The notes under the pieces were generated by a model that did no database searches, was not told the origin of the DNA, and was given only the letters and a program-made list of their open reading frames with translations. The translations under genes and the position numbers were made by a program. A stretch of 63,879 nt of DNA, the filler included, from Myxococcota bacterium (lineage in GTDB: Bacteria; Myxococcota_C; UBA6777), in NCBI GenBank assembly GCA_023150835.1. It is 6 parts of 6 records of this genome, joined end to end, with 100 filler letters (N's around TTAATTAATTAA, not from the genome) between each part and the next. Parts side by side here need not be neighbours in the genome. Positions count along the whole stretch, not along the records: positions 29,715 to 38,980 come from JAKLKB010000182.1; 5 more parts are not named here. The stretch is one strand, 5' to 3'. Positions 1 to 63,879 of the stretch are shown here, in pieces (the stretch's first letter is position 1; every line of letters starts with the position of its first letter).

Positions 1-134
1 GCTTGAGGCTCTTTCCCTTGTCATCCGTAACAATTGTAAAATCAGTTCGCGTCGAAAACGACCGTCAACATGGCAACACAATACTCCCGATCCTCTTGTT
101 GTTTCCGATGTCATTGCTTAACCTGATGCCAATG
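1..134 (+). mobile_element. Right end of an IS4-family (IS186/IS231-like) insertion sequence, contig-truncated
   Basis: Same sequence, reverse-complemented, at 38842-38980; frame 2 reads LEALSLVIRNNCKISSRRKRPSTWQHNTPDPLVVSDVIA* with the stop inside the terminal sequence CTTAACCTGATGCCAATG (117-134), which resembles IS4-family CAT...GTTAAG ends. Confidence 0.6.
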
Positions 135-211
135 GGGCAGGCCCCTGTGGGTACCCAAGAAGAAGGCGTCTACGTACTCTTCTTTGCTGTGTACATCACT
201 CGGATATCATG
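135..211 (+). repeat. Family-A REP-containing element, truncated on the left by the IS end
   Basis: GGGCAGGCCCCTGTGGGTACCC...CTACGTAC...GCTGTGTACATCACTCGGATATC matches the right part of copies at 54303-54418 and 60715-60827. Confidence 0.7.
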
Positions 212-417
212 TAATATGCCCACAAACATTTGTCTTTTCAGAAAATGAAATGTTTGCAAAATGTTTACGGTGAGGATCTCCATGAAGTGCAGAACAAATG
301 TTCATCCTTGTGAACAGGAGAGACGTTGGTTAGTGTCTGCGCCGATTCGGATGTTTGGGAGTGCCGGTGTGTTCTGGAGCGATGCTTCGGAGATACGGGC
401 TTTTTTGAGAGTTTTGG

Positions 418-3066
418 ATGATGACAACAACCTCGATTCATACGGCTCCAAAGGGGCGCGATGCTTTGCATCTTGCGCGCCCGCGTGTTCTCTCTTTTTC
501 TCTTCAGCGTTGGCAAGAAGTCTTGATCGTTGCATGGTTTTTAGCATTACCTTGGCTGCATTTTTGGCGGTTGTGGTTTGGTTTGCCGCAGGAGCGGGGA
601 TATGTTGCATGGAATTTTTTTGAGGAGCGTTGGCCGCGTTTTCAAAGTGCGGTGAGTGCGTTGTTTTCGCAAGGTTGGGCGCAGTGGGATCCTTGGTTGG
701 GGGGTGGATGGCCGTTGGCAGCGGAGCCATCGTTGGGGCTGTATAGTCCGAGCCATTGGCCTTATTTGTTGTACTTTGCGATCTTTCGGACGCATGAGTT
801 TTTGGTTTTTCAATCGTTGTTGATGTGGCAGATCGCGTTGGCGGGATGGGGAATGTATCTGTATTTGCGGATTATTCGGGTTGATCCGCGTGCGGCATGG
901 TTTGGCGGGACGTTATTTTCGGTGGCGGGTTTGACGCCGTTGTTTTACGGGACACATTTGTTTGCGGCGGTGCTGTGGTTGCCGTGGGTGATGTGGAGCC
1001 TCGAACGTTTTTTGGAGATCGCAACGTTGAAGCGGGCGACGTGGTTGGCGTTGTTCTTGGGGTTTGGGTGTTTGGGTGGTAGCCCGACAGGGTTTTTGTT
1101 GTTGGCGGTGTTTGCGGGGTTTTATGCGCTGTTTCGTTTTTTGTGGGATGGGATCGAGCGTCCCCGCAAGACGCTTTTGGGATTGGGCTATGTGGTTGTT
1201 TTGGTGGGGCTTTGGGGTGCGAGTTGGGGATTGCCCTATCTTGAGCTTGCCCGAGAGCTTCCTCCGCATCACGTTTCGAGCCACGAATTTCCGCTGTTTC
1301 GTTTATGGGGATTCTTTTCACCACAATACGGAAATCATCTGTATCACGGTATCTTTTTTGTTCCGTTGTTTTTGGCAGCATGGGCGAGTGAGACATCGCG
1401 ACGTGTGCTGTGGGCGTGTTCGACGTTGGTGTTTTGGGGTCTTTTGTTTGCGGCGTGGCCGCAGATGCGGGCTTTTGATCCGATGCCCTCTTTTTTGTTT
1501 ACGCAACCATATCTGACCTCTCGGCCCGATCGGTATCTGGCCTTGATCAGCCCTGCTTGTTGTGTGCTTGCGGCGCTTGGGTTTCAAGCCTTGCTTCGGC
1601 CTGATCCGAAGGGTTGGCAGCGGTTCTATCTTGTGGCCTTGTCGGTGTTGTGGGGCGTGGCGGGCGTGGTGTTGTTGAGCGCCTCGCTGTGGAGCCTTTC
1701 ACACGGTCGTTTTTCGCAAGGCCAAGAAACGCAGGTCTTTCAACAATGGGTTCTTTGTGGTGGGATGTTGTATTGTGTTTGGCGGGTGCGTCGGCGTTTT
1801 GTGTGGGGATGGAGTCTTTGCTTTGTGTTGTTGGTGTGGTTGGATATCGCACCGCATACGCGGCAAAGCGGGCATCGCAGCTTTTCGGAATACCTTGATC
1901 GGCAGGGAGAGATGTTGGTGCGCATCCCTCCGCCTGCCCAACAACATCAGCGCGTTTTTAACGCACACGACGAAGCGCCCAAGCTGGCAAGCGCGCTGTT
2001 TGGTTTGCGCGCATTAGAAGGGGTGGATATCCCACGTCAGACTTTTCGCGATAAGGCTGTGATGGAAGAGATCAAAAAGCATCCTTCGATCCTTCGGCTG
2101 TATGGGGTTTCTCATGTGATCACGTCACGCCCGGGAAATTCTCTGTATCACCTGCGCTTTTTCTCTCATCCCTCTTCGCTTCAACAAGCCTATCTACCGA
2201 CTGAAACGGACGCCAAAGCTGCGCTTCACGAAAGCCGCCGTCCGATCGCAGCCCGTGTCCAATGGCTTCCGCGTTGGCGGGTGGTTGCGCGTTGGCAGGA
2301 CGCAGTCAAGCAACTCGCCGCTCTCGATCCGACTTGCGATATCGTTGTCGAAGCCTCCCCGCACACGCCTCCGCCTCCCCGTCTGATCGCCCAAAAGGTG
2401 ATCGAGCCGCTCTCTTTCAAAGCAAAGAGGATCGGCCCTCCCCTCCCAAAAACAAGCATTGAGCGCCCAAAACGCCATGCCCCCGAAACAAAGGTCCGAA
2501 GCTTGATGCCCAGAATAATTGCTGTGCGTCTGTCCGCATCGCGGCCTGTCTCTCTTTCCACGATACAGAAAAGGGCTGTGCGCCTGCATCTGCCTACATC
2601 GCAACCTGTGTCTTCTACTACGGCGCAGAACAGCGCAACGACCCGTCCTCTGGTCCCTTCTGCCCGTCGTGAGGGGGCTTCGTCTTTCGGAGGGCGTGTG
2701 GTCTTTCGCTTTTTGCCGCCGCCGTGCCCAACCAAGCCGCTTGCAGCCAAGATCCTCCAAGCGGACGGACAACATCTGCTCGCTTTGATCGACGCTCCCC
2801 GAGATGGCATCCTCTTGATCAACGAGCGCTTTTGGCCGGGATGGACGGCCTCTTTGGATTTCAAACCTGTTCCGCTGTTGCGCGCCAACGTCTTGATGCA
2901 AGCGGTCGCGATCCCAAAAGGCCGACACACCTTGCACTTGGCCTATCGTTCCCGTTCGGTGTTTGTGGGCCTTGCGTTGTGGGGCTTGGCGTGGTTGATC
3001 GCCCTTGCCAGTTTGGCGATGACCGTTCTTTGGGCGGAACCTGTGCAGCCAAAGGAAAATCCATGA
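418..3066 (+). CDS. YfhO-family (GT-C-like) multi-pass membrane protein
   Basis: WDPWLGGGWPLAA motif, many TM segments, C-terminal 'LINERFWPGWTA..RANVLMQAVAIPKGRHTLHLAYR' typical of YfhO. Confidence 0.8.
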   Translation: MMTTTSIHTAPKGRDALHLARPRVLSFSLQRWQEVLIVAWFLALPWLHFWRLWFGLPQERGYVAWNFFEERWPRFQSAVSALFSQGWAQWDPWLGGGWPLAAEPSLGLYSPSHWPYLLYFAIFRTHEFLVFQSLLMWQIALAGWGMYLYLRIIRVDPRAAWFGGTLFSVAGLTPLFYGTHLFAAVLWLPWVMWSLERFLEIATLKRATWLALFLGFGCLGGSPTGFLLLAVFAGFYALFRFLWDGIERPRKTLLGLGYVVVLVGLWGASWGLPYLELARELPPHHVSSHEFPLFRLWGFFSPQYGNHLYHGIFFVPLFLAAWASETSRRVLWACSTLVFWGLLFAAWPQMRAFDPMPSFLFTQPYLTSRPDRYLALISPACCVLAALGFQALLRPDPKGWQRFYLVALSVLWGVAGVVLLSASLWSLSHGRFSQGQETQVFQQWVLCGGMLYCVWRVRRRFVWGWSLCFVLLVWLDIAPHTRQSGHRSFSEYLDRQGEMLVRIPPPAQQHQRVFNAHDEAPKLASALFGLRALEGVDIPRQTFRDKAVMEEIKKHPSILRLYGVSHVITSRPGNSLYHLRFFSHPSSLQQAYLPTETDAKAALHESRRPIAARVQWLPRWRVVARWQDAVKQLAALDPTCDIVVEASPHTPPPPRLIAQKVIEPLSFKAKRIGPPLPKTSIERPKRHAPETKVRSLMPRIIAVRLSASRPVSLSTIQKRAVRLHLPTSQPVSSTTAQNSATTRPLVPSARREGASSFGGRVVFRFLPPPCPTKPLAAKILQADGQHLLALIDAPRDGILLINERFWPGWTASLDFKPVPLLRANVLMQAVAIPKGRHTLHLAYRSRSVFVGLALWGLAWLIALASLAMTVLWAEPVQPKENP

Positions 3067-4130
3067 CCACTCCGCAGCCACCGATACCTTCACCAGTTCT
3101 TTCTGCCTCTTTTGGGCGCTTGGATGCACCACGCCCGCAACTCAGCATCGTCTTACCTGCCTACAACGAATCTGAAGGCATCTCGACGGTGGTCAAAGAG
3201 CTTCTTTGGCCGACGCTGCAAAAGATCTTTCCGAGTGTTTCGGGCCTGTTCGAGCCCTCGGCTGCATTTGAAGTCTTGATCGTGGATGACGGAAGCAAGG
3301 ACGAGACTTTTGTGCGTGTGCAAGCCTTGGCTGCGGAGATCCCTTGGGTGCGAGGGCTACGGTTTAGCCGGAACTTTGGGAAAGAAGCGGCGATCTACGC
3401 GGGTTTGGAGGCTGCACGCGGTGAAGCGGTGCTTGTGATGGACAGCGATGGGCAACATCCGCCCGAAGTGATCGAGCAGATGTGGGCGATCTGGAAGACA
3501 GGTCAATTCGATATCATCTCAGGAGTCAAGCAAGATCGCAGCGTGGATTCGTTGTTGGGTCGTACAGCGTCGGGGTTGTTTTATGGGGTGATGCGGCGAC
3601 TCACAAGGATCGATCTTCACGGCCACAGTGACTTTAAGCTGATTCGAGACACCGTCGTCCGTGAATATCTCGAACAACCCGAGCGGATGCGCTTTTTTCG
3701 CGCCTTGGTTCCTTGGCTGGGGTTTCGTCAAGCCAACGTTCCCTTTGTGGTGGCCGAGCGCGTGGCAGGAACAAGTCGCTGGTCGATGCTGGGCCTTGCG
3801 CGCTTGGCGCTGACGGCGATTACGTCCTTCACGGGTGCGCCATTGTATTGGAGCGCCTATCTTGGGGCATTTGGTTTGTTCGCTTCTTTTCTTCTTACGC
3901 TTCAAGCCTTGTATTCTTGGCTGACAGGTATCGCCGTTCCCGGCTGGACTTCGCTGACGTTTCTTTTGCTGTTTTTTGGCTCAACGATCTTGCTTTCGCT
4001 TGGTTTGATTGGTGTGTATCTCCATCAAATCTTTGAAGAAGTCAAGCGCAGAAAGCCATTCATCGTGGCCGAAACAACACCCGCTCTTTCTTCTTCCCCG
4101 CCGCCTCCTCCATCTCCCAACGCGCCGTAG
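3063..4130 (+). CDS. Glycosyltransferase family 2, GtrB/ArnC-like
   Basis: LSIVLPAYNE, VDDGSKD, FSRNFGKEAA, MDSDGQHPP, two C-terminal TMs; ATG overlaps the upstream stop. Confidence 0.9.
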   Translation: MTTPQPPIPSPVLSASFGRLDAPRPQLSIVLPAYNESEGISTVVKELLWPTLQKIFPSVSGLFEPSAAFEVLIVDDGSKDETFVRVQALAAEIPWVRGLRFSRNFGKEAAIYAGLEAARGEAVLVMDSDGQHPPEVIEQMWAIWKTGQFDIISGVKQDRSVDSLLGRTASGLFYGVMRRLTRIDLHGHSDFKLIRDTVVREYLEQPERMRFFRALVPWLGFRQANVPFVVAERVAGTSRWSMLGLARLALTAITSFTGAPLYWSAYLGAFGLFASFLLTLQALYSWLTGIAVPGWTSLTFLLLFFGSTILLSLGLIGVYLHQIFEEVKRRKPFIVAETTPALSSSPPPPPSPNAP

Positions 4131-4175
4131 CGCGGGCGTTTGGTGCGCAGCGCAAGATCGCGTTGTTTGAGGGGT

Positions 4176-4297
4176 TTTGGGACGCTGCCCCACGCCCCGC
4201 AAGAGACCTGTGGCCCCTTGACCCCGCATTGGCGGAGCGATCAGCGTTTTTCGCTCAGGCGTCTGCGCCGCTTGAACGTTCGCGAACACGGCTTTTT
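4176..4297 (-). repeat. Family-B dispersed palindromic repeat (CCCCTTGACCCC type)
   Basis: Related copies near 4946-5068, 8728-8851, 20287-20408, 20990-21052, 22931-23056, 39276-39396, 54025-54149, 57169-57290. Confidence 0.75.
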
Positions 4298-4409
4298 CGA
4301 CGGCATCACTTTTCGTATGGGTTGTTTCTGCGGTTCCCCTTGTTTGCGGATGGGATCTGTCGCTAAGATGAGGTTTGTTTTCGTCGACCATTTGCTTTTT
4401 GGGGGTCGC

Positions 4410-4826
4410 ATGAATTTTGTTCCTTCGCTTCCTACCGCGCTTTCCGTTCAACAAGAACGCACTTATCTCAATGTGGCGGCTTATAGCCAAGCCATCGATC
4501 AGATCGCACGCACAGAAGATCCACAACAACGCGATTACCTCGCAGTCATGCTGTTTTTACGGCATTGGCGCGATTGGAAACCCGGCCCCGTCAGTTTGCT
4601 CGAATCCTCTTTCCAACGCTACGGATGGTCGGCGTTCACGCCCTCTCTGTGGGGATTTACAGAAGATTCTTTTGCGCACCGCAAAGCTGAATTGCTTTAC
4701 CATGTCGAGCAGCGTGTCGCGCTTTTTGCCCAACGTGGCGGATTCTTGGCCCTCCTCGCAAAGCGCCAAGAACAACTCCGCTATCTTGCACAAAAGTATG
4801 ACCTCGAAGCCTCTCTTTTTTCTTGA
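4410..4826 (+). CDS. Hypothetical protein
   Basis: Protein-like ORF; ATG start chosen downstream of the repeat. Confidence 0.45.
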   Translation: MNFVPSLPTALSVQQERTYLNVAAYSQAIDQIARTEDPQQRDYLAVMLFLRHWRDWKPGPVSLLESSFQRYGWSAFTPSLWGFTEDSFAHRKAELLYHVEQRVALFAQRGGFLALLAKRQEQLRYLAQKYDLEASLFS

Positions 4827-4840
4827 GCGGATCGGGTAGA

Positions 4841-4948
4841 TTTGTGTTTGTGTTTGTGTTTGTGTTTGTGTTTGTGTTTGTGTTTGTGTTTGTGTTTGTG
4901 TTTGTGTTTGTGTTTGTGTTTGTGTTTGTGTTTGTGTTTGTGTTTGTG
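4841..4948. repeat. (TTTGTG)18 microsatellite
   Basis: Perfect hexamer array abutting a family-B repeat. Confidence 0.95.
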
Positions 4949-5073
4949 GGGTTCCACCCCACTCCCCGCAAGGGACCGATGGCCCCTTGACCCCGTATCG
5001 GCGAAGAGATCGATGGTTTTCCAAACGAACGGCTCTGTCGCTTCAAGCGACGCGAACACGCGGTTTTTAGCTG

Positions 5074-5187
5074 ATACGAAATCCGCCTGTAGTGTGATCG
5101 TAAAACGTAGGGGCAGCCCCCTGTGGCTGCCCAAGGATAGGGCGTCTGGGCGCAATCCTTCGATCACAGATCGTTCGGATTTCGTAT
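5074..5187 (+). repeat. Family-A REP-containing MITE-like element (terminal IR ATACGA(A/T)ATCCG)
   Basis: ATACGAAATCCG...GTAGGGGCAGCCCCCTGTGGCTGCCC...CGGATTTCGTAT; about 10 related copies in the window. Confidence 0.8.
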
Positions 5188-5229
5188 GACTGCGTAACTC
5201 CTATCGGTATAAGCTCTGTCAGAGTTGAG

Positions 5230-6234
5230 GTGAATATGCTTTCTTCTTTGTCACGTCCTCGGACGCGTGGTGTCTTTTGTGGCCTAGAAGGTCGGAGGAT
5301 CGGGCGGTTTGGGCGTTTTCTGTTTGGCGTCTTGGGTTTTTTCTGGGTGATGGGCAGCGGAATGGGCGAACGGTGGGCTGTGCAGGCCAGTCCCAAGCCT
5401 CGTCCGTTTCGTGTGTACGAACTCAAACATTCGAGCGAGATCGTCCCTTTTTTACTGCGCCATAAGCCCCAAGCCATCGGCTTTGGCGAATACCATCAGC
5501 TTAAAGCCTTTCGCCACATCCCTTCGTCGATCGAGCGCTTTACCCGCGATATCCTTCCTGCGCTGCTCCGTCCCCCAAAAACGATTCCGCCCCACCTACG
5601 AAAGTTTTTTCCAAAAGGGCAGACGCGGCGTTTTCACAAGCCGTTGCGCGATCTGCTTGTCGAAACGTGGATCACGACGGGCGCATGTGGAAAACAAGAA
5701 AAGCAGGTCGTCGCCCAAGTGACCAAGGTGATCCAGCGCCCCAAGAAAACACGCAACCACATCCTCGATCTGTTGCGTGCAGCAAAAAAGGCAAAAGTCT
5801 TGCCGCACGTTCTTCGTATTCCTTGTCAGCTATATGAAGGATTAACTCGTCAAGATGGTGGACTCGATCCCACCCGTTTTATCCGCTTTGTGACCGATCG
5901 GCTTGCTCACGACTGCATCAAGATCCTCGCCGTTCGGCACAAACGCCGCGAACCGAGCTCCATCCTCTTGTACGGTGGGGCGCTTCACAACGATCTCGAA
6001 CCCTCAAAGACACTCGCGCCTTTTTCTTACGCTGCTCGTCTCAAAGGCAAACTCCACGCCCCCTTGCTCGAAGTCGATCTCTATGTCCCCGAATACATCG
6101 CCGCTGATCAAGACTTTCGCAAAGAACCGTGGTTTTCCGAAGTCCTCAAGCGCAAAGGCTCCAACAAGATCGTCCTCATCCACCATCCTCCCCACTCCTA
6201 CACCTTGGTCTTCGCTTGGACTACACCATCGTGA
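5230..6234 (+). CDS. Exported hypothetical protein, possibly EreA/ChaN/TIKI-like fold
   Basis: Signal-like hydrophobic stretch; GFGEYH and YGGALHN motifs. Confidence 0.6.
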   Translation: MNMLSSLSRPRTRGVFCGLEGRRIGRFGRFLFGVLGFFWVMGSGMGERWAVQASPKPRPFRVYELKHSSEIVPFLLRHKPQAIGFGEYHQLKAFRHIPSSIERFTRDILPALLRPPKTIPPHLRKFFPKGQTRRFHKPLRDLLVETWITTGACGKQEKQVVAQVTKVIQRPKKTRNHILDLLRAAKKAKVLPHVLRIPCQLYEGLTRQDGGLDPTRFIRFVTDRLAHDCIKILAVRHKRREPSSILLYGGALHNDLEPSKTLAPFSYAARLKGKLHAPLLEVDLYVPEYIAADQDFRKEPWFSEVLKRKGSNKIVLIHHPPHSYTLVFAWTTPS

Positions 6235-7220
6235 AGGTCTTTTTGGAGATGGTGTTGGACGTTGCCGAGTTGAAGCCCTTCGCGGACAAAGAACGTCCCC
6301 CCGAGCAGCAAGATCATCAAGACATCGCAGCCCTGCATCAAAAGGCTGTACAACAGACCGATCTCGCGGGATATCCCCGCAAAGCCCAACACCCAGATAC
6401 AAACGGCTTGATACACGCCCACCGCCCCCGGTGTGACGGGGGCCAAAAAAGCAAGATTGGCCGCACCCGTCACCAACAGCAACATCCCAAAAGACACCTG
6501 CAATTGAAGAGCTTGGAAGATCAAAAAGTAGCAAAGGGCTTCGACGTTCCACAGACAAAGCGTGAGGAAAAAGACTTGCGAGACCGCCCACGGCTTGCGT
6601 AAGAGTCCGAGTCCTTGGCGAACTTGGCCCAAGATCCGCCCCAACATCTGCGCGATGCGTTCAGGAAGAAGGCTTCCCACACGCCCTCCCAACGGCGCAA
6701 AGCGATCATAGTATACCTCAAAGACCACCAGCCCCACAAAGATCGCCACCATCAAGCCCACTACGGCGAGAAGATGGCTGACTTGCATCTCTGTGCGTTG
6801 CACCCCCAACACCCCAAACAGCAAGCAGCACAAGAGCAACATCACATCAAAAAGCTGTGTAAGGATATTTGAGGTGAGCGCCAAAGAACCTGACACACCT
6901 TGATTGTTCTTTTGTACGATCTGTGCACGCAGGACTTCGCCAAGACGTGCAGGAAAGATCAAGTTGGCAAGTAAGCCGATCACGGTTGCAGAAAAGGTAT
7001 GTCTTGGACTCCAGCCCAACACCGCGTGCATCGCGATCCGCCAACGCAAGGCTTTGATGCCCGAAGCAAGGGACTTGAGCAACAAGACCACCCCAAGCCA
7101 AGCAAGATGTACCTTGGTGGCGGCTTGCCAAAATCGCGACATATCGACGAAGTACACCATCCCCCCCAACAACAGCCCGGCCAACAGCAGGCCCAGCAAC
7201 ATCCGACGCCAACCGCGCAT
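6198..7220 (-). CDS. Lysylphosphatidylglycerol synthase TM-domain (YbhN/flippase-like) protein
   Basis: LRWR, 'NLIFPARLGEVLRA', 'PVTPGAVGVYQ' motifs; multiple TMs. Confidence 0.85.
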   Translation of the reverse strand: MRGWRRMLLGLLLAGLLLGGMVYFVDMSRFWQAATKVHLAWLGVVLLLKSLASGIKALRWRIAMHAVLGWSPRHTFSATVIGLLANLIFPARLGEVLRAQIVQKNNQGVSGSLALTSNILTQLFDVMLLLCCLLFGVLGVQRTEMQVSHLLAVVGLMVAIFVGLVVFEVYYDRFAPLGGRVGSLLPERIAQMLGRILGQVRQGLGLLRKPWAVSQVFFLTLCLWNVEALCYFLIFQALQLQVSFGMLLLVTGAANLAFLAPVTPGAVGVYQAVCIWVLGFAGISREIGLLYSLLMQGCDVLMILLLGGTFFVREGLQLGNVQHHLQKDLHDGVVQAKTKV

Positions 7221-7254
7221 CTGTTTCTTGCTCCGAAAGTTTCTTTGGGGGACG

Positions 7255-7758
7255 CTATCTCGGGGATTTGAGCGTTGCAGGGCGAGAAGAGGGCGGAGAG
7301 ATCGAGGGATCCTTGGGGATCTTGTCGACTTCGCCGGAAAAGAACCAGTTGGTTTGGATGAATTTCCATTGTTGGGCGCGCACGTTGCGTTGGAGGACAG
7401 GAGAGGGCAGCAGATAACGTTCATAAACGACGATAACCCACGCTTCTGTTCCGTTTTTTCGGTAGACGACATCGCGCAACGAATACTCGACGATATTGTC
7501 CGTTCCACGCAGTCGTTCGCGTTCCATCAACCATTCGGCCTGAATAGCGGGGTCCACGAAGATCTTGGCTTCAACATAGCGTCGCCATCGCACAAAACGG
7601 TTAAACTCGTTGGCTCGCGGAGCAAGCAGTCCTTCGGGGGGTTTGGTCTCGGTCTTCGTTTGAGGCACACAGCCCGCCCCCAAGGCACTCAAAAACAGAA
7701 CGAAAAAGATCCTGATGTATCGGGAAGATTGAAGCGGTTGAACTATCGAAAGACCCAT
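7255..7758 (-). CDS. Putative lipoprotein
   Basis: Hydrophobic signal with GAGC lipobox. Confidence 0.65.
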   Translation of the reverse strand: MGLSIVQPLQSSRYIRIFFVLFLSALGAGCVPQTKTETKPPEGLLAPRANEFNRFVRWRRYVEAKIFVDPAIQAEWLMERERLRGTDNIVEYSLRDVVYRKNGTEAWVIVVYERYLLPSPVLQRNVRAQQWKFIQTNWFFSGEVDKIPKDPSISPPSSRPATLKSPR

Positions 7759-8021
7759 CGGTTGCTCCTTGTGATGGCGAAAGGATGGTCAACCTAACAG
7801 ATCTTGTTCGAGATAGCGAGATAGCGAGCCTTTTTTGTTGACGGGGGTGTTGCTCTTGTCTATCCTTCTGCACTGTTTGGGCGAATGGCTTATTTTCTGC
7901 GGAGCATCCTGCGCCACAGTCGCCATGTTTGAGCAAAAAAACAAAGCCTCTCGAAGCTTGAAAATTCGCCACACATCTTGATAAAATTCGCCACACATCT
8001 TGATTAGGGCTGGACGCGACG

Positions 8022-8243
8022 ATGGACGCAAAAGAAAAACAACCGTTGGTGATGGCTCGCAAAGGGCGCATCGAAGAGATGGATCGATCTTTTGATCTGT
8101 ATTTTTGGCAACAGCAAGACGCAACAGCACGTTTTTCTGCTGCGTGGGATTTGGTGCTTTGGGCAGCCAAGGTAAAGGGACAAGATGTCAGTCAACTCCG
8201 ACTTCAAAGAACTGTCTGTTCTTTTCAACGCTTGCCACGTTAA
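8022..8243 (+). CDS. Small protein, probable partner of the adjacent nucleotidyltransferase-like gene
   Basis: 73 aa with 'DLYFWQQQ..RFSAAWDL..RLQRTV' pattern; overlaps the next gene. Confidence 0.55.
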   Translation: MDAKEKQPLVMARKGRIEEMDRSFDLYFWQQQDATARFSAAWDLVLWAAKVKGQDVSQLRLQRTVCSFQRLPR

Positions 8244-8298
8244 ATACCTTTTGATCGGCGGTTACGCGGTGATCTACTACGCCGAACCTCGGCACACA
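8185..8298 (+). pseudogene. Truncated nucleotidyltransferase-like gene
   Basis: 'DFKEL..FN..VKYLLIGGYAVIYYAEPRHT' breaks off at a family-C element; the remainder is not seen. Confidence 0.65.
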
Positions 8299-8463
8299 GG
8301 ACTTACGCAGTTGCCAAAAAAAGCCGTGTTCGCGAACGCCCAAGCGACAGGGTCGTTGTTTTGGAAAACCTGCGATCTGTTCGCCAATACGGGGTCAAGG
8401 GGCGACAGTCTATGGTGGGGCGTGGCGTCACACCCCACAACATCAGCCCAACCGCGTAAGTTT
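8299..8463 (+). mobile_element. Family-C MITE (ends GGACTTACGCAGTTG / CAAC(T/C)GCGTAA) carrying a family-B repeat
   Basis: Inverted ends; related copies at 38771, 44078-44244, 60842-60957, 63675-63790, 63846. Confidence 0.7.
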
Positions 8464-8901
8464 TATGATGAGATGCGAAAAATTTTTAATTGGCGCGCCA
8501 TCTTCCAATGTTGGAGACGGTTACGCGGGGCGTTATTGTCCGGGTTGAGAGGCGGGTTGAGAGATGGGTTGGGAGGTCGCACCAGAGACGCCGCTGTCGG
8601 ACTTGACACCACGGCAGGCATGCACCGACAAAAAGACGGCGACCACCAGCGCGAGAAAGATCCAGCCATTGATTTTCTGCATTCGTCAAAATCTCCTTGT
8701 GAGTGAAATATCGAACCGATGATGTGGACAAAAACCCCGTGCTCGCGGCATTTCAAGCGGAGCCGTTGTGGGTTTGAAACGTATCTGTTCGTCCCGCCAA
8801 CATGGGGTCAAGGGGGCTCGCTCCCTTGTGGGGTTTGGGGCAAAGCCCCATAAAAACGAGCGAGCAAGAAGCCCCAGCCAACGGAATCACCAAGACGCGC
8901 T

Positions 8902-9867
8902 TCATGGGGAGGGCGTTACAGGTGTTTTGGCTGGGGTGGTGTCGGCGGATGGTCGGGCATGAAGGGCCTCGCGTCCATGCAACAAGCGGACTTGTAAGCC
9001 CCTCGCAGCGGAGTGTGCGACAAGGTGATAGCCGAGATCCCGCGAGGCAGGCAGAGCGCGTTGATCCCGCGAGGCAGGCAGAGCGCGTTCGGCGTCTGGG
9101 AGAGGTGCGAAAAGGCTCGTGGGTTCGATATCTGGGGCGTTGGGGGCGTTGGCTGGGATCTGTTCGGGAGGGATGGGAGCGGTGCTTCCCCACGAGACAG
9201 CAAGGGCGAGGCTGTGGCCTGTGTGGAGTTGTCCCAACGAAAAAGCCCATCGATTCGGATGATCGGATACTTTTCGATCGAAAGACATCGATAACGCAGG
9301 CTGCATCGAGATGTGCAACCATTGGGGTTCGATCGCAAAGCCCATCCCACGAGCTTTCATGTAGGCTTCTTTGAGCGTCCAAAAGGCCGAGAAAAGCTGC
9401 TCTTGTTGGTTTCGTTCGGAGAGTCCAAGAAGGGCAGTGTATTCTTCGGGTACAAAAAACCGCTTGGCGATCCCAAGGATATCTCGTCGAGCATCGATCC
9501 CTTCGACATCAACGCCGAGATCGCCGTGGCTGGTGATGGCACACACCACAAGATCCCGTGAATGCGAGACATTGAAGATCCATGTGGGTTGGAGGCGGGG
9601 ACCGCTGATCCAAGGCCGACCGTGTGTGTCCGTGGTAAAGCGCCATTCTTTGGGCTGGATATCTGCATAAGTCGACAAGGCCGACCGCACCAAACCGCGT
9701 GTCGCCAAGTACATCCGCTGATCTTCGGAGCGCAGAAAGCGCTGTTGTTGGGTGTGCTCTTCAGGAGTCATCCAAGCCCAACATCGCGCACGTTCGACTT
9801 CGTTGAGGTCGGAAGCATACAGCCACCAGAGATCGACTTCTCCGATGCTAGGGATATCTCGTTTCAT
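8902..9867 (-). CDS. 4'-phosphopantetheinyl transferase (Sfp type)
   Basis: HGRP, FNVSHS, LGVDVE, FWTLKEAYMKARGMG motifs. Confidence 0.92.
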   Translation of the reverse strand: MKRDIPSIGEVDLWWLYASDLNEVERARCWAWMTPEEHTQQQRFLRSEDQRMYLATRGLVRSALSTYADIQPKEWRFTTDTHGRPWISGPRLQPTWIFNVSHSRDLVVCAITSHGDLGVDVEGIDARRDILGIAKRFFVPEEYTALLGLSERNQQEQLFSAFWTLKEAYMKARGMGFAIEPQWLHISMQPALSMSFDRKVSDHPNRWAFSLGQLHTGHSLALAVSWGSTAPIPPEQIPANAPNAPDIEPTSLFAPLPDAERALPASRDQRALPASRDLGYHLVAHSAARGLQVRLLHGREALHARPSADTTPAKTPVTPSP

Positions 9868-10062
9868 TTCAACCTCCGTGGTTGTCCGCATGGAAGACCT
9901 CTTTGACACGTCTTCTCTCGGTGGATCTGTTCGCTGGTGATCTTTGACGAGAGAGCTGAAAATAGGTTGATGAACTCTTCGATGTTTGTAAACGTCTGAG
10001 CGACGCGATCACGCCTTTTTCGATAGGAGCGGCGCGTTGGATGGTGTTGTGGGGCTTTGCCC

Positions 10063-10228
10063 CGTAGGCGTTAGGTGAAGCGGAGGAAAGCCCCCCACCC
10101 CGCCCTCCCCCGTGAACAGGGGAGGGAGCGAAAGTCGGAAGCCTCGGGGATTTTGTTTTTTCATGACGCACGCTGTATGCACGAAATGCAGACGCTGCCC
10201 GTTCGCCCCGTAGGCGTTAGGTGAAGCC
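10063..10228 (+). mobile_element. Family-D MITE with IS4-like end, partial, followed by a second left end
   Basis: CGTAGGCGTTAGGTGAAG ends at 10063 and 10209; body matches 29490-29614, 39081-39275, 57040-57168. Confidence 0.7.
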
Positions 10229-10374
10229 ACAGCTAGCCCTCTTACACGGGTACAAAACGCGGGCATCACGCAGAGGATATCGAAAAGAAGAGTCCACGAA
10301 AAGCACGGAAAGTACGGAAAGTACGGAAAGTACGGAAAGTACGGAAATAAGCCTTATTTGCTACGGAGAAAATT

Positions 10375-10710
10375 TTGCACAAGCCCCTCGAACCCAAAGC
10401 CCCGCCGAAACGAGAGCAGACACCCCGACAGATCTTGATCGATCTGCTCAGTGCGCAATCTTATGATGTTCGCCAGATCTCCAAAGAAGCCCATCTTTCC
10501 GAGCGCGATGTGATCTACCATCTCGAAGAGCTGCAATGCAGCCTCAAAAAAAGCCCGATGCGCTTGTTGATCGAACCCGCACGTTGCCTAAGCTGTGGAT
10601 ATGTCTTTGAAACACGCGAACGCTTTCAAAAACCCGGGCGTTGCCCCTCATGCAAAGCACAGCGGATCTCCCAGCCGCAGTTTTCCCTTCATACCTCCGA
10701 AACGGACTAG
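10375..10710 (+). CDS. HTH + Zn-ribbon transcriptional regulator (COG3357-like)
   Basis: TPRQILIDLL..HLEEL..PARCLSCGYVF..KPGRCPSCK. Confidence 0.8.
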   Translation: MHKPLEPKAPPKREQTPRQILIDLLSAQSYDVRQISKEAHLSERDVIYHLEELQCSLKKSPMRLLIEPARCLSCGYVFETRERFQKPGRCPSCKAQRISQPQFSLHTSETD

Positions 10711-10729
10711 AGTTTTGGAGATAGAGAGA

Positions 10730-11860
10730 TTAAGGCTTGCGAGGGAGGGCGGCGATCCCGTGGGCGTGGTGGTAGATCTGGCCGAAGTAGAGGCGGTTGT
10801 TGTGTTCGATGACGCTGGTGACGTTGGAGAGGGTGCGGCCTGTGGGATCTTGGAGGGTTTCGGTGATCTTGCCGTTGGCATCGAGGTGTAAGGCGTAACC
10901 GTGGCGTTGTGCGGCGGGGCGCATCCACGAAGGGAGCGCAAAGACGAGGCGTTTGAGTCGGGGGTGAGGATGAAGCCATTGATCGAGCAGAGAGACCCGT
11001 GTGGAAGCGAGGGCGACCCACAAGCCGCCGTTGGGGCTGCGGCTGATGTTGTCGGGAAAACCGGGAAGATTCTCTGCGAAGACGTCCACCTTTCCAGCTT
11101 TGGGGCCACGTCGCCAATAGCGCAAGATGCGGTAGCGTGCGGTTTCAGCGATCCAGATCGAGGCTCCGTCGGGAGCCAAGGCGACGCCGTTTGCAAAGTA
11201 CAGCCCGTCCAAGAGTAGCCTGATCTGGCCCGTACGCAGATCATAGCGGAAGAGACGGCCACTTCCGACGCCTGAGGCGATATCAAGGCGATGTTCCTCA
11301 AAGATGCCGACCAGTCGGCTTGCATCGGTGAAGAAAAGGGCTTGGGCTTGGGGATCGAGATCGATCTCGTTGAGGAAGCGAAAGGGCTTGCCTTGGTAAC
11401 CTGTAAGCAGGGTTTTGATCTGTCCGTTTGGAGAGATCGCCAGCAAGCCTTTGATCGCATCGGCAAGATAGAGCGTGCCCTCTTTTGAAAAGACCATCCC
11501 AAGGGGGCGTCCGCCTGTTTTGGCGAACAATGTTGGCTTTGCGACTACAGCGTCTTTTGTAGAGGCCGAGGCAAGGGCGGAATCGAAGCGCCAGATCGTT
11601 CCGTCGATGCAGCCCGTGTAGAGGCGTCCTTGGGGATCGAAGGCGATATCTTCGGCTTCTTTGACGATATCTTTTCCGAGCCATCGGACTTTTTGAAGGC
11701 GGGTGTTGGGAGCCAAGACACCCTGTGCAAGGGGGGCTTGGGGTGGTTCCCATGCCGACATCTGCGGGGCGTTTTGGTAAAGGACGGCGGTGTAGATCAC
11801 AAACGCCAGTCCAGCGAGCAAGGGCGCACCAAGTAGAAACTTGCGAGACGATCGAGACAT
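10730..11860 (-). CDS. Strictosidine synthase / SMP-30 family beta-propeller protein
   Basis: TGGRPLG, FTDAS, LYFANGVAL, NLPGFPDNI; N-terminal TM. Confidence 0.92.
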   Translation of the reverse strand: MSRSSRKFLLGAPLLAGLAFVIYTAVLYQNAPQMSAWEPPQAPLAQGVLAPNTRLQKVRWLGKDIVKEAEDIAFDPQGRLYTGCIDGTIWRFDSALASASTKDAVVAKPTLFAKTGGRPLGMVFSKEGTLYLADAIKGLLAISPNGQIKTLLTGYQGKPFRFLNEIDLDPQAQALFFTDASRLVGIFEEHRLDIASGVGSGRLFRYDLRTGQIRLLLDGLYFANGVALAPDGASIWIAETARYRILRYWRRGPKAGKVDVFAENLPGFPDNISRSPNGGLWVALASTRVSLLDQWLHPHPRLKRLVFALPSWMRPAAQRHGYALHLDANGKITETLQDPTGRTLSNVTSVIEHNNRLYFGQIYHHAHGIAALPRKP

Positions 11861-11862
11861 GA

Positions 11863-12948
11863 TCAAACCCCGATGGGATGCCAAGCGGTTTTCCACTCGA
11901 CGAAGGGGAGGATGGAGTAGAGGCTTTGTTGGCGTTCAGAACACCACGCATCGAGGGTTTGGGGTTGTTCAAAGAAGTGAACGCGCTTGACACTTTCGCA
12001 GGCGGCGAGCTGGATGGCGCGGTCTTGGGCTTCGTTGCCACCGCAGCTTGCGATAGCGTTGATGTCCATGTGGCCGGCTGCGTGGGGAAGAAGTTCGTCG
12101 CGTAGCCCTGTAAGGATATTAACGACACCGCCCGGGAAGTCGGAGGTGGCCAAGATCTCGGAAAGCTCGATAGCGACGGTGGGAGCGTTGTTTTCGACGA
12201 GTACCACACAGGTATTGCCAGACAAGATCACAGGGGCGATCAGGGAGACAAGACCAAGCAGCGGTGCGTTGGTGGGGGCAAAGATCGCGACAACGCCCGT
12301 CGGTTCGGGGAGAGTGAAATTAAAGAATGAAGAAGCGACGGGGTTGACGGAGCTGAGGACTTGGACGTATTTGTCGGTCCAACCTGCGTACCAAAACATC
12401 CGATCTGCGGCGGCGTCGACTTCTTGAGTAGCTTCGGAGGCGGAGAGATGGGCGTGTTCTTGAAGTCGAGCGATCAGGCTTTCTCGGCGGGCATCGATCA
12501 TCTCGGCGGCACGGAACAGGATCTGCCCGCGATTGAAGGCGCTTCGAGTTGCCCAAGGGGTCTGTGCGCTGCGTGCAGCCGAGACGGCATCACGCAGATC
12601 TTTTCGGGAGGCGCGCACATAGTGTGTCACGAGATCTCCTTCTGCGTTGTGGAGGCCCAAGACACGGCCTTGTTCGGAGCGAATAAACTTTCCGCCAACC
12701 CACATCTTGTAGGTTTTGTGGACCATCAAGCGCCCGTTGTCTGTGCGTCCTCCGCCGACGAGTCGGTGGTCGTTGGGCGCAGAGGCGGTGGAGCGTGCGG
12801 TGGGAGGCGGGCTTGCGCTCTTGGCTTGCGCTTTGGAGGCGGCGGAACCTTCGGATCCGTTGGTCTGTTCGGCGTTTGGGATGGTGGCCGCCTCTGGGGA
12901 TTTTTTCTGTGTGGTGTCCGTGGATTTTTTCTTTTGGGTTTGAGTCAT
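11863..12948 (-). CDS. Short aldehyde-dehydrogenase-like protein lacking the catalytic domain
   Basis: KTYKMWVGGKFIRSE, YAGWTDK, EPTGVV; no ELGGK or catalytic Cys; ends 'KTAWHPIGV'. Confidence 0.85.
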   Translation of the reverse strand: MTQTQKKKSTDTTQKKSPEAATIPNAEQTNGSEGSAASKAQAKSASPPPTARSTASAPNDHRLVGGGRTDNGRLMVHKTYKMWVGGKFIRSEQGRVLGLHNAEGDLVTHYVRASRKDLRDAVSAARSAQTPWATRSAFNRGQILFRAAEMIDARRESLIARLQEHAHLSASEATQEVDAAADRMFWYAGWTDKYVQVLSSVNPVASSFFNFTLPEPTGVVAIFAPTNAPLLGLVSLIAPVILSGNTCVVLVENNAPTVAIELSEILATSDFPGGVVNILTGLRDELLPHAAGHMDINAIASCGGNEAQDRAIQLAACESVKRVHFFEQPQTLDAWCSERQQSLYSILPFVEWKTAWHPIGV

Positions 12949-14465
12949 CAGCGCACCTCCAAGTAGGGCTTGAGGCCGTGTAATCCGCCCTCTCGACCAA
13001 AGCCGCTTTCTTTGTAGCCACCAAAAGGACTGGCGGGATCGAACTGGTTGTAGGTATTGCCCCACACGACGCCTGCGCGGATCGCGCCTGCTACAGAAAA
13101 GAGTTTGCTGCCTTTGTCGCTCCAGATCCCTGCGCTGAGACCGTAGGGGCTGTTGTTGGCTTTTTTCAGAGCTTCGTCGGGTGTGCGGAAGGTAAGAACC
13201 GAAAGGACGGGCCCAAAGATCTCTTCTTGGGCGATGCGATGGGATTGTGAAACTTCGGTAAAGACGGTGGGTCGGAAGAAAAAGCCGCGAGAAGGGAGGT
13301 TGCAAGTGCTTTGATGGATGTGTGCGCCTTCGTCGATGCCGCTTTGGACGAGTTCGTGGATCTTGTCGAGTTGTGCGCGGGAATTGATGGCACCGACATC
13401 GGTGTTTTTGTCGAGCGGGTCGCCGACGCGGAGGCTTTCCATGCGGAGGCGTAGTTTTTGGATGACTTCTTTGGCGACGCTTTCTTGGACCAAGAGGCGA
13501 GAGCCTGCGCAGCAGACGTGGCCTTGGTTAAAGAAGATGCCTTGGATGATGCCTTCGACGGCTTGATCGAGGGGGGCGTCTTCAAAGATGATGTTGGCGC
13601 CCTTGCCACCGAGTTCAAGGGTGAGGCGTTTACGGGTTCCAGCGATGGCGCGTTGGATGATCTTTCCGACTTCGGTGGAGCCTGTGAAGGCGACCTTGTC
13701 GATATCGGGGTGTTTGACGATGGCGGCCCCTGTGCGCCCTGCGCCGTTGACGATATTGACGACGCCTGCGGGGAGATCGGCTTCTTGGCAGAGTTCGGCC
13801 AGTTTCATGGCGGTGAGGGGAGTGGTTTCGGCGGGCTTGAGGACGACGGAGTTTCCCGCAGCAAGGGCAGGAGCGAGTTTCCATGCGGCCATTAGCAGCG
13901 GGAAGTTCCACGGGATGACTTGTCCAGCAACGCCGATGGAAGAGACGGTTGCTCCCGGGAATGCGTAGTGAAGCTTGTCTGCCCACCCTGCATAATAGAG
14001 GAAGTGTGCGGCAACAAGGGGGAGATCGACATCACGTGATTCTTTGATCGGCTTTCCTCCGTCCATCGACTCCAAGATCGCCAGTTCACGGGCATTTTCT
14101 TGGATCAGGCGACCCAAGCGGTAGATGTACTTTGCGCGTTCTGCGGGTTTCATCTTGCCCCATACACCGGCGTAGGCGGCGCGGGCGGATTGGACGGCTT
14201 GATCGACTTCGGCTTCGTCTGCGGCTGCAAACTCGGCGATGACTTCTTCGGTGGCGGGGTTGATCGAGGGGAAGTGGTCTTTTCCTTCGACAAAGCGACC
14301 GTTGATGAAGTGGCCGTAGCGTTGGGCATAACGCACATGGTCGGTGCTTTCGGGGGAGGGGGCGTATCCCCAAAGGTCTCCAAACAACAGACCCGCCATG
14401 TCGCGAGAATGGGCTTGTTCGTTGGTTTTGGTGGTCATCTTTACGTTCTCCGCAGCCGTGTTCAA
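12948..14465 (-). CDS. Aldehyde dehydrogenase
   Basis: PWNFP, FTGST, LELGGK, FFNQGHVCCAG, EEIFGP, PFGGYKESG. Confidence 0.95.
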   Translation of the reverse strand: MNTAAENVKMTTKTNEQAHSRDMAGLLFGDLWGYAPSPESTDHVRYAQRYGHFINGRFVEGKDHFPSINPATEEVIAEFAAADEAEVDQAVQSARAAYAGVWGKMKPAERAKYIYRLGRLIQENARELAILESMDGGKPIKESRDVDLPLVAAHFLYYAGWADKLHYAFPGATVSSIGVAGQVIPWNFPLLMAAWKLAPALAAGNSVVLKPAETTPLTAMKLAELCQEADLPAGVVNIVNGAGRTGAAIVKHPDIDKVAFTGSTEVGKIIQRAIAGTRKRLTLELGGKGANIIFEDAPLDQAVEGIIQGIFFNQGHVCCAGSRLLVQESVAKEVIQKLRLRMESLRVGDPLDKNTDVGAINSRAQLDKIHELVQSGIDEGAHIHQSTCNLPSRGFFFRPTVFTEVSQSHRIAQEEIFGPVLSVLTFRTPDEALKKANNSPYGLSAGIWSDKGSKLFSVAGAIRAGVVWGNTYNQFDPASPFGGYKESGFGREGGLHGLKPYLEVR

Positions 14466-15358
14466 TCTTCGCTAAAGTACAGGCTGGATTGATAATTTCC
14501 TGTTTCGAGGCGTTGCAACTGCATCAAGACATCGTTGAGTAGTGAAGAGGCGCCCAACCGAAAGAGGTCGGGAGTCAACCAGTCGTCTCCCAAGGTTTCT
14601 TTGACCATGACAAGGTATTGCCAAGCTTGCTTGGCTTTGCGGATGCCGCCTGCGGGTTTGATGCCGATGCGCTTGCCTGTTTGAAAGAAAAAATCGCGTA
14701 CGGCTTCAAACATCACCAAGGTGACGGGGAGGGTGGCGGCTTCAGAGACTTTGCCTGTGGAGGTTTTGATAAAGTCTGCGCCCGCATCCATCGCGATCTG
14801 CGAGGCTTTACGGACTTGATCGTAGGTGCCTAACTCGCCTGTTTCCAAGATCACTTTGAGATGGGCGGGACCGCAGGCTTCTTTGCTTGCGGCGACTTCG
14901 TCGTAGATGCGGGCATATTCACCCGCAAGGAAGGCCCCACGACTGATCACCATGTCGATCTCATCGGCCCCTTCCGCGACGGTTTGGCGGATCTCTTCGA
15001 GGCGGATCGGCAAGAAGGATTGGCCGCTTGGGAAGGCGGTCGCCACCGCCGCGACTTTGACGTCGCTTCCGACGAGAGAGCGCTTGGCGACACCCACCAA
15101 GGTGGGGTACACACACACCGCAGCCACGGACGGGCAAGGACGCCCGATCATCGGCTGCATGGCTTTCTTGCACATCATCTGCACTTTGCCTTCGGTGTCC
15201 ATGCCTTCGAGTGTTGTGAGATCCATCATGCGGATCGCCAACTCCAGCGCTGCTTTCTTCGCCCCTTTTTTGATGCTGCGTGTTGTAAACGCCGCTGCTC
15301 GGGATTCCACTTGTACCTGATCCACTGTGGGGATCTTGGGTAAGCGATAGGTCTGCAT
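14462..15358 (-). CDS. deoC: Deoxyribose-phosphate aldolase
   Basis: MDLTTL, AAVCVYP, GADEIDMV, LKVILETGEL, DFIKTSTGK, KPAGGIR, RLGASSL. Confidence 0.95.
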   Translation of the reverse strand: MQTYRLPKIPTVDQVQVESRAAAFTTRSIKKGAKKAALELAIRMMDLTTLEGMDTEGKVQMMCKKAMQPMIGRPCPSVAAVCVYPTLVGVAKRSLVGSDVKVAAVATAFPSGQSFLPIRLEEIRQTVAEGADEIDMVISRGAFLAGEYARIYDEVAASKEACGPAHLKVILETGELGTYDQVRKASQIAMDAGADFIKTSTGKVSEAATLPVTLVMFEAVRDFFFQTGKRIGIKPAGGIRKAKQAWQYLVMVKETLGDDWLTPDLFRLGASSLLNDVLMQLQRLETGNYQSSLYFSED

Positions 15359-15644
15359 CTGCCCTCCTTCTTGACACGCACAGGGGCGTTGTTTTGCGCC
15401 ACAGCACTTCTTGGGACGTGGTCTGTTGAGAAACGCGCCGCCCTGTTGCTTTCTACGCCGATGGTGGGTTTCCGTTATGCACCAGATCGCCTCCCAGCGC
15501 AAATGTCTTGTGCGGCTTTGTCAACCACGTGGCACCTCTTGACAAGAGCAAAGAACAAATGGCTTTGTCGGGCGCACGAAGAAACGCCCCATCACGAAGG
15601 AAAGACCGCTTGGGCGAGCGGCCACAACAGCGTAGGAGTCAATT

Positions 15645-16046
15645 TTGACACAACCCACCGCAAGAAAAAAAACGACGCCCAAGACCCTGATCGTGATCGG
15701 TGATCGGGTCTTGATCAAAGTGGACGAAGAAGAAAAGCGGACCGAAGTGGGGTTGTATCTCCCCGACACGGTAAGAGACAAAGAGGACGTATTCTCGGGG
15801 ACGATCGTGAAGACAGGGCCGGGAACGCCGTTGATGGATCCGTTGGCGGTCACGGAGGAGCCGTGGGATCCTGATGCGGTTTCTGTGCGTTATCTCCCGA
15901 TGCAAGCGCGGGTGGGGGATTATGTACTCTTTCTTCGCAAGGCAGCGGTGGAGATCCAGTACGAAGGGGAAAAATACCTGCTTGCACCGCAAAGCGCGCT
16001 TTTGATCTTGGTGCGCGGCGAACATCCCGTGGATGAGTTGCAATGA
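15645..16046 (+). CDS. GroES/Cpn10-family co-chaperone (no adjacent groEL)
   Basis: GDRVLIK..GLYLP..GPG..VGDYVLF..YEGEKY; TTG start after AGGAG. Confidence 0.8.
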   Translation: MTQPTARKKTTPKTLIVIGDRVLIKVDEEEKRTEVGLYLPDTVRDKEDVFSGTIVKTGPGTPLMDPLAVTEEPWDPDAVSVRYLPMQARVGDYVLFLRKAAVEIQYEGEKYLLAPQSALLILVRGEHPVDELQ

Positions 16047-16474
16047 GCCTTCCAACGCTCGCGATCGCCATCGCGGTGGTATATCGGGCCGCAGATCAAG
16101 CGATATTGGTCACCTCTCGTCCAAGCAGCGCCCACGCAGGGGGCGTTTGGGAGTTTCCGGGTGGTAAGATCGAGGCGGGCGAAAGCCCAACGGACGCCGC
16201 GCAGCGTGAACTGTCCGAAGAGACGGGGCTTGTCGTCCGTCCCTTTGTGTTGTGGAAAACGCACTCGTACACATACCCCGATCGGATCGTTGTTTTGCAC
16301 ATCTGCCTTGGGCAAACATCCGAGATGACCGCACTGCGTGATCCATTGGTTTCGCATCGCTGGCTTCCACACAGCGCCCTGCTTTCTCTCCCGATGCCTG
16401 CGGGAAATCGTGCATGGCTTGCGTTGTTGCCTGTGCAATTCTGCGAGAATAGAACGGAGGGTGGGATTAGTTGA
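16043..16474 (+). CDS. NUDIX hydrolase, MutT-like
   Basis: WEFPGGKIEAGESPTDAAQRELSEETG Nudix box. Confidence 0.9.
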   Translation: MSLPTLAIAIAVVYRAADQAILVTSRPSSAHAGGVWEFPGGKIEAGESPTDAAQRELSEETGLVVRPFVLWKTHSYTYPDRIVVLHICLGQTSEMTALRDPLVSHRWLPHSALLSLPMPAGNRAWLALLPVQFCENRTEGGIS

Positions 16475-18740
16475 GGGTGAGGTTTTTGAGCATACTGCGG
16501 ACGTCTTGGACGTGCTTTCCGCGAGGGTGGTGCTTGAGGTACTGCTGATAGACTTTGCGGGCTTGATCGACTTTGTTGCGTTCGTAATAAAGGCTTCCGA
16601 GGGTGACCAATCCACCGGCTGTTGCGCGAGGATCTTTGCGGTAGGCTTGTTCGAGATAGCGCAAGGCTTGTGCGCCTTTGTTTTGCTCATACAAGATATT
16701 GCCCAAAGCGGCCAATACGCGGACATCTTCGGGGGCGCTTTTTTGGGCTTGGCGCAACAGCCGCTCGGCTGCTTTGAATTGCTCGCGGCGTTTGAGTCCT
16801 TCGGCTTTTTCGAGCAGTTGGTCGACTGAACCCGACTTTGCGATGCGCACCGCAGGGCGACGCACCGCAGGGCGACGGCTGATCACAACCCGAGGGCGAG
16901 CGCGAGGACGTACTGCCACTTCAGGGGGGTCTTCAGGATCAGGGCGATCTTCTGGAGTCGGTCGAACGAGCGGGCGAACGATCGGAATAGGCCGATCTAC
17001 GGGCCGATCCGTCTGTCGGTCTGTGGGGCGGTCTGTCGGTCGGTCTGTGGGCCGATCTGTAGGCCGATCTGTAGGCCGATCTGTAGGCCGGTCTGTGGGG
17101 CGGTCTGTCGGTCGATCTGTCGATCGGTCTGTGGGGCGGTCTGTCGGTCGATCTGTCGGCCGGTCTGTAGGCCGATTGGTGGAGATAGGCCGATCGTTGG
17201 TTCGCCCGAGGGTTGGGGCGAGAGGGGGTGTGGCTTGGGTGGTGATGCGGGGCGTTGGGCGAAGCGTCTGCTTGGTAAGCTGGGGAGTGGGCTGAGAGGG
17301 GGGAGGAAAGAGCAGGTAGAGTGTACCGAAGGTGGCGACCATCAAAAGAATACCGCCGCCAAGCCAACGCAGGGTGCGAGAAAGTTTGCTGGGGGGATGA
17401 AAGTCTTTGACAAAAAAGTCGTCGCTCAGGCTGAGTTTTTTTGGAGATTTGACGGGAGGTGTCGGGATCTCGGCTTCTTCGGCGTAGAATCCGATCGAGA
17501 TGGGTTCGAGCAGAGCAAGCTCGGGCTGAGAGGGAGAGATGGGTTCTTTGCGTTCTTTGGTTTGCGCAACAAAAGGTGTCAAAGAGGCCGAAGGTTCAAG
17601 AGGAGTGGAAGGGATGGGCGGTTCGGTCGGTGCCGCAGATCGGGGAAGGGGTGTAGAGTAGGAGAAGGTCTGTGCGGGTTTGGAGGTTGATTTGGGGGCC
17701 GCAAACATCTCGCCTTCAAGGGAGACGGGGGGGGTTATTTCTTGGGAAGAGGCAGCGCGGGTTTCCGCGATGGTTTGGTGTTTGGTGTTGGGTATGGGAT
17801 CTTCGTCGGGGAGAGGGATTCGCCCCTTGTGCATCGGCAAGAAGGGAGAGCTTGGAGTGGTATCGGAAGGGGCCGAAGGCTCGGAGAGATCGATGAAGGG
17901 TTTTTCGTGGTGGGCTGTGTAGCGGGGGGTTTCAGAGAAGGGCGAAGCGAGGGGAGATTCTTGTGAAGCGTCGTCATCGCCCATCAGTTCGGAGCGCAAG
18001 AGTCGATCCAAGGCGTGCGAAGTGTCTTCTTCGAGAAGTTGTTGGATATCGATACTTGCCAAAGAAGCGAGGCTTTGGCTGCTTTGTCGCCGTTCGAGGG
18101 TGGTTCGGGGGGGTGGTGTGGTGGGGAAGGAGGGTTTTCGTTGGAGAGATTCTTCTTCGATGGCGGGAGAATCGAGATCTCCGAGGGCGTGGAACACCAA
18201 GCTGCTGGTGTCTTGGACAGGGAGAACTTGGACATCGGGCTGGGTTTCTTTGGAGCGCGATCCGTTGGGCTTTTTGGACGGAGCGGGTGCAGGGAGATGT
18301 TTGAAGTCGTCGAAGGCGAGGGAATCTTCGATCCGTTCTTGGCGATCTTTTGAAGAAGAGGGAAGGGGGCGGACTTCGCTAAGGGAGAACACGTCGCTGC
18401 GTTGTCTTGGATCGGGAGAGATGGCGTCTAATTCGCCAGAGAGCGGGCCTTGTTCTTCGATGCGATGGAGCAAAGAGACGAGGTCTTGTTGTTCGACATC
18501 GTTGGAATCAAGGGAGTCTTCATCAAAGATGGCGCGGTCTTGCGCGGTGGGTGGAGGCAAGAGGTCTTCCTCTTGGGACTCTGACATCCACGAACGCTCG
18601 GAATAATGCTCTCGCTTGGCGAGCAAGGCTTGGGCGTTGGCGATGGGCTGGGCTGCAACGATCAGATGTTGCGCGGCCTCTTGCGCGGCGTCTGCTAGAA
18701 GCTGCTCCAAACTGACGATCTCTGTGGATTTTGATTTCAT
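16467..18740 (-). CDS. Membrane-anchored Pro/Ser-rich protein with (TDRP)n linker and C-terminal TPRs
   Basis: Long disordered N-terminus, single TM, 12-bp coding repeats, TPR helices ending 'YLKHHPRGKH'; start uncertain. Confidence 0.75.
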   Translation of the reverse strand: MKSKSTEIVSLEQLLADAAQEAAQHLIVAAQPIANAQALLAKREHYSERSWMSESQEEDLLPPPTAQDRAIFDEDSLDSNDVEQQDLVSLLHRIEEQGPLSGELDAISPDPRQRSDVFSLSEVRPLPSSSKDRQERIEDSLAFDDFKHLPAPAPSKKPNGSRSKETQPDVQVLPVQDTSSLVFHALGDLDSPAIEEESLQRKPSFPTTPPPRTTLERRQSSQSLASLASIDIQQLLEEDTSHALDRLLRSELMGDDDASQESPLASPFSETPRYTAHHEKPFIDLSEPSAPSDTTPSSPFLPMHKGRIPLPDEDPIPNTKHQTIAETRAASSQEITPPVSLEGEMFAAPKSTSKPAQTFSYSTPLPRSAAPTEPPIPSTPLEPSASLTPFVAQTKERKEPISPSQPELALLEPISIGFYAEEAEIPTPPVKSPKKLSLSDDFFVKDFHPPSKLSRTLRWLGGGILLMVATFGTLYLLFPPPSQPTPQLTKQTLRPTPRITTQATPPLAPTLGRTNDRPISTNRPTDRPTDRPTDRPTDRSTDRPTDRPTDRPTDRPTDRPTDRPTDRPTDRPTDRQTDRPVDRPIPIVRPLVRPTPEDRPDPEDPPEVAVRPRARPRVVISRRPAVRRPAVRIAKSGSVDQLLEKAEGLKRREQFKAAERLLRQAQKSAPEDVRVLAALGNILYEQNKGAQALRYLEQAYRKDPRATAGGLVTLGSLYYERNKVDQARKVYQQYLKHHPRGKHVQDVRSMLKNLTLN

Positions 18741-19203
18741 CTTTGAAAACTTCTTGTGGTTGGGGATAGGTTGTGATCCCGTCGGCCCGTACAATCTGTC
18801 GATGGAGAAATACTCTACGCAGAGAGTATAGAAGCAAAACCAGCCTGCGAATCGCGTTCAAAAAACGCAATCAAAACCCCCAACCCCGCAGCATACCAAG
18901 CGATTCGAAGGGGATCGGTGCGGTGTTCTGCTCCTGCGCTGCATGGTTATCACAGATCAAACGCTGTGGAAAGAGCCTTTTTTGCAAACCTGCTGGCCTT
19001 CTCTTGGGAGCCGAGCGGAGCCAGCGTTGGCGCGCTGGGGCTTCTTTTGTGTGAAGGAGGCCCTTGCACCGAGGCGGCGGATCAGGTACTTGCGCAGAGC
19101 TTGAGGGGGGGCGTTGGTTTGATGCCCGAAGCCTGAGGGTGTTTGGAGTGTTGGCTTGATGGAGGGTCGGTGTGTTTGGGTGGATGGTTGTGTGAGGTGA
19201 AGG

Positions 19204-19881
19204 ATGTCTTTTGCCAGACAAGTCTGGGCGTTGTTGAAAAAAGATCTGCGTTTGGAGTGGCGAAGTCGTGAGATGCTTACGACGATCTTTTTCTTTACAT
19301 TTTTGTCGTTGTCGGTGTTTGGTCTTTCGCTGCAAGCGAGTCCGACGGTGCAACGTCAAGTGGTGAGTGGTTTGTTGTGGGCGACGTTGGCGTTTGCAGG
19401 AACCCTTGGGATGGGGCGTTTGTACGCTGCCGAATTGGAAGAGGGGGCGTTGAATGGCTTGCGGATGGCTCCTGTTGCGTATGAGGCGATCTTTTTAGCC
19501 AAGCAGTTGTCGCTGTTGTTGTTTCTGTTGAGTTGTGCGTTGTGGTCGGTGCCACTGGCGGCTTTTATGTTCCAAGCGGATATCACGATGCTTTGGCCTG
19601 ATCTGATCCCGATCATGCTGCTTGGTTTGTGGGGGTTTTCGATCATCGGTACGTTGATGGCGACGTTGTTGCTGCATGCGCGGTTTCGGGAGGCTCTTTT
19701 ACCGCTGCTGTTTTTGCCGCTGGTGTTGCCGATCTTGATCGGCGGAGCGCGGGCAACCTCCGAGCTTTTGGGCGTGGCAGGACTTCCACAGACGGCTTTT
19801 TGGGTGCGTGGCTTTCTGTTGTTTGACTTGTTGTTTTTCATTCTCGGTCTTTGGCTGTACGCTCCCCAACTGGAGCAATGA
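19204..19881 (+). CDS. ccmB: Heme exporter protein B
   Basis: KDLRLEWRSRE, EEGALNGL, REALLPLLFLPLVLP. Confidence 0.9.
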   Translation: MSFARQVWALLKKDLRLEWRSREMLTTIFFFTFLSLSVFGLSLQASPTVQRQVVSGLLWATLAFAGTLGMGRLYAAELEEGALNGLRMAPVAYEAIFLAKQLSLLLFLLSCALWSVPLAAFMFQADITMLWPDLIPIMLLGLWGFSIIGTLMATLLLHARFREALLPLLFLPLVLPILIGGARATSELLGVAGLPQTAFWVRGFLLFDLLFFILGLWLYAPQLEQ

Positions 19882-19910
19882 ACCGCGTATCCGGTCTTTC
19901 GGGCCATCCT

Positions 19911-20050
19911 GTCAACGACCCGCCCCGACATGGAGCGGGCTTGCTTCGGTAAGCCCCGTTGACCCGCCCCCAGAAGCCGAGGGAAACTTTGGTGGAGGAA
20001 ACGTTGGGAGAGAATAGAGAGGCACAGTCGGATGCTTCTCCAGTCCGATG
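19911..20050 (+). ncRNA. IscB omega-RNA (HEARO-like) scaffold, 5' part, contig-truncated
   Basis: 140 nt matching 32148-32287 apart from 2 substitutions; GTCAAC..GGGCTTG..GTTGAC opening; GGATGCTTCTCCAGTCC motif. Confidence 0.85.
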
Positions 20051-20150
20051 NNNNNNNNNNNNNNNNNNNNNNNNNNNNNNNNNNNNNNNNNNNNTTAATT
20101 AATTAANNNNNNNNNNNNNNNNNNNNNNNNNNNNNNNNNNNNNNNNNNNN
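20051..20150. other. Artificial contig linker (also 29615-29714, 38981-39080, 48101-48200, 56940-57039)
   Basis: N runs around the TTAATTAATTAA six-frame stop. Confidence 0.98.
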
Positions 20151-20286
20151 CGCACGCTGTATGCACGAAATGCAGACGCTGCCCGTTCCAACTTCCCCCC
20201 GTTGGCCGGGGGGATTGAGGGGGGGAGAAAAAAAAAGGCGATCAAGACCGACTCTACGAGGTTTCCACCTTAACAAGGCGCGTATG
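20151..20286 (+). mobile_element. Family-D MITE, right part (end CTTAACAAGGCGCGTATG)
   Basis: Near-identical to 39139-39275; joins a family-B hairpin. Confidence 0.75.
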
Positions 20287-20667
20287 GGGCTTTGCCCCAC
20301 GCCCCACAAGGGAACTTCGTCCCCTTGACCCCCGTGTTGGCGAAGAGAGCACGGGTATTTCAACCAGACAACTCTGTCGCTTGAGCGGGTGCGAACACGG
20401 GTTTTTGGGGGACGAACTCTGCGCCACCACCGATCTGGCCTTGGTCGTCGGTTCGGAAACATTGGATCGTCGCGTCGCCTACTTCGTCACGCGCACACGA
20501 CCCCCACGACAGCGGGATTTGAGCTTTGGTTTTTGCTCAGCCTGCTTTTGCCTTTTGTACGCGGTGTCTGGAGCGGCTTTAGAGGTGGTGTGGTATCTTG
20601 CTGACATCTCTTGGTTTTTCAAAACAGAAACAGAATGTATGTCCCCCCAAATACGCTGTTTTTCAAA

Positions 20668-20826
20668 AACCAAGTTTCCTTTCCCACAAACCAAGTTTCC
20701 TTTCCCACAAACCAAGGTTCATCTCTCGTTGTCCAAGGTTCATCTCTCGTTGTCCAAGGTTCATCTCTCGTTGTCCAAGGTTCATCTCTCGTTGTCCAAG
20801 GTTCATCTCTCGTTGTCTAAGGTTCT
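20668..20826. repeat. Two adjacent 21-bp tandem arrays (AAACCAAGTTTCCTTTCCCAC x2; CCAAGGTTCATCTCTCGTTGT x5)
   Basis: Directly visible; no spacers. Confidence 0.9.
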
Positions 20827-21126
20827 TTGTGAAAAGGAGCGAACCGATCGAGCGGTGCGACGTTTTGCGTTCGAGAGCGATGCTCTGTTGTGGAGAGCGG
20901 CGGAGAAAAGCCGTCCTACGAAATCCGCCCGTTGTGTGATCGTAAAGAGGTAAGGGCAGCCACAGGGGCCATTTGATCCAACTAATTCTCTTCGCCAACG
21001 CGGGGCCAAGGGAGTCGGGCTCCCTTGCGGGGTGTGGGGTTCCAACCCCACAACACTTTTAAGATGCGTAAGTCCGGATGAGAAAGGAAAAACCTTTTTG
21101 CGCGATGGTTTGAGGCCACAAGGCGG

Positions 21127-21645
21127 ATGACTTTGTGTGGCTTCCTCTACAAAAAAGAGAGAATGATGGCGATGAATCGCAAAAAGATACGGACGATCCG
21201 AGTGGATGGGATGGTGTTTTGTTGGCGTTATAACGAGCGTTGCTGGAGTTTGGTGTTGGAACCTCGGTGGAATTACCCGTATGTCCGTGTTGTGTTGCAT
21301 TTTCCAACGCTCGCGTATTCTTCTCATCTGTGCAATCCGTTGTATCTGACTCCGCGTTATGTTGCGCAATTGATCCGAGACGGTTTGGCGCTTGGATGGC
21401 CGAATTCGCGCAAGACGGGGCTTTATCGGGCGTGGTTTGCGTTGATGCAAGAGCGCTTGGTTGAGATCTCTGCGGAAGCTTGTGGATCGCGAGAACGAAA
21501 ACGCAACAAAAACCAAGCATTACGTGCAGCGCGGGGTGCCTTTTTGCAGGTCTTGACTGCGCGTCAAACGGATATCCTCCGATGCAGCGAACAGATGGCG
21601 GAATGGTGGGAGGGAGTGCTTTTTGGCGCGTCGGAGGGTGGCTAA
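21127..21645 (+). CDS. Hypothetical protein
   Basis: 'RTIRVDG..W..LTPRYVAQLIRDGLALGW' resembles a conserved uncharacterised family. Confidence 0.55.
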   Translation: MTLCGFLYKKERMMAMNRKKIRTIRVDGMVFCWRYNERCWSLVLEPRWNYPYVRVVLHFPTLAYSSHLCNPLYLTPRYVAQLIRDGLALGWPNSRKTGLYRAWFALMQERLVEISAEACGSRERKRNKNQALRAARGAFLQVLTARQTDILRCSEQMAEWWEGVLFGASEGG

Positions 21646-21651
21646 AAAATA

Positions 21652-22524
21652 TCAGTCAAAGAGTGGAGCTTCGAGTTGGAGCTTCCAAGCTTGTAAGATG
21701 CCTTGGGACGGGCATTTGCACAATGCTTGAAGAAGGCGCTGTCGGGCTTCTTGGAGTGCGGCTTCTTGGGAGAGGAAGAAGGCTTTTTGCCAGAGGATCT
21801 CTTGTTCGACGGCGATGCTGGAGGGGGGAGCGTTGGGGCATGTATTGGCCCGAGCAGCGGCAGCTTTCACAGCGGCGGTGCTGGTATGGATGCCGCTTTG
21901 GTGGGAGATGCCGAGAGCAGCGGCCAAGGTTTCAAGGCTGCCGAGGTGCGCCCATGCGGCGAATCCGTAGGGGTGCTTTTCTTTGAGAGCGAGTCGGCGG
22001 TGTTGGCGTAAGAGTTCGGTGACAACAAGGCGTTCGTTGTCGTAGGTTTGGAGTTCGAGGCTACCATTGATCCACATACGTTTGCGTTCGAGAAGCTGCC
22101 ACGCGAGGACGGGAGGCGGGCGATCTTGGGCTTTTTCTTGTTGGAGTGCGCGGATCGCGCAGTCATAAGCGAAGCTGTGGGCTTGCTTGACGGAGGCGGT
22201 CTCAAGGAGCGTCCAAAGATTGACGCTGCGGACCTCTACGCCGCAGACGTGAAGGGGTGGGGGCTTTGATGCCGAAACAGTAGGGTACACAGACAGAGCG
22301 GTGGTTCGATCGATGTGATGTGAAGAAGGAGCGGTGGTTCGATCGATGTGATGTGAAGAAGGAGCGATAGGTCGATCGATGGGATGTGAAGAAGGAGCGA
22401 TAGGTCGATCGATGGGATGTGAAGGGGGGGCGGTGGGTCGATCGTTCGGTTGCACGGGGAAGCTCCTGCGGGTGGGAGTAGCCGTTTGGGGGCGCGGTTT
22501 TTTAGGATGGAGACTTTTTCGCAA
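21652..22524 (-). CDS. Hypothetical protein with 33-bp tandem repeats; C-terminal part weakly Imm5-like
   Basis: (SSHxIDRxxAP) repeats; 'FAYDCAIRAL..W.NG..AA' helical pattern. Confidence 0.45.
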   Translation of the reverse strand: MRKSLHPKKPRPQTATPTRRSFPVQPNDRPTAPPSHPIDRPIAPSSHPIDRPIAPSSHHIDRTTAPSSHHIDRTTALSVYPTVSASKPPPLHVCGVEVRSVNLWTLLETASVKQAHSFAYDCAIRALQQEKAQDRPPPVLAWQLLERKRMWINGSLELQTYDNERLVVTELLRQHRRLALKEKHPYGFAAWAHLGSLETLAAALGISHQSGIHTSTAAVKAAAARANTCPNAPPSSIAVEQEILWQKAFFLSQEAALQEARQRLLQALCKCPSQGILQAWKLQLEAPLFD

Positions 22525-22558
22525 AGGTCAAGCCGCGCCGAATCCTCAAGAATCGGGA

Positions 22559-23512
22559 TCAGTTGGGGACATCGCAACGAGCAAGGCAAGTCGAAAAAGC
22601 GTTGGTTTGTGGGGAAGGTATCGCAGGAGAAAAGCATAACGCGGCTTGGGCGGGGAGCGTCTCGCACAAAGGCCGAAGGGTGCGGAGTGTTTGCTCGAAG
22701 TTTGCGGTGCGTGTCGAAAAGATATTGGTGCAAGCGCTAAAGCAGGGTTCGCTGGTTGCACAAGAAGTCTTGCACGCGGTCTCTTCGTCGTCGAGCTTTT
22801 TTCGCATATTTTTTTCGAGGATGGCCAGATCACGGCGGCAGTGTTGGATGCGTGTAAAGGCGGCGAGTAGACACGCGATCTTTTTGTTTTTGAGTTTTGT
22901 TTTGTCCGATGGATGGGGGTTTGTTGTGTTTGTGGGGCGCGGCCCCACACCCCGCAAGGGGTCGCGGCCCCCTTGACCCCGTGTTGGCGAAGAGAGCAGA
23001 GGTTTTTCAAACCGACGGTTCTGTCGCTTGAGTGGGCGCGAACACGGGGGTTTTTGGTTTACTTCGCCGCTTCGGGCTTTGTTGTTTTGGATTGTTTTGC
23101 GATGTGGTGCTTTGTTTTCGGAAGTGTCGGTGTATCCGTTTTTGGCGGCGCATCGAAGCACACAACAAACAGCGGTAAATTGAGCGGTAGAGAGTCGGAC
23201 GTGTGGGGCGGGCGGGGGTGTGGTGGGGATGTTGTGGGGATTTTGGAGAGAGGATGAGCGGGGAGCGCGGATATAGGAGAGGTTTCGGAGAGAGGATGGG
23301 CGCGGAACGCGGATATAGGAGAGGTTTCGGAGAGAGGATGGGCGCGGAACGCGGATATAGGAGAGGTTTCGGAGAGAGGATGGGCGTGTGGTTTGCGCGG
23401 AAGCAAGGGGAACATGGAAAGAGAACAAACAGAGCGAACAGAAGAGGCCGAAGTGTCGGGGGGAGAGGTTGAAGTATCTAAGGAAGAGGCCGAAGCGTCG
23501 GAGAGATATCAT
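22559..23512 (-). CDS. Secreted Cys-rich hypothetical protein with 42-bp repeats and an in-frame repeat insertion
   Basis: ATG overlaps the pal stop; signal ending ASA; frame stays open across the family-B repeat at 22931-23056. Confidence 0.5.
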   Translation of the reverse strand: MISLRRFGLFLRYFNLSPRHFGLFCSLCLFSFHVPLASAQTTRPSSLRNLSYIRVPRPSSLRNLSYIRVPRPSSLRNLSYIRAPRSSSLQNPHNIPTTPPPAPHVRLSTAQFTAVCCVLRCAAKNGYTDTSENKAPHRKTIQNNKARSGEVNQKPPCSRPLKRQNRRFEKPLLSSPTRGQGGRDPLRGVGPRPTNTTNPHPSDKTKLKNKKIACLLAAFTRIQHCRRDLAILEKNMRKKLDDEETACKTSCATSEPCFSACTNIFSTRTANFEQTLRTLRPLCETLPAQAALCFSPAIPSPQTNAFSTCLARCDVPN

Positions 23513-24240
23513 TGCCCGATCTTGAACTCCGCACGGCGGTTTTTGTTGTGGGCTTCAGCGGTCATGCCGGGATCTGCGGGGCGTTGGTGGCCGTAAGAGA
23601 TGGTGCTTAGCTGTGAAGAAGAGACCCCAAGTTTTTCGAGGTATTTTTTGACCGCGATGGCTCGGCGTTCACCGAGGGCGAGGTTGTAATCGATGCTACC
23701 GCGTTGATCGCAATGTCCTTCGATCTGGATGCGTGCGTTGGGGCGTTGCTTGATCCATTCGGCGTGGCGTTGAAGGATATCGCGGTTGTTGCCTTCGAGG
23801 GTGTATTGATTGAAGCCGAAGTAGACGGGTTCAAGGCTTTGTCGGTTGTCGGCGGTGGGGTTCTCGTTGGCGGTGATCAGGGTGGGCGGTGGGGTTTGTT
23901 TGACGGTGTTGTCGGGCTTGGGTTTGAGGCATTTTTCTTTGTTGAGATCGGACTCTTCGCGGGCTTTGTCGGCGAGTTTGCGTGCGGCATCAAAGGCGAC
24001 TTTGGCTTCTTCAAACTTGCCTTCGTCCATGAGCTTGTTGGCTTCTGCCATCATCTTTTCGGCGGACTGGAGTTCTTCTTTGGCGCACTTGTCGGCTTGG
24101 GCTTGTCGAGCGCGTTTGAGGGCTTCGAGAGCGTCTTGATAAGAGCGTGTGGGTGGTTTTTTGGGGCATCCTGAGAGCAAGATCAAGAAGCCCAAAAGAA
24201 GGAACACGCTATAGCGTTGGGGAGCATATCGTTCAAACAT
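23509..24240 (-). CDS. pal: Peptidoglycan-associated lipoprotein with an N-terminal helical (DUF4398-like) domain
   Basis: LSGC lipobox; IEGHCDQRGSIDYNLALGERRA..ISYG..NRRAEF. Confidence 0.9.
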   Translation of the reverse strand: MFERYAPQRYSVFLLLGFLILLSGCPKKPPTRSYQDALEALKRARQAQADKCAKEELQSAEKMMAEANKLMDEGKFEEAKVAFDAARKLADKAREESDLNKEKCLKPKPDNTVKQTPPPTLITANENPTADNRQSLEPVYFGFNQYTLEGNNRDILQRHAEWIKQRPNARIQIEGHCDQRGSIDYNLALGERRAIAVKKYLEKLGVSSSQLSTISYGHQRPADPGMTAEAHNKNRRAEFKIGQ

Positions 24241-24319
24241 ACGAGCATCCTTTTTCGGGTGGATCGTCCCTGTCTTCGGGCGGATCGTCCCAGCCTGATG
24301 GTTCGCGAAGGGCGAAGGT

Positions 24320-25657
24320 TTAGTCTTTGGAGAGGCGCGGAGACCAGCTTGGCGTGAGGTATTGTCCGGGTTGGAAGGTGATCTGCCGCTGGTGTTTGCC
24401 TTCGTGGGTCATGATAAACAGTTTGGCGACGCCGTTTCGGGTGGAGACAAAGATGATATTGCGCCCGTTTGGAGACCATGCAGCTTCGATATTGCTGCCT
24501 TGGTTTTGGGTGAGCCGTTTGACTTGCCCGTCGGTGGGCGAGACGAGGAAGAGATCGAAGACATTGCGCTCATCGCGTCCTGTGAAAAGAATCCAGTCAC
24601 CGCGAGGGGACCATTTGGGGGCTTGGTTGTAGTTGCCTTGCATGGAGACGCGCCGAGCGCCCGAGCCATCGACATTCATCACAAAGATCTGAGGAGATGC
24701 AAAGCGGGTGGATACGAAGGTGATCTGTTTGCCATCGGGGGACCAAGAGGGCGAAAGATTGCGTTCGCCCCACTTGGCTTGGGTGAGTTGTTGAAGTCCT
24801 GAACCATCGGCATTGACGATGTATATGTTCATGTTATCGGTGCCGCGTGAGGCGCTAAAGGCGATGCGTTGGCTGTCGGGAGACCACGTTGCGCCTGTAT
24901 TCAGGCCCTGAAAGGAAGAGATCTTTTGGGCTTTGCCTGTGTTGATATCGTGGACAAAGATATCGGGATTGCGTTCTTTCCAAGAGGTATAAGCGATGTA
25001 CCGACCGTTGGGAGACCATGCAGGAAGCGCGTTAATCGAGCCGTTGTTGGTGAGGCGCTGCATGGCTTGTCCATCGATATCCATCAGCCAGACTTCTTGT
25101 TTGCCTCGGTTGTTGCGGATGAACGAGACTTTGGAGGCAAAGATGCCGGGTTCACCGGTCATAAACTTATAGAGATGATCGGCAAAGAGGTGAGTGTACC
25201 AGCGGACTTGGCTATCGTTGGAGGCGATGTAGTCTTGTTGGAGGGCGAGTTTTTGCGTGCCGACTTCGTAAAAACGAAACTGGAGGCGGTAGCTTGAGCC
25301 GATCGCCATGACGTTGCCTTTGAGGATGCCTTCGGCCCCGACGCTTTTCCACGGTTCAAAGTCAAAACTGTTTGGGTCAAAGCCATCGCGGGGAGCGCGT
25401 TCGAGGTAGGATGCAGGAGAAAGGACGCGAAAGGCTCCGCAGAGATCGAGGCTTTTGCGCAGGATGGCGACGGTTTTTGCGGCGGTGCGACCATCGCCTT
25501 TGAAGTCGGGTACAGCGATGGGATAGCGTTTTAGGCTGAGATCGCCGAGCTTGACTTTGAGGCGTTGGGCTTGGGCGGGCTGCACAAAAGAGATGGCGAA
25601 GAACACCCACAAGGCCGAAAAAAGATAGCGGTAAAAACATAGAAAAAAACGAGACAT
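24320..25657 (-). CDS. tolB: Tol-Pal beta-propeller protein TolB
   Basis: PIAVPDF, TGEPGIF, six PD40 'P.WSPDG' repeats; immediately upstream of pal. Confidence 0.9.
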   Translation of the reverse strand: MSRFFLCFYRYLFSALWVFFAISFVQPAQAQRLKVKLGDLSLKRYPIAVPDFKGDGRTAAKTVAILRKSLDLCGAFRVLSPASYLERAPRDGFDPNSFDFEPWKSVGAEGILKGNVMAIGSSYRLQFRFYEVGTQKLALQQDYIASNDSQVRWYTHLFADHLYKFMTGEPGIFASKVSFIRNNRGKQEVWLMDIDGQAMQRLTNNGSINALPAWSPNGRYIAYTSWKERNPDIFVHDINTGKAQKISSFQGLNTGATWSPDSQRIAFSASRGTDNMNIYIVNADGSGLQQLTQAKWGERNLSPSWSPDGKQITFVSTRFASPQIFVMNVDGSGARRVSMQGNYNQAPKWSPRGDWILFTGRDERNVFDLFLVSPTDGQVKRLTQNQGSNIEAAWSPNGRNIIFVSTRNGVAKLFIMTHEGKHQRQITFQPGQYLTPSWSPRLSKD

Positions 25658-25965
25658 AGACCCTCCTTGTCGAATGGAACGTTGCTTTGCGTCGAGGCCG
25701 TCTGCCAGAAAGAGAACGCGAACGAGGGCATTTTATTCATCTGGGGCGATTTGGCGAGGGCGTGTACACATCGTCTTGGGTATCGTAGGACTCGCAGCGC
25801 GTGAGCGTTCTATATCGTAGGACTTGCAGCGCATGAGCGTTCTCTCGGCCTTGTTGGGGCAGTCGTGGGGATATCGTCAAATGGAGCGGTGCGTTTCTTG
25901 TGCGAGCGCGGCCTAGTCGGTGGAGTTCAGCGCGAAGCACCGACGGGATGGACGCTTCTCTCGTG

Positions 25966-27750
25966 TTATCGGGGCCTTGTTGGGGGAGTGGGCGAAGAAG
26001 ATCCCGAGGTTTTGAGGGGCTGGGTGCTTGGAGGGAGAGTGCGCAACGAAAGGCGTTTGCGCTCGGTGGGAGCGGAGATATCAGTACGTGGAGGGAGAGG
26101 TAGTGCGGGTTGAGGAGAGAGGGGAGCGGTGGTGGGGGAGTTCTTTTGTGGTAGCGCGGGATCTCGGGTGGGTTGTTCGGGGCCTTGCTCGTCTTTGGAC
26201 TCGGGGAGTTCTTGGAGCGGGGGGCCTTCGAGCATACGCACGCGGCGGTAATAGCTACGCCCTGCCGCTCCGTCGGGAAGGTATTGTTGGTTGATGATCG
26301 GCGACCATGCGGGGCTTTCGACATCTCCTTTGATCTTGAGGAAAGGCTGTTGCTCGGAGCCGTCGGCGTTCATGATGTAGAGCTTTCGTGGGCCGCTGCG
26401 TGTCGAGATAAACAGAATAAAGCGACCATCGGGGGACCAACACGCCTCGAAGTTCCGCCCTTGGTTTTGTGTCAGTCGGCGATATTCGTGCGAGGTTTTT
26501 CCGTGTTCATCGGTGCTTAATTGGATCACAAAAAGATCATATTTGAGGAATTCATCGCGTGCGGTAAAGAGGATCTCGGAGGCTTTGGGAGACCACTGTG
26601 GCTCTTGGTTGTATTCGCCTTTGTAGGTCAGACGGACTTGATTGGAGCCGTCTACGTTCATCACAAAGATGTGCGGGGTTGCGAAGCGTTCGGAGACAAA
26701 GGCGATGCGTTTTCCGTCGGGTGACCATGTGGGGCTGATGTTGATTCCCCATGTTTTGGTGAGGCGTCGAAAGTTGTTGCCGCTTGGGTCGCTGGCGAAG
26801 ATATCGGAGCCTGTTTTGGTGCTGATGGAAAAGGCGAGCCGTTGGCCGCTTGGGGCGTAGGTTCCGCCTGTGTAGTTTCCGCGAAGGCGGCTGATCCGAG
26901 AAAGTTGTTCGGTGGCGAGGTCCAGTTTGTACAGGTAGGGGCGGCCTTCAAGGAAGGAAGTGAAGGTGAGGTAGCGTCCTGTGGGAGACCAGTTGGGGAG
27001 GATATTGATGGCACCGTTGCTGATCACGCGGCGGCGGTTTTTTCCGTCAAAGTCCATCACCCAGATATCTTTGCCGCCTTTGGGGTTGGGTTTGACGTAA
27101 GCGATGTAGCTGGTAAAGATGCCTTCTTGGCCCGTTAATTTTTTGTAGATATCATTGCAGACTTGGTGCAAAAACCAGCGCAGTCGGTCTCTCGTCACGA
27201 CACGATTGACGCGGATCTCTTGGCGTGTGGTGTCGACGTCGTAGTAGCGGAACATCACGCGCAGGTGTTTTTCATCTTGGGCGCGCAGGGCGATCTTGAT
27301 CAGGCCGTTGGCTGCGATGTTTTGCCATGTCACAAACGAAAAGGTGCCGAGTTCGATACCGTTCTCGCCTTCTTTTTCCAAAAAGGTTTTCCTTTCCAAG
27401 ACGCGGATCATGCCTACCAGACGGCGAAAGTTGTCATCAAGCTGTGTTTCGATATCGCGCTGGATATCTTCTTTGGGGTGGCCTTTGATCGGACCCTGCC
27501 AGAGGACGGGGGCGATCGCCAAGTGAAAGGCTGTGGTGCCAACGCCCGACAAGACCACGCGGAAGCGCGGCTTTTTTTGACAACGCCGACGCAAGCAAAG
27601 CTCGTCTTTGTTGCAATCGCGGTGGGCGATACAGCGCTTGGGACGGGCGCTAGAGGCGGTGTTGGGAGGCCAGCAAAACAAAGACAGCAGCCCGAAAAAA
27701 ACAGAGAACCCAAACAACAAAGCGGTTCGTTGAGGGATGGCTTTCGTCAT
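25966..27750 (-). CDS. TolB paralogue with an N-terminal Cys-rich motif and a Pro-rich tail
   Basis: LTGQEGIFTS, PD40 repeats; extra CIAHRDCNKDELCLRRRC. Confidence 0.85.
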   Translation of the reverse strand: MTKAIPQRTALLFGFSVFFGLLSLFCWPPNTASSARPKRCIAHRDCNKDELCLRRRCQKKPRFRVVLSGVGTTAFHLAIAPVLWQGPIKGHPKEDIQRDIETQLDDNFRRLVGMIRVLERKTFLEKEGENGIELGTFSFVTWQNIAANGLIKIALRAQDEKHLRVMFRYYDVDTTRQEIRVNRVVTRDRLRWFLHQVCNDIYKKLTGQEGIFTSYIAYVKPNPKGGKDIWVMDFDGKNRRRVISNGAINILPNWSPTGRYLTFTSFLEGRPYLYKLDLATEQLSRISRLRGNYTGGTYAPSGQRLAFSISTKTGSDIFASDPSGNNFRRLTKTWGINISPTWSPDGKRIAFVSERFATPHIFVMNVDGSNQVRLTYKGEYNQEPQWSPKASEILFTARDEFLKYDLFVIQLSTDEHGKTSHEYRRLTQNQGRNFEACWSPDGRFILFISTRSGPRKLYIMNADGSEQQPFLKIKGDVESPAWSPIINQQYLPDGAAGRSYYRRVRMLEGPPLQELPESKDEQGPEQPTRDPALPQKNSPTTAPLSPQPALPLPPRTDISAPTERKRLSLRTLPPSTQPLKTSGSSSPTPPTRPR

Positions 27751-27882
27751 CAGAAACTCCTGTGGCAGATGCGATGATCCTGCCCGTCTGTGCGCTTTTT
27801 CCGAAGGTCTGCGATCCGAGCGGCAGGCTCGATGCGTTGAGCGGGCATCGTTTGGAGATCACAAACACCGCATCGTTTGGTT

Positions 27883-28452
27883 CTATTGCTTATCATGCTG
27901 TGCGGGCGGCTTCAAAAAACAGGCTTCTTTTGCTGCGGGGAGGAGCGTCGGGAGCGAGGAATACGGAGCAACATGGTGTGTCGTTCGTGGTTTTTTTGAT
28001 CGCAGTGTTTCGGGTCGCGTTTGCGGAGCAACATGGTGTGTCGTTCGTGGTTTTTTTGATCGCAGTGTTTCGGGTCGCGTTTGCGGAGCAACATGGTGTG
28101 TCGTTCGTGGTTTTTTTGATCGCAGTGTTTCGGGTCGCGTTTGTGTGTTCGAGAGGCCCGAGTGGTTTTGCGTTTCTGCGGCCATCGGGATCTCCACATC
28201 GATCCAAACCAATCCAACGAAGCCTTCTTCCTCAATCCACGGTTGCAACTGGTTTTGGGTTCTGGGCTGTGGCAGCGCGTCACCGTCTTCGAGCATCCAA
28301 AGCAGGTGCTCTTGCAAGGCTTCCGCAGCCATCTCAACCGCTTCTTCTTGTGTTTCTCCAGCGCTAAAACAACCGAGTACGTCGGGGAATTGGACGCCAA
28401 AGTCGCTGGTGGGGTCTTTGTGTAGGATGGCTGCGTATGTGTAAGTGGTCAC
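27883..28452 (-). CDS. hicB: HicB-family antitoxin (orphan) with a repeat-derived C-terminus
   Basis: FGVQFPDVLGCFSAGETQEEAVEMAAEAL..DGDALPQP. Confidence 0.85.
   Translation of the reverse strand: MTTYTYAAILHKDPTSDFGVQFPDVLGCFSAGETQEEAVEMAAEALQEHLLWMLEDGDALPQPRTQNQLQPWIEEEGFVGLVWIDVEIPMAAETQNHSGLSNTQTRPETLRSKKPRTTHHVAPQTRPETLRSKKPRTTHHVAPQTRPETLRSKKPRTTHHVAPYSSLPTLLPAAKEACFLKPPAQHDKQ
27964..28143. repeat. 60-bp tandem repeat x3
   Basis: CGGAGCAACATGGTGTGTCG...GGTCGCGTTTG. Confidence 0.95.
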
Positions 28453-28606
28453 CGTGCCTCCTTATGTGAGCTTCACGCGTTTGCCTTCTTCTATGATATG
28501 CGAGCCATACACGGCCTTTGGCGGGGTGGGGGGGGCTTTCCTCGGCTTAACCTAACGCCTATGGGACAGCGCCCCACAACATCAAACCCCATAGAAGTTA
28601 TCTCGA

Positions 28607-29341
28607 TCACCAGCTAATCTCGATGCCGTTTTTCACGAGCTTCCAGACGCTGTCGGGCGGTCGGGGGAAGGGGGCAGCGCGCCGAATACAGGCCAGCAAG
28701 GCGCTGTCAAATCGGTTGTTTCCGCTGGTTTGCGTGACGTCCGCTTTCACAAGACGACCTTCGCGGCTGATCTGGATCGCGATCTGGATACGACTCTTGT
28801 AAGACGCGAGTTGGGCGCTGAAAAGATCGGGGAGTTTTTGGCGATCGATGGCGCGGCGGATCTCCAGTCCGTACATACTGCCTGCTCGCGCAAGGCGTGG
28901 ATCGTCGGTGGTTCCGATGTCTGAGCCGCTTTCGACTCCGGGCGGTTTGTCGTCATCCCCTCGAACATCGGTCTCTTCGTTCGAGCGTTGTTCGAGCCGT
29001 TTGAGTGCGCGTTTCATTAAGTCATCATCGTTGACACGGCGACGGCGTGGTTGGGGCGGTGGGTTGGGGGTTGGGTCGCGTCGTACGATCACGCGGCGAC
29101 GTTGTTCGGGCTGAGGACGAGGTTTGTAGATGCGGGGGAGCAGATGGCGCGGTCGGGGCTGCCCTTTGCGCAAAAGTACCGCTGTTTGGATCGCTTCGAC
29201 TTTCAGGCGCGGCCCTTGGCTGGCATTGGCCGATGCGTACATATAAAACACCGCCGCAAGGTGCAAAAACACCGAGCTTCCCACCCCCACCAAAAACAAC
29301 CGATCGAATCGTCTGTGATCGAACATCGTTTTCTGCTCCAT
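28607..29341 (-). CDS. TolA/TonB-family energy transducer
   Basis: TM with SxxxH (SVFLH), Pro-rich linker, C-terminal 'SGNNRFDSALL..RAAPFPRPP'. Confidence 0.85.
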   Translation of the reverse strand: MEQKTMFDHRRFDRLFLVGVGSSVFLHLAAVFYMYASANASQGPRLKVEAIQTAVLLRKGQPRPRHLLPRIYKPRPQPEQRRRVIVRRDPTPNPPPQPRRRRVNDDDLMKRALKRLEQRSNEETDVRGDDDKPPGVESGSDIGTTDDPRLARAGSMYGLEIRRAIDRQKLPDLFSAQLASYKSRIQIAIQISREGRLVKADVTQTSGNNRFDSALLACIRRAAPFPRPPDSVWKLVKNGIEISW

Positions 29342-29489
29342 CCTTTGTTTTCTCGGTTGGACGGGGCTTTTGACCCTTTCCTTCCCTTCAACATCACACC
29401 ATCAAGCTGAACCCATTGTGGGCAAAGATCAAGAAACGCGCAACTCCTTCCTTTTGATCTATCTCCTATGGTCGTGTGGGGTTCCACCC

Positions 29490-29614
29490 CATAGGCGTTA
29501 GGTTAAGCGCTTGTTGGCCCCCCCACCCCAGCCCTCCCCCGTGAACAGGGGAGGGAGCGAAAGTCGGAAGCAGCGGGGATTTTGTTTTTTCATGACACAC
29601 GCTGTATGCACGAC
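29490..29614 (+). mobile_element. Family-D MITE, left part (end CATAGGCGTTAGGTTAAG), contig-truncated
   Basis: Matches 57040-57168 (reverse strand) and 10063 onward. Confidence 0.75.
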
Positions 29615-29714
29615 NNNNNNNNNNNNNNNNNNNNNNNNNNNNNNNNNNNNNNNNNNNNTTAATTAATTAANNNNNNNNNNNNNNNNNNNNNNNNNNNNNN
29701 NNNNNNNNNNNNNN

Positions 29715-30802
29715 TTGCCGCCTTCGGGAGTGGAGACGCTGTGGGTGTCGGCGAGGGCCTGTCCACCGAGGGCTTGGATCTCTGCAACCACTTGGGCGGC
29801 GGGGCCTGCGCTGATCTCGCCGCTGCCATCGCGGGCGATCCCGATATCATTCACCACCACTCTTGCTCCACGCTTGGCCAACTCCAGCGCGTATACACGG
29901 CCCAATCCGCCCCCTGCGCCTGTCACCACCGCCACCTGTCCATCAAAGCGGATCGCATCAGGGCGCTCGGCACCTGCGCTTGCATAACCCCGATCCATCA
30001 GGATCTCGCCACTTTGGGAGTGGACCACTTGGAAGTAGGCTGCGCTTCCCTCTTTCCAGATCCGCGTCTCGATCGGTTCGCCCGGGTACAAGGGCTTTGA
30101 GAAGCGCGCCTTCAACTCCCGCAGCTTGGATGGATCTCCCCCCGCGAGGTGTTTGATCAGCGCTCGACAAGCGTAACCATACGTGCAAAGCCCGTGCATA
30201 ATCGGTTTTGAAAAGCCGGCACTTCGGGCAAATTCAGGATCGACGTGCAGCGGAAAAAGATCACCCGAAAGCCGATACAACAACGGCTGTCCTTCCGATG
30301 GATAGGCTTTTTCGATAATATCTGGCTCGCGCTCCGGCAGGGCGTACCTCTCGGGCGGAGCATTGTCTCCACCAAAGCCCCCATCATTTCGACAAAACAA
30401 ACGAAAGACGCTTTCAAACAGCTTTCGCCCTTGCCCGTCGCGGGTGAGCGATCGTGCGATCAACAGCGCGCCTTTTCCTGCGCCTTTGTCGTAGATATCT
30501 GTGATGCGGCCTTCTGTCACGAGCTTTCCCTTCGGTGGGATCGGGCGGTAAAAGATCAGTTCTTGTTCTCCGTGCAATATCCCCGACAGATCCGCCCCCG
30601 AACGCAAGATCACTTCCCCTAAAAACCCGTGGATCGCCGCGATCCCAAAACTTGGAACCACCTTGAGTTCTTGCTCATAAACATACGACATCTCGTCGAA
30701 ACCTGCCCCCACACCCAACGCGTACAAGATCGCGTCCTTTTCCTCGTATTCCCGCTCATACGGACCCAATCGCTGCCCGATACTCTCCAAATTCAACGCC
30801 AT
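29715..30802 (-). CDS. MaoC-type (R)-hydratase fused to an SDR dehydrogenase (MFE-2-like), 3'-truncated
   Basis: LYALGVG, HGEQ, YRLSGDLFPLH, HGLCTYG, then VTGAGGGLG..VVVND. Confidence 0.9.
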
Positions 30803-30868
30803 GCTTTCTGTTCCTCCTTGCACTTCCGTGTTGCTTGCTGTTCTTCGTTTGACGGATCTCGCGCCGAG

Positions 30869-31699
30869 TCAGTCTTGTTTCCAAAAAAGGTGATGGCGGA
30901 TCTTTGCTTTTGTCTCGGTGTAAATGGAAAAAAAACGAGATAAAATAGGCGTCCGATTCAATAGACCGGCAAGGCGATCTTTGAGCGAAAGCGTTCGAAA
31001 ACTATGCTCTGCGCCGACGTGTCGAAACACATCCTCATACTGTAATAGCACGGCAGCTTCAGCTGTCGATTTTAAGAATCGCCGAGACATATCCACCTCC
31101 GTATCTTCCATCTTTATGCCCTCCGCATAAGGGCCAATTTGTCGATGAAATGAGGCTTTTTTGAGATGTGGCTGATCTGAATAAATCAAAAAAGAAAAAG
31201 CCACATCAGATTGTCTCTTGCAGAAAAATCGTATTTTTTTTTCTTGCTGGTGGTTATCTTCGTAATTCAAAATTGGAAAATAATCATAATTTCCTTTCAC
31301 CGTATAACGAATGAATTGCAGATGCTCAAAGCGGCGAAGCGCCCAAACTCCTTGCTCCAAATAATCACTCGACCGCTCTATGAGCCAGTCATCTTGTAAT
31401 TGTAAGATAAAATCTCCTGTTGCTGCTGCCAGCCCTTGGTTTGTGTTCGCTCCAAGTCCTCGGTTTACCAGAGAGCAAAGGAAGATATCAAAGGGCATTT
31501 TTCGGATCTCTTCTTGGACAGATAGTGGGCTGGCATCGTCACAAACGATGAGTTGCAATCGGTTTCGTGGGTAGGTCGTGTTCTTTAAGAAGCAATCAAG
31601 CGTTTTTTGCAACAAGGCAAGTCGATTGTATGTAATAAAAAGCACAGAAATGAGCGGTAAATGTTGCTCGGTACTGGGGGCTTCTTGGTGAGAGGGCAT
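30869..31699 (-). CDS. Glycosyltransferase family 2
   Basis: ISVLFITYNR, VCDDAS, NRGLGAN.N.G, LQDDW; visibly AT-richer than its neighbours. Confidence 0.88.
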   Translation of the reverse strand: MPSHQEAPSTEQHLPLISVLFITYNRLALLQKTLDCFLKNTTYPRNRLQLIVCDDASPLSVQEEIRKMPFDIFLCSLVNRGLGANTNQGLAAATGDFILQLQDDWLIERSSDYLEQGVWALRRFEHLQFIRYTVKGNYDYFPILNYEDNHQQEKKIRFFCKRQSDVAFSFLIYSDQPHLKKASFHRQIGPYAEGIKMEDTEVDMSRRFLKSTAEAAVLLQYEDVFRHVGAEHSFRTLSLKDRLAGLLNRTPILSRFFSIYTETKAKIRHHLFWKQD

Positions 31700-32147
31700 A
31701 TGGATCTCGTTCCTTTTTGTCGGGAAATGATGCGGCCTATAGTGTGATCGCAAAGCGTAGGGGCATCCCCCTGTGGCTGCCCAACAATCGGGTGTCTACG
31801 CACTATCCTACGGGAACACATCACTCGGATATCGTATAAGCCTCGCGACGCATGATTACCGCCCCAAACCACGCAGGGTCAAGGGGCGACAGTCCGCGGC
31901 GAGGTGTGGCGCATCACCTCGCACCCCAATCCAACAAGCCACTCCTATCCGATGAGGAACCCGAGAAGCCCCCGATGCCCTTCGATGTTCATACATCACG
32001 GCAGATTAACACCGCACACTCAAGATGAGCACGATACCGAACCCGCTCTTGACTTTGTTGATCTCCTCGGCTATACCGCAACCCAATGCGGTGATATCTA
32101 GCCAAACTTCGCACCCTCATGTAAAGCTACGGAACCATGAGAGCTTC

Positions 32148-32420
32148 GTCAACGACCCGCCCCGACATGGAGCGGGCTTGCTTCGGTAAGCCCCGTTGAC
32201 CCGCCCCAGAAGCCGAGGGAAACTTTGGTGGAGGAAACGTTGGGAGAGAATAGATAGGCATAGTCGGATGCTTCTCCAGTCCGATGCATCTGCGGGACAC
32301 GCGGACAGTCCTTGGGTAAGGCTGCTTCGTGTCTTCAAAACCTCTCGTCCAACCGGGCCTTAAGAACTTGACCGAAACGCACGTTTCGAGAACACCCCGT
32401 CAATATGGGGAAAGGTAACG
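32148..32420 (+). ncRNA. omega-RNA (HEARO-like) scaffold; guide predicted immediately upstream
   Basis: Structured non-coding leader directly 5' of a PLMP ORF; second copy at 19911 with a different flank; 3' end approximate. Confidence 0.85.
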
Positions 32421-33054
32421 TCTTCATGGCACTAAACAGAGTCCTCGTCTTGGACTTCAACCATCAACCCCTGATGCCTTGTCATCCTGCACGCGCTCGC
32501 CAACTGGCATTGCGAGAGCGGTTGTGTGGGTTGGTTGTACCGTTGGAAGTCGGCAGCGGGGGGCAAACGAAGTACAACCGCAGCCGACAAGAGTATCGGA
32601 AAACACATTGGCTGGATGCGGTGTGTGTGGGCGTGTCAGGAGAAAGAGTGTGCGTGGACTTCGCGCAAGAAGTGCTGGAGATCAGAGCGATGGGACGGGG
32701 AAGTCGGCAGAAGTGTAGCGTGGATCAGTACGGTTTGCGAAGCGCGAGACTCCCAAGGGTCGTCTTCCCCCGAACAGGGGCGAAAGCGAGACAGAAGAAA
32801 GTACACGGTTTTCAAACAGGAGACATGGTGGAAGCGGTGGTTCCGAAGGGAAAGAAAGCAGGCCGATACGTCGGACGGGTGGCGGTGCGAAGCACGGGCA
32901 GTTTCAACATCAAAACCCGAAGTGGCGCCACACAAGGCATTTCTTACAAACATTGTCGTCTCCTTCAACACACCGATGGATACGCCTACACACGAAGACA
33001 TGACGGCGCTTCCTCCCCCCTCGCCCATAAGGGGGCTTCCGCGCCGAAGAGACG
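32148..33054 (+). mobile_element. IS200/IS605-superfamily IscB (OMEGA) element, non-autonomous
   Basis: omega-RNA at the 5' end, iscB-derived ORF, terminal hairpin TTCCTCCCCCC..AAGGGGGCTTCC followed by GTGA; no tnpA. Confidence 0.8.
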
Positions 33055-33058
33055 GTGA
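32426..33058 (+). CDS. iscB: IscB derivative with an internal in-frame deletion (PLMP + RuvC-III + C-terminal domain only)
   Basis: RVLVLD..PLMPCHPARARQL joined to ..GSGGQTKYNR..KTHWLDAVCVG..GRGSRQ..GFQTGDMV..GRVAVRSTGSF..DGYAY. Confidence 0.85.
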   Translation: MALNRVLVLDFNHQPLMPCHPARARQLALRERLCGLVVPLEVGSGGQTKYNRSRQEYRKTHWLDAVCVGVSGERVCVDFAQEVLEIRAMGRGSRQKCSVDQYGLRSARLPRVVFPRTGAKARQKKVHGFQTGDMVEAVVPKGKKAGRYVGRVAVRSTGSFNIKTRSGATQGISYKHCRLLQHTDGYAYTRRHDGASSPLAHKGASAPKRR

Positions 33059-33220
33059 ATCGTTCACGTGTAGCTGCGTCAAAAGGTAGAACGTGGTGGT
33101 TGTTTGCCCTGCACAGAGCGCAGCGTGGATGGCAAGCTAGGGAGTCCGTAGGTTTTTTTAGGTGCGATCGAAAAGCAGTACACAAAAAATGGACGAAAGC
33201 ACGATGGTGCGGAGAGAACG

Positions 33221-34006
33221 ATGATCGAGAGTCCACATTACAATTCAAATGATCCGATCGAGATCGCGCCCGGGGTGTTTCACCTCGGCGTGCAGGACGC
33301 GAGACACAGTTTTTCGAATATCCCTTACCTGATCGTCGATGGCGACGAAGCGCTGATCTTGGATCCCGGATCGGCAAAACCTGAGTTCTACGCGACCGTT
33401 TTGCGAAAAGTCCAAGCTGTTGTCGATCCAAAACAAATCAAATACATGGTCGTTCAACACCAAGATCCCGATCTGTGCGCGGCTCTGCCCCTTTTTGAAA
33501 AACTGGTGGATCCCGATGTGAAGATCCTTGCTCCTTTAGAGGCCCAAGTTCTGCTGCAACACTACGGATGCCAACATGATGTTTACCCCTTGGATGACGG
33601 CGACACCCTGACCATGAAACATGGGAGAACACTTTCGTTTATCATGGTTCCTTATTGTCATTTTGTTGGTAATATGATCACTTATGACGCCCGAACCAAG
33701 CTACTTTTTAGCTCAGACGTCTTTGGGGGATTTACGGGAAAAAGTCTCTTGTATGCCGATGACGATTATCCCTTCCAACTGAAAGTGTTTCTCGGACAAT
33801 ACCTCGGCTCCAAAAGAGCCTTGGAATATGCCCTCAAACGCATCGAACTTCTCGACAAAACCGATGGAATCGAGATGATCTGTCCCCAGCATGGATGCCT
33901 GATCAAAAAAGAACAGATCCCCATGTACCTCGAAGCCGGTCATCAGCTCGAAGTCGGCGGAGAAGTGGAAATGCTTGCCAAAAAATATGCAATTTGTTTG
34001 GATTGA
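33221..34006 (+). CDS. MBL-fold oxygen-binding di-iron protein (ODP)-like
   Basis: DPGS, HQDPD, PYCH, FSSD, PQHG; no flavodoxin domain. Confidence 0.85.
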   Translation: MIESPHYNSNDPIEIAPGVFHLGVQDARHSFSNIPYLIVDGDEALILDPGSAKPEFYATVLRKVQAVVDPKQIKYMVVQHQDPDLCAALPLFEKLVDPDVKILAPLEAQVLLQHYGCQHDVYPLDDGDTLTMKHGRTLSFIMVPYCHFVGNMITYDARTKLLFSSDVFGGFTGKSLLYADDDYPFQLKVFLGQYLGSKRALEYALKRIELLDKTDGIEMICPQHGCLIKKEQIPMYLEAGHQLEVGGEVEMLAKKYAICLD

Positions 34007-34053
34007 AATTGGAAAAGAAAGGATATATGCTGAAAAATAAAGGAGAAATCAAC

Positions 34054-34326
34054 ATGGATGAAAAAGAAGTCATCGAATTGATCTTGATTACCGCTCTCAA
34101 ACTGACCCAAGATGAAGAGAAATTGGTCACGTTGCTTACCGACACAGGCATCTCTTTAAACGAAGACTTGAGCCTCCATTCGATCGATGGCTTGCCAACG
34201 GAGGTTTTGAAAAAATTAATGGTCAACCTAACGCAATTGCCTGTAGTAAAGATCAGCGCCAAGCAGATCATCCGCAAAAGTGGACTCACCACTCCCAACT
34301 CGCTTGGCAAGTCTTTCATCGTCTAA
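34054..34326 (+). CDS. Small hypothetical protein
   Basis: AGGAG RBS; lies between the ODP and cyclase genes. Confidence 0.65.
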   Translation: MDEKEVIELILITALKLTQDEEKLVTLLTDTGISLNEDLSLHSIDGLPTEVLKKLMVNLTQLPVVKISAKQIIRKSGLTTPNSLGKSFIV

Positions 34327-34400
34327 GAGAATCTCGCAACCGTGATAGAGTCCCACAGGGCGATCTCTTTCAGCAAGTCTTTACGTCGCGTAGGAGAACC

Positions 34401-36692
34401 TTGTCACACAACTCTCCAGTCCATCCATCGGAACAAACACTCGATCAGCGGATCAAGGAAGCGCTCGCCCTCGCAAGAGGCGATTTGTCCGTGACTATCG
34501 TTCCTCATGCAGCGGATGACGAACTCGGCCACGCGCTCAAGAAGATCGCCGAATCGATGAGAAACAAAGCAACAGTCATCGAATTGATTGCAGGGGGAGT
34601 TCTGTCCACACAAGCCGAACTGGCTTCGGAGGATGATAATCTAGGAAAAACCATCAACAGGATGGCAAAATCTCTGAAAGACAAGATCCAGCTTACAGAA
34701 ACCGTTGAAAAGGGGGAGTTGTCGTACAACATCGAATTGGCTTCGGAGTCAGACGAACTCGGCAAGGCTTTACAAAACATGGTCGCCTCGCTTCAAAGCA
34801 AACTGGAGGTGCTCGAAGCCATCGCCTTGGGGGATATGTCGATGGAGGTCGAACTGGTTTCCCCCGACGATGAACTTGGTTTGGCCTTCCAAGCGATGCT
34901 CCAAGTCCTTCGGAGTAAAGTTGCTCTTGCCGAGTCCATCGCACGAGGGGATCTGTCGAAGAAATTATTACTCGTTTCCGAAGCCGACGAGTTGGGCAAA
35001 GCGCTACAGGCGATGGTTGCTTCGCTTCAAAGCAAGCTGGAAGTGTTGGAAGCCATCGCTTTGGGAGATATGTCGGTGGAAGTCGAGCTTGTTTCTGAGG
35101 ACGATGAGCTGGGTTTGGCTCTGCAAGCGATGCTCGAAGTTCTCAAGAATAAAGTGTCTCTTGCGGAGTCCATCGCTCGGGGCGATTTGTCCACCGAATT
35201 AAGATTGGCTTCCGAGCAGGATTTTTTGGGCTTGGCTCTGCTGAAAACGCGAGAGTCCTTAAAAAATAAAGCGAAACTCGCTCAAGCCATCGCCAAAGGC
35301 GATTTTTCCATGAAGGTTCAACTTGCCTCCAAGTCCGATGAATTAGGAAAATCACTTCAAATTATGGCGGACAGCTTGGCCACCATGCAAGAAGCCGTCG
35401 CCCAAAAAATGAAAGAAAAATCAACGATCATCGAGATCTTTGAAAAATTTGTTCCCAAACAATTCTTGAACAGGATCGCGATCGAGGGCTTAGAAAAAAT
35501 TCAATTAGGGAGTGCTGAGAGCGATAACATTACCATTCTTTTTTCTGATATCCGTTCGTTTACGACATTGTCTGAAAATTTAGCACCACAGGATCTGCTC
35601 GACTTACTGAACGCTTATTTTAAAAGGATGAATCAGCCGATCTACGACAACGGCGGCTTTGTCGATAAATTTATTGGCGATGGCATTATGGCGTTGTTTA
35701 CCCATCATGGTATCTCCAAAGCCGACGAAGCGCGAAACGCGATCAAAGCGGCCATCGGGATGCAAAAAGCATTGCAGGACTTTAACGAAAATCATCCACC
35801 TCTGGGCGCTGCCCCCCTCCAGATGGGGATCGGTGTGCATACAGGTTTTGTGGTGATCGGAACGGTCGGTTCGGAAGATCGGATGGATTCGACGGTGCTT
35901 GGGGATGCCGTCAACATCGCTGCTCGGCTAGAGGGGCTGACGAAACTTTATCAAGCTTCGATTTTGATCAGCAGCAACACCTTTTTTCTTCTCGATAATC
36001 CCAACGAATTTTCGATGCGATTTATTGACCGTGTGACTGTCAAAGGCAAAACAGACGCGATCTCCGTCTTTGAAGTGTTCGATGCGGATTCCCCCCACAT
36101 CCGCGAACGTAAATTCAAAACCAAACATGCCCTAGAAGACGCCATCTCTTTGTTTTATTTGAAGCAATTCGACAAAGCGCATACACTTCTTGATCAGTGT
36201 TTGTCTTTATTTCCTCAAGACAAAACCGCTCAATTATACAAAGAACGATGCGAAGAAATGCTGCTTGCGACCGAAAAGCACGAAAAGGAGCCTCTCTCGT
36301 GGAGAGCGAACTGGATGATCGGCGTGGATGTGCTGGATCAACAGCATGAAGAGCTGTTTCGTCGGATCAATACGCTATTTAAAGCCATCGAACATGGAAA
36401 CAATCAAGAGGTGATCAAAGTCGTTCAGTTTTTGGAAGAGTATGTCTTGTATCATTTCGAGGAAGAAGAGCGGCTGATGCTGGAATATGGATATCCAGAG
36501 TATTCGTTTCACTTGTCCCAACATCACCGATTTATCGAAGATTTCAAAAGTTTGAAAAGAGAGTGCGAATCTAAGGGCAGCAGTTTTCATTTGGCCCTGC
36601 GCACGCAATGTCAAGTGGTCGATTGGATGATCCACCATATCGCCAAAACCGATCGGAAGCTAGGAAAATACTTGAACGGAAAACTGCGGTAG
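34401..36692 (+). CDS. Soluble poly-HAMP class III adenylate cyclase with C-terminal bacteriohemerythrin
   Basis: About eight 39-aa GDLS..DELG repeats; LFSDIRSFT, DKFIGDG, GDAVNIAARLE; hemerythrin H, HxxxE, HxxxH, HxxxxD; TTG start after AGGAG. Confidence 0.9.
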   Translation: MSHNSPVHPSEQTLDQRIKEALALARGDLSVTIVPHAADDELGHALKKIAESMRNKATVIELIAGGVLSTQAELASEDDNLGKTINRMAKSLKDKIQLTETVEKGELSYNIELASESDELGKALQNMVASLQSKLEVLEAIALGDMSMEVELVSPDDELGLAFQAMLQVLRSKVALAESIARGDLSKKLLLVSEADELGKALQAMVASLQSKLEVLEAIALGDMSVEVELVSEDDELGLALQAMLEVLKNKVSLAESIARGDLSTELRLASEQDFLGLALLKTRESLKNKAKLAQAIAKGDFSMKVQLASKSDELGKSLQIMADSLATMQEAVAQKMKEKSTIIEIFEKFVPKQFLNRIAIEGLEKIQLGSAESDNITILFSDIRSFTTLSENLAPQDLLDLLNAYFKRMNQPIYDNGGFVDKFIGDGIMALFTHHGISKADEARNAIKAAIGMQKALQDFNENHPPLGAAPLQMGIGVHTGFVVIGTVGSEDRMDSTVLGDAVNIAARLEGLTKLYQASILISSNTFFLLDNPNEFSMRFIDRVTVKGKTDAISVFEVFDADSPHIRERKFKTKHALEDAISLFYLKQFDKAHTLLDQCLSLFPQDKTAQLYKERCEEMLLATEKHEKEPLSWRANWMIGVDVLDQQHEELFRRINTLFKAIEHGNNQEVIKVVQFLEEYVLYHFEEEERLMLEYGYPEYSFHLSQHHRFIEDFKSLKRECESKGSSFHLALRTQCQVVDWMIHHIAKTDRKLGKYLNGKLR

Positions 36693-36914
36693 GACCGACT
36701 CAACAGCGATATGATATCGGCCCGTTGTGTGATCGCAAAACACAGGGGCAGACAGGTGTGGCTGCCCACACCAAAGGGCGTCTACAGCGGAGCGCACCAC
36801 TCCTTCGTGTGCGCTTCTCTTGGATTATCGCATCATGGGTGCCTTCGGGCTTTTTCTCTGCCGCTTCCACGCATCGTTGCGTTGAAGACTGCCAACCGAG
36901 AGGGAGAACAGAAC

Positions 36915-37859
36915 ATGAAGCAAAGAAACATTCGCTTGTTGACGGTTTTTTGGGGTTTGGGGCTGCTCGTTCTTGGAGTTGCCCATTGTGGAAGGGGCGG
37001 AGGCATCGACGATAAAATCACGTCTGCGGATGCCCAAGCCGCTTATGTCGGACAAGATCTGACCCAAGTCCTCAGCGTCAGTATGGAAGCCTATATCGCA
37101 CCGACAAGCAGCGCACTCGAATACGAGTTTGGTGGTCGTCCCCAACTTCCCGAAGGCTACGCAACGATCCACTCCGCGCTCACCGAAGAGCAAATGAACA
37201 AGGTTGTCAGCGAAGTCAAAACGCAGCTAGACAAATCAACCAGTTCCACCAGCGGCTGTGTCGCGGTCGCTCCCATCGACAGCAACTCGCTCAAGATCAC
37301 ATTCACCAATTGCGCTTTTGGGCAGATCAAAGTCAGCGGTAGCATGACCTGCGCTTTTGCCTTTGAGCGGGTGAAGCGAGAATTGCTCGTGACGGTCACT
37401 TTCGCCGACTTTACGGTCAACGGGCGCAAAGTGGAAGGTACACTCAAAGTCGCCGTTGGTATCGCCAACAAAACCGAATTGAAACTCGCGACCGAAGGCT
37501 CTTTGAAAGTCACCACCAAAGAAAACAAGACCGCTGAATTGCAACTGAACGCAACGGTTGCTCTCTCCCCCCAAAAAGAGACCATGACCCTCAACGGTAC
37601 CGGCACCGTGAACTACGACGAAACCTCCTACAACATCACTGCCAAAGACGTTGTCGTCAAGTTCGGCGATGGTGCCCCGTCTTCGGGCAGCGTGAGTGTC
37701 ACTTTTAAATCTGGAAAACTTCAAACCACCAACACCGTCGAGATCGTCTTTAGCTCAGAAACTGTGACAAGCGGCAAAGTCGAAGTCAAAGTGAACGGAA
37801 AATCTGTGGGGATGATGACTTCAGAAGAACTTCTCGCTCTCCTCAAAAGGGGTGTTTAA
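36915..37859 (+). CDS. Putative beta-rich lipoprotein
   Basis: Signal with a VAHC-like lipobox; Thr/Val/Gly-rich beta pattern. Confidence 0.7.
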   Translation: MKQRNIRLLTVFWGLGLLVLGVAHCGRGGGIDDKITSADAQAAYVGQDLTQVLSVSMEAYIAPTSSALEYEFGGRPQLPEGYATIHSALTEEQMNKVVSEVKTQLDKSTSSTSGCVAVAPIDSNSLKITFTNCAFGQIKVSGSMTCAFAFERVKRELLVTVTFADFTVNGRKVEGTLKVAVGIANKTELKLATEGSLKVTTKENKTAELQLNATVALSPQKETMTLNGTGTVNYDETSYNITAKDVVVKFGDGAPSSGSVSVTFKSGKLQTTNTVEIVFSSETVTSGKVEVKVNGKSVGMMTSEELLALLKRGV

Positions 37860-37909
37860 TCAACTGATGACAAAATTTCGCATCAAACACAAGACGATAG
37901 GAGGCCGAT

Positions 37910-38140
37910 ATGCTTATCGTGACTATCGAAGAGGCACAATCTAAGTTATCCGAATTAATCGATGGTTTGGCGAACGGAGAAGAATTGGTGATCGTTCGTA
38001 ACAAGCAACCGATTGCCCGCTTGTTGGCTGAAGCGAAGCCTGAGCGCCAGCCTCGCAAAGCGGGAAGCGCGAAAGGAATGCTCGCCATCTTGACCGAAGA
38101 TCACGAGCATCTCGATGGGTTTGCGGAGTATATGGAATGA
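37910..38140 (+). CDS. Type II antitoxin, Phd/YefM-like
   Basis: VTIEEAQSKLSELI..GEELVI.R..PIARL..GSAKG. Confidence 0.9.
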   Translation: MLIVTIEEAQSKLSELIDGLANGEELVIVRNKQPIARLLAEAKPERQPRKAGSAKGMLAILTEDHEHLDGFAEYME

Positions 38141-38523
38141 GAGTGCTGCTTGATACGCATACGTTCTTGTGGTTTGTCCTCGACGATCCTCAATTGAGTT
38201 CGACAGCCAAGATTCTCATCCAAGACTCGGCCAACGATGTAGAAGTCAGTCCTGCAAGTTACTGGGAGATCGCCATCAAGATTAGACTCGGTAAGTATGT
38301 TCTGTCGCAACCGTACCAATCGTTCATGGAAACACAGATCGCAGCGAACGACTTCCGCGTGTTGCCCATCGAACCTAGACACACGGCGTTGCTCACCACG
38401 ATGCCATTCCATCACAAAGACCCATTCGATCGGTTGCTTGTCGCTCAAGCCCTGAACGAGGACATCCCCATCATCAGCGTCGATGTTCAATTCGATTCTT
38501 ATGGTGTGAAAAGGCTATGGTAA
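38137..38523 (+). CDS. vapC: VapC PIN-domain toxin
   Basis: LLDTHTFLW, SYWEIAIK, HKDPFDRLLVAQA, ISVD. Confidence 0.95.
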   Translation: MRVLLDTHTFLWFVLDDPQLSSTAKILIQDSANDVEVSPASYWEIAIKIRLGKYVLSQPYQSFMETQIAANDFRVLPIEPRHTALLTTMPFHHKDPFDRLLVAQALNEDIPIISVDVQFDSYGVKRLW

Positions 38524-38735
38524 AGTCGAAGTCAAAGTGAACGGAAAATCTGTGGGGATGATGACTCCAGAACAGCTTCTCGCTTTCCTCAAAATAACGT
38601 AATCGCAGCGTTGTGGGAACGCTGGTGTTTGGCTTCGCGCTTATTTACCTTCTGGGGGCTTAACGGGTGTGAGATGCTTGAGCGATCAATCACAGAATTT
38701 TGCACCAAACACAAACAAGACGACAGAAAGCCAGC

Positions 38736-38770
38736 ATGCTTATCGTGACCATCCAAGAAGCGCAATCTAA
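38736..38770 (+). pseudogene. Second, truncated copy of the antitoxin 5' end
   Basis: MLIVTIQEAQS plus upstream DNA resemble 37859-37944; cut by a family-C element. Confidence 0.75.
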
Positions 38771-38841
38771 TAGGACCTACGCAGTTGAAAAGGGAAACCC
38801 TGAGGTATCAGAACGTTGTAGGGGCGGTTCGCGAACCGCAC

Positions 38842-38980
38842 CATTGGCATCAGGTTAAGCAATGACATCGGAAACAACAAGAGGATCGGGAGTATTGTGT
38901 TGCCATGTTGACGGTCGTTTTCGACGCGAACTGATTTTACAATTGTTACGGATGACAAGGGAAAGAGCCTCAAGCGCCAT
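38842..38980 (-). mobile_element. IS4-family right end (copy of 1-134), contig-truncated
   Basis: Reverse complement of the window start; abuts a REP palindrome inside a family-C MITE. Confidence 0.6.
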
Positions 38981-39080
38981 NNNNNNNNNNNNNNNNNNNN
39001 NNNNNNNNNNNNNNNNNNNNNNNNTTAATTAATTAANNNNNNNNNNNNNNNNNNNNNNNNNNNNNNNNNNNNNNNNNNNN

Positions 39081-39275
39081 CGTGAACAGGGGAGGGAGCG
39101 AAAGTCGGAAGCCTCGGGGATTTTGTTTTTTCATGACGCACGCTGTATGCACGAAATGCAGACGCTGCCCGTTCCAACTTCCCCCCGTTGGCCGGGGGGA
39201 TTGAGGGGGGGAGAAAAAAAGAAAAGGCGATCAAGACCGACTCTACGAGGTTTCCACCTTAACAAGGCGCGTATG
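39081..39275 (+). mobile_element. Family-D MITE, contig-truncated
   Basis: Bridges the 10063-type body and the 20151-type right end. Confidence 0.75.
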
Positions 39276-39460
39276 GGGTTCCACCCCACACCCCGCAAGG
39301 GAACGATGTCCCCTTGACCCCAAGTCGGCGAAGAGAGCGCAGGTTTTTCATACCGACAACCCCGTCGCTTGAAGTGCCACGAACACGGGGATTTTTGTCC
39401 ATCGCGTCATTCCTATCACACCGTCATCGCCGCGCACCGAAGATCACCCTCCGCCGTCGC

Positions 39461-41323
39461 TCAATGGGCTGCTTTGGCTTTTTTTCCTGACGGGATGGCG
39501 TGCCAGATCCGCAACAACAACACAAACCCGATCACACCAAACGGCAACAAAAAGATCGGCCAGTACATCCAATCGCGTGTGGTCAAAAAGCCCAACGCCA
39601 CCGATTGCACCGCCGTTCCCAAATACACAAACCCATCGATCAGCCCGACCGCTGTGGCCGCCCCCTTGCGCCCGCCAAAGTCCATCGTTGCCGTCCCGCT
39701 CAACAAACCGTGCGTACCGATCACCGACATCGACATCAAAAACACGATCAAGCACAACCAAAACGGATTGACCGCCAGATGCGGTGCGATCGGCAAGATC
39801 CGCGCATCACCCGCCCGCATCACTTTGTGCGATTGATCGAGGTGGATCGTCATCGACTTTCCTTCACGCACGATCGATATCGCCAAACGCCCCACCGACT
39901 CGATAGGCATCGAAACAGCCGTTGCAACGGCTTTTCGATGCGCTCGACAAGTACACTTCTTCGCATCCCACGCCGCGCCTTGTTGACAACGCGAAGGAAC
40001 ACAGCGGATCGCCCGCCCCACTTGGCTCCACTGCTTGATATCTTTTTGCTCGTTCACCCCAACGATGCGATCTCCCACCCTGAGCGGATACGCCGCTTTG
40101 TCCTTTGCATCGACACGACCCACCACGTTGGTGTCCCCCCCCATCGTCGCCAACATAAACAACGACGCCACCACCAACGACGCATACAACAAACCCGCCA
40201 CAGGAGCCCGACGGCTCTCGAAGATCAAGTCGCTCATCCACCCCGCAAGGTTCCCACCCACCACACCCGCCACCATCAAGATCCCCCCCCAACCCCCTTG
40301 GAGAAACGGCACCAAAAACAGCACCCCCCCCGTCAACGTCGCCCAACCAAAGGACTTCTTCTTTCGACGCAGCGCGTACGACACCGCAAAGGACACCGCC
40401 GCCCCCACAAAAAAAGGCAAAACCGTGTGTACCCAATTCCCCCAATCTCCGCGCCTTACAAAGTGCGTCGATGGCAACACCCACACTTCTTTCGCATAGA
40501 TCGGAAACCAGTGCATCACACCGTTTCGCAACACCCCCGTGCAAAACTCGATCAGTCCGACCGTAAGGATGATCGGGTTGGTCAACACCCGCAACACGAT
40601 ATCCCGCAACGTCACGTCGCTCTCTTCACCGCTGCTTGCATCACCCGTGTCAAAGTCCTCATAACCCGCATGGCTCGGCTGATCCTTCAACACAAGCCAC
40701 TCCACCACGAATATCGCAGCCATCAAGATCGCAGGCCCCCAAAACACCCACCACGTCGGCTTGATCGCGCCCTTGCCCGCCCCCAAAAACTCCAACAACC
40801 AGCCATTCACCGTAAAAGCCAAAAAGATCCCCGACGAGATCATCGTCCCAAAGATCCCCGAAAATCCGCCCCGTTCGCGCACATGAAACCAATGCGAATT
40901 CACTTTGACGATCGCCACCGCCCCAAAACTCTGAAAGTACATATTCACCGCATAAAGCAGCGACATCGTGTGGGTGATGCTATCCGTAGAGGGCGGAGCC
41001 TTCGCCGTCAACACCGACTGGATATACATCCCCATCAACAGATTCATCACCCCCGATCCCGCTAATGCAAGCAAGATCGCACGCTTTCCCCCCATCTTGT
41101 CCGTCAGTGGGCCATTCACGAGAAACGCCACACCATACGCCAACGCACCAAAGAAAAAGATCAAACCAAACGCTTCTTTGGTCATCAAACCGCCAAGCTC
41201 ATTCTTCGAGACGGTCAGATTATAACGCCCCATGTACAGCAACGCATACGAGAGGCCAAGCGGAAACCAGTTGAAAAAACGACGCACACGAAACGCCGCG
41301 CTGTGATCGAACGATGAACTCAT
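39461..41323 (-). CDS. MFS transporter, GlpT/UhpC (OPA)-like, with an inserted PDZ-like domain
   Basis: YMGRYN, GPLTDKMGGKR, WFHVRERG, GWMSD..RRAP, AATAVGLIDGFVYLG; loop insert LRVGDRIVGVN..IVREG. Confidence 0.85.
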   Translation of the reverse strand: MSSSFDHSAAFRVRRFFNWFPLGLSYALLYMGRYNLTVSKNELGGLMTKEAFGLIFFFGALAYGVAFLVNGPLTDKMGGKRAILLALAGSGVMNLLMGMYIQSVLTAKAPPSTDSITHTMSLLYAVNMYFQSFGAVAIVKVNSHWFHVRERGGFSGIFGTMISSGIFLAFTVNGWLLEFLGAGKGAIKPTWWVFWGPAILMAAIFVVEWLVLKDQPSHAGYEDFDTGDASSGEESDVTLRDIVLRVLTNPIILTVGLIEFCTGVLRNGVMHWFPIYAKEVWVLPSTHFVRRGDWGNWVHTVLPFFVGAAVSFAVSYALRRKKKSFGWATLTGGVLFLVPFLQGGWGGILMVAGVVGGNLAGWMSDLIFESRRAPVAGLLYASLVVASLFMLATMGGDTNVVGRVDAKDKAAYPLRVGDRIVGVNEQKDIKQWSQVGRAIRCVPSRCQQGAAWDAKKCTCRAHRKAVATAVSMPIESVGRLAISIVREGKSMTIHLDQSHKVMRAGDARILPIAPHLAVNPFWLCLIVFLMSMSVIGTHGLLSGTATMDFGGRKGAATAVGLIDGFVYLGTAVQSVALGFLTTRDWMYWPIFLLPFGVIGFVLLLRIWHAIPSGKKAKAAH

Positions 41324-41638
41324 GAAGCTCCTCAAAAGATGAATGGATTCTGTTCGGAGTGGCTCAAACGATCTGGTGATGCGGGTCTTTGCCAAAAAAG
41401 GCTGCGGCTTCCTTAGCCCGTCGCTTTGCTCAAGACAAGCCCCCACCGCCCTTTTCCGCAACAACGTTTCACCCCCCCGCAACACACCCGTATCTTCTGT
41501 ACAACAATCTCGGAACTTTTTTCCCCCACACGCCACCAACGCCACATCATAACGCGGCAAGTACGCCACCCACACCACCAACGCGGCAAGAACGCCACAA
41601 CACACCCAAGCGCTCTCGCCAGACTGTAGGAGTATCCG

Positions 41639-42166
41639 ATGCCACGCAAACACCGAGAAATCGAAGCCGTCGAAGAAATCAACATCATGCCCCTGATGAA
41701 CATCATCATGCTACTGATCCCCTTCCTGATTATGAGCACCGAATTCGTCAAGATCGGTGTGATCAACGTCAGCGCCCCCTCCACTTGCGCTTCTTGTGGT
41801 GATAAAAAAACCGAGCCGACCATCCGCCCACCCGCACCGCTCAACCTCACGCTCAACCTCACTTCCCAAGGGGTCACTCTCCTCACACGCGGCGCTCGTA
41901 TCCCCCAAGGATGCGACCTCACCCCCAAAGGCATCACCGCACACTCCGAAACACCCACCTTCCCCGACTATCGGCACCAACAGGCATCTGCCCTGCGCGC
42001 TTGTCTCGCCAAGATCAAAGCCCTCTTCCCCCAAGAAGACAAGATTATCGTCATGGCCGACCCATCGATCCCCTATCACAAGATCATCGAACTCATGGAC
42101 ATCTCCCGCGAAGCCAACAACAAACCCCTCTTCCCCCTCGTCATGCTCTCCGCCGGCCTCCTCTAA
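41639..42166 (+). CDS. ExbD/TolR-family protein
   Basis: EINIMPLMNIIMLLIPFL..ADPSIPY..I..MD. Confidence 0.85.
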   Translation: MPRKHREIEAVEEINIMPLMNIIMLLIPFLIMSTEFVKIGVINVSAPSTCASCGDKKTEPTIRPPAPLNLTLNLTSQGVTLLTRGARIPQGCDLTPKGITAHSETPTFPDYRHQQASALRACLAKIKALFPQEDKIIVMADPSIPYHKIIELMDISREANNKPLFPLVMLSAGLL

Positions 42167-42186
42167 TCTCTCAGATCCCTCTTATC

Positions 42187-42579
42187 TCACCATTTCCCTA
42201 CAACTATCGGGCTTTCCAACGGTAGCTCTTTCGCAAAAACATCCGCGCCCTCGATCTCCAGTTCCTCTTGAATGGCAGAAGTCTGGCGGGCTGCCTCAAA
42301 CTGCTGCTCCATCGTTCGCATCAAGCGTGTTCTGCGCTTGTAATACACCACCTGCCCCAACAACGTCGCCCGCAACCCCATCCCCAACAAAAATCCAAAC
42401 GCCAACACCCAATCCCCCCGATGCACCGTATAAATCACCGCACACAAACGACCCAAGAAATTTAGCAGCGGAAACCACGGACTAAAGTCTTCTGCATCTT
42501 TGATCCGATACAACCGCACCAACTGCGGAATGTACGAACCTTCGATCATCCACATCCCGATCACACCCAACCATGCCAT
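42187..42579 (-). CDS. PQ-loop (SemiSWEET-like) small membrane protein
   Basis: YIPQLVRLYRIKDAEDFS; three TMs. Confidence 0.75.
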   Translation of the reverse strand: MAWLGVIGMWMIEGSYIPQLVRLYRIKDAEDFSPWFPLLNFLGRLCAVIYTVHRGDWVLAFGFLLGMGLRATLLGQVVYYKRRTRLMRTMEQQFEAARQTSAIQEELEIEGADVFAKELPLESPIVVGKW

Positions 42580-42789
42580 ATTTCCCTCGCCACACAAAAG
42601 CACTCGCTTGTGCTATTCCTATCTGGAAATTAGGAAATACAAAGACAAGCCCAAACTGTCAAGGTTTATCTTGACAGATCTTGTTTTCGACGATATTCCC
42701 TACTATGAAATTAAGAAACGGTGCCGCGCAAACCAAACACCCACAAACCCCAAAGCCGCACCTCACCCCCAAGACAAGGAGACAAAAAG

Positions 42790-43044
42790 ATGTCGGGACA
42801 TCCCCACCCCGCCAAGGACAAACTCCTCAAAGAATTTCAACAGATCCAAGAACACCTCGATCGCGTACCGATCCGACGTTTGCAGCACGTCGCCAAGGCG
42901 CTCGATGTTCCCGGGCGTTCACGACTGAGCAAGCGCGTTCTCCTTGAGAGGCTTCCTGCACACATCGTTTCCGCAAACGATCACCAACTCTCTTCCGCCT
43001 TGACGATCGTCCAAACCGTTCTCGAAAAGAAAAAATCCCCCTAA
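42790..43044 (+). CDS. Small protein with a Rho N-terminal (HEH)-like motif
   Basis: [30 protein letters not shown]. Confidence 0.55.
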
Positions 43045-43114
43045 CCACCGCGTCGATCGCTGTTGCTTGGTGGTTCAACTTTTCATTCCATCCAACCCAC
43101 GAAGGTTTACGTCG

Positions 43115-44074
43115 ATGTCCCTCTCCCATCACCTGACGGCGGCTCCGCCACCCCCCACCCAAGCTCTCTCCACGATGCGCCTAACGCATCTTCGCCAGCT
43201 TGAGGCCGAAAGTATCCACATCATCCGCGAAGTCGCCGCAGAGTTTGACAACCCTGTGATGCTGTACTCGATCGGCAAAGATTCTTCTGTGATGGTACGT
43301 TTGGCCCAAAAAGCCTTTGCTCCCGCCCCCTTGCCTTTCTCACTTTTGCACATCGACACCACCTTCAAATTTCGCGAGATGATCGCGTTTCGCGACCACT
43401 TTTGCGCCGAACAAGGCTTGGAACTCCTCGTCCACACCAACCCCGAAGGACTCGCCGCCAACGTCTCCCCCTTTACCCACGGCAGCAAGATCTACACGGA
43501 CGTGATGAAAACCCAAGCCTTGCTCCAAGCACTCCAAAAAGGCGGATATGACGCGGCTTTTGGAGGCGCACGCCGCGACGAAGAAAAGTCCCGCGCCAAA
43601 GAACGCATCTACTCTTTCCGCGATCGCTTTCACCAATGGGACCCCAAAAACCAACGCCCCGAACTGTGGTCCCTTTACAATGGCCGCCTCCACAAAGGCG
43701 AAAGTATCCGCGTCTTTCCCCTCTCCAACTGGACCGAACTCGATGTCTGGCAATATATCGATATCGAAAAGATCCCCGTCGTTCCGTTGTATTTTGCACG
43801 CAAACACCCCGTTGTCGAACGCAACGGAACCCTGATCCGCATCGACGACGAACGTTTCCCCCTTGAACCCAACGAGACCCCCCAAGAAGTCGTCTGCCGC
43901 TTTCGCACCCTTGGCTGCTACCCCCTCAGCGGAGCCGTCCAGTCCGAAGCGACCACCGTTCCTGAGATCATCGACGAGATGCTCCGAACCCACCAATCCG
44001 AACGACAAGGCCGTGTGATCGATCACGACTCCACTGCTTCGATGGAACGCAAAAAACGCGAAGGCTACTTCTAA
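43115..44074 (+). CDS. cysD: Sulfate adenylyltransferase subunit 2
   Basis: [42 protein letters not shown]. Confidence 0.97.
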
Positions 44075-44077
44075 GAA

Positions 44078-44244
44078 GAGTCACGCAATTGACAAAAAAA
44101 CCCGTGTTCGCAACACCTCAAGCGAGAGAGTCGCTGATTTGAAAAACAGTAATCGTCTCGCCCATGAAGGGGTCAAGGGGGCTGTGCTCCCTTGCGGGGT
44201 GTGGGGTTCCAACCCCACGAAAACGATCCAACTGCGTAAATCCT
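44078..44244 (+). mobile_element. Family-C MITE with a family-B core, between cysD and cysN
   Basis: GAGTCACGCAATTG...CAACTGCGTAAATCC. Confidence 0.7.
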
Positions 44245-44290
44245 CTTCTCATCGCCTTTTCGATCACTGTTAGACAAGGAGATATCTCGG

Positions 44291-46171
44291 ATGCTTGCCA
44301 CACAACCTTATACCGATATCCACACGTTCCTCGAACAACACAACAACAAAGAACTCTTGCGCTTCGTTGCCATCGGCTCGGTAGACGACGGAAAATCCAC
44401 ACTGATCGGACGCCTGCTCCACGACACCCACCAAGTCTACGAAGATCAACTCGCTGATGCACGCGCCCACAGCGCCGACGGCGAGATCGACTTTGCCCGT
44501 ATCACCGACGGTCTCAGCGCCGAACGCGAACAAGGCATCACCATCGACGTCGCCTACCGCTACTTCGCCACCGAAAAACGCAAGTTCATCATCGCCGATA
44601 CCCCCGGACACGTCCAATACACCCGCAATATGGCCACAGGAGCCTCCACCGCTGATGTCGCCATCATCTTGATCGATGCCCGTCTTGGCGTACTCCAACA
44701 ATCCAAGCGCCATGCGTATATCGCTTCGCTACTCGGCATCCCCTATCTTGCCGTTGCCATCAACAAAATGGACCTGCTCGACTTTGACCCCAAAGTCTTC
44801 TACGCCATCCAACAAGAATTCTTGACCTTCGCTGAAAAGCTCGAATTTGTCGGCCTGCGCTTTTTCCCGATCAGCGCCCTCAAAGGCGATAACCTGCTCC
44901 ACCCAAGCGAACGCACCCCTTGGTACACCGACGGCCCGCTACTGCGCTTCCTCGAAGAAGTCCCGCTGCTGCGCGATGTAGAACATCAGCCCTTCCGCTT
45001 CCCCGTTCAACTGGTGTTGCGACCTCATCTTGATTATCGCGGTTTTGCCGGAACCATCGCCTCTGGCGTGATCCGTACTGGCGACAGCGTGACGGTCTTT
45101 CCAAGCGGGAAGACCTCTCGCATCAAATCGATCGATACATACGAAGGCCCCGTCGATACGGCCTTTTCACCGCAATCTGTAGTGCTTCGTATCACCGACG
45201 AAGTGGATATCAGTCGTGGGGATATGCTCGTGCGAAGCGATCAAGCCCCGCCCTACGCAGCCCATACCCTCGATGCCACCGTCGTTTGGCTTGACGAACA
45301 ACCGCTTGACCCCAACAAAGCCTACCAGATCAAACACACCACCCGCTCCGTCAAAGCCCACATCGAGCGCGTCCATTGGAAAAGCGACCCCAACACCCTC
45401 GACCACCTCCCCACCACTCACCTCGCCCTCAACGAGATCGGACGGCTTTCTTTAACCTGCCATCGGCCTCTCTTTTTCGATCCCTACAAAAACAACCGAC
45501 ACACGGGCGCTTTTATCTTAATCGACACCCTCACCAACCACACCGTCGCCGCAGGGATGCTACTCCCGCTTCCTCCCCAAGAGATCGCCCCCGATCTTGA
45601 ACAACAACGCGCCAACGCCCGCTTGATCCGCCCTCGATCCGAAGTCTCCCAAAGCGAACGCACCGAACGACTCCGCCAACATCCCGTCTCCGTCTGGCTT
45701 TCTGGACTCCCGGGCGCTGGTCGCACCGCGCTCGCTTATGCCCTCGAACGCCGCTTGTTTGACCTCGGCTATTCCAGCCACGTCATCGGCATGACACAAG
45801 AACGCCTGCTCCATTCTGCCGAAGAAGCCGCCATGCTTTGCCGACAACTCAACAGCGCCGGACTCCTGTGCATCTACCCGGGCGATAGCCACTCCCGCTC
45901 TGCCCGCGATTATGCTCGCGAGATCATCGGATCTGACCGCTTTTTGTGCGTCGACATCGATGTCCCCCAAGAGCTTTGCCTCCAACGCCTCGAAACACAA
46001 CAAGATCCTCGCGTCCCCCTCTTTCATCGCAGCGCCCCACTCTACGAACCTCCCCATCAGCCCGACCTCCGCGCCACCATCCTTGAAGACCAACTCGAAT
46101 CCACCGTCCACCAGATCGTCTCCCTGCTTCGCCAAAAATCCATCCTCCTCCCCATCGAAGAAAAAACCTGA
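44291..46171 (+). CDS. cysN: Sulfate adenylyltransferase subunit 1 fused to a degenerate APS-kinase domain
   Basis: GSVDDGKSTLIGRL, EREQGITID, DTPGH, NKMD; C-terminal WLSGLPGAGRT. Confidence 0.93.
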   Translation: MLATQPYTDIHTFLEQHNNKELLRFVAIGSVDDGKSTLIGRLLHDTHQVYEDQLADARAHSADGEIDFARITDGLSAEREQGITIDVAYRYFATEKRKFIIADTPGHVQYTRNMATGASTADVAIILIDARLGVLQQSKRHAYIASLLGIPYLAVAINKMDLLDFDPKVFYAIQQEFLTFAEKLEFVGLRFFPISALKGDNLLHPSERTPWYTDGPLLRFLEEVPLLRDVEHQPFRFPVQLVLRPHLDYRGFAGTIASGVIRTGDSVTVFPSGKTSRIKSIDTYEGPVDTAFSPQSVVLRITDEVDISRGDMLVRSDQAPPYAAHTLDATVVWLDEQPLDPNKAYQIKHTTRSVKAHIERVHWKSDPNTLDHLPTTHLALNEIGRLSLTCHRPLFFDPYKNNRHTGAFILIDTLTNHTVAAGMLLPLPPQEIAPDLEQQRANARLIRPRSEVSQSERTERLRQHPVSVWLSGLPGAGRTALAYALERRLFDLGYSSHVIGMTQERLLHSAEEAAMLCRQLNSAGLLCIYPGDSHSRSARDYAREIIGSDRFLCVDIDVPQELCLQRLETQQDPRVPLFHRSAPLYEPPHQPDLRATILEDQLESTVHQIVSLLRQKSILLPIEEKT

Positions 46172-46268
46172 TCCGCCCTCCCACCCCCAAGCCTCTTGCG
46201 ATATCTCCCATCCCCCCCGTATGATCGACTCCGCCCCACACCAACAACCTTCACGTAGGGAGAAACGA

Positions 46269-47705
46269 ATGGCCGATCATTTTTTGTTCTTTCTCATCGA
46301 CAACGAACGCTACGCTTTGGACGGAGAGATCCGCTTTGCAGAAGGCACAGGCGACGATCGCAGTGAATGGTCCATGCGCGTCTTGCGGCACGAAAAAACG
46401 GGGGAGATCTGTTACCTCGAAGACGACCAACTCCACGTCATGTATGCCTATTGGACTCCCGAAGAAGCGATCAACGCCAAGAAATACCGCGTGGATACTT
46501 ACGAAAAACACGCCGTCGAAGTCCTCCAAGGCGATGAGATCTTTGAAAAAAGCAACCTTGATCTCGAATACGGCACGATCGACAACAACAAACTCTCCGA
46601 ACAAGCATGGGGGATGTTTGAAGGTTCCACCGATGTCTTGGTCGTCAACAAAAAGGAGCTTTTGTTTGGCCGCCGTCTCGTTAAAGATCACGAAAACGTC
46701 TACTACTCCGATATCTTTCCCGCTGAAAAGCTCCAGCGCGTGGCTCATCCCCGCCGCACTCCGCCCGCTTTCGGCGAGATGCTTTTTGTGATCGCTTTTG
46801 TCGCGCTTTCGATCACAGGGATCATCGACATCTTTGTATTGATGAAGCCGATGGGACCGGACTTTTCCTCGATTTTCTTGTACGGTGGTTTTGTTGCTTG
46901 GGCGATCTGGGTATTTGTCGAGCGCGATTCGTGGCTTTACGCAACCACTCGCTTTTGGGCCGCAGCACTCGGCATTTACCTTTGCACTGTTCTGTTGGAC
47001 AATCACATCCACCACACCCATCCCACCAGCTATCGGGCCTTTGTATTGTGGCATATGCTCATCCCCGTCTTACTCGTTGGGGGACTCCGCTTGTTCTGGC
47101 GCAAAGGCTTTGCCGTCCTCTCCCGAAGCGCCCTTACTGCCGCCTTTTGGGTGGTGCTTCTTCACGGCTTCGGGATCTTGATCGTCAGTTGCGAAGACGA
47201 TGCGTGGTGGGGCGGCGACTTTTTTTGGTATCTTGGAGCCCTGCCCTACGGCCACGCCTACACCTTGCTTTTTGTGATCATCTTGCTTGTCAAAGCCCGT
47301 GATTATCTCTATGTCCCGATGGACAAAGAAGGTTTCATCAAACAGATCCACAAACTCCAAGAGATCCTCCAACGCACACCCTCCACCAACCCCGAACAAA
47401 ACAAAGCCGACGCTGAGATCTGCGACGATTTGGCCGATGCCATCGAGATATCTTCCACACCCGAAGTTGCGGCTCTCGCACCGCTACTCGAACAATTCCG
47501 CACCCTCACACAGATCATCGAAGCCTATGCCACCAAGGCAGAAGAGATATCCGAAGATCCCGATGTACACCAAGACTTGGCGGTCCTATGCACCGACCTC
47601 CAAGAGATCATCGACTTCCTCGACAGCCAACAACCCGTCCACAGCCTTCGCCTATCTCCCTTTTTACGCGCTGTCACCTTGGACTTGACCATCCCCACAG
47701 CCTAA
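46269..47705 (+). CDS. Hypothetical multi-pass membrane protein
   Basis: Soluble N-terminus, about 6 TMs, helical C-terminus; GGAG RBS. Confidence 0.75.
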   Translation: MADHFLFFLIDNERYALDGEIRFAEGTGDDRSEWSMRVLRHEKTGEICYLEDDQLHVMYAYWTPEEAINAKKYRVDTYEKHAVEVLQGDEIFEKSNLDLEYGTIDNNKLSEQAWGMFEGSTDVLVVNKKELLFGRRLVKDHENVYYSDIFPAEKLQRVAHPRRTPPAFGEMLFVIAFVALSITGIIDIFVLMKPMGPDFSSIFLYGGFVAWAIWVFVERDSWLYATTRFWAAALGIYLCTVLLDNHIHHTHPTSYRAFVLWHMLIPVLLVGGLRLFWRKGFAVLSRSALTAAFWVVLLHGFGILIVSCEDDAWWGGDFFWYLGALPYGHAYTLLFVIILLVKARDYLYVPMDKEGFIKQIHKLQEILQRTPSTNPEQNKADAEICDDLADAIEISSTPEVAALAPLLEQFRTLTQIIEAYATKAEEISEDPDVHQDLAVLCTDLQEIIDFLDSQQPVHSLRLSPFLRAVTLDLTIPTA

Positions 47706-47928
47706 GAGGGTGTCTAGAGCAGCGATATCTGAACGCGATATCTCCGCGTAATGTGTGATCGTAAAAATGTAGGGGCAGCCCCCTGTGGCTGCCCAAGAAT
47801 CGTATGGGGTGGAACCCCATCAGAGGGTGTCTGGAAACTCGCTACATGACAGTCGAAGAAAACAACGAAAACTCGAGGGGTTCGTTCAAAACAGATAGCG
47901 ATGAAGAGGTCAGCGACGCAACAGATCG

Positions 47929-48006
47929 AGGGCAGGCACGGGGGCCTGCCCCTACAAAATACCGTGTGATTTCCGACACGTAGGGGCAACCATGCGCGGT
48001 TGCCCT
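47929..48006. repeat. Pair of GTAG-type REP palindromes
   Basis: GGGCAGGCACGGGGGCCTGCCCCTAC ... GTAGGGGCAACCATGCGCGGTTGCCC. Confidence 0.75.
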
Positions 48007-48235
48007 CGCTGAGAAGTGTTGCCTCTTGGGGTGAGGGGAATCACAAGACGTCCATTCCTTCGATGTTTCTGTGTACACATCCAAAAGATCTCACTGTTTT
48101 NNNNNNNNNNNNNNNNNNNNNNNNNNNNNNNNNNNNNNNNNNNNTTAATTAATTAANNNNNNNNNNNNNNNNNNNNNNNNNNNNNNNNNNNNNNNNNNNN
48201 TGGGGGGAAAAAGAGCATATCTGGGGGGTGGGATG

Positions 48236-50647
48236 TTATTTCACATCATCGGCGGAACGCGGCAAGATTCGATATTGATCGAAAGAATAGATCACAATAC
48301 CGCGCAAAACACCGATCTTATCGCCTTTTTTGGCAACATGCTTGTAAAGCGTATCGTCCACCGTCGCACCGCCCACCAGCTTAAACGCGCCGTTGGCGTC
48401 TGGATCGGTGTCGACCTCCACATTCTTCAACTCCACCAACATCCCTTCGTAGGCTTCGGCTGGCGACGTGTCTGGATTGGCTTTGTCCACAGGATCGGCT
48501 GGAAGATCGGCCACCGTCAACTCCGTATACTTGAGCGTTGCGGTTTGGCCTGTCTTGGTCACTTTTCCGCCTGTTCCCGCGTTAAACTGCGTGTTTTTGA
48601 AGTACTCTTGCTTGCTTCCTTGAAGATCCACCACATCCCCGGGTGCCAAGGCTTCCGCAAAGTCTTTTCCGACCACCACCAATAGGCCGCCAAACTTCGC
48701 AGGGAAGCTCGGATCCGCAACATAAAATCCTTTGAGGTTGGCCGAGACGTTGTAAATGCTGGAGGTGACCACAACGCCCTTCAGTTCGGCACGATCGCCT
48801 TCTTTGACAAAGGTGGGGCGGGAGGCATCTTGCAGATCGGCGACAGTACGGGCTTGGGGAGGAGCTTCGCAACGGCTGCTTGTGGTGTTGCAGGTCTCTC
48901 CAGTCCTACAATCCTCGTTCTTTTGACAAGTAATCACTTCGCATTTCGCCGATGCACCGCACTTTTGACCCGCAGGGCAATCTTCATTTTTGGTACACGT
49001 CACTTGCGCACCCGCAATATCATCCGCAGATCGGGGCAGCACGCGATACTTGTCGAAAGAATACTGCACCGTTCCACGAAGAAACGCCAGCACATCCCCT
49101 TTCTTCGGCTTAAACGCAAAGATCACATCATCGACCGAAACACCGCCCTTCAACGTAAACACGCCGTTTTTATCGGGTTCGGTCTCCACTTCGACGTTCT
49201 TGAATTCGACCAACACGCCTTCGTAGGGTTCGGACGGCGATGTGTCAGGATTGGCCTTGTCCGTCGGATCTGCCGGTAGTTCGGCGGTCGTCAAAGCCAC
49301 AGGCACGATCTTGTCTTTGGCGTTGCTGCCCGTCTTTTTGACTTCCCCACCCGTCGAGGCTTGGGCGTCGATCTGCGTATTGAAGAAGTATTCTTCCATC
49401 TTCCCCTTGATATCGACCCCATCGCCGATCGCAAGCGTCTCTGCAAAGTCTTTTGCCACCACCACCATCACACCGCCAAACTTTGCGGGGCCGTTGGCAT
49501 CGCTCACAAAAAATCCTTTGAGGTTCGCAGAGACGTTGAACACAGGCGTTGTCACCAACACACTCTTGAGGTTCAGAGCATCCCCGATGCGTGGGCGTTT
49601 GCTTGAAGCGGGATCTTGGATATCCGCAATCGTCAGATCTTGTGCAGGCGCTTCGCAACGATTTTGCGCGTTGCAGGTCTCCCCGCTGCGACAATCTCCT
49701 TGGGCCTTGCAGATGATCACTTGGCACTCTTGGAGCGTCGGCAAACAACGGGTACTACGCGAACAATCGGTGTCGCTTTGACAAGTCGGTTTGCCGCCTT
49801 CGATATCCAACGCACCACGCGGAAGGATCGTGTATTTGTCGAAGGCATAGTTCAAAATGCCCCGAACGTAAGCCAACTTCGTTCCTTTGGTCGGACGCAC
49901 ACCGCGATAAAACGTGTCGTCGACTTCTGCACCACCCACAATCTTCCACACCCCGTATTGATCGGCGTCAGCTTCCACTTCGACGTTCTTGATCTCCACA
50001 AGCATCCCCTCGTAAGGTTCGGCCTTCGAAGCATCAGGATTTTTTACGTCCGTCGGAACAGACGGCAGATCCGCCGCTGTCAACGTGACGGCTTTGATCG
50101 CATCTTTCTTGTTCTCGCTTGTCTTGGTGACAATCCCGCCCGATAGTTCGCGGGCATCGATCTGCGTGTTATAAAAGCTGCTCTCGTTTTTAAATGTTCC
50201 TGTGACGTCGATCACATCGCCAAGATCGAGGCGTGTGCTAAAGTCCGGTCCCACCGAAACCAAGATCCCGCCAAACTTGGACGGAAAACTCGGATCAGAC
50301 ACAAAAAAGCCGTTCAATACGACTTGGTTGTCTTTGCGGTCCAACACAAACATCTGCGAAGTCACCACCAACCCTTTGAGGATCACAGCCGCTTTTTCCG
50401 CAGGTCGATTCGGAGAGCTTGGGTCTTGCAGATCCATGACGCTCAAGCCGCTTGTGACGGGCTTTTCTGTCGGCGTCTGTTCGGTATTGCCCCCGTCTCC
50501 GTCTGGATTGTTGGTTCCCTCGCTTGCCACTTCTTCTGTCGTCGATGGCCCTTGAGGCCGGCATCCCGAAAACACCGCTGTCCATAAAAACAAACCACAC
50601 ACCATCAATACACACACCGAATCGCGTAATCGAACACGATCAAACAT
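48236..50647 (-). CDS. Lipoprotein with three ExeM/YhcR-like OB-fold modules joined by Cys-rich linkers
   Basis: FSGC lipobox; three times (GF(F/Y)V.D..GD.VD..G..TQ..E.YEG.LVE..RG...Y.FD.Y.(I/V)LPR). Confidence 0.8.
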   Translation of the reverse strand: MFDRVRLRDSVCVLMVCGLFLWTAVFSGCRPQGPSTTEEVASEGTNNPDGDGGNTEQTPTEKPVTSGLSVMDLQDPSSPNRPAEKAAVILKGLVVTSQMFVLDRKDNQVVLNGFFVSDPSFPSKFGGILVSVGPDFSTRLDLGDVIDVTGTFKNESSFYNTQIDARELSGGIVTKTSENKKDAIKAVTLTAADLPSVPTDVKNPDASKAEPYEGMLVEIKNVEVEADADQYGVWKIVGGAEVDDTFYRGVRPTKGTKLAYVRGILNYAFDKYTILPRGALDIEGGKPTCQSDTDCSRSTRCLPTLQECQVIICKAQGDCRSGETCNAQNRCEAPAQDLTIADIQDPASSKRPRIGDALNLKSVLVTTPVFNVSANLKGFFVSDANGPAKFGGVMVVVAKDFAETLAIGDGVDIKGKMEEYFFNTQIDAQASTGGEVKKTGSNAKDKIVPVALTTAELPADPTDKANPDTSPSEPYEGVLVEFKNVEVETEPDKNGVFTLKGGVSVDDVIFAFKPKKGDVLAFLRGTVQYSFDKYRVLPRSADDIAGAQVTCTKNEDCPAGQKCGASAKCEVITCQKNEDCRTGETCNTTSSRCEAPPQARTVADLQDASRPTFVKEGDRAELKGVVVTSSIYNVSANLKGFYVADPSFPAKFGGLLVVVGKDFAEALAPGDVVDLQGSKQEYFKNTQFNAGTGGKVTKTGQTATLKYTELTVADLPADPVDKANPDTSPAEAYEGMLVELKNVEVDTDPDANGAFKLVGGATVDDTLYKHVAKKGDKIGVLRGIVIYSFDQYRILPRSADDVK

Positions 50648-51089
50648 ACCAAAAACTCCTTTACTTTCCATCTCTTATCACATTCCCCGTTGAACATATG
50701 CGCGGATTGTAGAAACGCCCCTCGCGCCTTGTCAAGGGTGGGACCTACGCACACCACCCACAAGTATGCACCACAACCACGCCCCCGTGATCAACTTTTT
50801 TCTCTGCGGATAGGATAGGGCTTATACGGTCGGATAGAATTTGTGGGGTGTCACTCCACCCCATAGGCGTTAGGTGAAGGTGGAAACCTCGGTTTGAAGG
50901 GGTGCGAATGCGGCTTTTTTTTACCCATCGCGTCAACCCCAATCTTCGGCGAGGCGTCGAAGCGCCTGCGTAGGTTTCTCTTGCTTTTTCAGAAAGATGC
51001 ACCTTAGCTTAGAGCGAAGCGCGTCCAGAAAGTTTGCTCCATCCACCCGTCCCTTGTATCCTGCGGGGCAACGCATCAAGGAGTTTCCC

Positions 51090-53096
51090 ATGCCTGCATC
51101 TACACCTCCTCGTCCCCTCCGCTGGCTAGACAAACAACACGCCCCGCAACCACCGCCCTGTTCGCCCACCGCCCCCTCTCTTTTCGACCGATCTATCCGC
51201 CAAGATCGCCTTTTCCACAAGACGCTCTATGTGTTTGCGATCTCGATGCTTGCAGGGGCCTTACTGTTTTTGGGTCTTCCCGCCATCGGATGGGCCGAAA
51301 ACAACAAGCCGATCAAGCGCATCGGGATCAATTGCCAACGCTTGACCCAAACATGGAAGATCGCTCGCTACAAGCGCCTCGAAGCCGAAGATCTCGAAGG
51401 CATGGACTGGCACCACCTTGAGATCCTACGCAACGGCATCTACGCACGCCACTATATGCCTTTTTCTCCGCCTCGACTGCGCTACTTCTTTATGGACAAA
51501 AAGACCTTTCCTTGGTATCGCGCATGGAAAACATGGAATCAACATCGCGTCAGCCGCATGGAATGGGACAACGCCTCGTTGATCTCACAAAAAGAACGCG
51601 CCTTAGGCGCGATCGACAAACGCTACCGCCTCCGACAAAAGCACCGCCTCCGCTACTTTTGCACCCAACAAGCCTCCGCCAAAGATGACGAAGATCCCCA
51701 ATGGGACCGCTTCAAACCCACCCCCTTCCCCGTCCACGTCCATTGCCAAGAGATCGATCAACAGATCCAACGATGGACAAAAACCTACCTTACCAAGTCC
51801 GACCTTTACACCCTACAGCGCAAAGGCTGGCTCCACCTCTCGCTGCTGCGCAACGGCTTGTTTGCTTACCAAGGACACCCCCTCAAAACACCGTGGCTCC
51901 AACGTTTTTATCGACGCTTTGCGTGGCATCGCAAACACCGACGCTCCAAGCCCATCACCGCCGCCATCCGCTACAACGCCCAACGCCTATTCGCCCTCGA
52001 ACAAAAGATCGGCACCATGCGCCTTTCGATCAAACAATACAACCTCGATGTCCGATGCGCGGGTTCCGACCAACCCCAAGCCCTCACCCTTCGCCAAAAA
52101 GCCGTCCTGATGGCCCTTTCCTTCCTCGGAACTTCGCGCTTCCAATACAACCGAAAAGTCCGCAACCTCCAACTGCGCGTCGCTGGACGCTCCAACGCCC
52201 TTACTGCACGCCGTATCGCCGATCGCTACGACTGTTCCGGCCTCGTCGAGTCCGTATTCCAAGGCTTGGAGATGAACCTCGCCCAACCCGCCCCCCGCCA
52301 CCATGCCCGCTACTGGAACACCAACGGCGTCAAGATCATCCTCTATAACCTGCTCCATCGCTACAACGTCACCTGCGACAAACGCGCTCCCAAGCCCGGT
52401 GACCTCGTCTTTTTCGACAATTGTTGGGATGCCAACGAAAACGGCACTTCCCGCGACGATCCACTCACTCACATCGGGATCGTCACAGGCGTTTACCCCG
52501 ATGGCACCGTTGAATTCGTCCATAACGCAGGAACAGGCTGGCGCCGTCGTATTGAGATCGGGCGATTGAATCTCAAACTGCCCTATTCCAAAGCTCACAA
52601 CAAGCCTTATCCGATGTGTAGCGGCATGGTCCCTGCCAAAGTCTTCCGCTGCTACGCCTTCCCCAAAGAAGAAGCCGCGCCTTTGCTTGCCAAACGCAAC
52701 GCATCAACCTCTTCAGAGGACGAACCCACCGAACCCACCAAGCCCGAAGAAGACAACCCCACCAAGCCCGAAAACGATGAACATCCGCCCACACAGCACG
52801 AAGAAAACAAATCCGATCCAGACCGCAGCAACGGCCAAGACGATGACGACCGCTCCACCAAGCGCCGACGCTACGCCTCACGCTCCAATTCCCCGCTCTA
52901 CGCACCTCCTCCTCCTTCCGCCCCCAAGCGCAAGCTCTCCAAGCGCAAAACCTCGAAGAGAACCCCCCGCCGATCCCGTCGTATCCGCAAAAAGAAAAAG
53001 AACACCTCCAAAAAGAAAGCCGCAAAAAACAAAAAACGCCGAACACGCCCATCCTCTGACCTCAACAGCCTCATCGACGAACACGATCCCTTGTAG
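51090..53096 (+). CDS. Exported YARHG-YARHG-NlpC/P60 (C40) protein with acidic and basic tail
   Basis: LRNGIYARH, LRNGLFAYQG, YDCSGLV, PGDLVFF, THIGIV. Confidence 0.8.
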   Translation: MPASTPPRPLRWLDKQHAPQPPPCSPTAPSLFDRSIRQDRLFHKTLYVFAISMLAGALLFLGLPAIGWAENNKPIKRIGINCQRLTQTWKIARYKRLEAEDLEGMDWHHLEILRNGIYARHYMPFSPPRLRYFFMDKKTFPWYRAWKTWNQHRVSRMEWDNASLISQKERALGAIDKRYRLRQKHRLRYFCTQQASAKDDEDPQWDRFKPTPFPVHVHCQEIDQQIQRWTKTYLTKSDLYTLQRKGWLHLSLLRNGLFAYQGHPLKTPWLQRFYRRFAWHRKHRRSKPITAAIRYNAQRLFALEQKIGTMRLSIKQYNLDVRCAGSDQPQALTLRQKAVLMALSFLGTSRFQYNRKVRNLQLRVAGRSNALTARRIADRYDCSGLVESVFQGLEMNLAQPAPRHHARYWNTNGVKIILYNLLHRYNVTCDKRAPKPGDLVFFDNCWDANENGTSRDDPLTHIGIVTGVYPDGTVEFVHNAGTGWRRRIEIGRLNLKLPYSKAHNKPYPMCSGMVPAKVFRCYAFPKEEAAPLLAKRNASTSSEDEPTEPTKPEEDNPTKPENDEHPPTQHEENKSDPDRSNGQDDDDRSTKRRRYASRSNSPLYAPPPPSAPKRKLSKRKTSKRTPRRSRRIRKKKKNTSKKKAAKNKKRRTRPSSDLNSLIDEHDPL

Positions 53097-53108
53097 GACG
53101 CCCACCCC

Positions 53109-53981
53109 ATGACACCGCCCTTTTCGTGGCCGACATCACAAACTCCCGATCTTCCGAAATTTCTAGCAGCGCTCCAACGCACCGAAAGCAGCAAAGGCCG
53201 CCGCACCACGCAGACTTTTTCGATCGAAGGTACCCGCCTACTCGAACGCGCCCTTGATGAACAACAACCCTTGTTGGGCGTCCTTGTGGCCGAAGAGATG
53301 GCGCAATCTCCTACGCCCCGCGAGACCGCCCTTTTGGAACGCTTGACCCGTCTTGCAATCCCCTTGCATATCGCCCCCACCGAACGGCTCCACGCTCTTG
53401 TGCAAGGCCGCACCTTTGGGCTTTGTCTCGGCCTTGTCCGCCTCCCTCCCTCCGACGATCTTAACGATATGATAAGTTTTATGGCCCAAGCTCGCCCACT
53501 CAAAATACTCGTTCTTGTCGATGTGATGGACCCGGGGAACCTCGGCGCAATGATGCGAACAGGCGCAGCTTCCGGCATCGACGCGCTCTTGGTTTGGGGT
53601 GGAACGGATCCCTTTCACCCCAAAGCGGCTCGCACCTCGATGGGCGCGATCTTTGTCAACCGCATCTATACCCCCCATCGCTTCGTTGACTTGCTTGACA
53701 CCTTGCACGCCCACCACATCGAAACCATCGGCGCTGTTGTCGAAGGTGGCCTTTTTCCCGATGGGACGGTGCTTTCCACACGACACGCTCTGCTCATGGG
53801 CAGCGAAGCTCACGGCCTCCCCACCGACCTCCAATCTCGCTTGCTCCGCCGCTGGTCCATCCCCATGCACCAAGGCGTCGACTCTTTCTCCGTCAACGCC
53901 GCCGCCGCCATCTTGCTCTACGAAAGCCTCCGCAAACCTCCCATCACAAACAACCCTTTGCATGACTCTCCATCCGAATGA
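53109..53981 (+). CDS. TrmH/SpoU-family RNA methyltransferase
   Basis: DPGNLGAMMRT, MGSEAHGL, IPM..VDSFSV..AA. Confidence 0.92.
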   Translation: MTPPFSWPTSQTPDLPKFLAALQRTESSKGRRTTQTFSIEGTRLLERALDEQQPLLGVLVAEEMAQSPTPRETALLERLTRLAIPLHIAPTERLHALVQGRTFGLCLGLVRLPPSDDLNDMISFMAQARPLKILVLVDVMDPGNLGAMMRTGAASGIDALLVWGGTDPFHPKAARTSMGAIFVNRIYTPHRFVDLLDTLHAHHIETIGAVVEGGLFPDGTVLSTRHALLMGSEAHGLPTDLQSRLLRRWSIPMHQGVDSFSVNAAAAILLYESLRKPPITNNPLHDSPSE

Positions 53982-54137
53982 CATATTATGGGGGGCTGCC
54001 CCATACGTACCGATGGACCGATGTTGTGGGGCTTTGCCCCACACCCCACAAGGGACCAAAGGCCCCTTGACCCCATTTTGGCGAGACGAACAGTCGTGTT
54101 TCAAACCAACGACGGCTCCGCTTCAACGTCCGCGAAC

Positions 54138-54303
54138 ATGGGGGTTTTTCTTCTCTACGTCATTTCTCTTTCAAACAAGCGGCGGATCGATCGATAAGCT
54201 TTCACTTACACTCAGACTCAATGGGGGTTTTTCTTCTCTACGTCATTTCTCTTTCAAACAAGCGGCGGATCGATCAATAAGCTTTCACTCACACTCAGAC
54301 TCA
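54138..54303. repeat. 83-bp tandem duplication between family-B and family-A elements
   Basis: ATGGGGGTTTTTCTTCTC...CAGACTCA repeated at 54138 and 54221. Confidence 0.9.
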
Positions 54304-54467
54304 TACGATGATCCGCCCGCTGAGTTATCGTAAAGACGTAGGGGCAGCCCCCGTGACTGCCCAACAATCGGGCCTCTACGTACTGTCCTTTGCTGTGTAC
54401 ATCGCTCGGATATCGTATCATGCCTTTGTCTGGATACCCTCTGCATACACCTGTTCTGGAGACCACG

Positions 54468-56750
54468 ATGCAGCGAACTCGAATGTTGTTTTGTTGTTTT
54501 TTGTTGCTTTTACCGACCTTTTGGCGTTGCACGCCTGAGACTTCAACCGAAAAGGCCCAAGAAGCCACGCCAGAAGCCCAAGCCGAACCTCAAACCGAAC
54601 CACTCCCTGAATGGGTCGAAGACAGCGGCCCGATCGAGTTTATCCCGCCAGAAGGCCCTCACGAAGTCGACACCCTGACGCCACTCATCACCTTCCCCCC
54701 TGTGCGCTATGTCGGCGATGTCAAAGCCATCCAAGGCACAGCCAAAAGCACAGCCGATCCGATCGACCACCTCGCCCTCGCCATCCAAGACAACACAAGC
54801 CTGCTGTATTGGGATGGAACAGCTTTTTCTCAACAAGACGCCAAGTGGATCCCCCTCCCCGAAAAAGACAGTTTCTCCTTTGACACTCGCGCCATCCCTT
54901 TCCAAGCGGGCAACGGCTACACCGCCTATCTTCGGGCCACCAACACCACAAAAGGCTACGCCACCCAACCCCAAAGTTGGCGCAGCGGCACACCGTGGAC
55001 CTACGCACGCAACCGTAGTCCTTGGCGCTACCTGAGCGGCCCGATAGATGGGGAGTTTACGATCCAAGGCCAGCAAGGTATCGCCTACCGGGTGCGCGAC
55101 AAAGGCGCATACCAAACGCCCCTTGGGATCGGGCCGATCTTCGCAGCCTACCGCTTCCAAGATCAACGCACCCAGATCATGCTCGGCGCACAAGGCCAGA
55201 TCTGGCGCACCACCGACGATGGCATCCGCTGGCAAAAGCTCGCCGCAGACAAAGCCCCCACAACCGATATCGAAGCGCTCTCCGCCTCCAGCGATGAAAA
55301 GATCCTGATCGCAGGTGGCGCACAAGGCCGCCTCTATCGAAGCGATGACAGCGGGGAGAGCTGGAACCCCCTTGGTGGACCACGCGGCGAGCGCATCCGT
55401 CAGATCTGTCGCGTCGATGCCAAGCGTTGGTTGGCGCTCAGTGATCAGACAACAGGCTCGGCGATCTATCGTTCGGATGAAGGCGGAAGCAACTGGACAG
55501 CGATCACGCTCCCGATCACAGATCGCCGATTTTACGGGATATCTTGCGCTGAACAGCAAAAACAAGCCGTGTTGGTGGGAGATGCGGGAGCGATCTTGTT
55601 CAGCGAACAAGCTGGCGAGACATGGACGGATCAAAGCAATACTTCGATCACCGCCGACCTGCGGGGCATTTGGCGCGATCAAACAGGCCGCTGGTTGGCC
55701 GTCGGCGCAAAAGCCCTTGTCTTGGAGAGTTCCGACGGCAAGATCTGGAAGGCGCTCTCCGGCCCCCAAACCGACGGGCCGACCCTGCACGACCTTCGTT
55801 TGCAACAGGACACCAAGCAAGGCTTCGTCTGGGGCGAACAAGCAACATGGTGGAAGACCGAAGACGGCGGAAAAACATGGAAGCCTGTTGTTGTCCCCAA
55901 CGGCGAGAGCAACGAGACTTTTTACGCGGCGCGTTTCCCACAAAGCCCTCGGGTGGGGTTTGTCGTCGGCGAAAAAAGCATCCTTTCCACCGAAGATGCC
56001 GGGCTTACATGGAAGACGCTGCGCACCGACGGGCCTTATTATAGCCTTGCTTTCCGCGACAACTTCAACGGTGTTGTGGTCGGCCATCAGCTCTGCCGCA
56101 CCGAAGACGGGGGAAAAGCATGGGTCTGCCAGCCGTTGGGGGTGGATGGACCGATGTACAGCGTGGCCTTTTCGAACGCCGAGACAGGTTGCGCGGTGGG
56201 TGCAAAGGGCGCGCTGTTGTGTACGACCGACGGGGGCCGCTCTTGGAGTCAAGGCATCCTTCCGACGGGCGAAACCATGCGCCAGATCTACTTTCTCAAC
56301 CAAGAAACAGGCTACATCGCGGGCGACAAAGCCAGTCTCTTCCGCAGCAAGGACAACGGCAAGACTTGGCTCCCTGTCGCCGTCACAGGCATCGCAAGTC
56401 AAGATATCCTCAGCGTTAGTTTTCCACTCAGTGAAGATATCGGATACATCGGCGGTTCAGGTGGCCTGTTTCTCAAAACCGAAGACGCTGGCGGCACTTG
56501 GAAAGCCGTCGCTCTCAAGACCACCCAGCCTATCCGTCTGGTCTACTTTCCGATCGGTCTTACCGACGGCTACGTCCTCGCAGGTGAAACCCAGTTGTAC
56601 CGCACCGAAGACAACGGCCAGACATGGCTCCCTCTCCCGACCCTCTCGACCCTCCCGCTCCATCGCCTCGACTTCTCTCAGTCCGCCCGCCTCGGTTTTG
56701 CCGTCGGCTCCGACGGAACCATCCTCTTGACGCGCAATGGCTTCGAGTGA
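54468..56750 (+). CDS. YCF48/BNR (Asp-box) repeat beta-propeller protein, probably exported
   Basis: Many (S/T).D.G.(T/S)W repeats; N-terminal signal with Cys. Confidence 0.88.
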   Translation: MQRTRMLFCCFLLLLPTFWRCTPETSTEKAQEATPEAQAEPQTEPLPEWVEDSGPIEFIPPEGPHEVDTLTPLITFPPVRYVGDVKAIQGTAKSTADPIDHLALAIQDNTSLLYWDGTAFSQQDAKWIPLPEKDSFSFDTRAIPFQAGNGYTAYLRATNTTKGYATQPQSWRSGTPWTYARNRSPWRYLSGPIDGEFTIQGQQGIAYRVRDKGAYQTPLGIGPIFAAYRFQDQRTQIMLGAQGQIWRTTDDGIRWQKLAADKAPTTDIEALSASSDEKILIAGGAQGRLYRSDDSGESWNPLGGPRGERIRQICRVDAKRWLALSDQTTGSAIYRSDEGGSNWTAITLPITDRRFYGISCAEQQKQAVLVGDAGAILFSEQAGETWTDQSNTSITADLRGIWRDQTGRWLAVGAKALVLESSDGKIWKALSGPQTDGPTLHDLRLQQDTKQGFVWGEQATWWKTEDGGKTWKPVVVPNGESNETFYAARFPQSPRVGFVVGEKSILSTEDAGLTWKTLRTDGPYYSLAFRDNFNGVVVGHQLCRTEDGGKAWVCQPLGVDGPMYSVAFSNAETGCAVGAKGALLCTTDGGRSWSQGILPTGETMRQIYFLNQETGYIAGDKASLFRSKDNGKTWLPVAVTGIASQDILSVSFPLSEDIGYIGGSGGLFLKTEDAGGTWKAVALKTTQPIRLVYFPIGLTDGYVLAGETQLYRTEDNGQTWLPLPTLSTLPLHRLDFSQSARLGFAVGSDGTILLTRNGFE

Positions 56751-56939
56751 TACGATATCCGAATGATATGCACACAAAGGATAGTGCGTAGACGCCCTGT
56801 AATAGGGCAGCCTTCGAGTGATACGATATCCGAATGATATGCACACAAAGGATAGTGCGTAGACGCCCTGTAATAGGGCAGCCTTCGAGTGATACGATAT
56901 CCGAATGATATGCACACAAAGGATAGTGCGTAGACGCCC
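56741..56939. repeat. 71-bp tandem repeat (gene end + half of a family-A element), contig-truncated
   Basis: Units start at 56741, 56812, 56883. Confidence 0.92.
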
Positions 56940-57039
56940 NNNNNNNNNNNNNNNNNNNNNNNNNNNNNNNNNNNNNNNNNNNNTTAATTAATTAANNNNN
57001 NNNNNNNNNNNNNNNNNNNNNNNNNNNNNNNNNNNNNNN

Positions 57040-57168
57040 TGCGTCTCGTGCATACAGCGTGCGTCACGAAAAAACAACATCCCCGCTGCTTCCGACTTTC
57101 GCTCCCTCCCCTGTTCACGGGGGAGGGCTGGGGTGGGGGGCCAACAAGCGCTTAACCTAACGCCTATG
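57040..57168 (-). mobile_element. Family-D MITE, left part
   Basis: Reverse complement of 29490-29614; joins a family-B hairpin. Confidence 0.75.
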
Positions 57169-57367
57169 GGGCTTTGCCCGACACCCCACAAGGGAGCTTT
57201 GCCCCCTTGACCCCGTATCGGCGGGGTGAGCAGATGTTTTTCACACAGACGACTCTGCCGCGTGGAAGGCTGCGAACACGGGGTTTTTTTACAATCAACC
57301 CCTCCAAAGCGGAAGGGGGGAAGCCTGCGGGGTTTGTGGTCTGAGGGCGTTTGGATGGAGAGCGAGG

Positions 57368-58633
57368 CTAAGCGTCTTTTCCGCCGTCTTTGACGCGAAG
57401 CATCTTACCGAAGATGGCCGCAAAGACCGCAGCAAGGATGCTGAGGACGGCCCCCATCTTGGCGGGGCCTTGGAAGGAGGCGGTGAGGTCGTTTTTGAGC
57501 GGGAAGGCTTCGCCGGCCACAAACAAAGCGACGGTTAATCCGAGACCCGCGACCATACCAGCGACGATCAGGTGGCGGCGTTTCATGCCCGTCGGCAGCG
57601 GAAATCCCAAGGCCACCCCGATCGTTGAAAACAAGAAGACGCCAACGGTTTTGCCGATCAAGAGGGAGGCAAGGATGATCCAAGTCACGGTGTTGATGGC
57701 GGAAAAGGCGACACCTGCGTTGGCAAAGGCAAAGAAGAACAGCCCTAGATCCACGGGGAGTTTGATGCTGTGTTCAAAATTTTCAAGGGGCGAGTGGGTT
57801 TCGTGGTCGTTGGTGGGGGCGTTTTTGCCTTCGGATTCAGGTTCGTAGGGGGATTCTTCTTCGAACAGGCCGACGTCTTGCTTTGGGCCGGGCAGAAAGG
57901 GGACAATAAAGACCAGCGCAAGCGCGGGATGCAAGGACGCTTTCAGCAAGCCAAGCCAGCTAAGTAGGCCGCCCAAAACGATATATGGGAGCCATGTGCT
58001 GACTTTCATCGTGCGCAGGGCAAAGGCAACGCCCATCCCTCCCGCTGTCAACAACAACCAGATCGGTGTGACGGGATGGCTTGGGTTTGGATAAAAGACG
58101 GCGATGATCACCAGCCCGATCGCGTCGTCGGCGACAGCCAACAAAAGCAAGAAGTTGATCGCGGGGTGGCCTTTTCCAAAGACCATCCGCGCAATCAACC
58201 ATGCAAGCGCGATATCCGTTGCGGTCGGTATGCCCCACCCTTTCGCAACCACGCCAAACAGCGGGGTTCCACCATAAAAAGCATACGTCAGCGTAAAATA
58301 CACACCGATCGGCCCGATCACGCCGCCAAGCGTCCCAAGTAGCGGATTGATCGCTTTGCGGATCGGATTGAGCGCACCACCCGGGAGGGCGGACTCGGTG
58401 ATCTCTTTGGTCGCTACCCCAAAGAACAGCACCATAAAGACATCATTGATCAGGAAGTGAAAGTCGACTCTGTGATGAAAAAGGGCGGCATTTGAGCCGA
58501 ATATCGGGAAGTGAACGATCTCTTTGTACCATTTGGGGTTGAGATTGGCGGCGAGCAGTCCGAGCAGAACGCCCGCGATTAACGGGATAGAGAACTCTTG
58601 CAAGATGTTTGTCAGCTTCTTGATGCCTTTCAA
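57368..58633 (-). CDS. nhaA: Na+/H+ antiporter NhaA
   Basis: INDVFMVLFF, GWGIPTATDIA, LAVADD, FAFANAGV. Confidence 0.92.
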   Translation of the reverse strand: MKGIKKLTNILQEFSIPLIAGVLLGLLAANLNPKWYKEIVHFPIFGSNAALFHHRVDFHFLINDVFMVLFFGVATKEITESALPGGALNPIRKAINPLLGTLGGVIGPIGVYFTLTYAFYGGTPLFGVVAKGWGIPTATDIALAWLIARMVFGKGHPAINFLLLLAVADDAIGLVIIAVFYPNPSHPVTPIWLLLTAGGMGVAFALRTMKVSTWLPYIVLGGLLSWLGLLKASLHPALALVFIVPFLPGPKQDVGLFEEESPYEPESEGKNAPTNDHETHSPLENFEHSIKLPVDLGLFFFAFANAGVAFSAINTVTWIILASLLIGKTVGVFLFSTIGVALGFPLPTGMKRRHLIVAGMVAGLGLTVALFVAGEAFPLKNDLTASFQGPAKMGAVLSILAAVFAAIFGKMLRVKDGGKDA

Positions 58634-58836
58634 ACTACTACCTCCTCGTCGCGGTGGGCGCTTGTCCCAGATCAGTTCGGATATTGTGCGTGAATGGTCG
58701 ATCTTGTGTGGCTCACAGATGCGGCAGTCGATGTTTTAACACAGCCACGTGAGATTCTGAAAGGGGTCGAGCAAAGGGAAGAGAAGAAGCAAGGCGAACG
58801 CTCTCGTCAAGTCCAAGAGCGTTCGTCTTGGGTGGT

Positions 58837-60414
58837 TTACAAAACCGCCGACCATGCGAAGAGATGCGCTTGGCGGGGCTGCAAGAAGATGTACAAGCCT
58901 TCTTGGTCGAGGGTGTGCGGATCGCGAAGATAAGAGACCGCGTGAAGGGTATCTTCCAAGGCAAAGGGCGTGCGGTGGCCCCAAGAAGGAAGGAAGATCC
59001 GACCGCTGCGCGTGTGGGGTGTTGGATTGATCACGACCAAGCGGCGCTGTTCGTGGTGAGACCATAGCCACGCAAGCAGATCTTGATGGTGATCGCTGTT
59101 TGGAGCGGGTGGTTTAAGAGAGGTGAGGTGCCATCGTCCGTTTCGGTAGATCGGCGCGTTGAGCAACGAAAGAAGCTGATCATAAAAGGCGCTGACTTGG
59201 GGATTGGGCCGTTCGTCGGGTTCACGGCCAAGCTGGACAGGAAGATGCGTGCGCTTGCCTTCCCATTGGCCGTCATGAAAAAAGCGGATGCTGGGGAGTG
59301 TATAAGTGATCAACGCGGAAACTTGGGCGCGTGGTGGTGGGAACGCGGCTTGAGCGCGGGCTTCGTCGTGATTTTCTAAAAAGCGGATGGCGCGGGCGTG
59401 TTGTGTGATGGGTTGAGCAATCAGATCCGCTAAGCGCCCAGAATCCTCGTGCTTGAGAGCATCGAGCAAGTCTTTGTCGTACGTGGCGTCAAATCCGAGA
59501 TGTTGAAGCGTCGGCGCAAGGCCCCAATACACCTCCGCAAGAAACAAAAATCGCGGATGCTTTTTGCGGATCTCTGCGATCGCATCGCTCCAAAACTCCC
59601 GATGATTCGTCTGTTGTGTTTCGGTGTGGTGTGTTTCGGTGTGTTGTGGTTCGGTGTGGTGTGGTTCGGTGTGGTGTGGTTCGGTGTGTTGTGATCCTGT
59701 ATGTTGTGGTGGTCGGTGGGCCTTCCATGTTTGATCAAAGACCGATCGCAGGCATAGCATCGCCATATCGCAACGCACGCCGTCGCAAAGCTCGCTGATC
59801 GCGGAGAGTTCGGAGATCATGTGCTGTTGTGCGGCGGGTAGGCTGTAATCGATCTGTGCGGTGTCTTGCCAAGGCGCGAAGTATGGATCTCGCCCGTGTG
59901 CGATGATCTTCTCGGGTGTATGCGGGGGACGGTAGAATATCTCGGGGGATTGTTGGAGTTGGGCGGGGCTTCCTTGCAGGAAGATCGCGGGATGCTCTGC
60001 GATGATCGGCGAATGGGCGCTGAAATGATTTGGCACAAAGTCCAGCACCAAGCGCATCCTGCGTTGATGTAGTTGCGTACGCACAGCGGACAATGATGCG
60101 TTTCCACCGAGCTTTTCGGATACACGATAGCGCCCGACGGCGTAAGGCGAGCCGATCACGTCTTCGATCCGCCAATCAGGGAGTGCTGCACGATAGGCTT
60201 GTTGTAGATCCTCTGTCAGACAATACGCAGGGATGGTGCTTTCCACCGTTTCCCATACGCCCATCAGCCAGACGATATCGATCCCTTTGGAGGCGAGAGC
60301 GTCCCAGTACGCTGGGGGGATGTCGCGCAACGTAGCCCGCTGACTGGGTGTATCAAAACGGCGCAACCAAACACGGGTGTTGATTTGGTACAGGCTCGGA
60401 TAATGGGGAGACAT
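58837..60414 (-). CDS. Alpha-amylase family (GH13) glycosidase
   Basis: LDFVPNH, DGVRCDMA, FLAEVYW, FLENHDE; short (HTEPH) repeat insert. Confidence 0.92.
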   Translation of the reverse strand: MSPHYPSLYQINTRVWLRRFDTPSQRATLRDIPPAYWDALASKGIDIVWLMGVWETVESTIPAYCLTEDLQQAYRAALPDWRIEDVIGSPYAVGRYRVSEKLGGNASLSAVRTQLHQRRMRLVLDFVPNHFSAHSPIIAEHPAIFLQGSPAQLQQSPEIFYRPPHTPEKIIAHGRDPYFAPWQDTAQIDYSLPAAQQHMISELSAISELCDGVRCDMAMLCLRSVFDQTWKAHRPPQHTGSQHTEPHHTEPHHTEPQHTETHHTETQQTNHREFWSDAIAEIRKKHPRFLFLAEVYWGLAPTLQHLGFDATYDKDLLDALKHEDSGRLADLIAQPITQHARAIRFLENHDEARAQAAFPPPRAQVSALITYTLPSIRFFHDGQWEGKRTHLPVQLGREPDERPNPQVSAFYDQLLSLLNAPIYRNGRWHLTSLKPPAPNSDHHQDLLAWLWSHHEQRRLVVINPTPHTRSGRIFLPSWGHRTPFALEDTLHAVSYLRDPHTLDQEGLYIFLQPRQAHLFAWSAVL

Positions 60415-60423
60415 ACAAATACC

Positions 60424-60712
60424 CTTCAAAAGCAGAGGTGATCTCTTCAAAAGCAGAGATGATCTCTTCAAAAGCAGAGATGATCTCTTCAAAAGCAGAG
60501 ATGATCTCTTCAAAAGCAGAGATGATCTCTTCAAAAGCAGAGGTGATCTCTTCAAAAGCAGAGATGATCTCTTCAAAAGCAGAGGTGATCTCTTCAAAAG
60601 CAGAGATGATCTCTTCAAAAGCAGAGATGATCTCTTCAAAAGCAGAGGTGATCTCTTCAAAAGCAGAGGTGATCTCTTCAAAAGCAGAGATGATCTCTTC
60701 AAAAGCAGAGAT
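60424..60712. repeat. 21-bp tandem array, about 14 units (CTTCAAAAGCAGAG(A/G)TGATCT)
   Basis: Directly visible; ends 10 bp from the amylase start codon. Confidence 0.95.
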
Positions 60713-60714
60713 CG

Positions 60715-60957
60715 TACGATATCCGAGCGATGTACACAGCGAAGGGGAGTACGTAGACGCCCTATGGTTGGGCAGATACGGAGGCTGCCCCTGCGTTTTG
60801 GGATCACACAACGAGCGGATTTCGTATCGCTTCTGTTCGAATAGGACTTACGCAGTTGGATACGAAAAAGGCCCATGTTCGGGCGCGGGCGGTTCGCGAA
60901 CCGCCCCTACAACGTTCTGATATCTCAGGGTTTCCCTTTTCAACTGCGTCACTCCTA
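60715..60957. mobile_element. Adjacent family-A element (60715-60827) and family-C MITE (60842-60957)
   Basis: Same A+C pairing at 63542-63790; C copy carries the REP GGGCGGTTCGCGAACCGCCCCTAC. Confidence 0.75.
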
Positions 60958-60964
60958 TTCGAAG

Positions 60965-63417
<2,453 letters not shown>

Positions 63418-63541
63418 GTCGGGCTGCATTGTAGGGAGATCGCCTCGAAGTGTAAAGAGTGATCTTTTCGCCAGCACGAGGTCACGGGAGCCGAGCTAAG
63501 GGCGCGGAGGTAGAACCCCACAACATCCACCCCACCGCGTA

Positions 63542-63790
63542 ATACGATATCCGAGAGAAGTACACAAAGGGTTGATGCGATCCGTTGTAAACGCCCTGTG
63601 GTTGGGCAGCCACAGGGAGCTACCTCTACATTTCGGCGCACACAACAGGCGGATTTCGTATCCGTCTTCACTGATAGGACTTACGCAGTTCGATACGAAA
63701 AAGGCCCATGTTCGGGCGCGGGCGGTTCGCGAACCGCCCCTACAACGCGTTGATTCTTCACGCTTTCCCTTTTCAACTGCGTAACTCCTA
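63542..63790. mobile_element. Family-A element plus family-C MITE
   Basis: TAGGACTTACGCAGTT...CAACTGCGTAACTCCTA inverted ends. Confidence 0.75.
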
Positions 63791-63879
63791 ACTGATTGAC
63801 AAAAAGAAAGGCAGTCGCTATCGAAGACCGATTTCAGATCATATCGAACTTACGCAGTTGCCCAAAAAAACCCGTGTTC

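Follow-up and report, generated by a model that had tools for sequence, protein, structure and literature searches.

A probable non-autonomous derivative of an ISC1-type IscB element, internally deleted but retaining its omega-RNA, in a Myxococcota metagenome-assembled genome

Several described systems resemble the locus analyzed here, each in part. ISC1-type transposons, as described by Kapitonov, Makarova & Koonin (2016, PMC4810608), share with it 5'-GTCA...CG-3' ends that abut ATGA or GTGA, a 4-nt target that lies downstream of the insertion and is not duplicated, subterminal imperfect hairpins, and occurrence in multiple copies. The same account has these families depending on a Y1 transposase in trans and describes the role of the subterminal hairpins. 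The ISC families presented there comprise full-length IscB elements and one family with identically corrupted ORFs; the element studied here differs from the ISC1 type in that its coding region lacks 252 codons. PATE-like elements, in the description of the Meers et al. 2023 preprint (PMC10055086), often encode omega-RNAs that need a nuclease in trans. The element resembles them in that it would be non-autonomous, with its ends and omega-RNA kept and both nuclease and transposase needed from other copies. PATEs as portrayed in that preprint have no protein-coding gene, whereas this element keeps an open 210-aa frame and 0.9 kb of its parent, standing midway between PATEs and full ISC elements. 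IsrB and IshB (Altae-Tran et al. 2021, as summarized in PMC11610941) are, like the protein encoded here, smaller than IscB; they too carry the PLMP motif at the N-terminus and are preceded by an omega-RNA. However, IsrB (about 350 aa) is described as keeping the whole split RuvC and lacking only the HNH, whereas the present protein also lacks RuvC-I, RuvC-II, and the bridge helix, and IshB (about 180 aa) is given in PMC11610941 as PLMP plus HNH without RuvC, whereas the present protein has no HNH. A further likeness is to the TldRs, which are RNA-guided transcription factors domesticated from TnpB (Wiegand et al. 2023, 10.1101/2023.11.30.569447); in both cases, a protein descended from a transposon's RNA-guided nuclease is nuclease-inactive yet still adjoins its guide RNA.

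The locus lies in a window of 63,879 nucleotides (the whole stretch of DNA that was analyzed), which consists of contigs strung together with N44-TTAATTAATTAA-N44 spacers and is not one molecule. We consider it probable, at roughly three chances in four (about 0.76), that the locus is an internally deleted, non-autonomous ISC1-type IscB insertion sequence (IS200/IS605 superfamily, OMEGA) of a Myxococcota metagenome-assembled genome (MAG). The element's omega-RNA is apparently intact, both ends are retained, and a 210-aa frame remains open; in other assemblies, two or more further copies share its deletion junction, with mosaic sequence downstream of it. Judged from the sequence, it appears to be a recent derivative of full-length IscB rather than a separate family. 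The features to which we refer are as follows.

29715-38980: contig with the deleted IscB element
32148-33054, + strand: element proper, ending ...ACG, upstream of the GTGA target motif
32132-32147, + strand: predicted omega-RNA guide of 16 nt, the flanking DNA directly 5' of the scaffold, its length assumed from published IscB guides
32148-32425, + strand: omega-RNA (HEARO) scaffold and left end of the element, from the HEARO RF02033 match and sister-copy alignment
32426-33058, + strand: remnant iscB ORF (P0001, 210 aa), with a start ATG conserved in relatives and a stop TGA inside the target-site motif
32426-32506, + strand: first 27 IscB codons (strand 1, PLMP motif, start of the helix), from the tblastn match to P0121 residues 1-27
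32506-32507, + strand: deletion junction D1, with 756 nt (252 codons) absent relative to copy L009
32507-33054, + strand: retained C-terminal coding part (RuvC-III remnant, WED, and the TAM-interacting beta-barrel at about 32798-33010)
32735-32764, + strand: 30-nt insertion (LRSARLPRVV), polymorphic between copies
33004-33046, + strand: imperfect subterminal hairpin at the right end, from the DNA fold, where a Y1 transposase presumably binds
33055-33058, + strand: target site/TAM GTGA, preceded by ...AGACG, from 13 aligned right ends
19911-20050, + strand: second omega-RNA copy, first 140 nt, 97.9% identical to 32148-32286

The boundary between guide and element that the first-pass annotation had placed between 32147 and 32148 is supported, given that similarity from copy to copy starts exactly at 32148. 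When the window was compared with copies L009 and L001 and with 10 end fragments, homology began there and stopped at 33058/33059, with unrelated flanks, and in the left-end comparison the upstream flanks were unrelated among the 4 copies compared. The termini read 5'-GTCA...ACG, then RTGA (the left end being 5'-GTCAACG...), and all 13 right ends compared finish ...CG(A/G)TGA and then diverge; the target motif is ATGA in 11 of these 13 and GTGA in the window and in copy L012. ISC1-1_MA is reported to have the termini 5'-GT...CG-3' and to insert at N|ATGA (Kapitonov, Makarova & Koonin 2016, PMC4810608), and the termini and RTGA of the window element match it and so fit published ISC1-type elements. 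That insertion rule, together with the 13 right ends, supports GTGA as the target-adjacent motif, and the terminal hairpin noted earlier as preceding it is present in imperfect form, followed by ...AGACG and the GTGA. The DNA fold of this hairpin (-12.6 kcal/mol, z -1.26) is not significant on energy alone; in our reading of the 13 aligned ends, the other copies differ in sequence in its inner stem yet still pair. The traits of ISC/IS200-IS605 elements are present, namely, conserved termini with subterminal hairpins, a specific, unduplicated target of 4 nt, and multiple copies whose flanks differ.

Between these ends, the frame is open from 32405 to 33058 (217 aa), and the in-frame fusion of PLMP to the segment that follows the HNH region, noted earlier downstream of the omega-RNA, is there and contains no stops. 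A tblastn search with the full-length IscB P0121 (458 aa) found two pieces only in the window, residues 1-27 at 32426-32506 and residues 279-452 at 32504-33025, and residues 28-278 had no counterpart. Relative to L009, 32426-32506 differs at 1 of 81 nt by a count on the aligned lines. Junction D1 falls after ...CCAACTG (32506) and before GCATTGCG, with a single G assignable to either side, and the missing stretch corresponds to L009 676-1431, which encodes RuvC-I, the bridge helix, the REC linker, RuvC-II, and HNH. In OgeuIscB, the catalytic residues are reported as D61, E193, H247, H340, and D343, and the HNH as spanning 199-295 (Kato 2022); D61, E193, H247, and the HNH span align to the part of P0121 that is absent from the window. 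The RuvC-III His and Asp are kept in THWLDA (32603-32620), which aligns with KDHYLDA at about 338-344 of OgeuIscB. We infer, in agreement with the first-pass annotation, that the 210-aa remnant cannot cleave DNA, given that the RuvC-I Asp, the RuvC-II Glu, the bridge helix, and the HNH all fall in the missing segment. Guided DNA binding has probably been lost too, since most of the RuvC core is gone, and with it the Arg-rich bridge helix, the anchor of the guide seed.

The earlier claim that PLMP is retained holds for the motif, which lies in the 27 remaining residues, but not for the domain. A PLMP domain has three strands and a helix (Kato 2022, for OgeuIscB), so with 27 residues left it is truncated in the window protein, the deletion cutting it in mid-helix, and the C-terminal part starts inside RuvC-III. 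Pfam comparison matched the RRXRR profile over positions 1-23 of 174 only (E 4e-4, below the cut-off) and gave no HNH or RuvC match in the 210-aa protein; a phmmer search of PDB sequences with this protein gave no match at E <= 0.001. [quoted passage not shown] The AlphaFold2 model is confident for the TI barrel only (mean pLDDT 91-97 in 10-residue blocks over residues 131-180, with beta-strands in residues 125-195), and the blocks covering residues 1-30 have a pLDDT of 41-54; the MAFFT alignment used as input paired query residues 16-27 with what precedes the junction in the full-length proteins, a misplacement that may partly account for the low N-terminal values. IsrB (8dmb) was the top Foldseek match of the model, with TM values to IscB/IsrB of 0.25-0.27. 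The LRSARLPRVV insertion is present in the window, in P0002 (a protein with the same junction, described below), and in full-length P0121 and is absent from P0004, P0122, P0125, P0126, P0127, L009, and L001.

A search for the same junction in other genomes showed that it is not unique to the window copy. D1 recurs in two other Myxococcota MAG proteins, P0002 (210 aa, 86% identity) and P0004 (170 aa), both of which read ARQLA(L/S)RERL across it, and the window protein, P0002, and P0004 carry a K in RGSRQKC where 5 of 5 aligned full-length proteins have M. Record 22 of contig set X17, from an RNA library of another study, also crosses the junction (32477-32604, with 3 differences); it has 30 letters left of the junction, 1 under our junction-calling bar of 31. 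An exact search of viral contigs with the junction 21-mer gave 0 matches, and scans of genome contigs and metagenome contigs returned only copies more distant than the P0002, P0004, and P0121 loci. Because the junction is shared by two other MAG proteins and an RNA-library contig, it is neither a one-off nor a k-mer collapse. Among the 120 listed homologues of the downstream neighbor (33221-34003), 0 lie on contigs of 8002, 57205, or 36733 bp; there is a weak hint that the sibling copies sit in other genomic contexts.

We considered that the locus might truly be a full-length iscB whose two ends were joined during assembly via a path from another copy. The family is multi-copy, with interior depths of 12-110 (run X1) and 33-203 (run X4) against flank depths of 9-14, and contigs of the window MAG and of a related MAG, G001, often end inside the element; most of the IscB pieces in G001 are cut by contig ends. 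Moreover, none of the DNA contigs among the records listed bridges positions 32506 and 32507 at the window locus. Such an artefact is nevertheless highly improbable, given that the junction sides share at most 1 nt, so a shared k-mer would be unable to cause a collapse, and that the two MAG proteins with the same junction were assembled independently and are divergent in sequence, with the X17 RNA contig in agreement. In addition, X1 record 3 is an exact match to the window variant over 32376-32489, and its depth, 8.0, is near the 9.5 and 8.7 of the flanks. In 4 of 4 runs compared, the loose ends found at 32506 and 32503 run on into full-length IscB sequence, and full-length copies of the same subfamily co-occur in samples with the deleted form. 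No joint skipping the whole element, as expected of an empty site, was listed among the contigs of 4 runs, contigs being unable to show its absence.

The structured leader is retained, as had been proposed. It matches the Rfam HEARO model (RF02033) at 32148-32372 on the + strand, from position 1 to position 211 of 211, and two further conserved hairpins follow, to about 32420. The match scores 61.1 bits (E 3.2e-11 in a 3-kb search and 6.8e-10 in a whole-window search), which is below the gathering score of 83, so a search at the gathering threshold returns nothing. This low score would be in keeping with a relic in which the deletion killed the protein, the omega-RNA and the ends are unused, and decay is not yet visible. 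Also in keeping with such a dead element are the C-run at 32203, where the window copy is one C short relative to most contigs in 3 of 4 runs compared; the RNA contigs of the runs compared, none of which covers the window copy's own 5' flank (guide); and the search of the related, incomplete MAG G001 for a Y1 transposase (PF01797), which gave no match. However, the 61 bits are no outlier among sister copies, given that G001 has 16 HEARO matches with sister-copy scores from 34.7 to 94.9 bits; the sister omega-RNA in G001:C139 scores 84.9 bits and that in G001:C211, beside a full-length 5' half, only 71.2. Over 278 nt, the scaffold shares 90-92.5% identity with those beside full-length iscB (L009, L032, and L034), sister copies that include the one in G001:C139, and in our reading of the alignment the differences fall mostly in loops or preserve pairing. 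Both termini and the target motif are intact, and the mosaic exchange of the same-junction lineage with full-length copies implies continued recombination between copies. We therefore regard a wholly dead element as unlikely and favor a non-autonomous element whose omega-RNA could still be used.

The published IscB guide is about 16 nt long (Kato 2022, for OgeuIscB). Within the window, the sole occurrence of the predicted guide 16-mer at up to 3 mismatches is its own flank, and the predicted target of the 32132-32147 guide is GAACCATGAGAGCTTC followed by GTGA. The omega-RNA part is well represented among RNA contigs, at high depth. A scan of 31750-33250 for sigma-70-like promoter sites gave 0, a type of scan that says little for this phylum.

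The first-pass annotation had left a choice between a recent deletion relic and a new minimal omega-RNA-binding class. On the latter side, we examined whether the 210-aa protein could be a selected, functional mini-IscB composed of the PLMP motif, the RuvC-III remnant, WED, and the TI barrel, a reading that we find quite improbable. Such a protein might bind the omega-RNA linker or TAM DNA and either chaperone the RNA or compete with full-length IscB in a dominant-negative manner, and we give these activities an equally small chance. In OgeuIscB, the omega-RNA linker is described as occupying a groove that separates WED/TI from PLMP/RuvC and the TAM duplex as sitting between WED and TI (Kato 2022), so the retained parts include real RNA and DNA contact surfaces, and the TI barrel is confidently modelled. 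The frame is open, with changes at 0 of 55 conserved sites (55 columns, each at least 95% conserved), which fits either youth or constraint. Architectures joining an N-terminus to a C-terminus recur, internal-deletion forms making up 22 of the 120 short homologues listed, and in another assembly the same-junction frame of P0002 is still open (210 aa) at 86% protein identity. The open P0002 frame and the junction-spanning contig from the RNA library would also be expected of a selected small protein.

Against this reading, the break points are scattered rather than conserved (left breaks at residues 27-162, right breaks at 191-311), a second junction type with CAAG microhomology being found in P0005, P0008, and L001, and the recurrence is partly a collection effect, since a protein search must find in-frame forms. 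The 21 deletion forms tested have a mean of 2.24 changes at the 55 columns compared to 0.72 in 120 full-length proteins (Mann-Whitney p 9e-6), about three times more. The siblings with the same junction are also decaying: P0002 has 3 conserved-site changes (L336P, R304G, and V391I), and P0004 has W314G and has lost its N-terminal part, with no in-frame PLMP. A tree of the C-terminal part joins the window copy to full-length P0121 (97/90), apart from the remaining proteins that carry its junction. NG86 dN/dS over the retained C-terminal 123 codons was 0.19 against L009 and 0.24 against L001, but most of the divergence from these copies probably predates the deletion, so values below 1 are undecisive on selection; a three-taxon split suggested a higher ratio on the window branch, although that branch includes full-length ancestry.

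Domesticated nuclease-dead proteins also offer a poor parallel. TldRs keep the RNA-guided DNA-binding fold, have lost the transposon ends, and have a guide aimed at a host gene. In contrast, the window element has had its bridge helix and RuvC core deleted, its ends are intact, and its guide is the insertion flank. The new minimal class is therefore not upheld in view of the scattered breaks, the excess of conserved-site changes, the decaying siblings, and the truncated PLMP remnant with its low pLDDT. The deletion relic is favored over it, with the amendment that the form is not confined to the window copy, given the two other MAG proteins. We also considered a broader version in which such remnants are recurrently arising, transiently selected nuclease-less proteins that grip the omega-RNA linker and the TAM duplex and act as competitors or modulators of IscB, and this too seems to us quite improbable. 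Modulators of this kind could damp donor-site cutting or protect their own element's RNA, and the D1 lineage (window, P0002, and P0004) would then be an example, its own omega-RNA spreading along with it.

The non-autonomous deletion derivative that we prefer could have arisen and been maintained as follows. One deletion, at no more than 1 nt of microhomology, would have produced the shortened element, whose non-autonomous lineage may then have lasted, recombining with sister copies along the way. The omega-RNA, with its locus-specific guide at 32132-32147, would be loaded by full-length IscB made elsewhere, and, once the empty donor site (...GAGAGCTTC|GTGA...) is cut, homologous repair might restore the copy. 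For movement, the element would rely on a Y1 transposase provided in trans. The open frame, most likely, is a by-product too young to have degraded, rather than a selected gene. That the omega-RNA could be served in trans by a full-length IscB, as the first-pass annotation had suggested, is supported by the full-length copies in the same samples and by the view of PATEs put forward in PMC10055086.

If read in this way, the locus is a clean natural example of an IscB/OMEGA element turning non-autonomous via one internal deletion, in which the nuclease core is lost but the guide RNA survives intact, as do both ends and the target motif. The deleted form persists and appears to exchange sequence with its full-length sisters, in keeping with the published view of OMEGA systems as modular, with RNA and protein parts able to work in trans. 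It also provides a concrete, testable pair, namely, an omega-RNA with a predicted 16-nt guide and a GTGA/ATGA motif plus a 94%-identical full-length IscB. A larger importance would follow only if the remnant protein binds RNA or TAM DNA and modulates IscB, which the evidence makes unlikely; the element is most likely an ordinary non-autonomous relic depending on intact sister copies and not a new kind of protein.

Elsewhere in the window, a mir-341 match at 16975-17060 (E 5.8e-4, 35 bits versus a cut-off of 90) was taken as chance. The second omega-RNA copy, at 19911-20050, reaches the end of its contig (an N run begins at 20051), and its upstream flank is unlike that at 32148.

The element lies on a 9266-bp contig (29715-38980), and the stretch consists of separate contigs divided by five spacers, so arguments from neighbourhood are valid only inside these limits.

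20051-20150, spacer, N44-TTAATTAATTAA-N44
29615-29714, spacer of the same form
38981-39080, spacer of the same form
48101-48200, spacer of the same form
56940-57039, spacer of the same form

Elsewhere on this contig, at 34401-36692, a 763-aa ORF carries many HAMP-like repeats followed by an apparent nucleotide cyclase and a hemerythrin-like end, judging its translation by eye. Compared with the full-length iscB locus L009, ten 3'-end fragments and L001 (another short form, in the related Myxococcota MAG G001), the element shows similarity from exactly 32148 to 33058/33059, with unrelated flanks. The right ends of all 13 copies finish ...CG(A/G)TGA; 11 of them read ATGA, while the window and the compared right end L012 have GTGA. 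The termini of ISC1-1_MA are 5'-GT and CG-3' and its insertion site is N|ATGA, as deduced from empty sites (Kapitonov et al. 2016, PMC4810608, in the portion cited). This rule places our element at 32148-33054 and its target motif GTGA at 33055-33058, which also holds the stop codon of the ORF. The guide end and GTGA TAM predicted in the first-pass annotation are consistent with the family, given where copy similarity starts and how the right ends finish. An imperfect subterminal hairpin occupies 33004-33046, its folding energy by itself not being significant. The element carries intact ends and an intact target motif.

The omega-RNA scaffold also appears intact. The Rfam HEARO model, which describes the omega-RNA of IscB, matched 32148-32372 on the + strand over 211/211 model positions, at 61.1 bits (E 3.2e-11) and under the curated cut-off of 83 bits. 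Two more conserved hairpins follow 3' of this match, extending to ~32420, and the scaffold is 90-92.5% identical to those adjoining full-length iscB genes. A second copy of this omega-RNA is represented at 19911-20050 by its first 140 nt (97.9% identical); it is preceded by a different flank and broken off by the contig end. Compared to L009, the 5' part of the element (omega-RNA and first 27 codons, 32148-32506) is 93.9% identical and the 3' part (32507-33058) 80.6%, a difference explained either by much stronger constraint on the RNA or by a mosaic origin of the copy through recombination.

The open frame spans 32405-33058, and the ATG at 32426, the start common to relatives, gives 210 aa. 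Most copies stop at a TAA in the terminal-hairpin loop (right ends of L009, L001 and L012, compared with 33008-33058); in the window and in P0002, a MAG protein with the same junction, this TAA is altered and the frame reads through to the target-motif TGA, adding ~11 residues. The nearest full-length protein, P0121 (458 aa, annotated "RNA-guided endonuclease IscB", from a Myxococcota MAG), matched the window by tblastn in two separate segments: its residues 1-27 fall at 32426-32506 and, with 94% identity, its residues 279-452 at 32504-33025. Relative to L009, 756 nt (252 codons) are missing; the break falls after CCAACTG (32506) and before GCATTGCG, with a single G assignable to either side. 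Residues 110-323 of P0121 align with 143-350 of OgeuIscB, placing THWLDA on KDHYLDA. The catalytic residues of OgeuIscB are D61, E193, H340 and D343 for RuvC and H247 for HNH (span 199-295), its PLMP domain comprises three strands and one helix, and its bridge helix anchors the guide seed (Kato et al. 2022, in the parts cited). The remnant keeps one PLMP-domain strand, the PLMP motif, half a helix, a RuvC-III stub, the WED domain and the TAM-interacting (TI) barrel, while RuvC-I, the bridge helix, the REC linker, RuvC-II and HNH are missing; it is therefore unable to cut DNA, which bears out the first-pass annotation. Pfam searches of the 210-aa ORF gave no HNH or RuvC match and only positions 1-23 of the RRXRR profile, under the cut-off (E 4e-4). 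An AlphaFold2 model (mean pLDDT 70.5) resolved the TI barrel with confidence, blocks over residues 131-180 averaging 91-97, and scored poorly over residues 1-30, at 41-54; misplacement of residues 16-27 in the input alignment may have contributed to the low scores. The top Foldseek matches of the model were IsrB and IscB structures, at a TM of only 0.25-0.27.

We considered whether the junction could be an assembly artefact at this locus. No k-mer is common to its two sides, so repeat collapse cannot account for it. The same junction occurs in two NCBI MAG proteins, P0002 (210 aa, the same length as the window protein and 86% identical) and P0004 (170 aa, starting just a few residues ahead of the junction), and all three share the K in RGSRQKC where the 5/5 aligned full-length proteins have M. 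The stretch was present, in whole or part, in 20/24 sequencing runs listed, from 9 studies, and four of these were compared in detail. DNA runs X1 and X4 cover both unique flanks with at most one difference at a depth of ~9-14; the element interior is broken into short contigs at a depth of 12-203, as expected of a multi-copy family. A record from RNA library X17 (record 22, from a different study) spans 32477-32604 with 3 differences, its 30 letters left of the junction being one under the tool's bar of 31. Among the matches listed in the runs compared, no DNA contig bridged the junction. The junction therefore exists in nature, its placement at exactly this locus rests on the MAG contig, and an artefact here seems very improbable. 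In one contig each of DNA run X4 and RNA run X15, we also saw 32419 joined to 32617, weakly, the shorter side being only 29 letters; this joint skips 197 nt, including the start codon and the deletion junction, and could represent one more deletion variant among the community's copies.

Among the 120 similar-length homologues listed, 22 were internal-gap forms keeping N- and C-terminal parts, with left breaks at 27-162 and right breaks at 191-311 in P0121 numbering; the protein search was bound to recover in-frame forms. L001 and two other short forms, P0005 and P0008, share a second type of junction, marked by CAAG microhomology. Together with the 32419-32617 joint, these forms make up a deletion continuum with no single architecture. 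Fifty-five columns were conserved to 95% or more across 120 full-length proteins; departures at these averaged 2.24 in 21 deletion forms, which are also somewhat more diverged overall, versus 0.72 in full-length proteins (Mann-Whitney p 9e-6). P0002 has three (R304G, L336P, V391I), P0004 has W314G and lacks the in-frame PLMP part, and the window copy has none. NG86 dN/dS over 123 shared C-terminal codons was 0.19 for window/L009, 0.24 for window/L001 and 0.10 for L009/L001; since C-terminal divergence is probably mostly older than the deletions, these ratios do not decide between a relic and a protein class. With an unblemished window copy on one side and the scattered break points and departures on the other, we consider a selected modulator protein improbable. 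A wholly dead relic, which the intact ends and scaffold would not suit, is somewhat less so, though still unlikely.

The C-terminal tree joins the window copy to P0121 (97/90) within the starred full-length clade, with P0002 and P0004 outside, and the alignment pairs the downstream haplotype of each same-junction copy with that of a separate full-length variant. One insertion is patchily distributed:

32735-32764, 30 nt inserted into the WED/TI linker region; carried by the window copy, by P0002 and by P0121 (full-length), missing from other close copies

P0008 apparently has the same 30-nt DNA in another reading frame (FAKRETPKGRLPRT versus LRSARLPRVVFPRT, frames compared by eye). We read the haplotype pattern and the patchy insertion as gene conversion within a multi-copy family.

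Collectively, our findings favor, with a probability of roughly three in four, a non-autonomous deletion copy whose omega-RNA is usable with IscB from other copies, the open frame being a young by-product. Full-length sister genes exist in the same samples, given that the loose ends at 32506 and 32503 run on into full-length sequence in 4/4 runs. With its nuclease gene gutted, the element would be non-autonomous and could be moved by a Y1 transposase supplied in trans; IscB from other copies could use the locus-specific predicted guide (32132-32147) and cut the empty donor site, whereupon the element would be restored. The open 210-aa frame would most likely be a young by-product. The same use in trans has been proposed for omega-RNA-bearing PATE-like elements in part of a preprint (Meers et al. 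2023, PMC10055086), and a passage of a commentary mentions stand-alone omega-RNAs (PMC11610941); deletion derivatives and omega-RNA used in trans are already established ideas. By its termini, target and omega-RNA, the element belongs to the ISC/IS200-IS605 elements. Active IscB, IsrB and IshB were ruled out, their defining domains having been tested and found absent, as was a PATE, given that the element still carries an ORF; it is intermediate between the latter and a full ISC element. Our literature search, in the portions of text it covered, found no description of a PLMP-to-RuvC-III fusion of this kind.

The incomplete MAG G001 (loci L016-L046) gave no Y1 transposase match and 16 HEARO matches, its IscB pieces being mostly interrupted by contig ends. 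Among the interrupted pieces are the 5' halves on C139 and C211, the IscB matches that cover the catalytic core. The sole copy found assembled end to end in one contig was the short form L001, on G001:C14; the iscB genes assembled in MAGs may include a disproportionate number of deletion forms.
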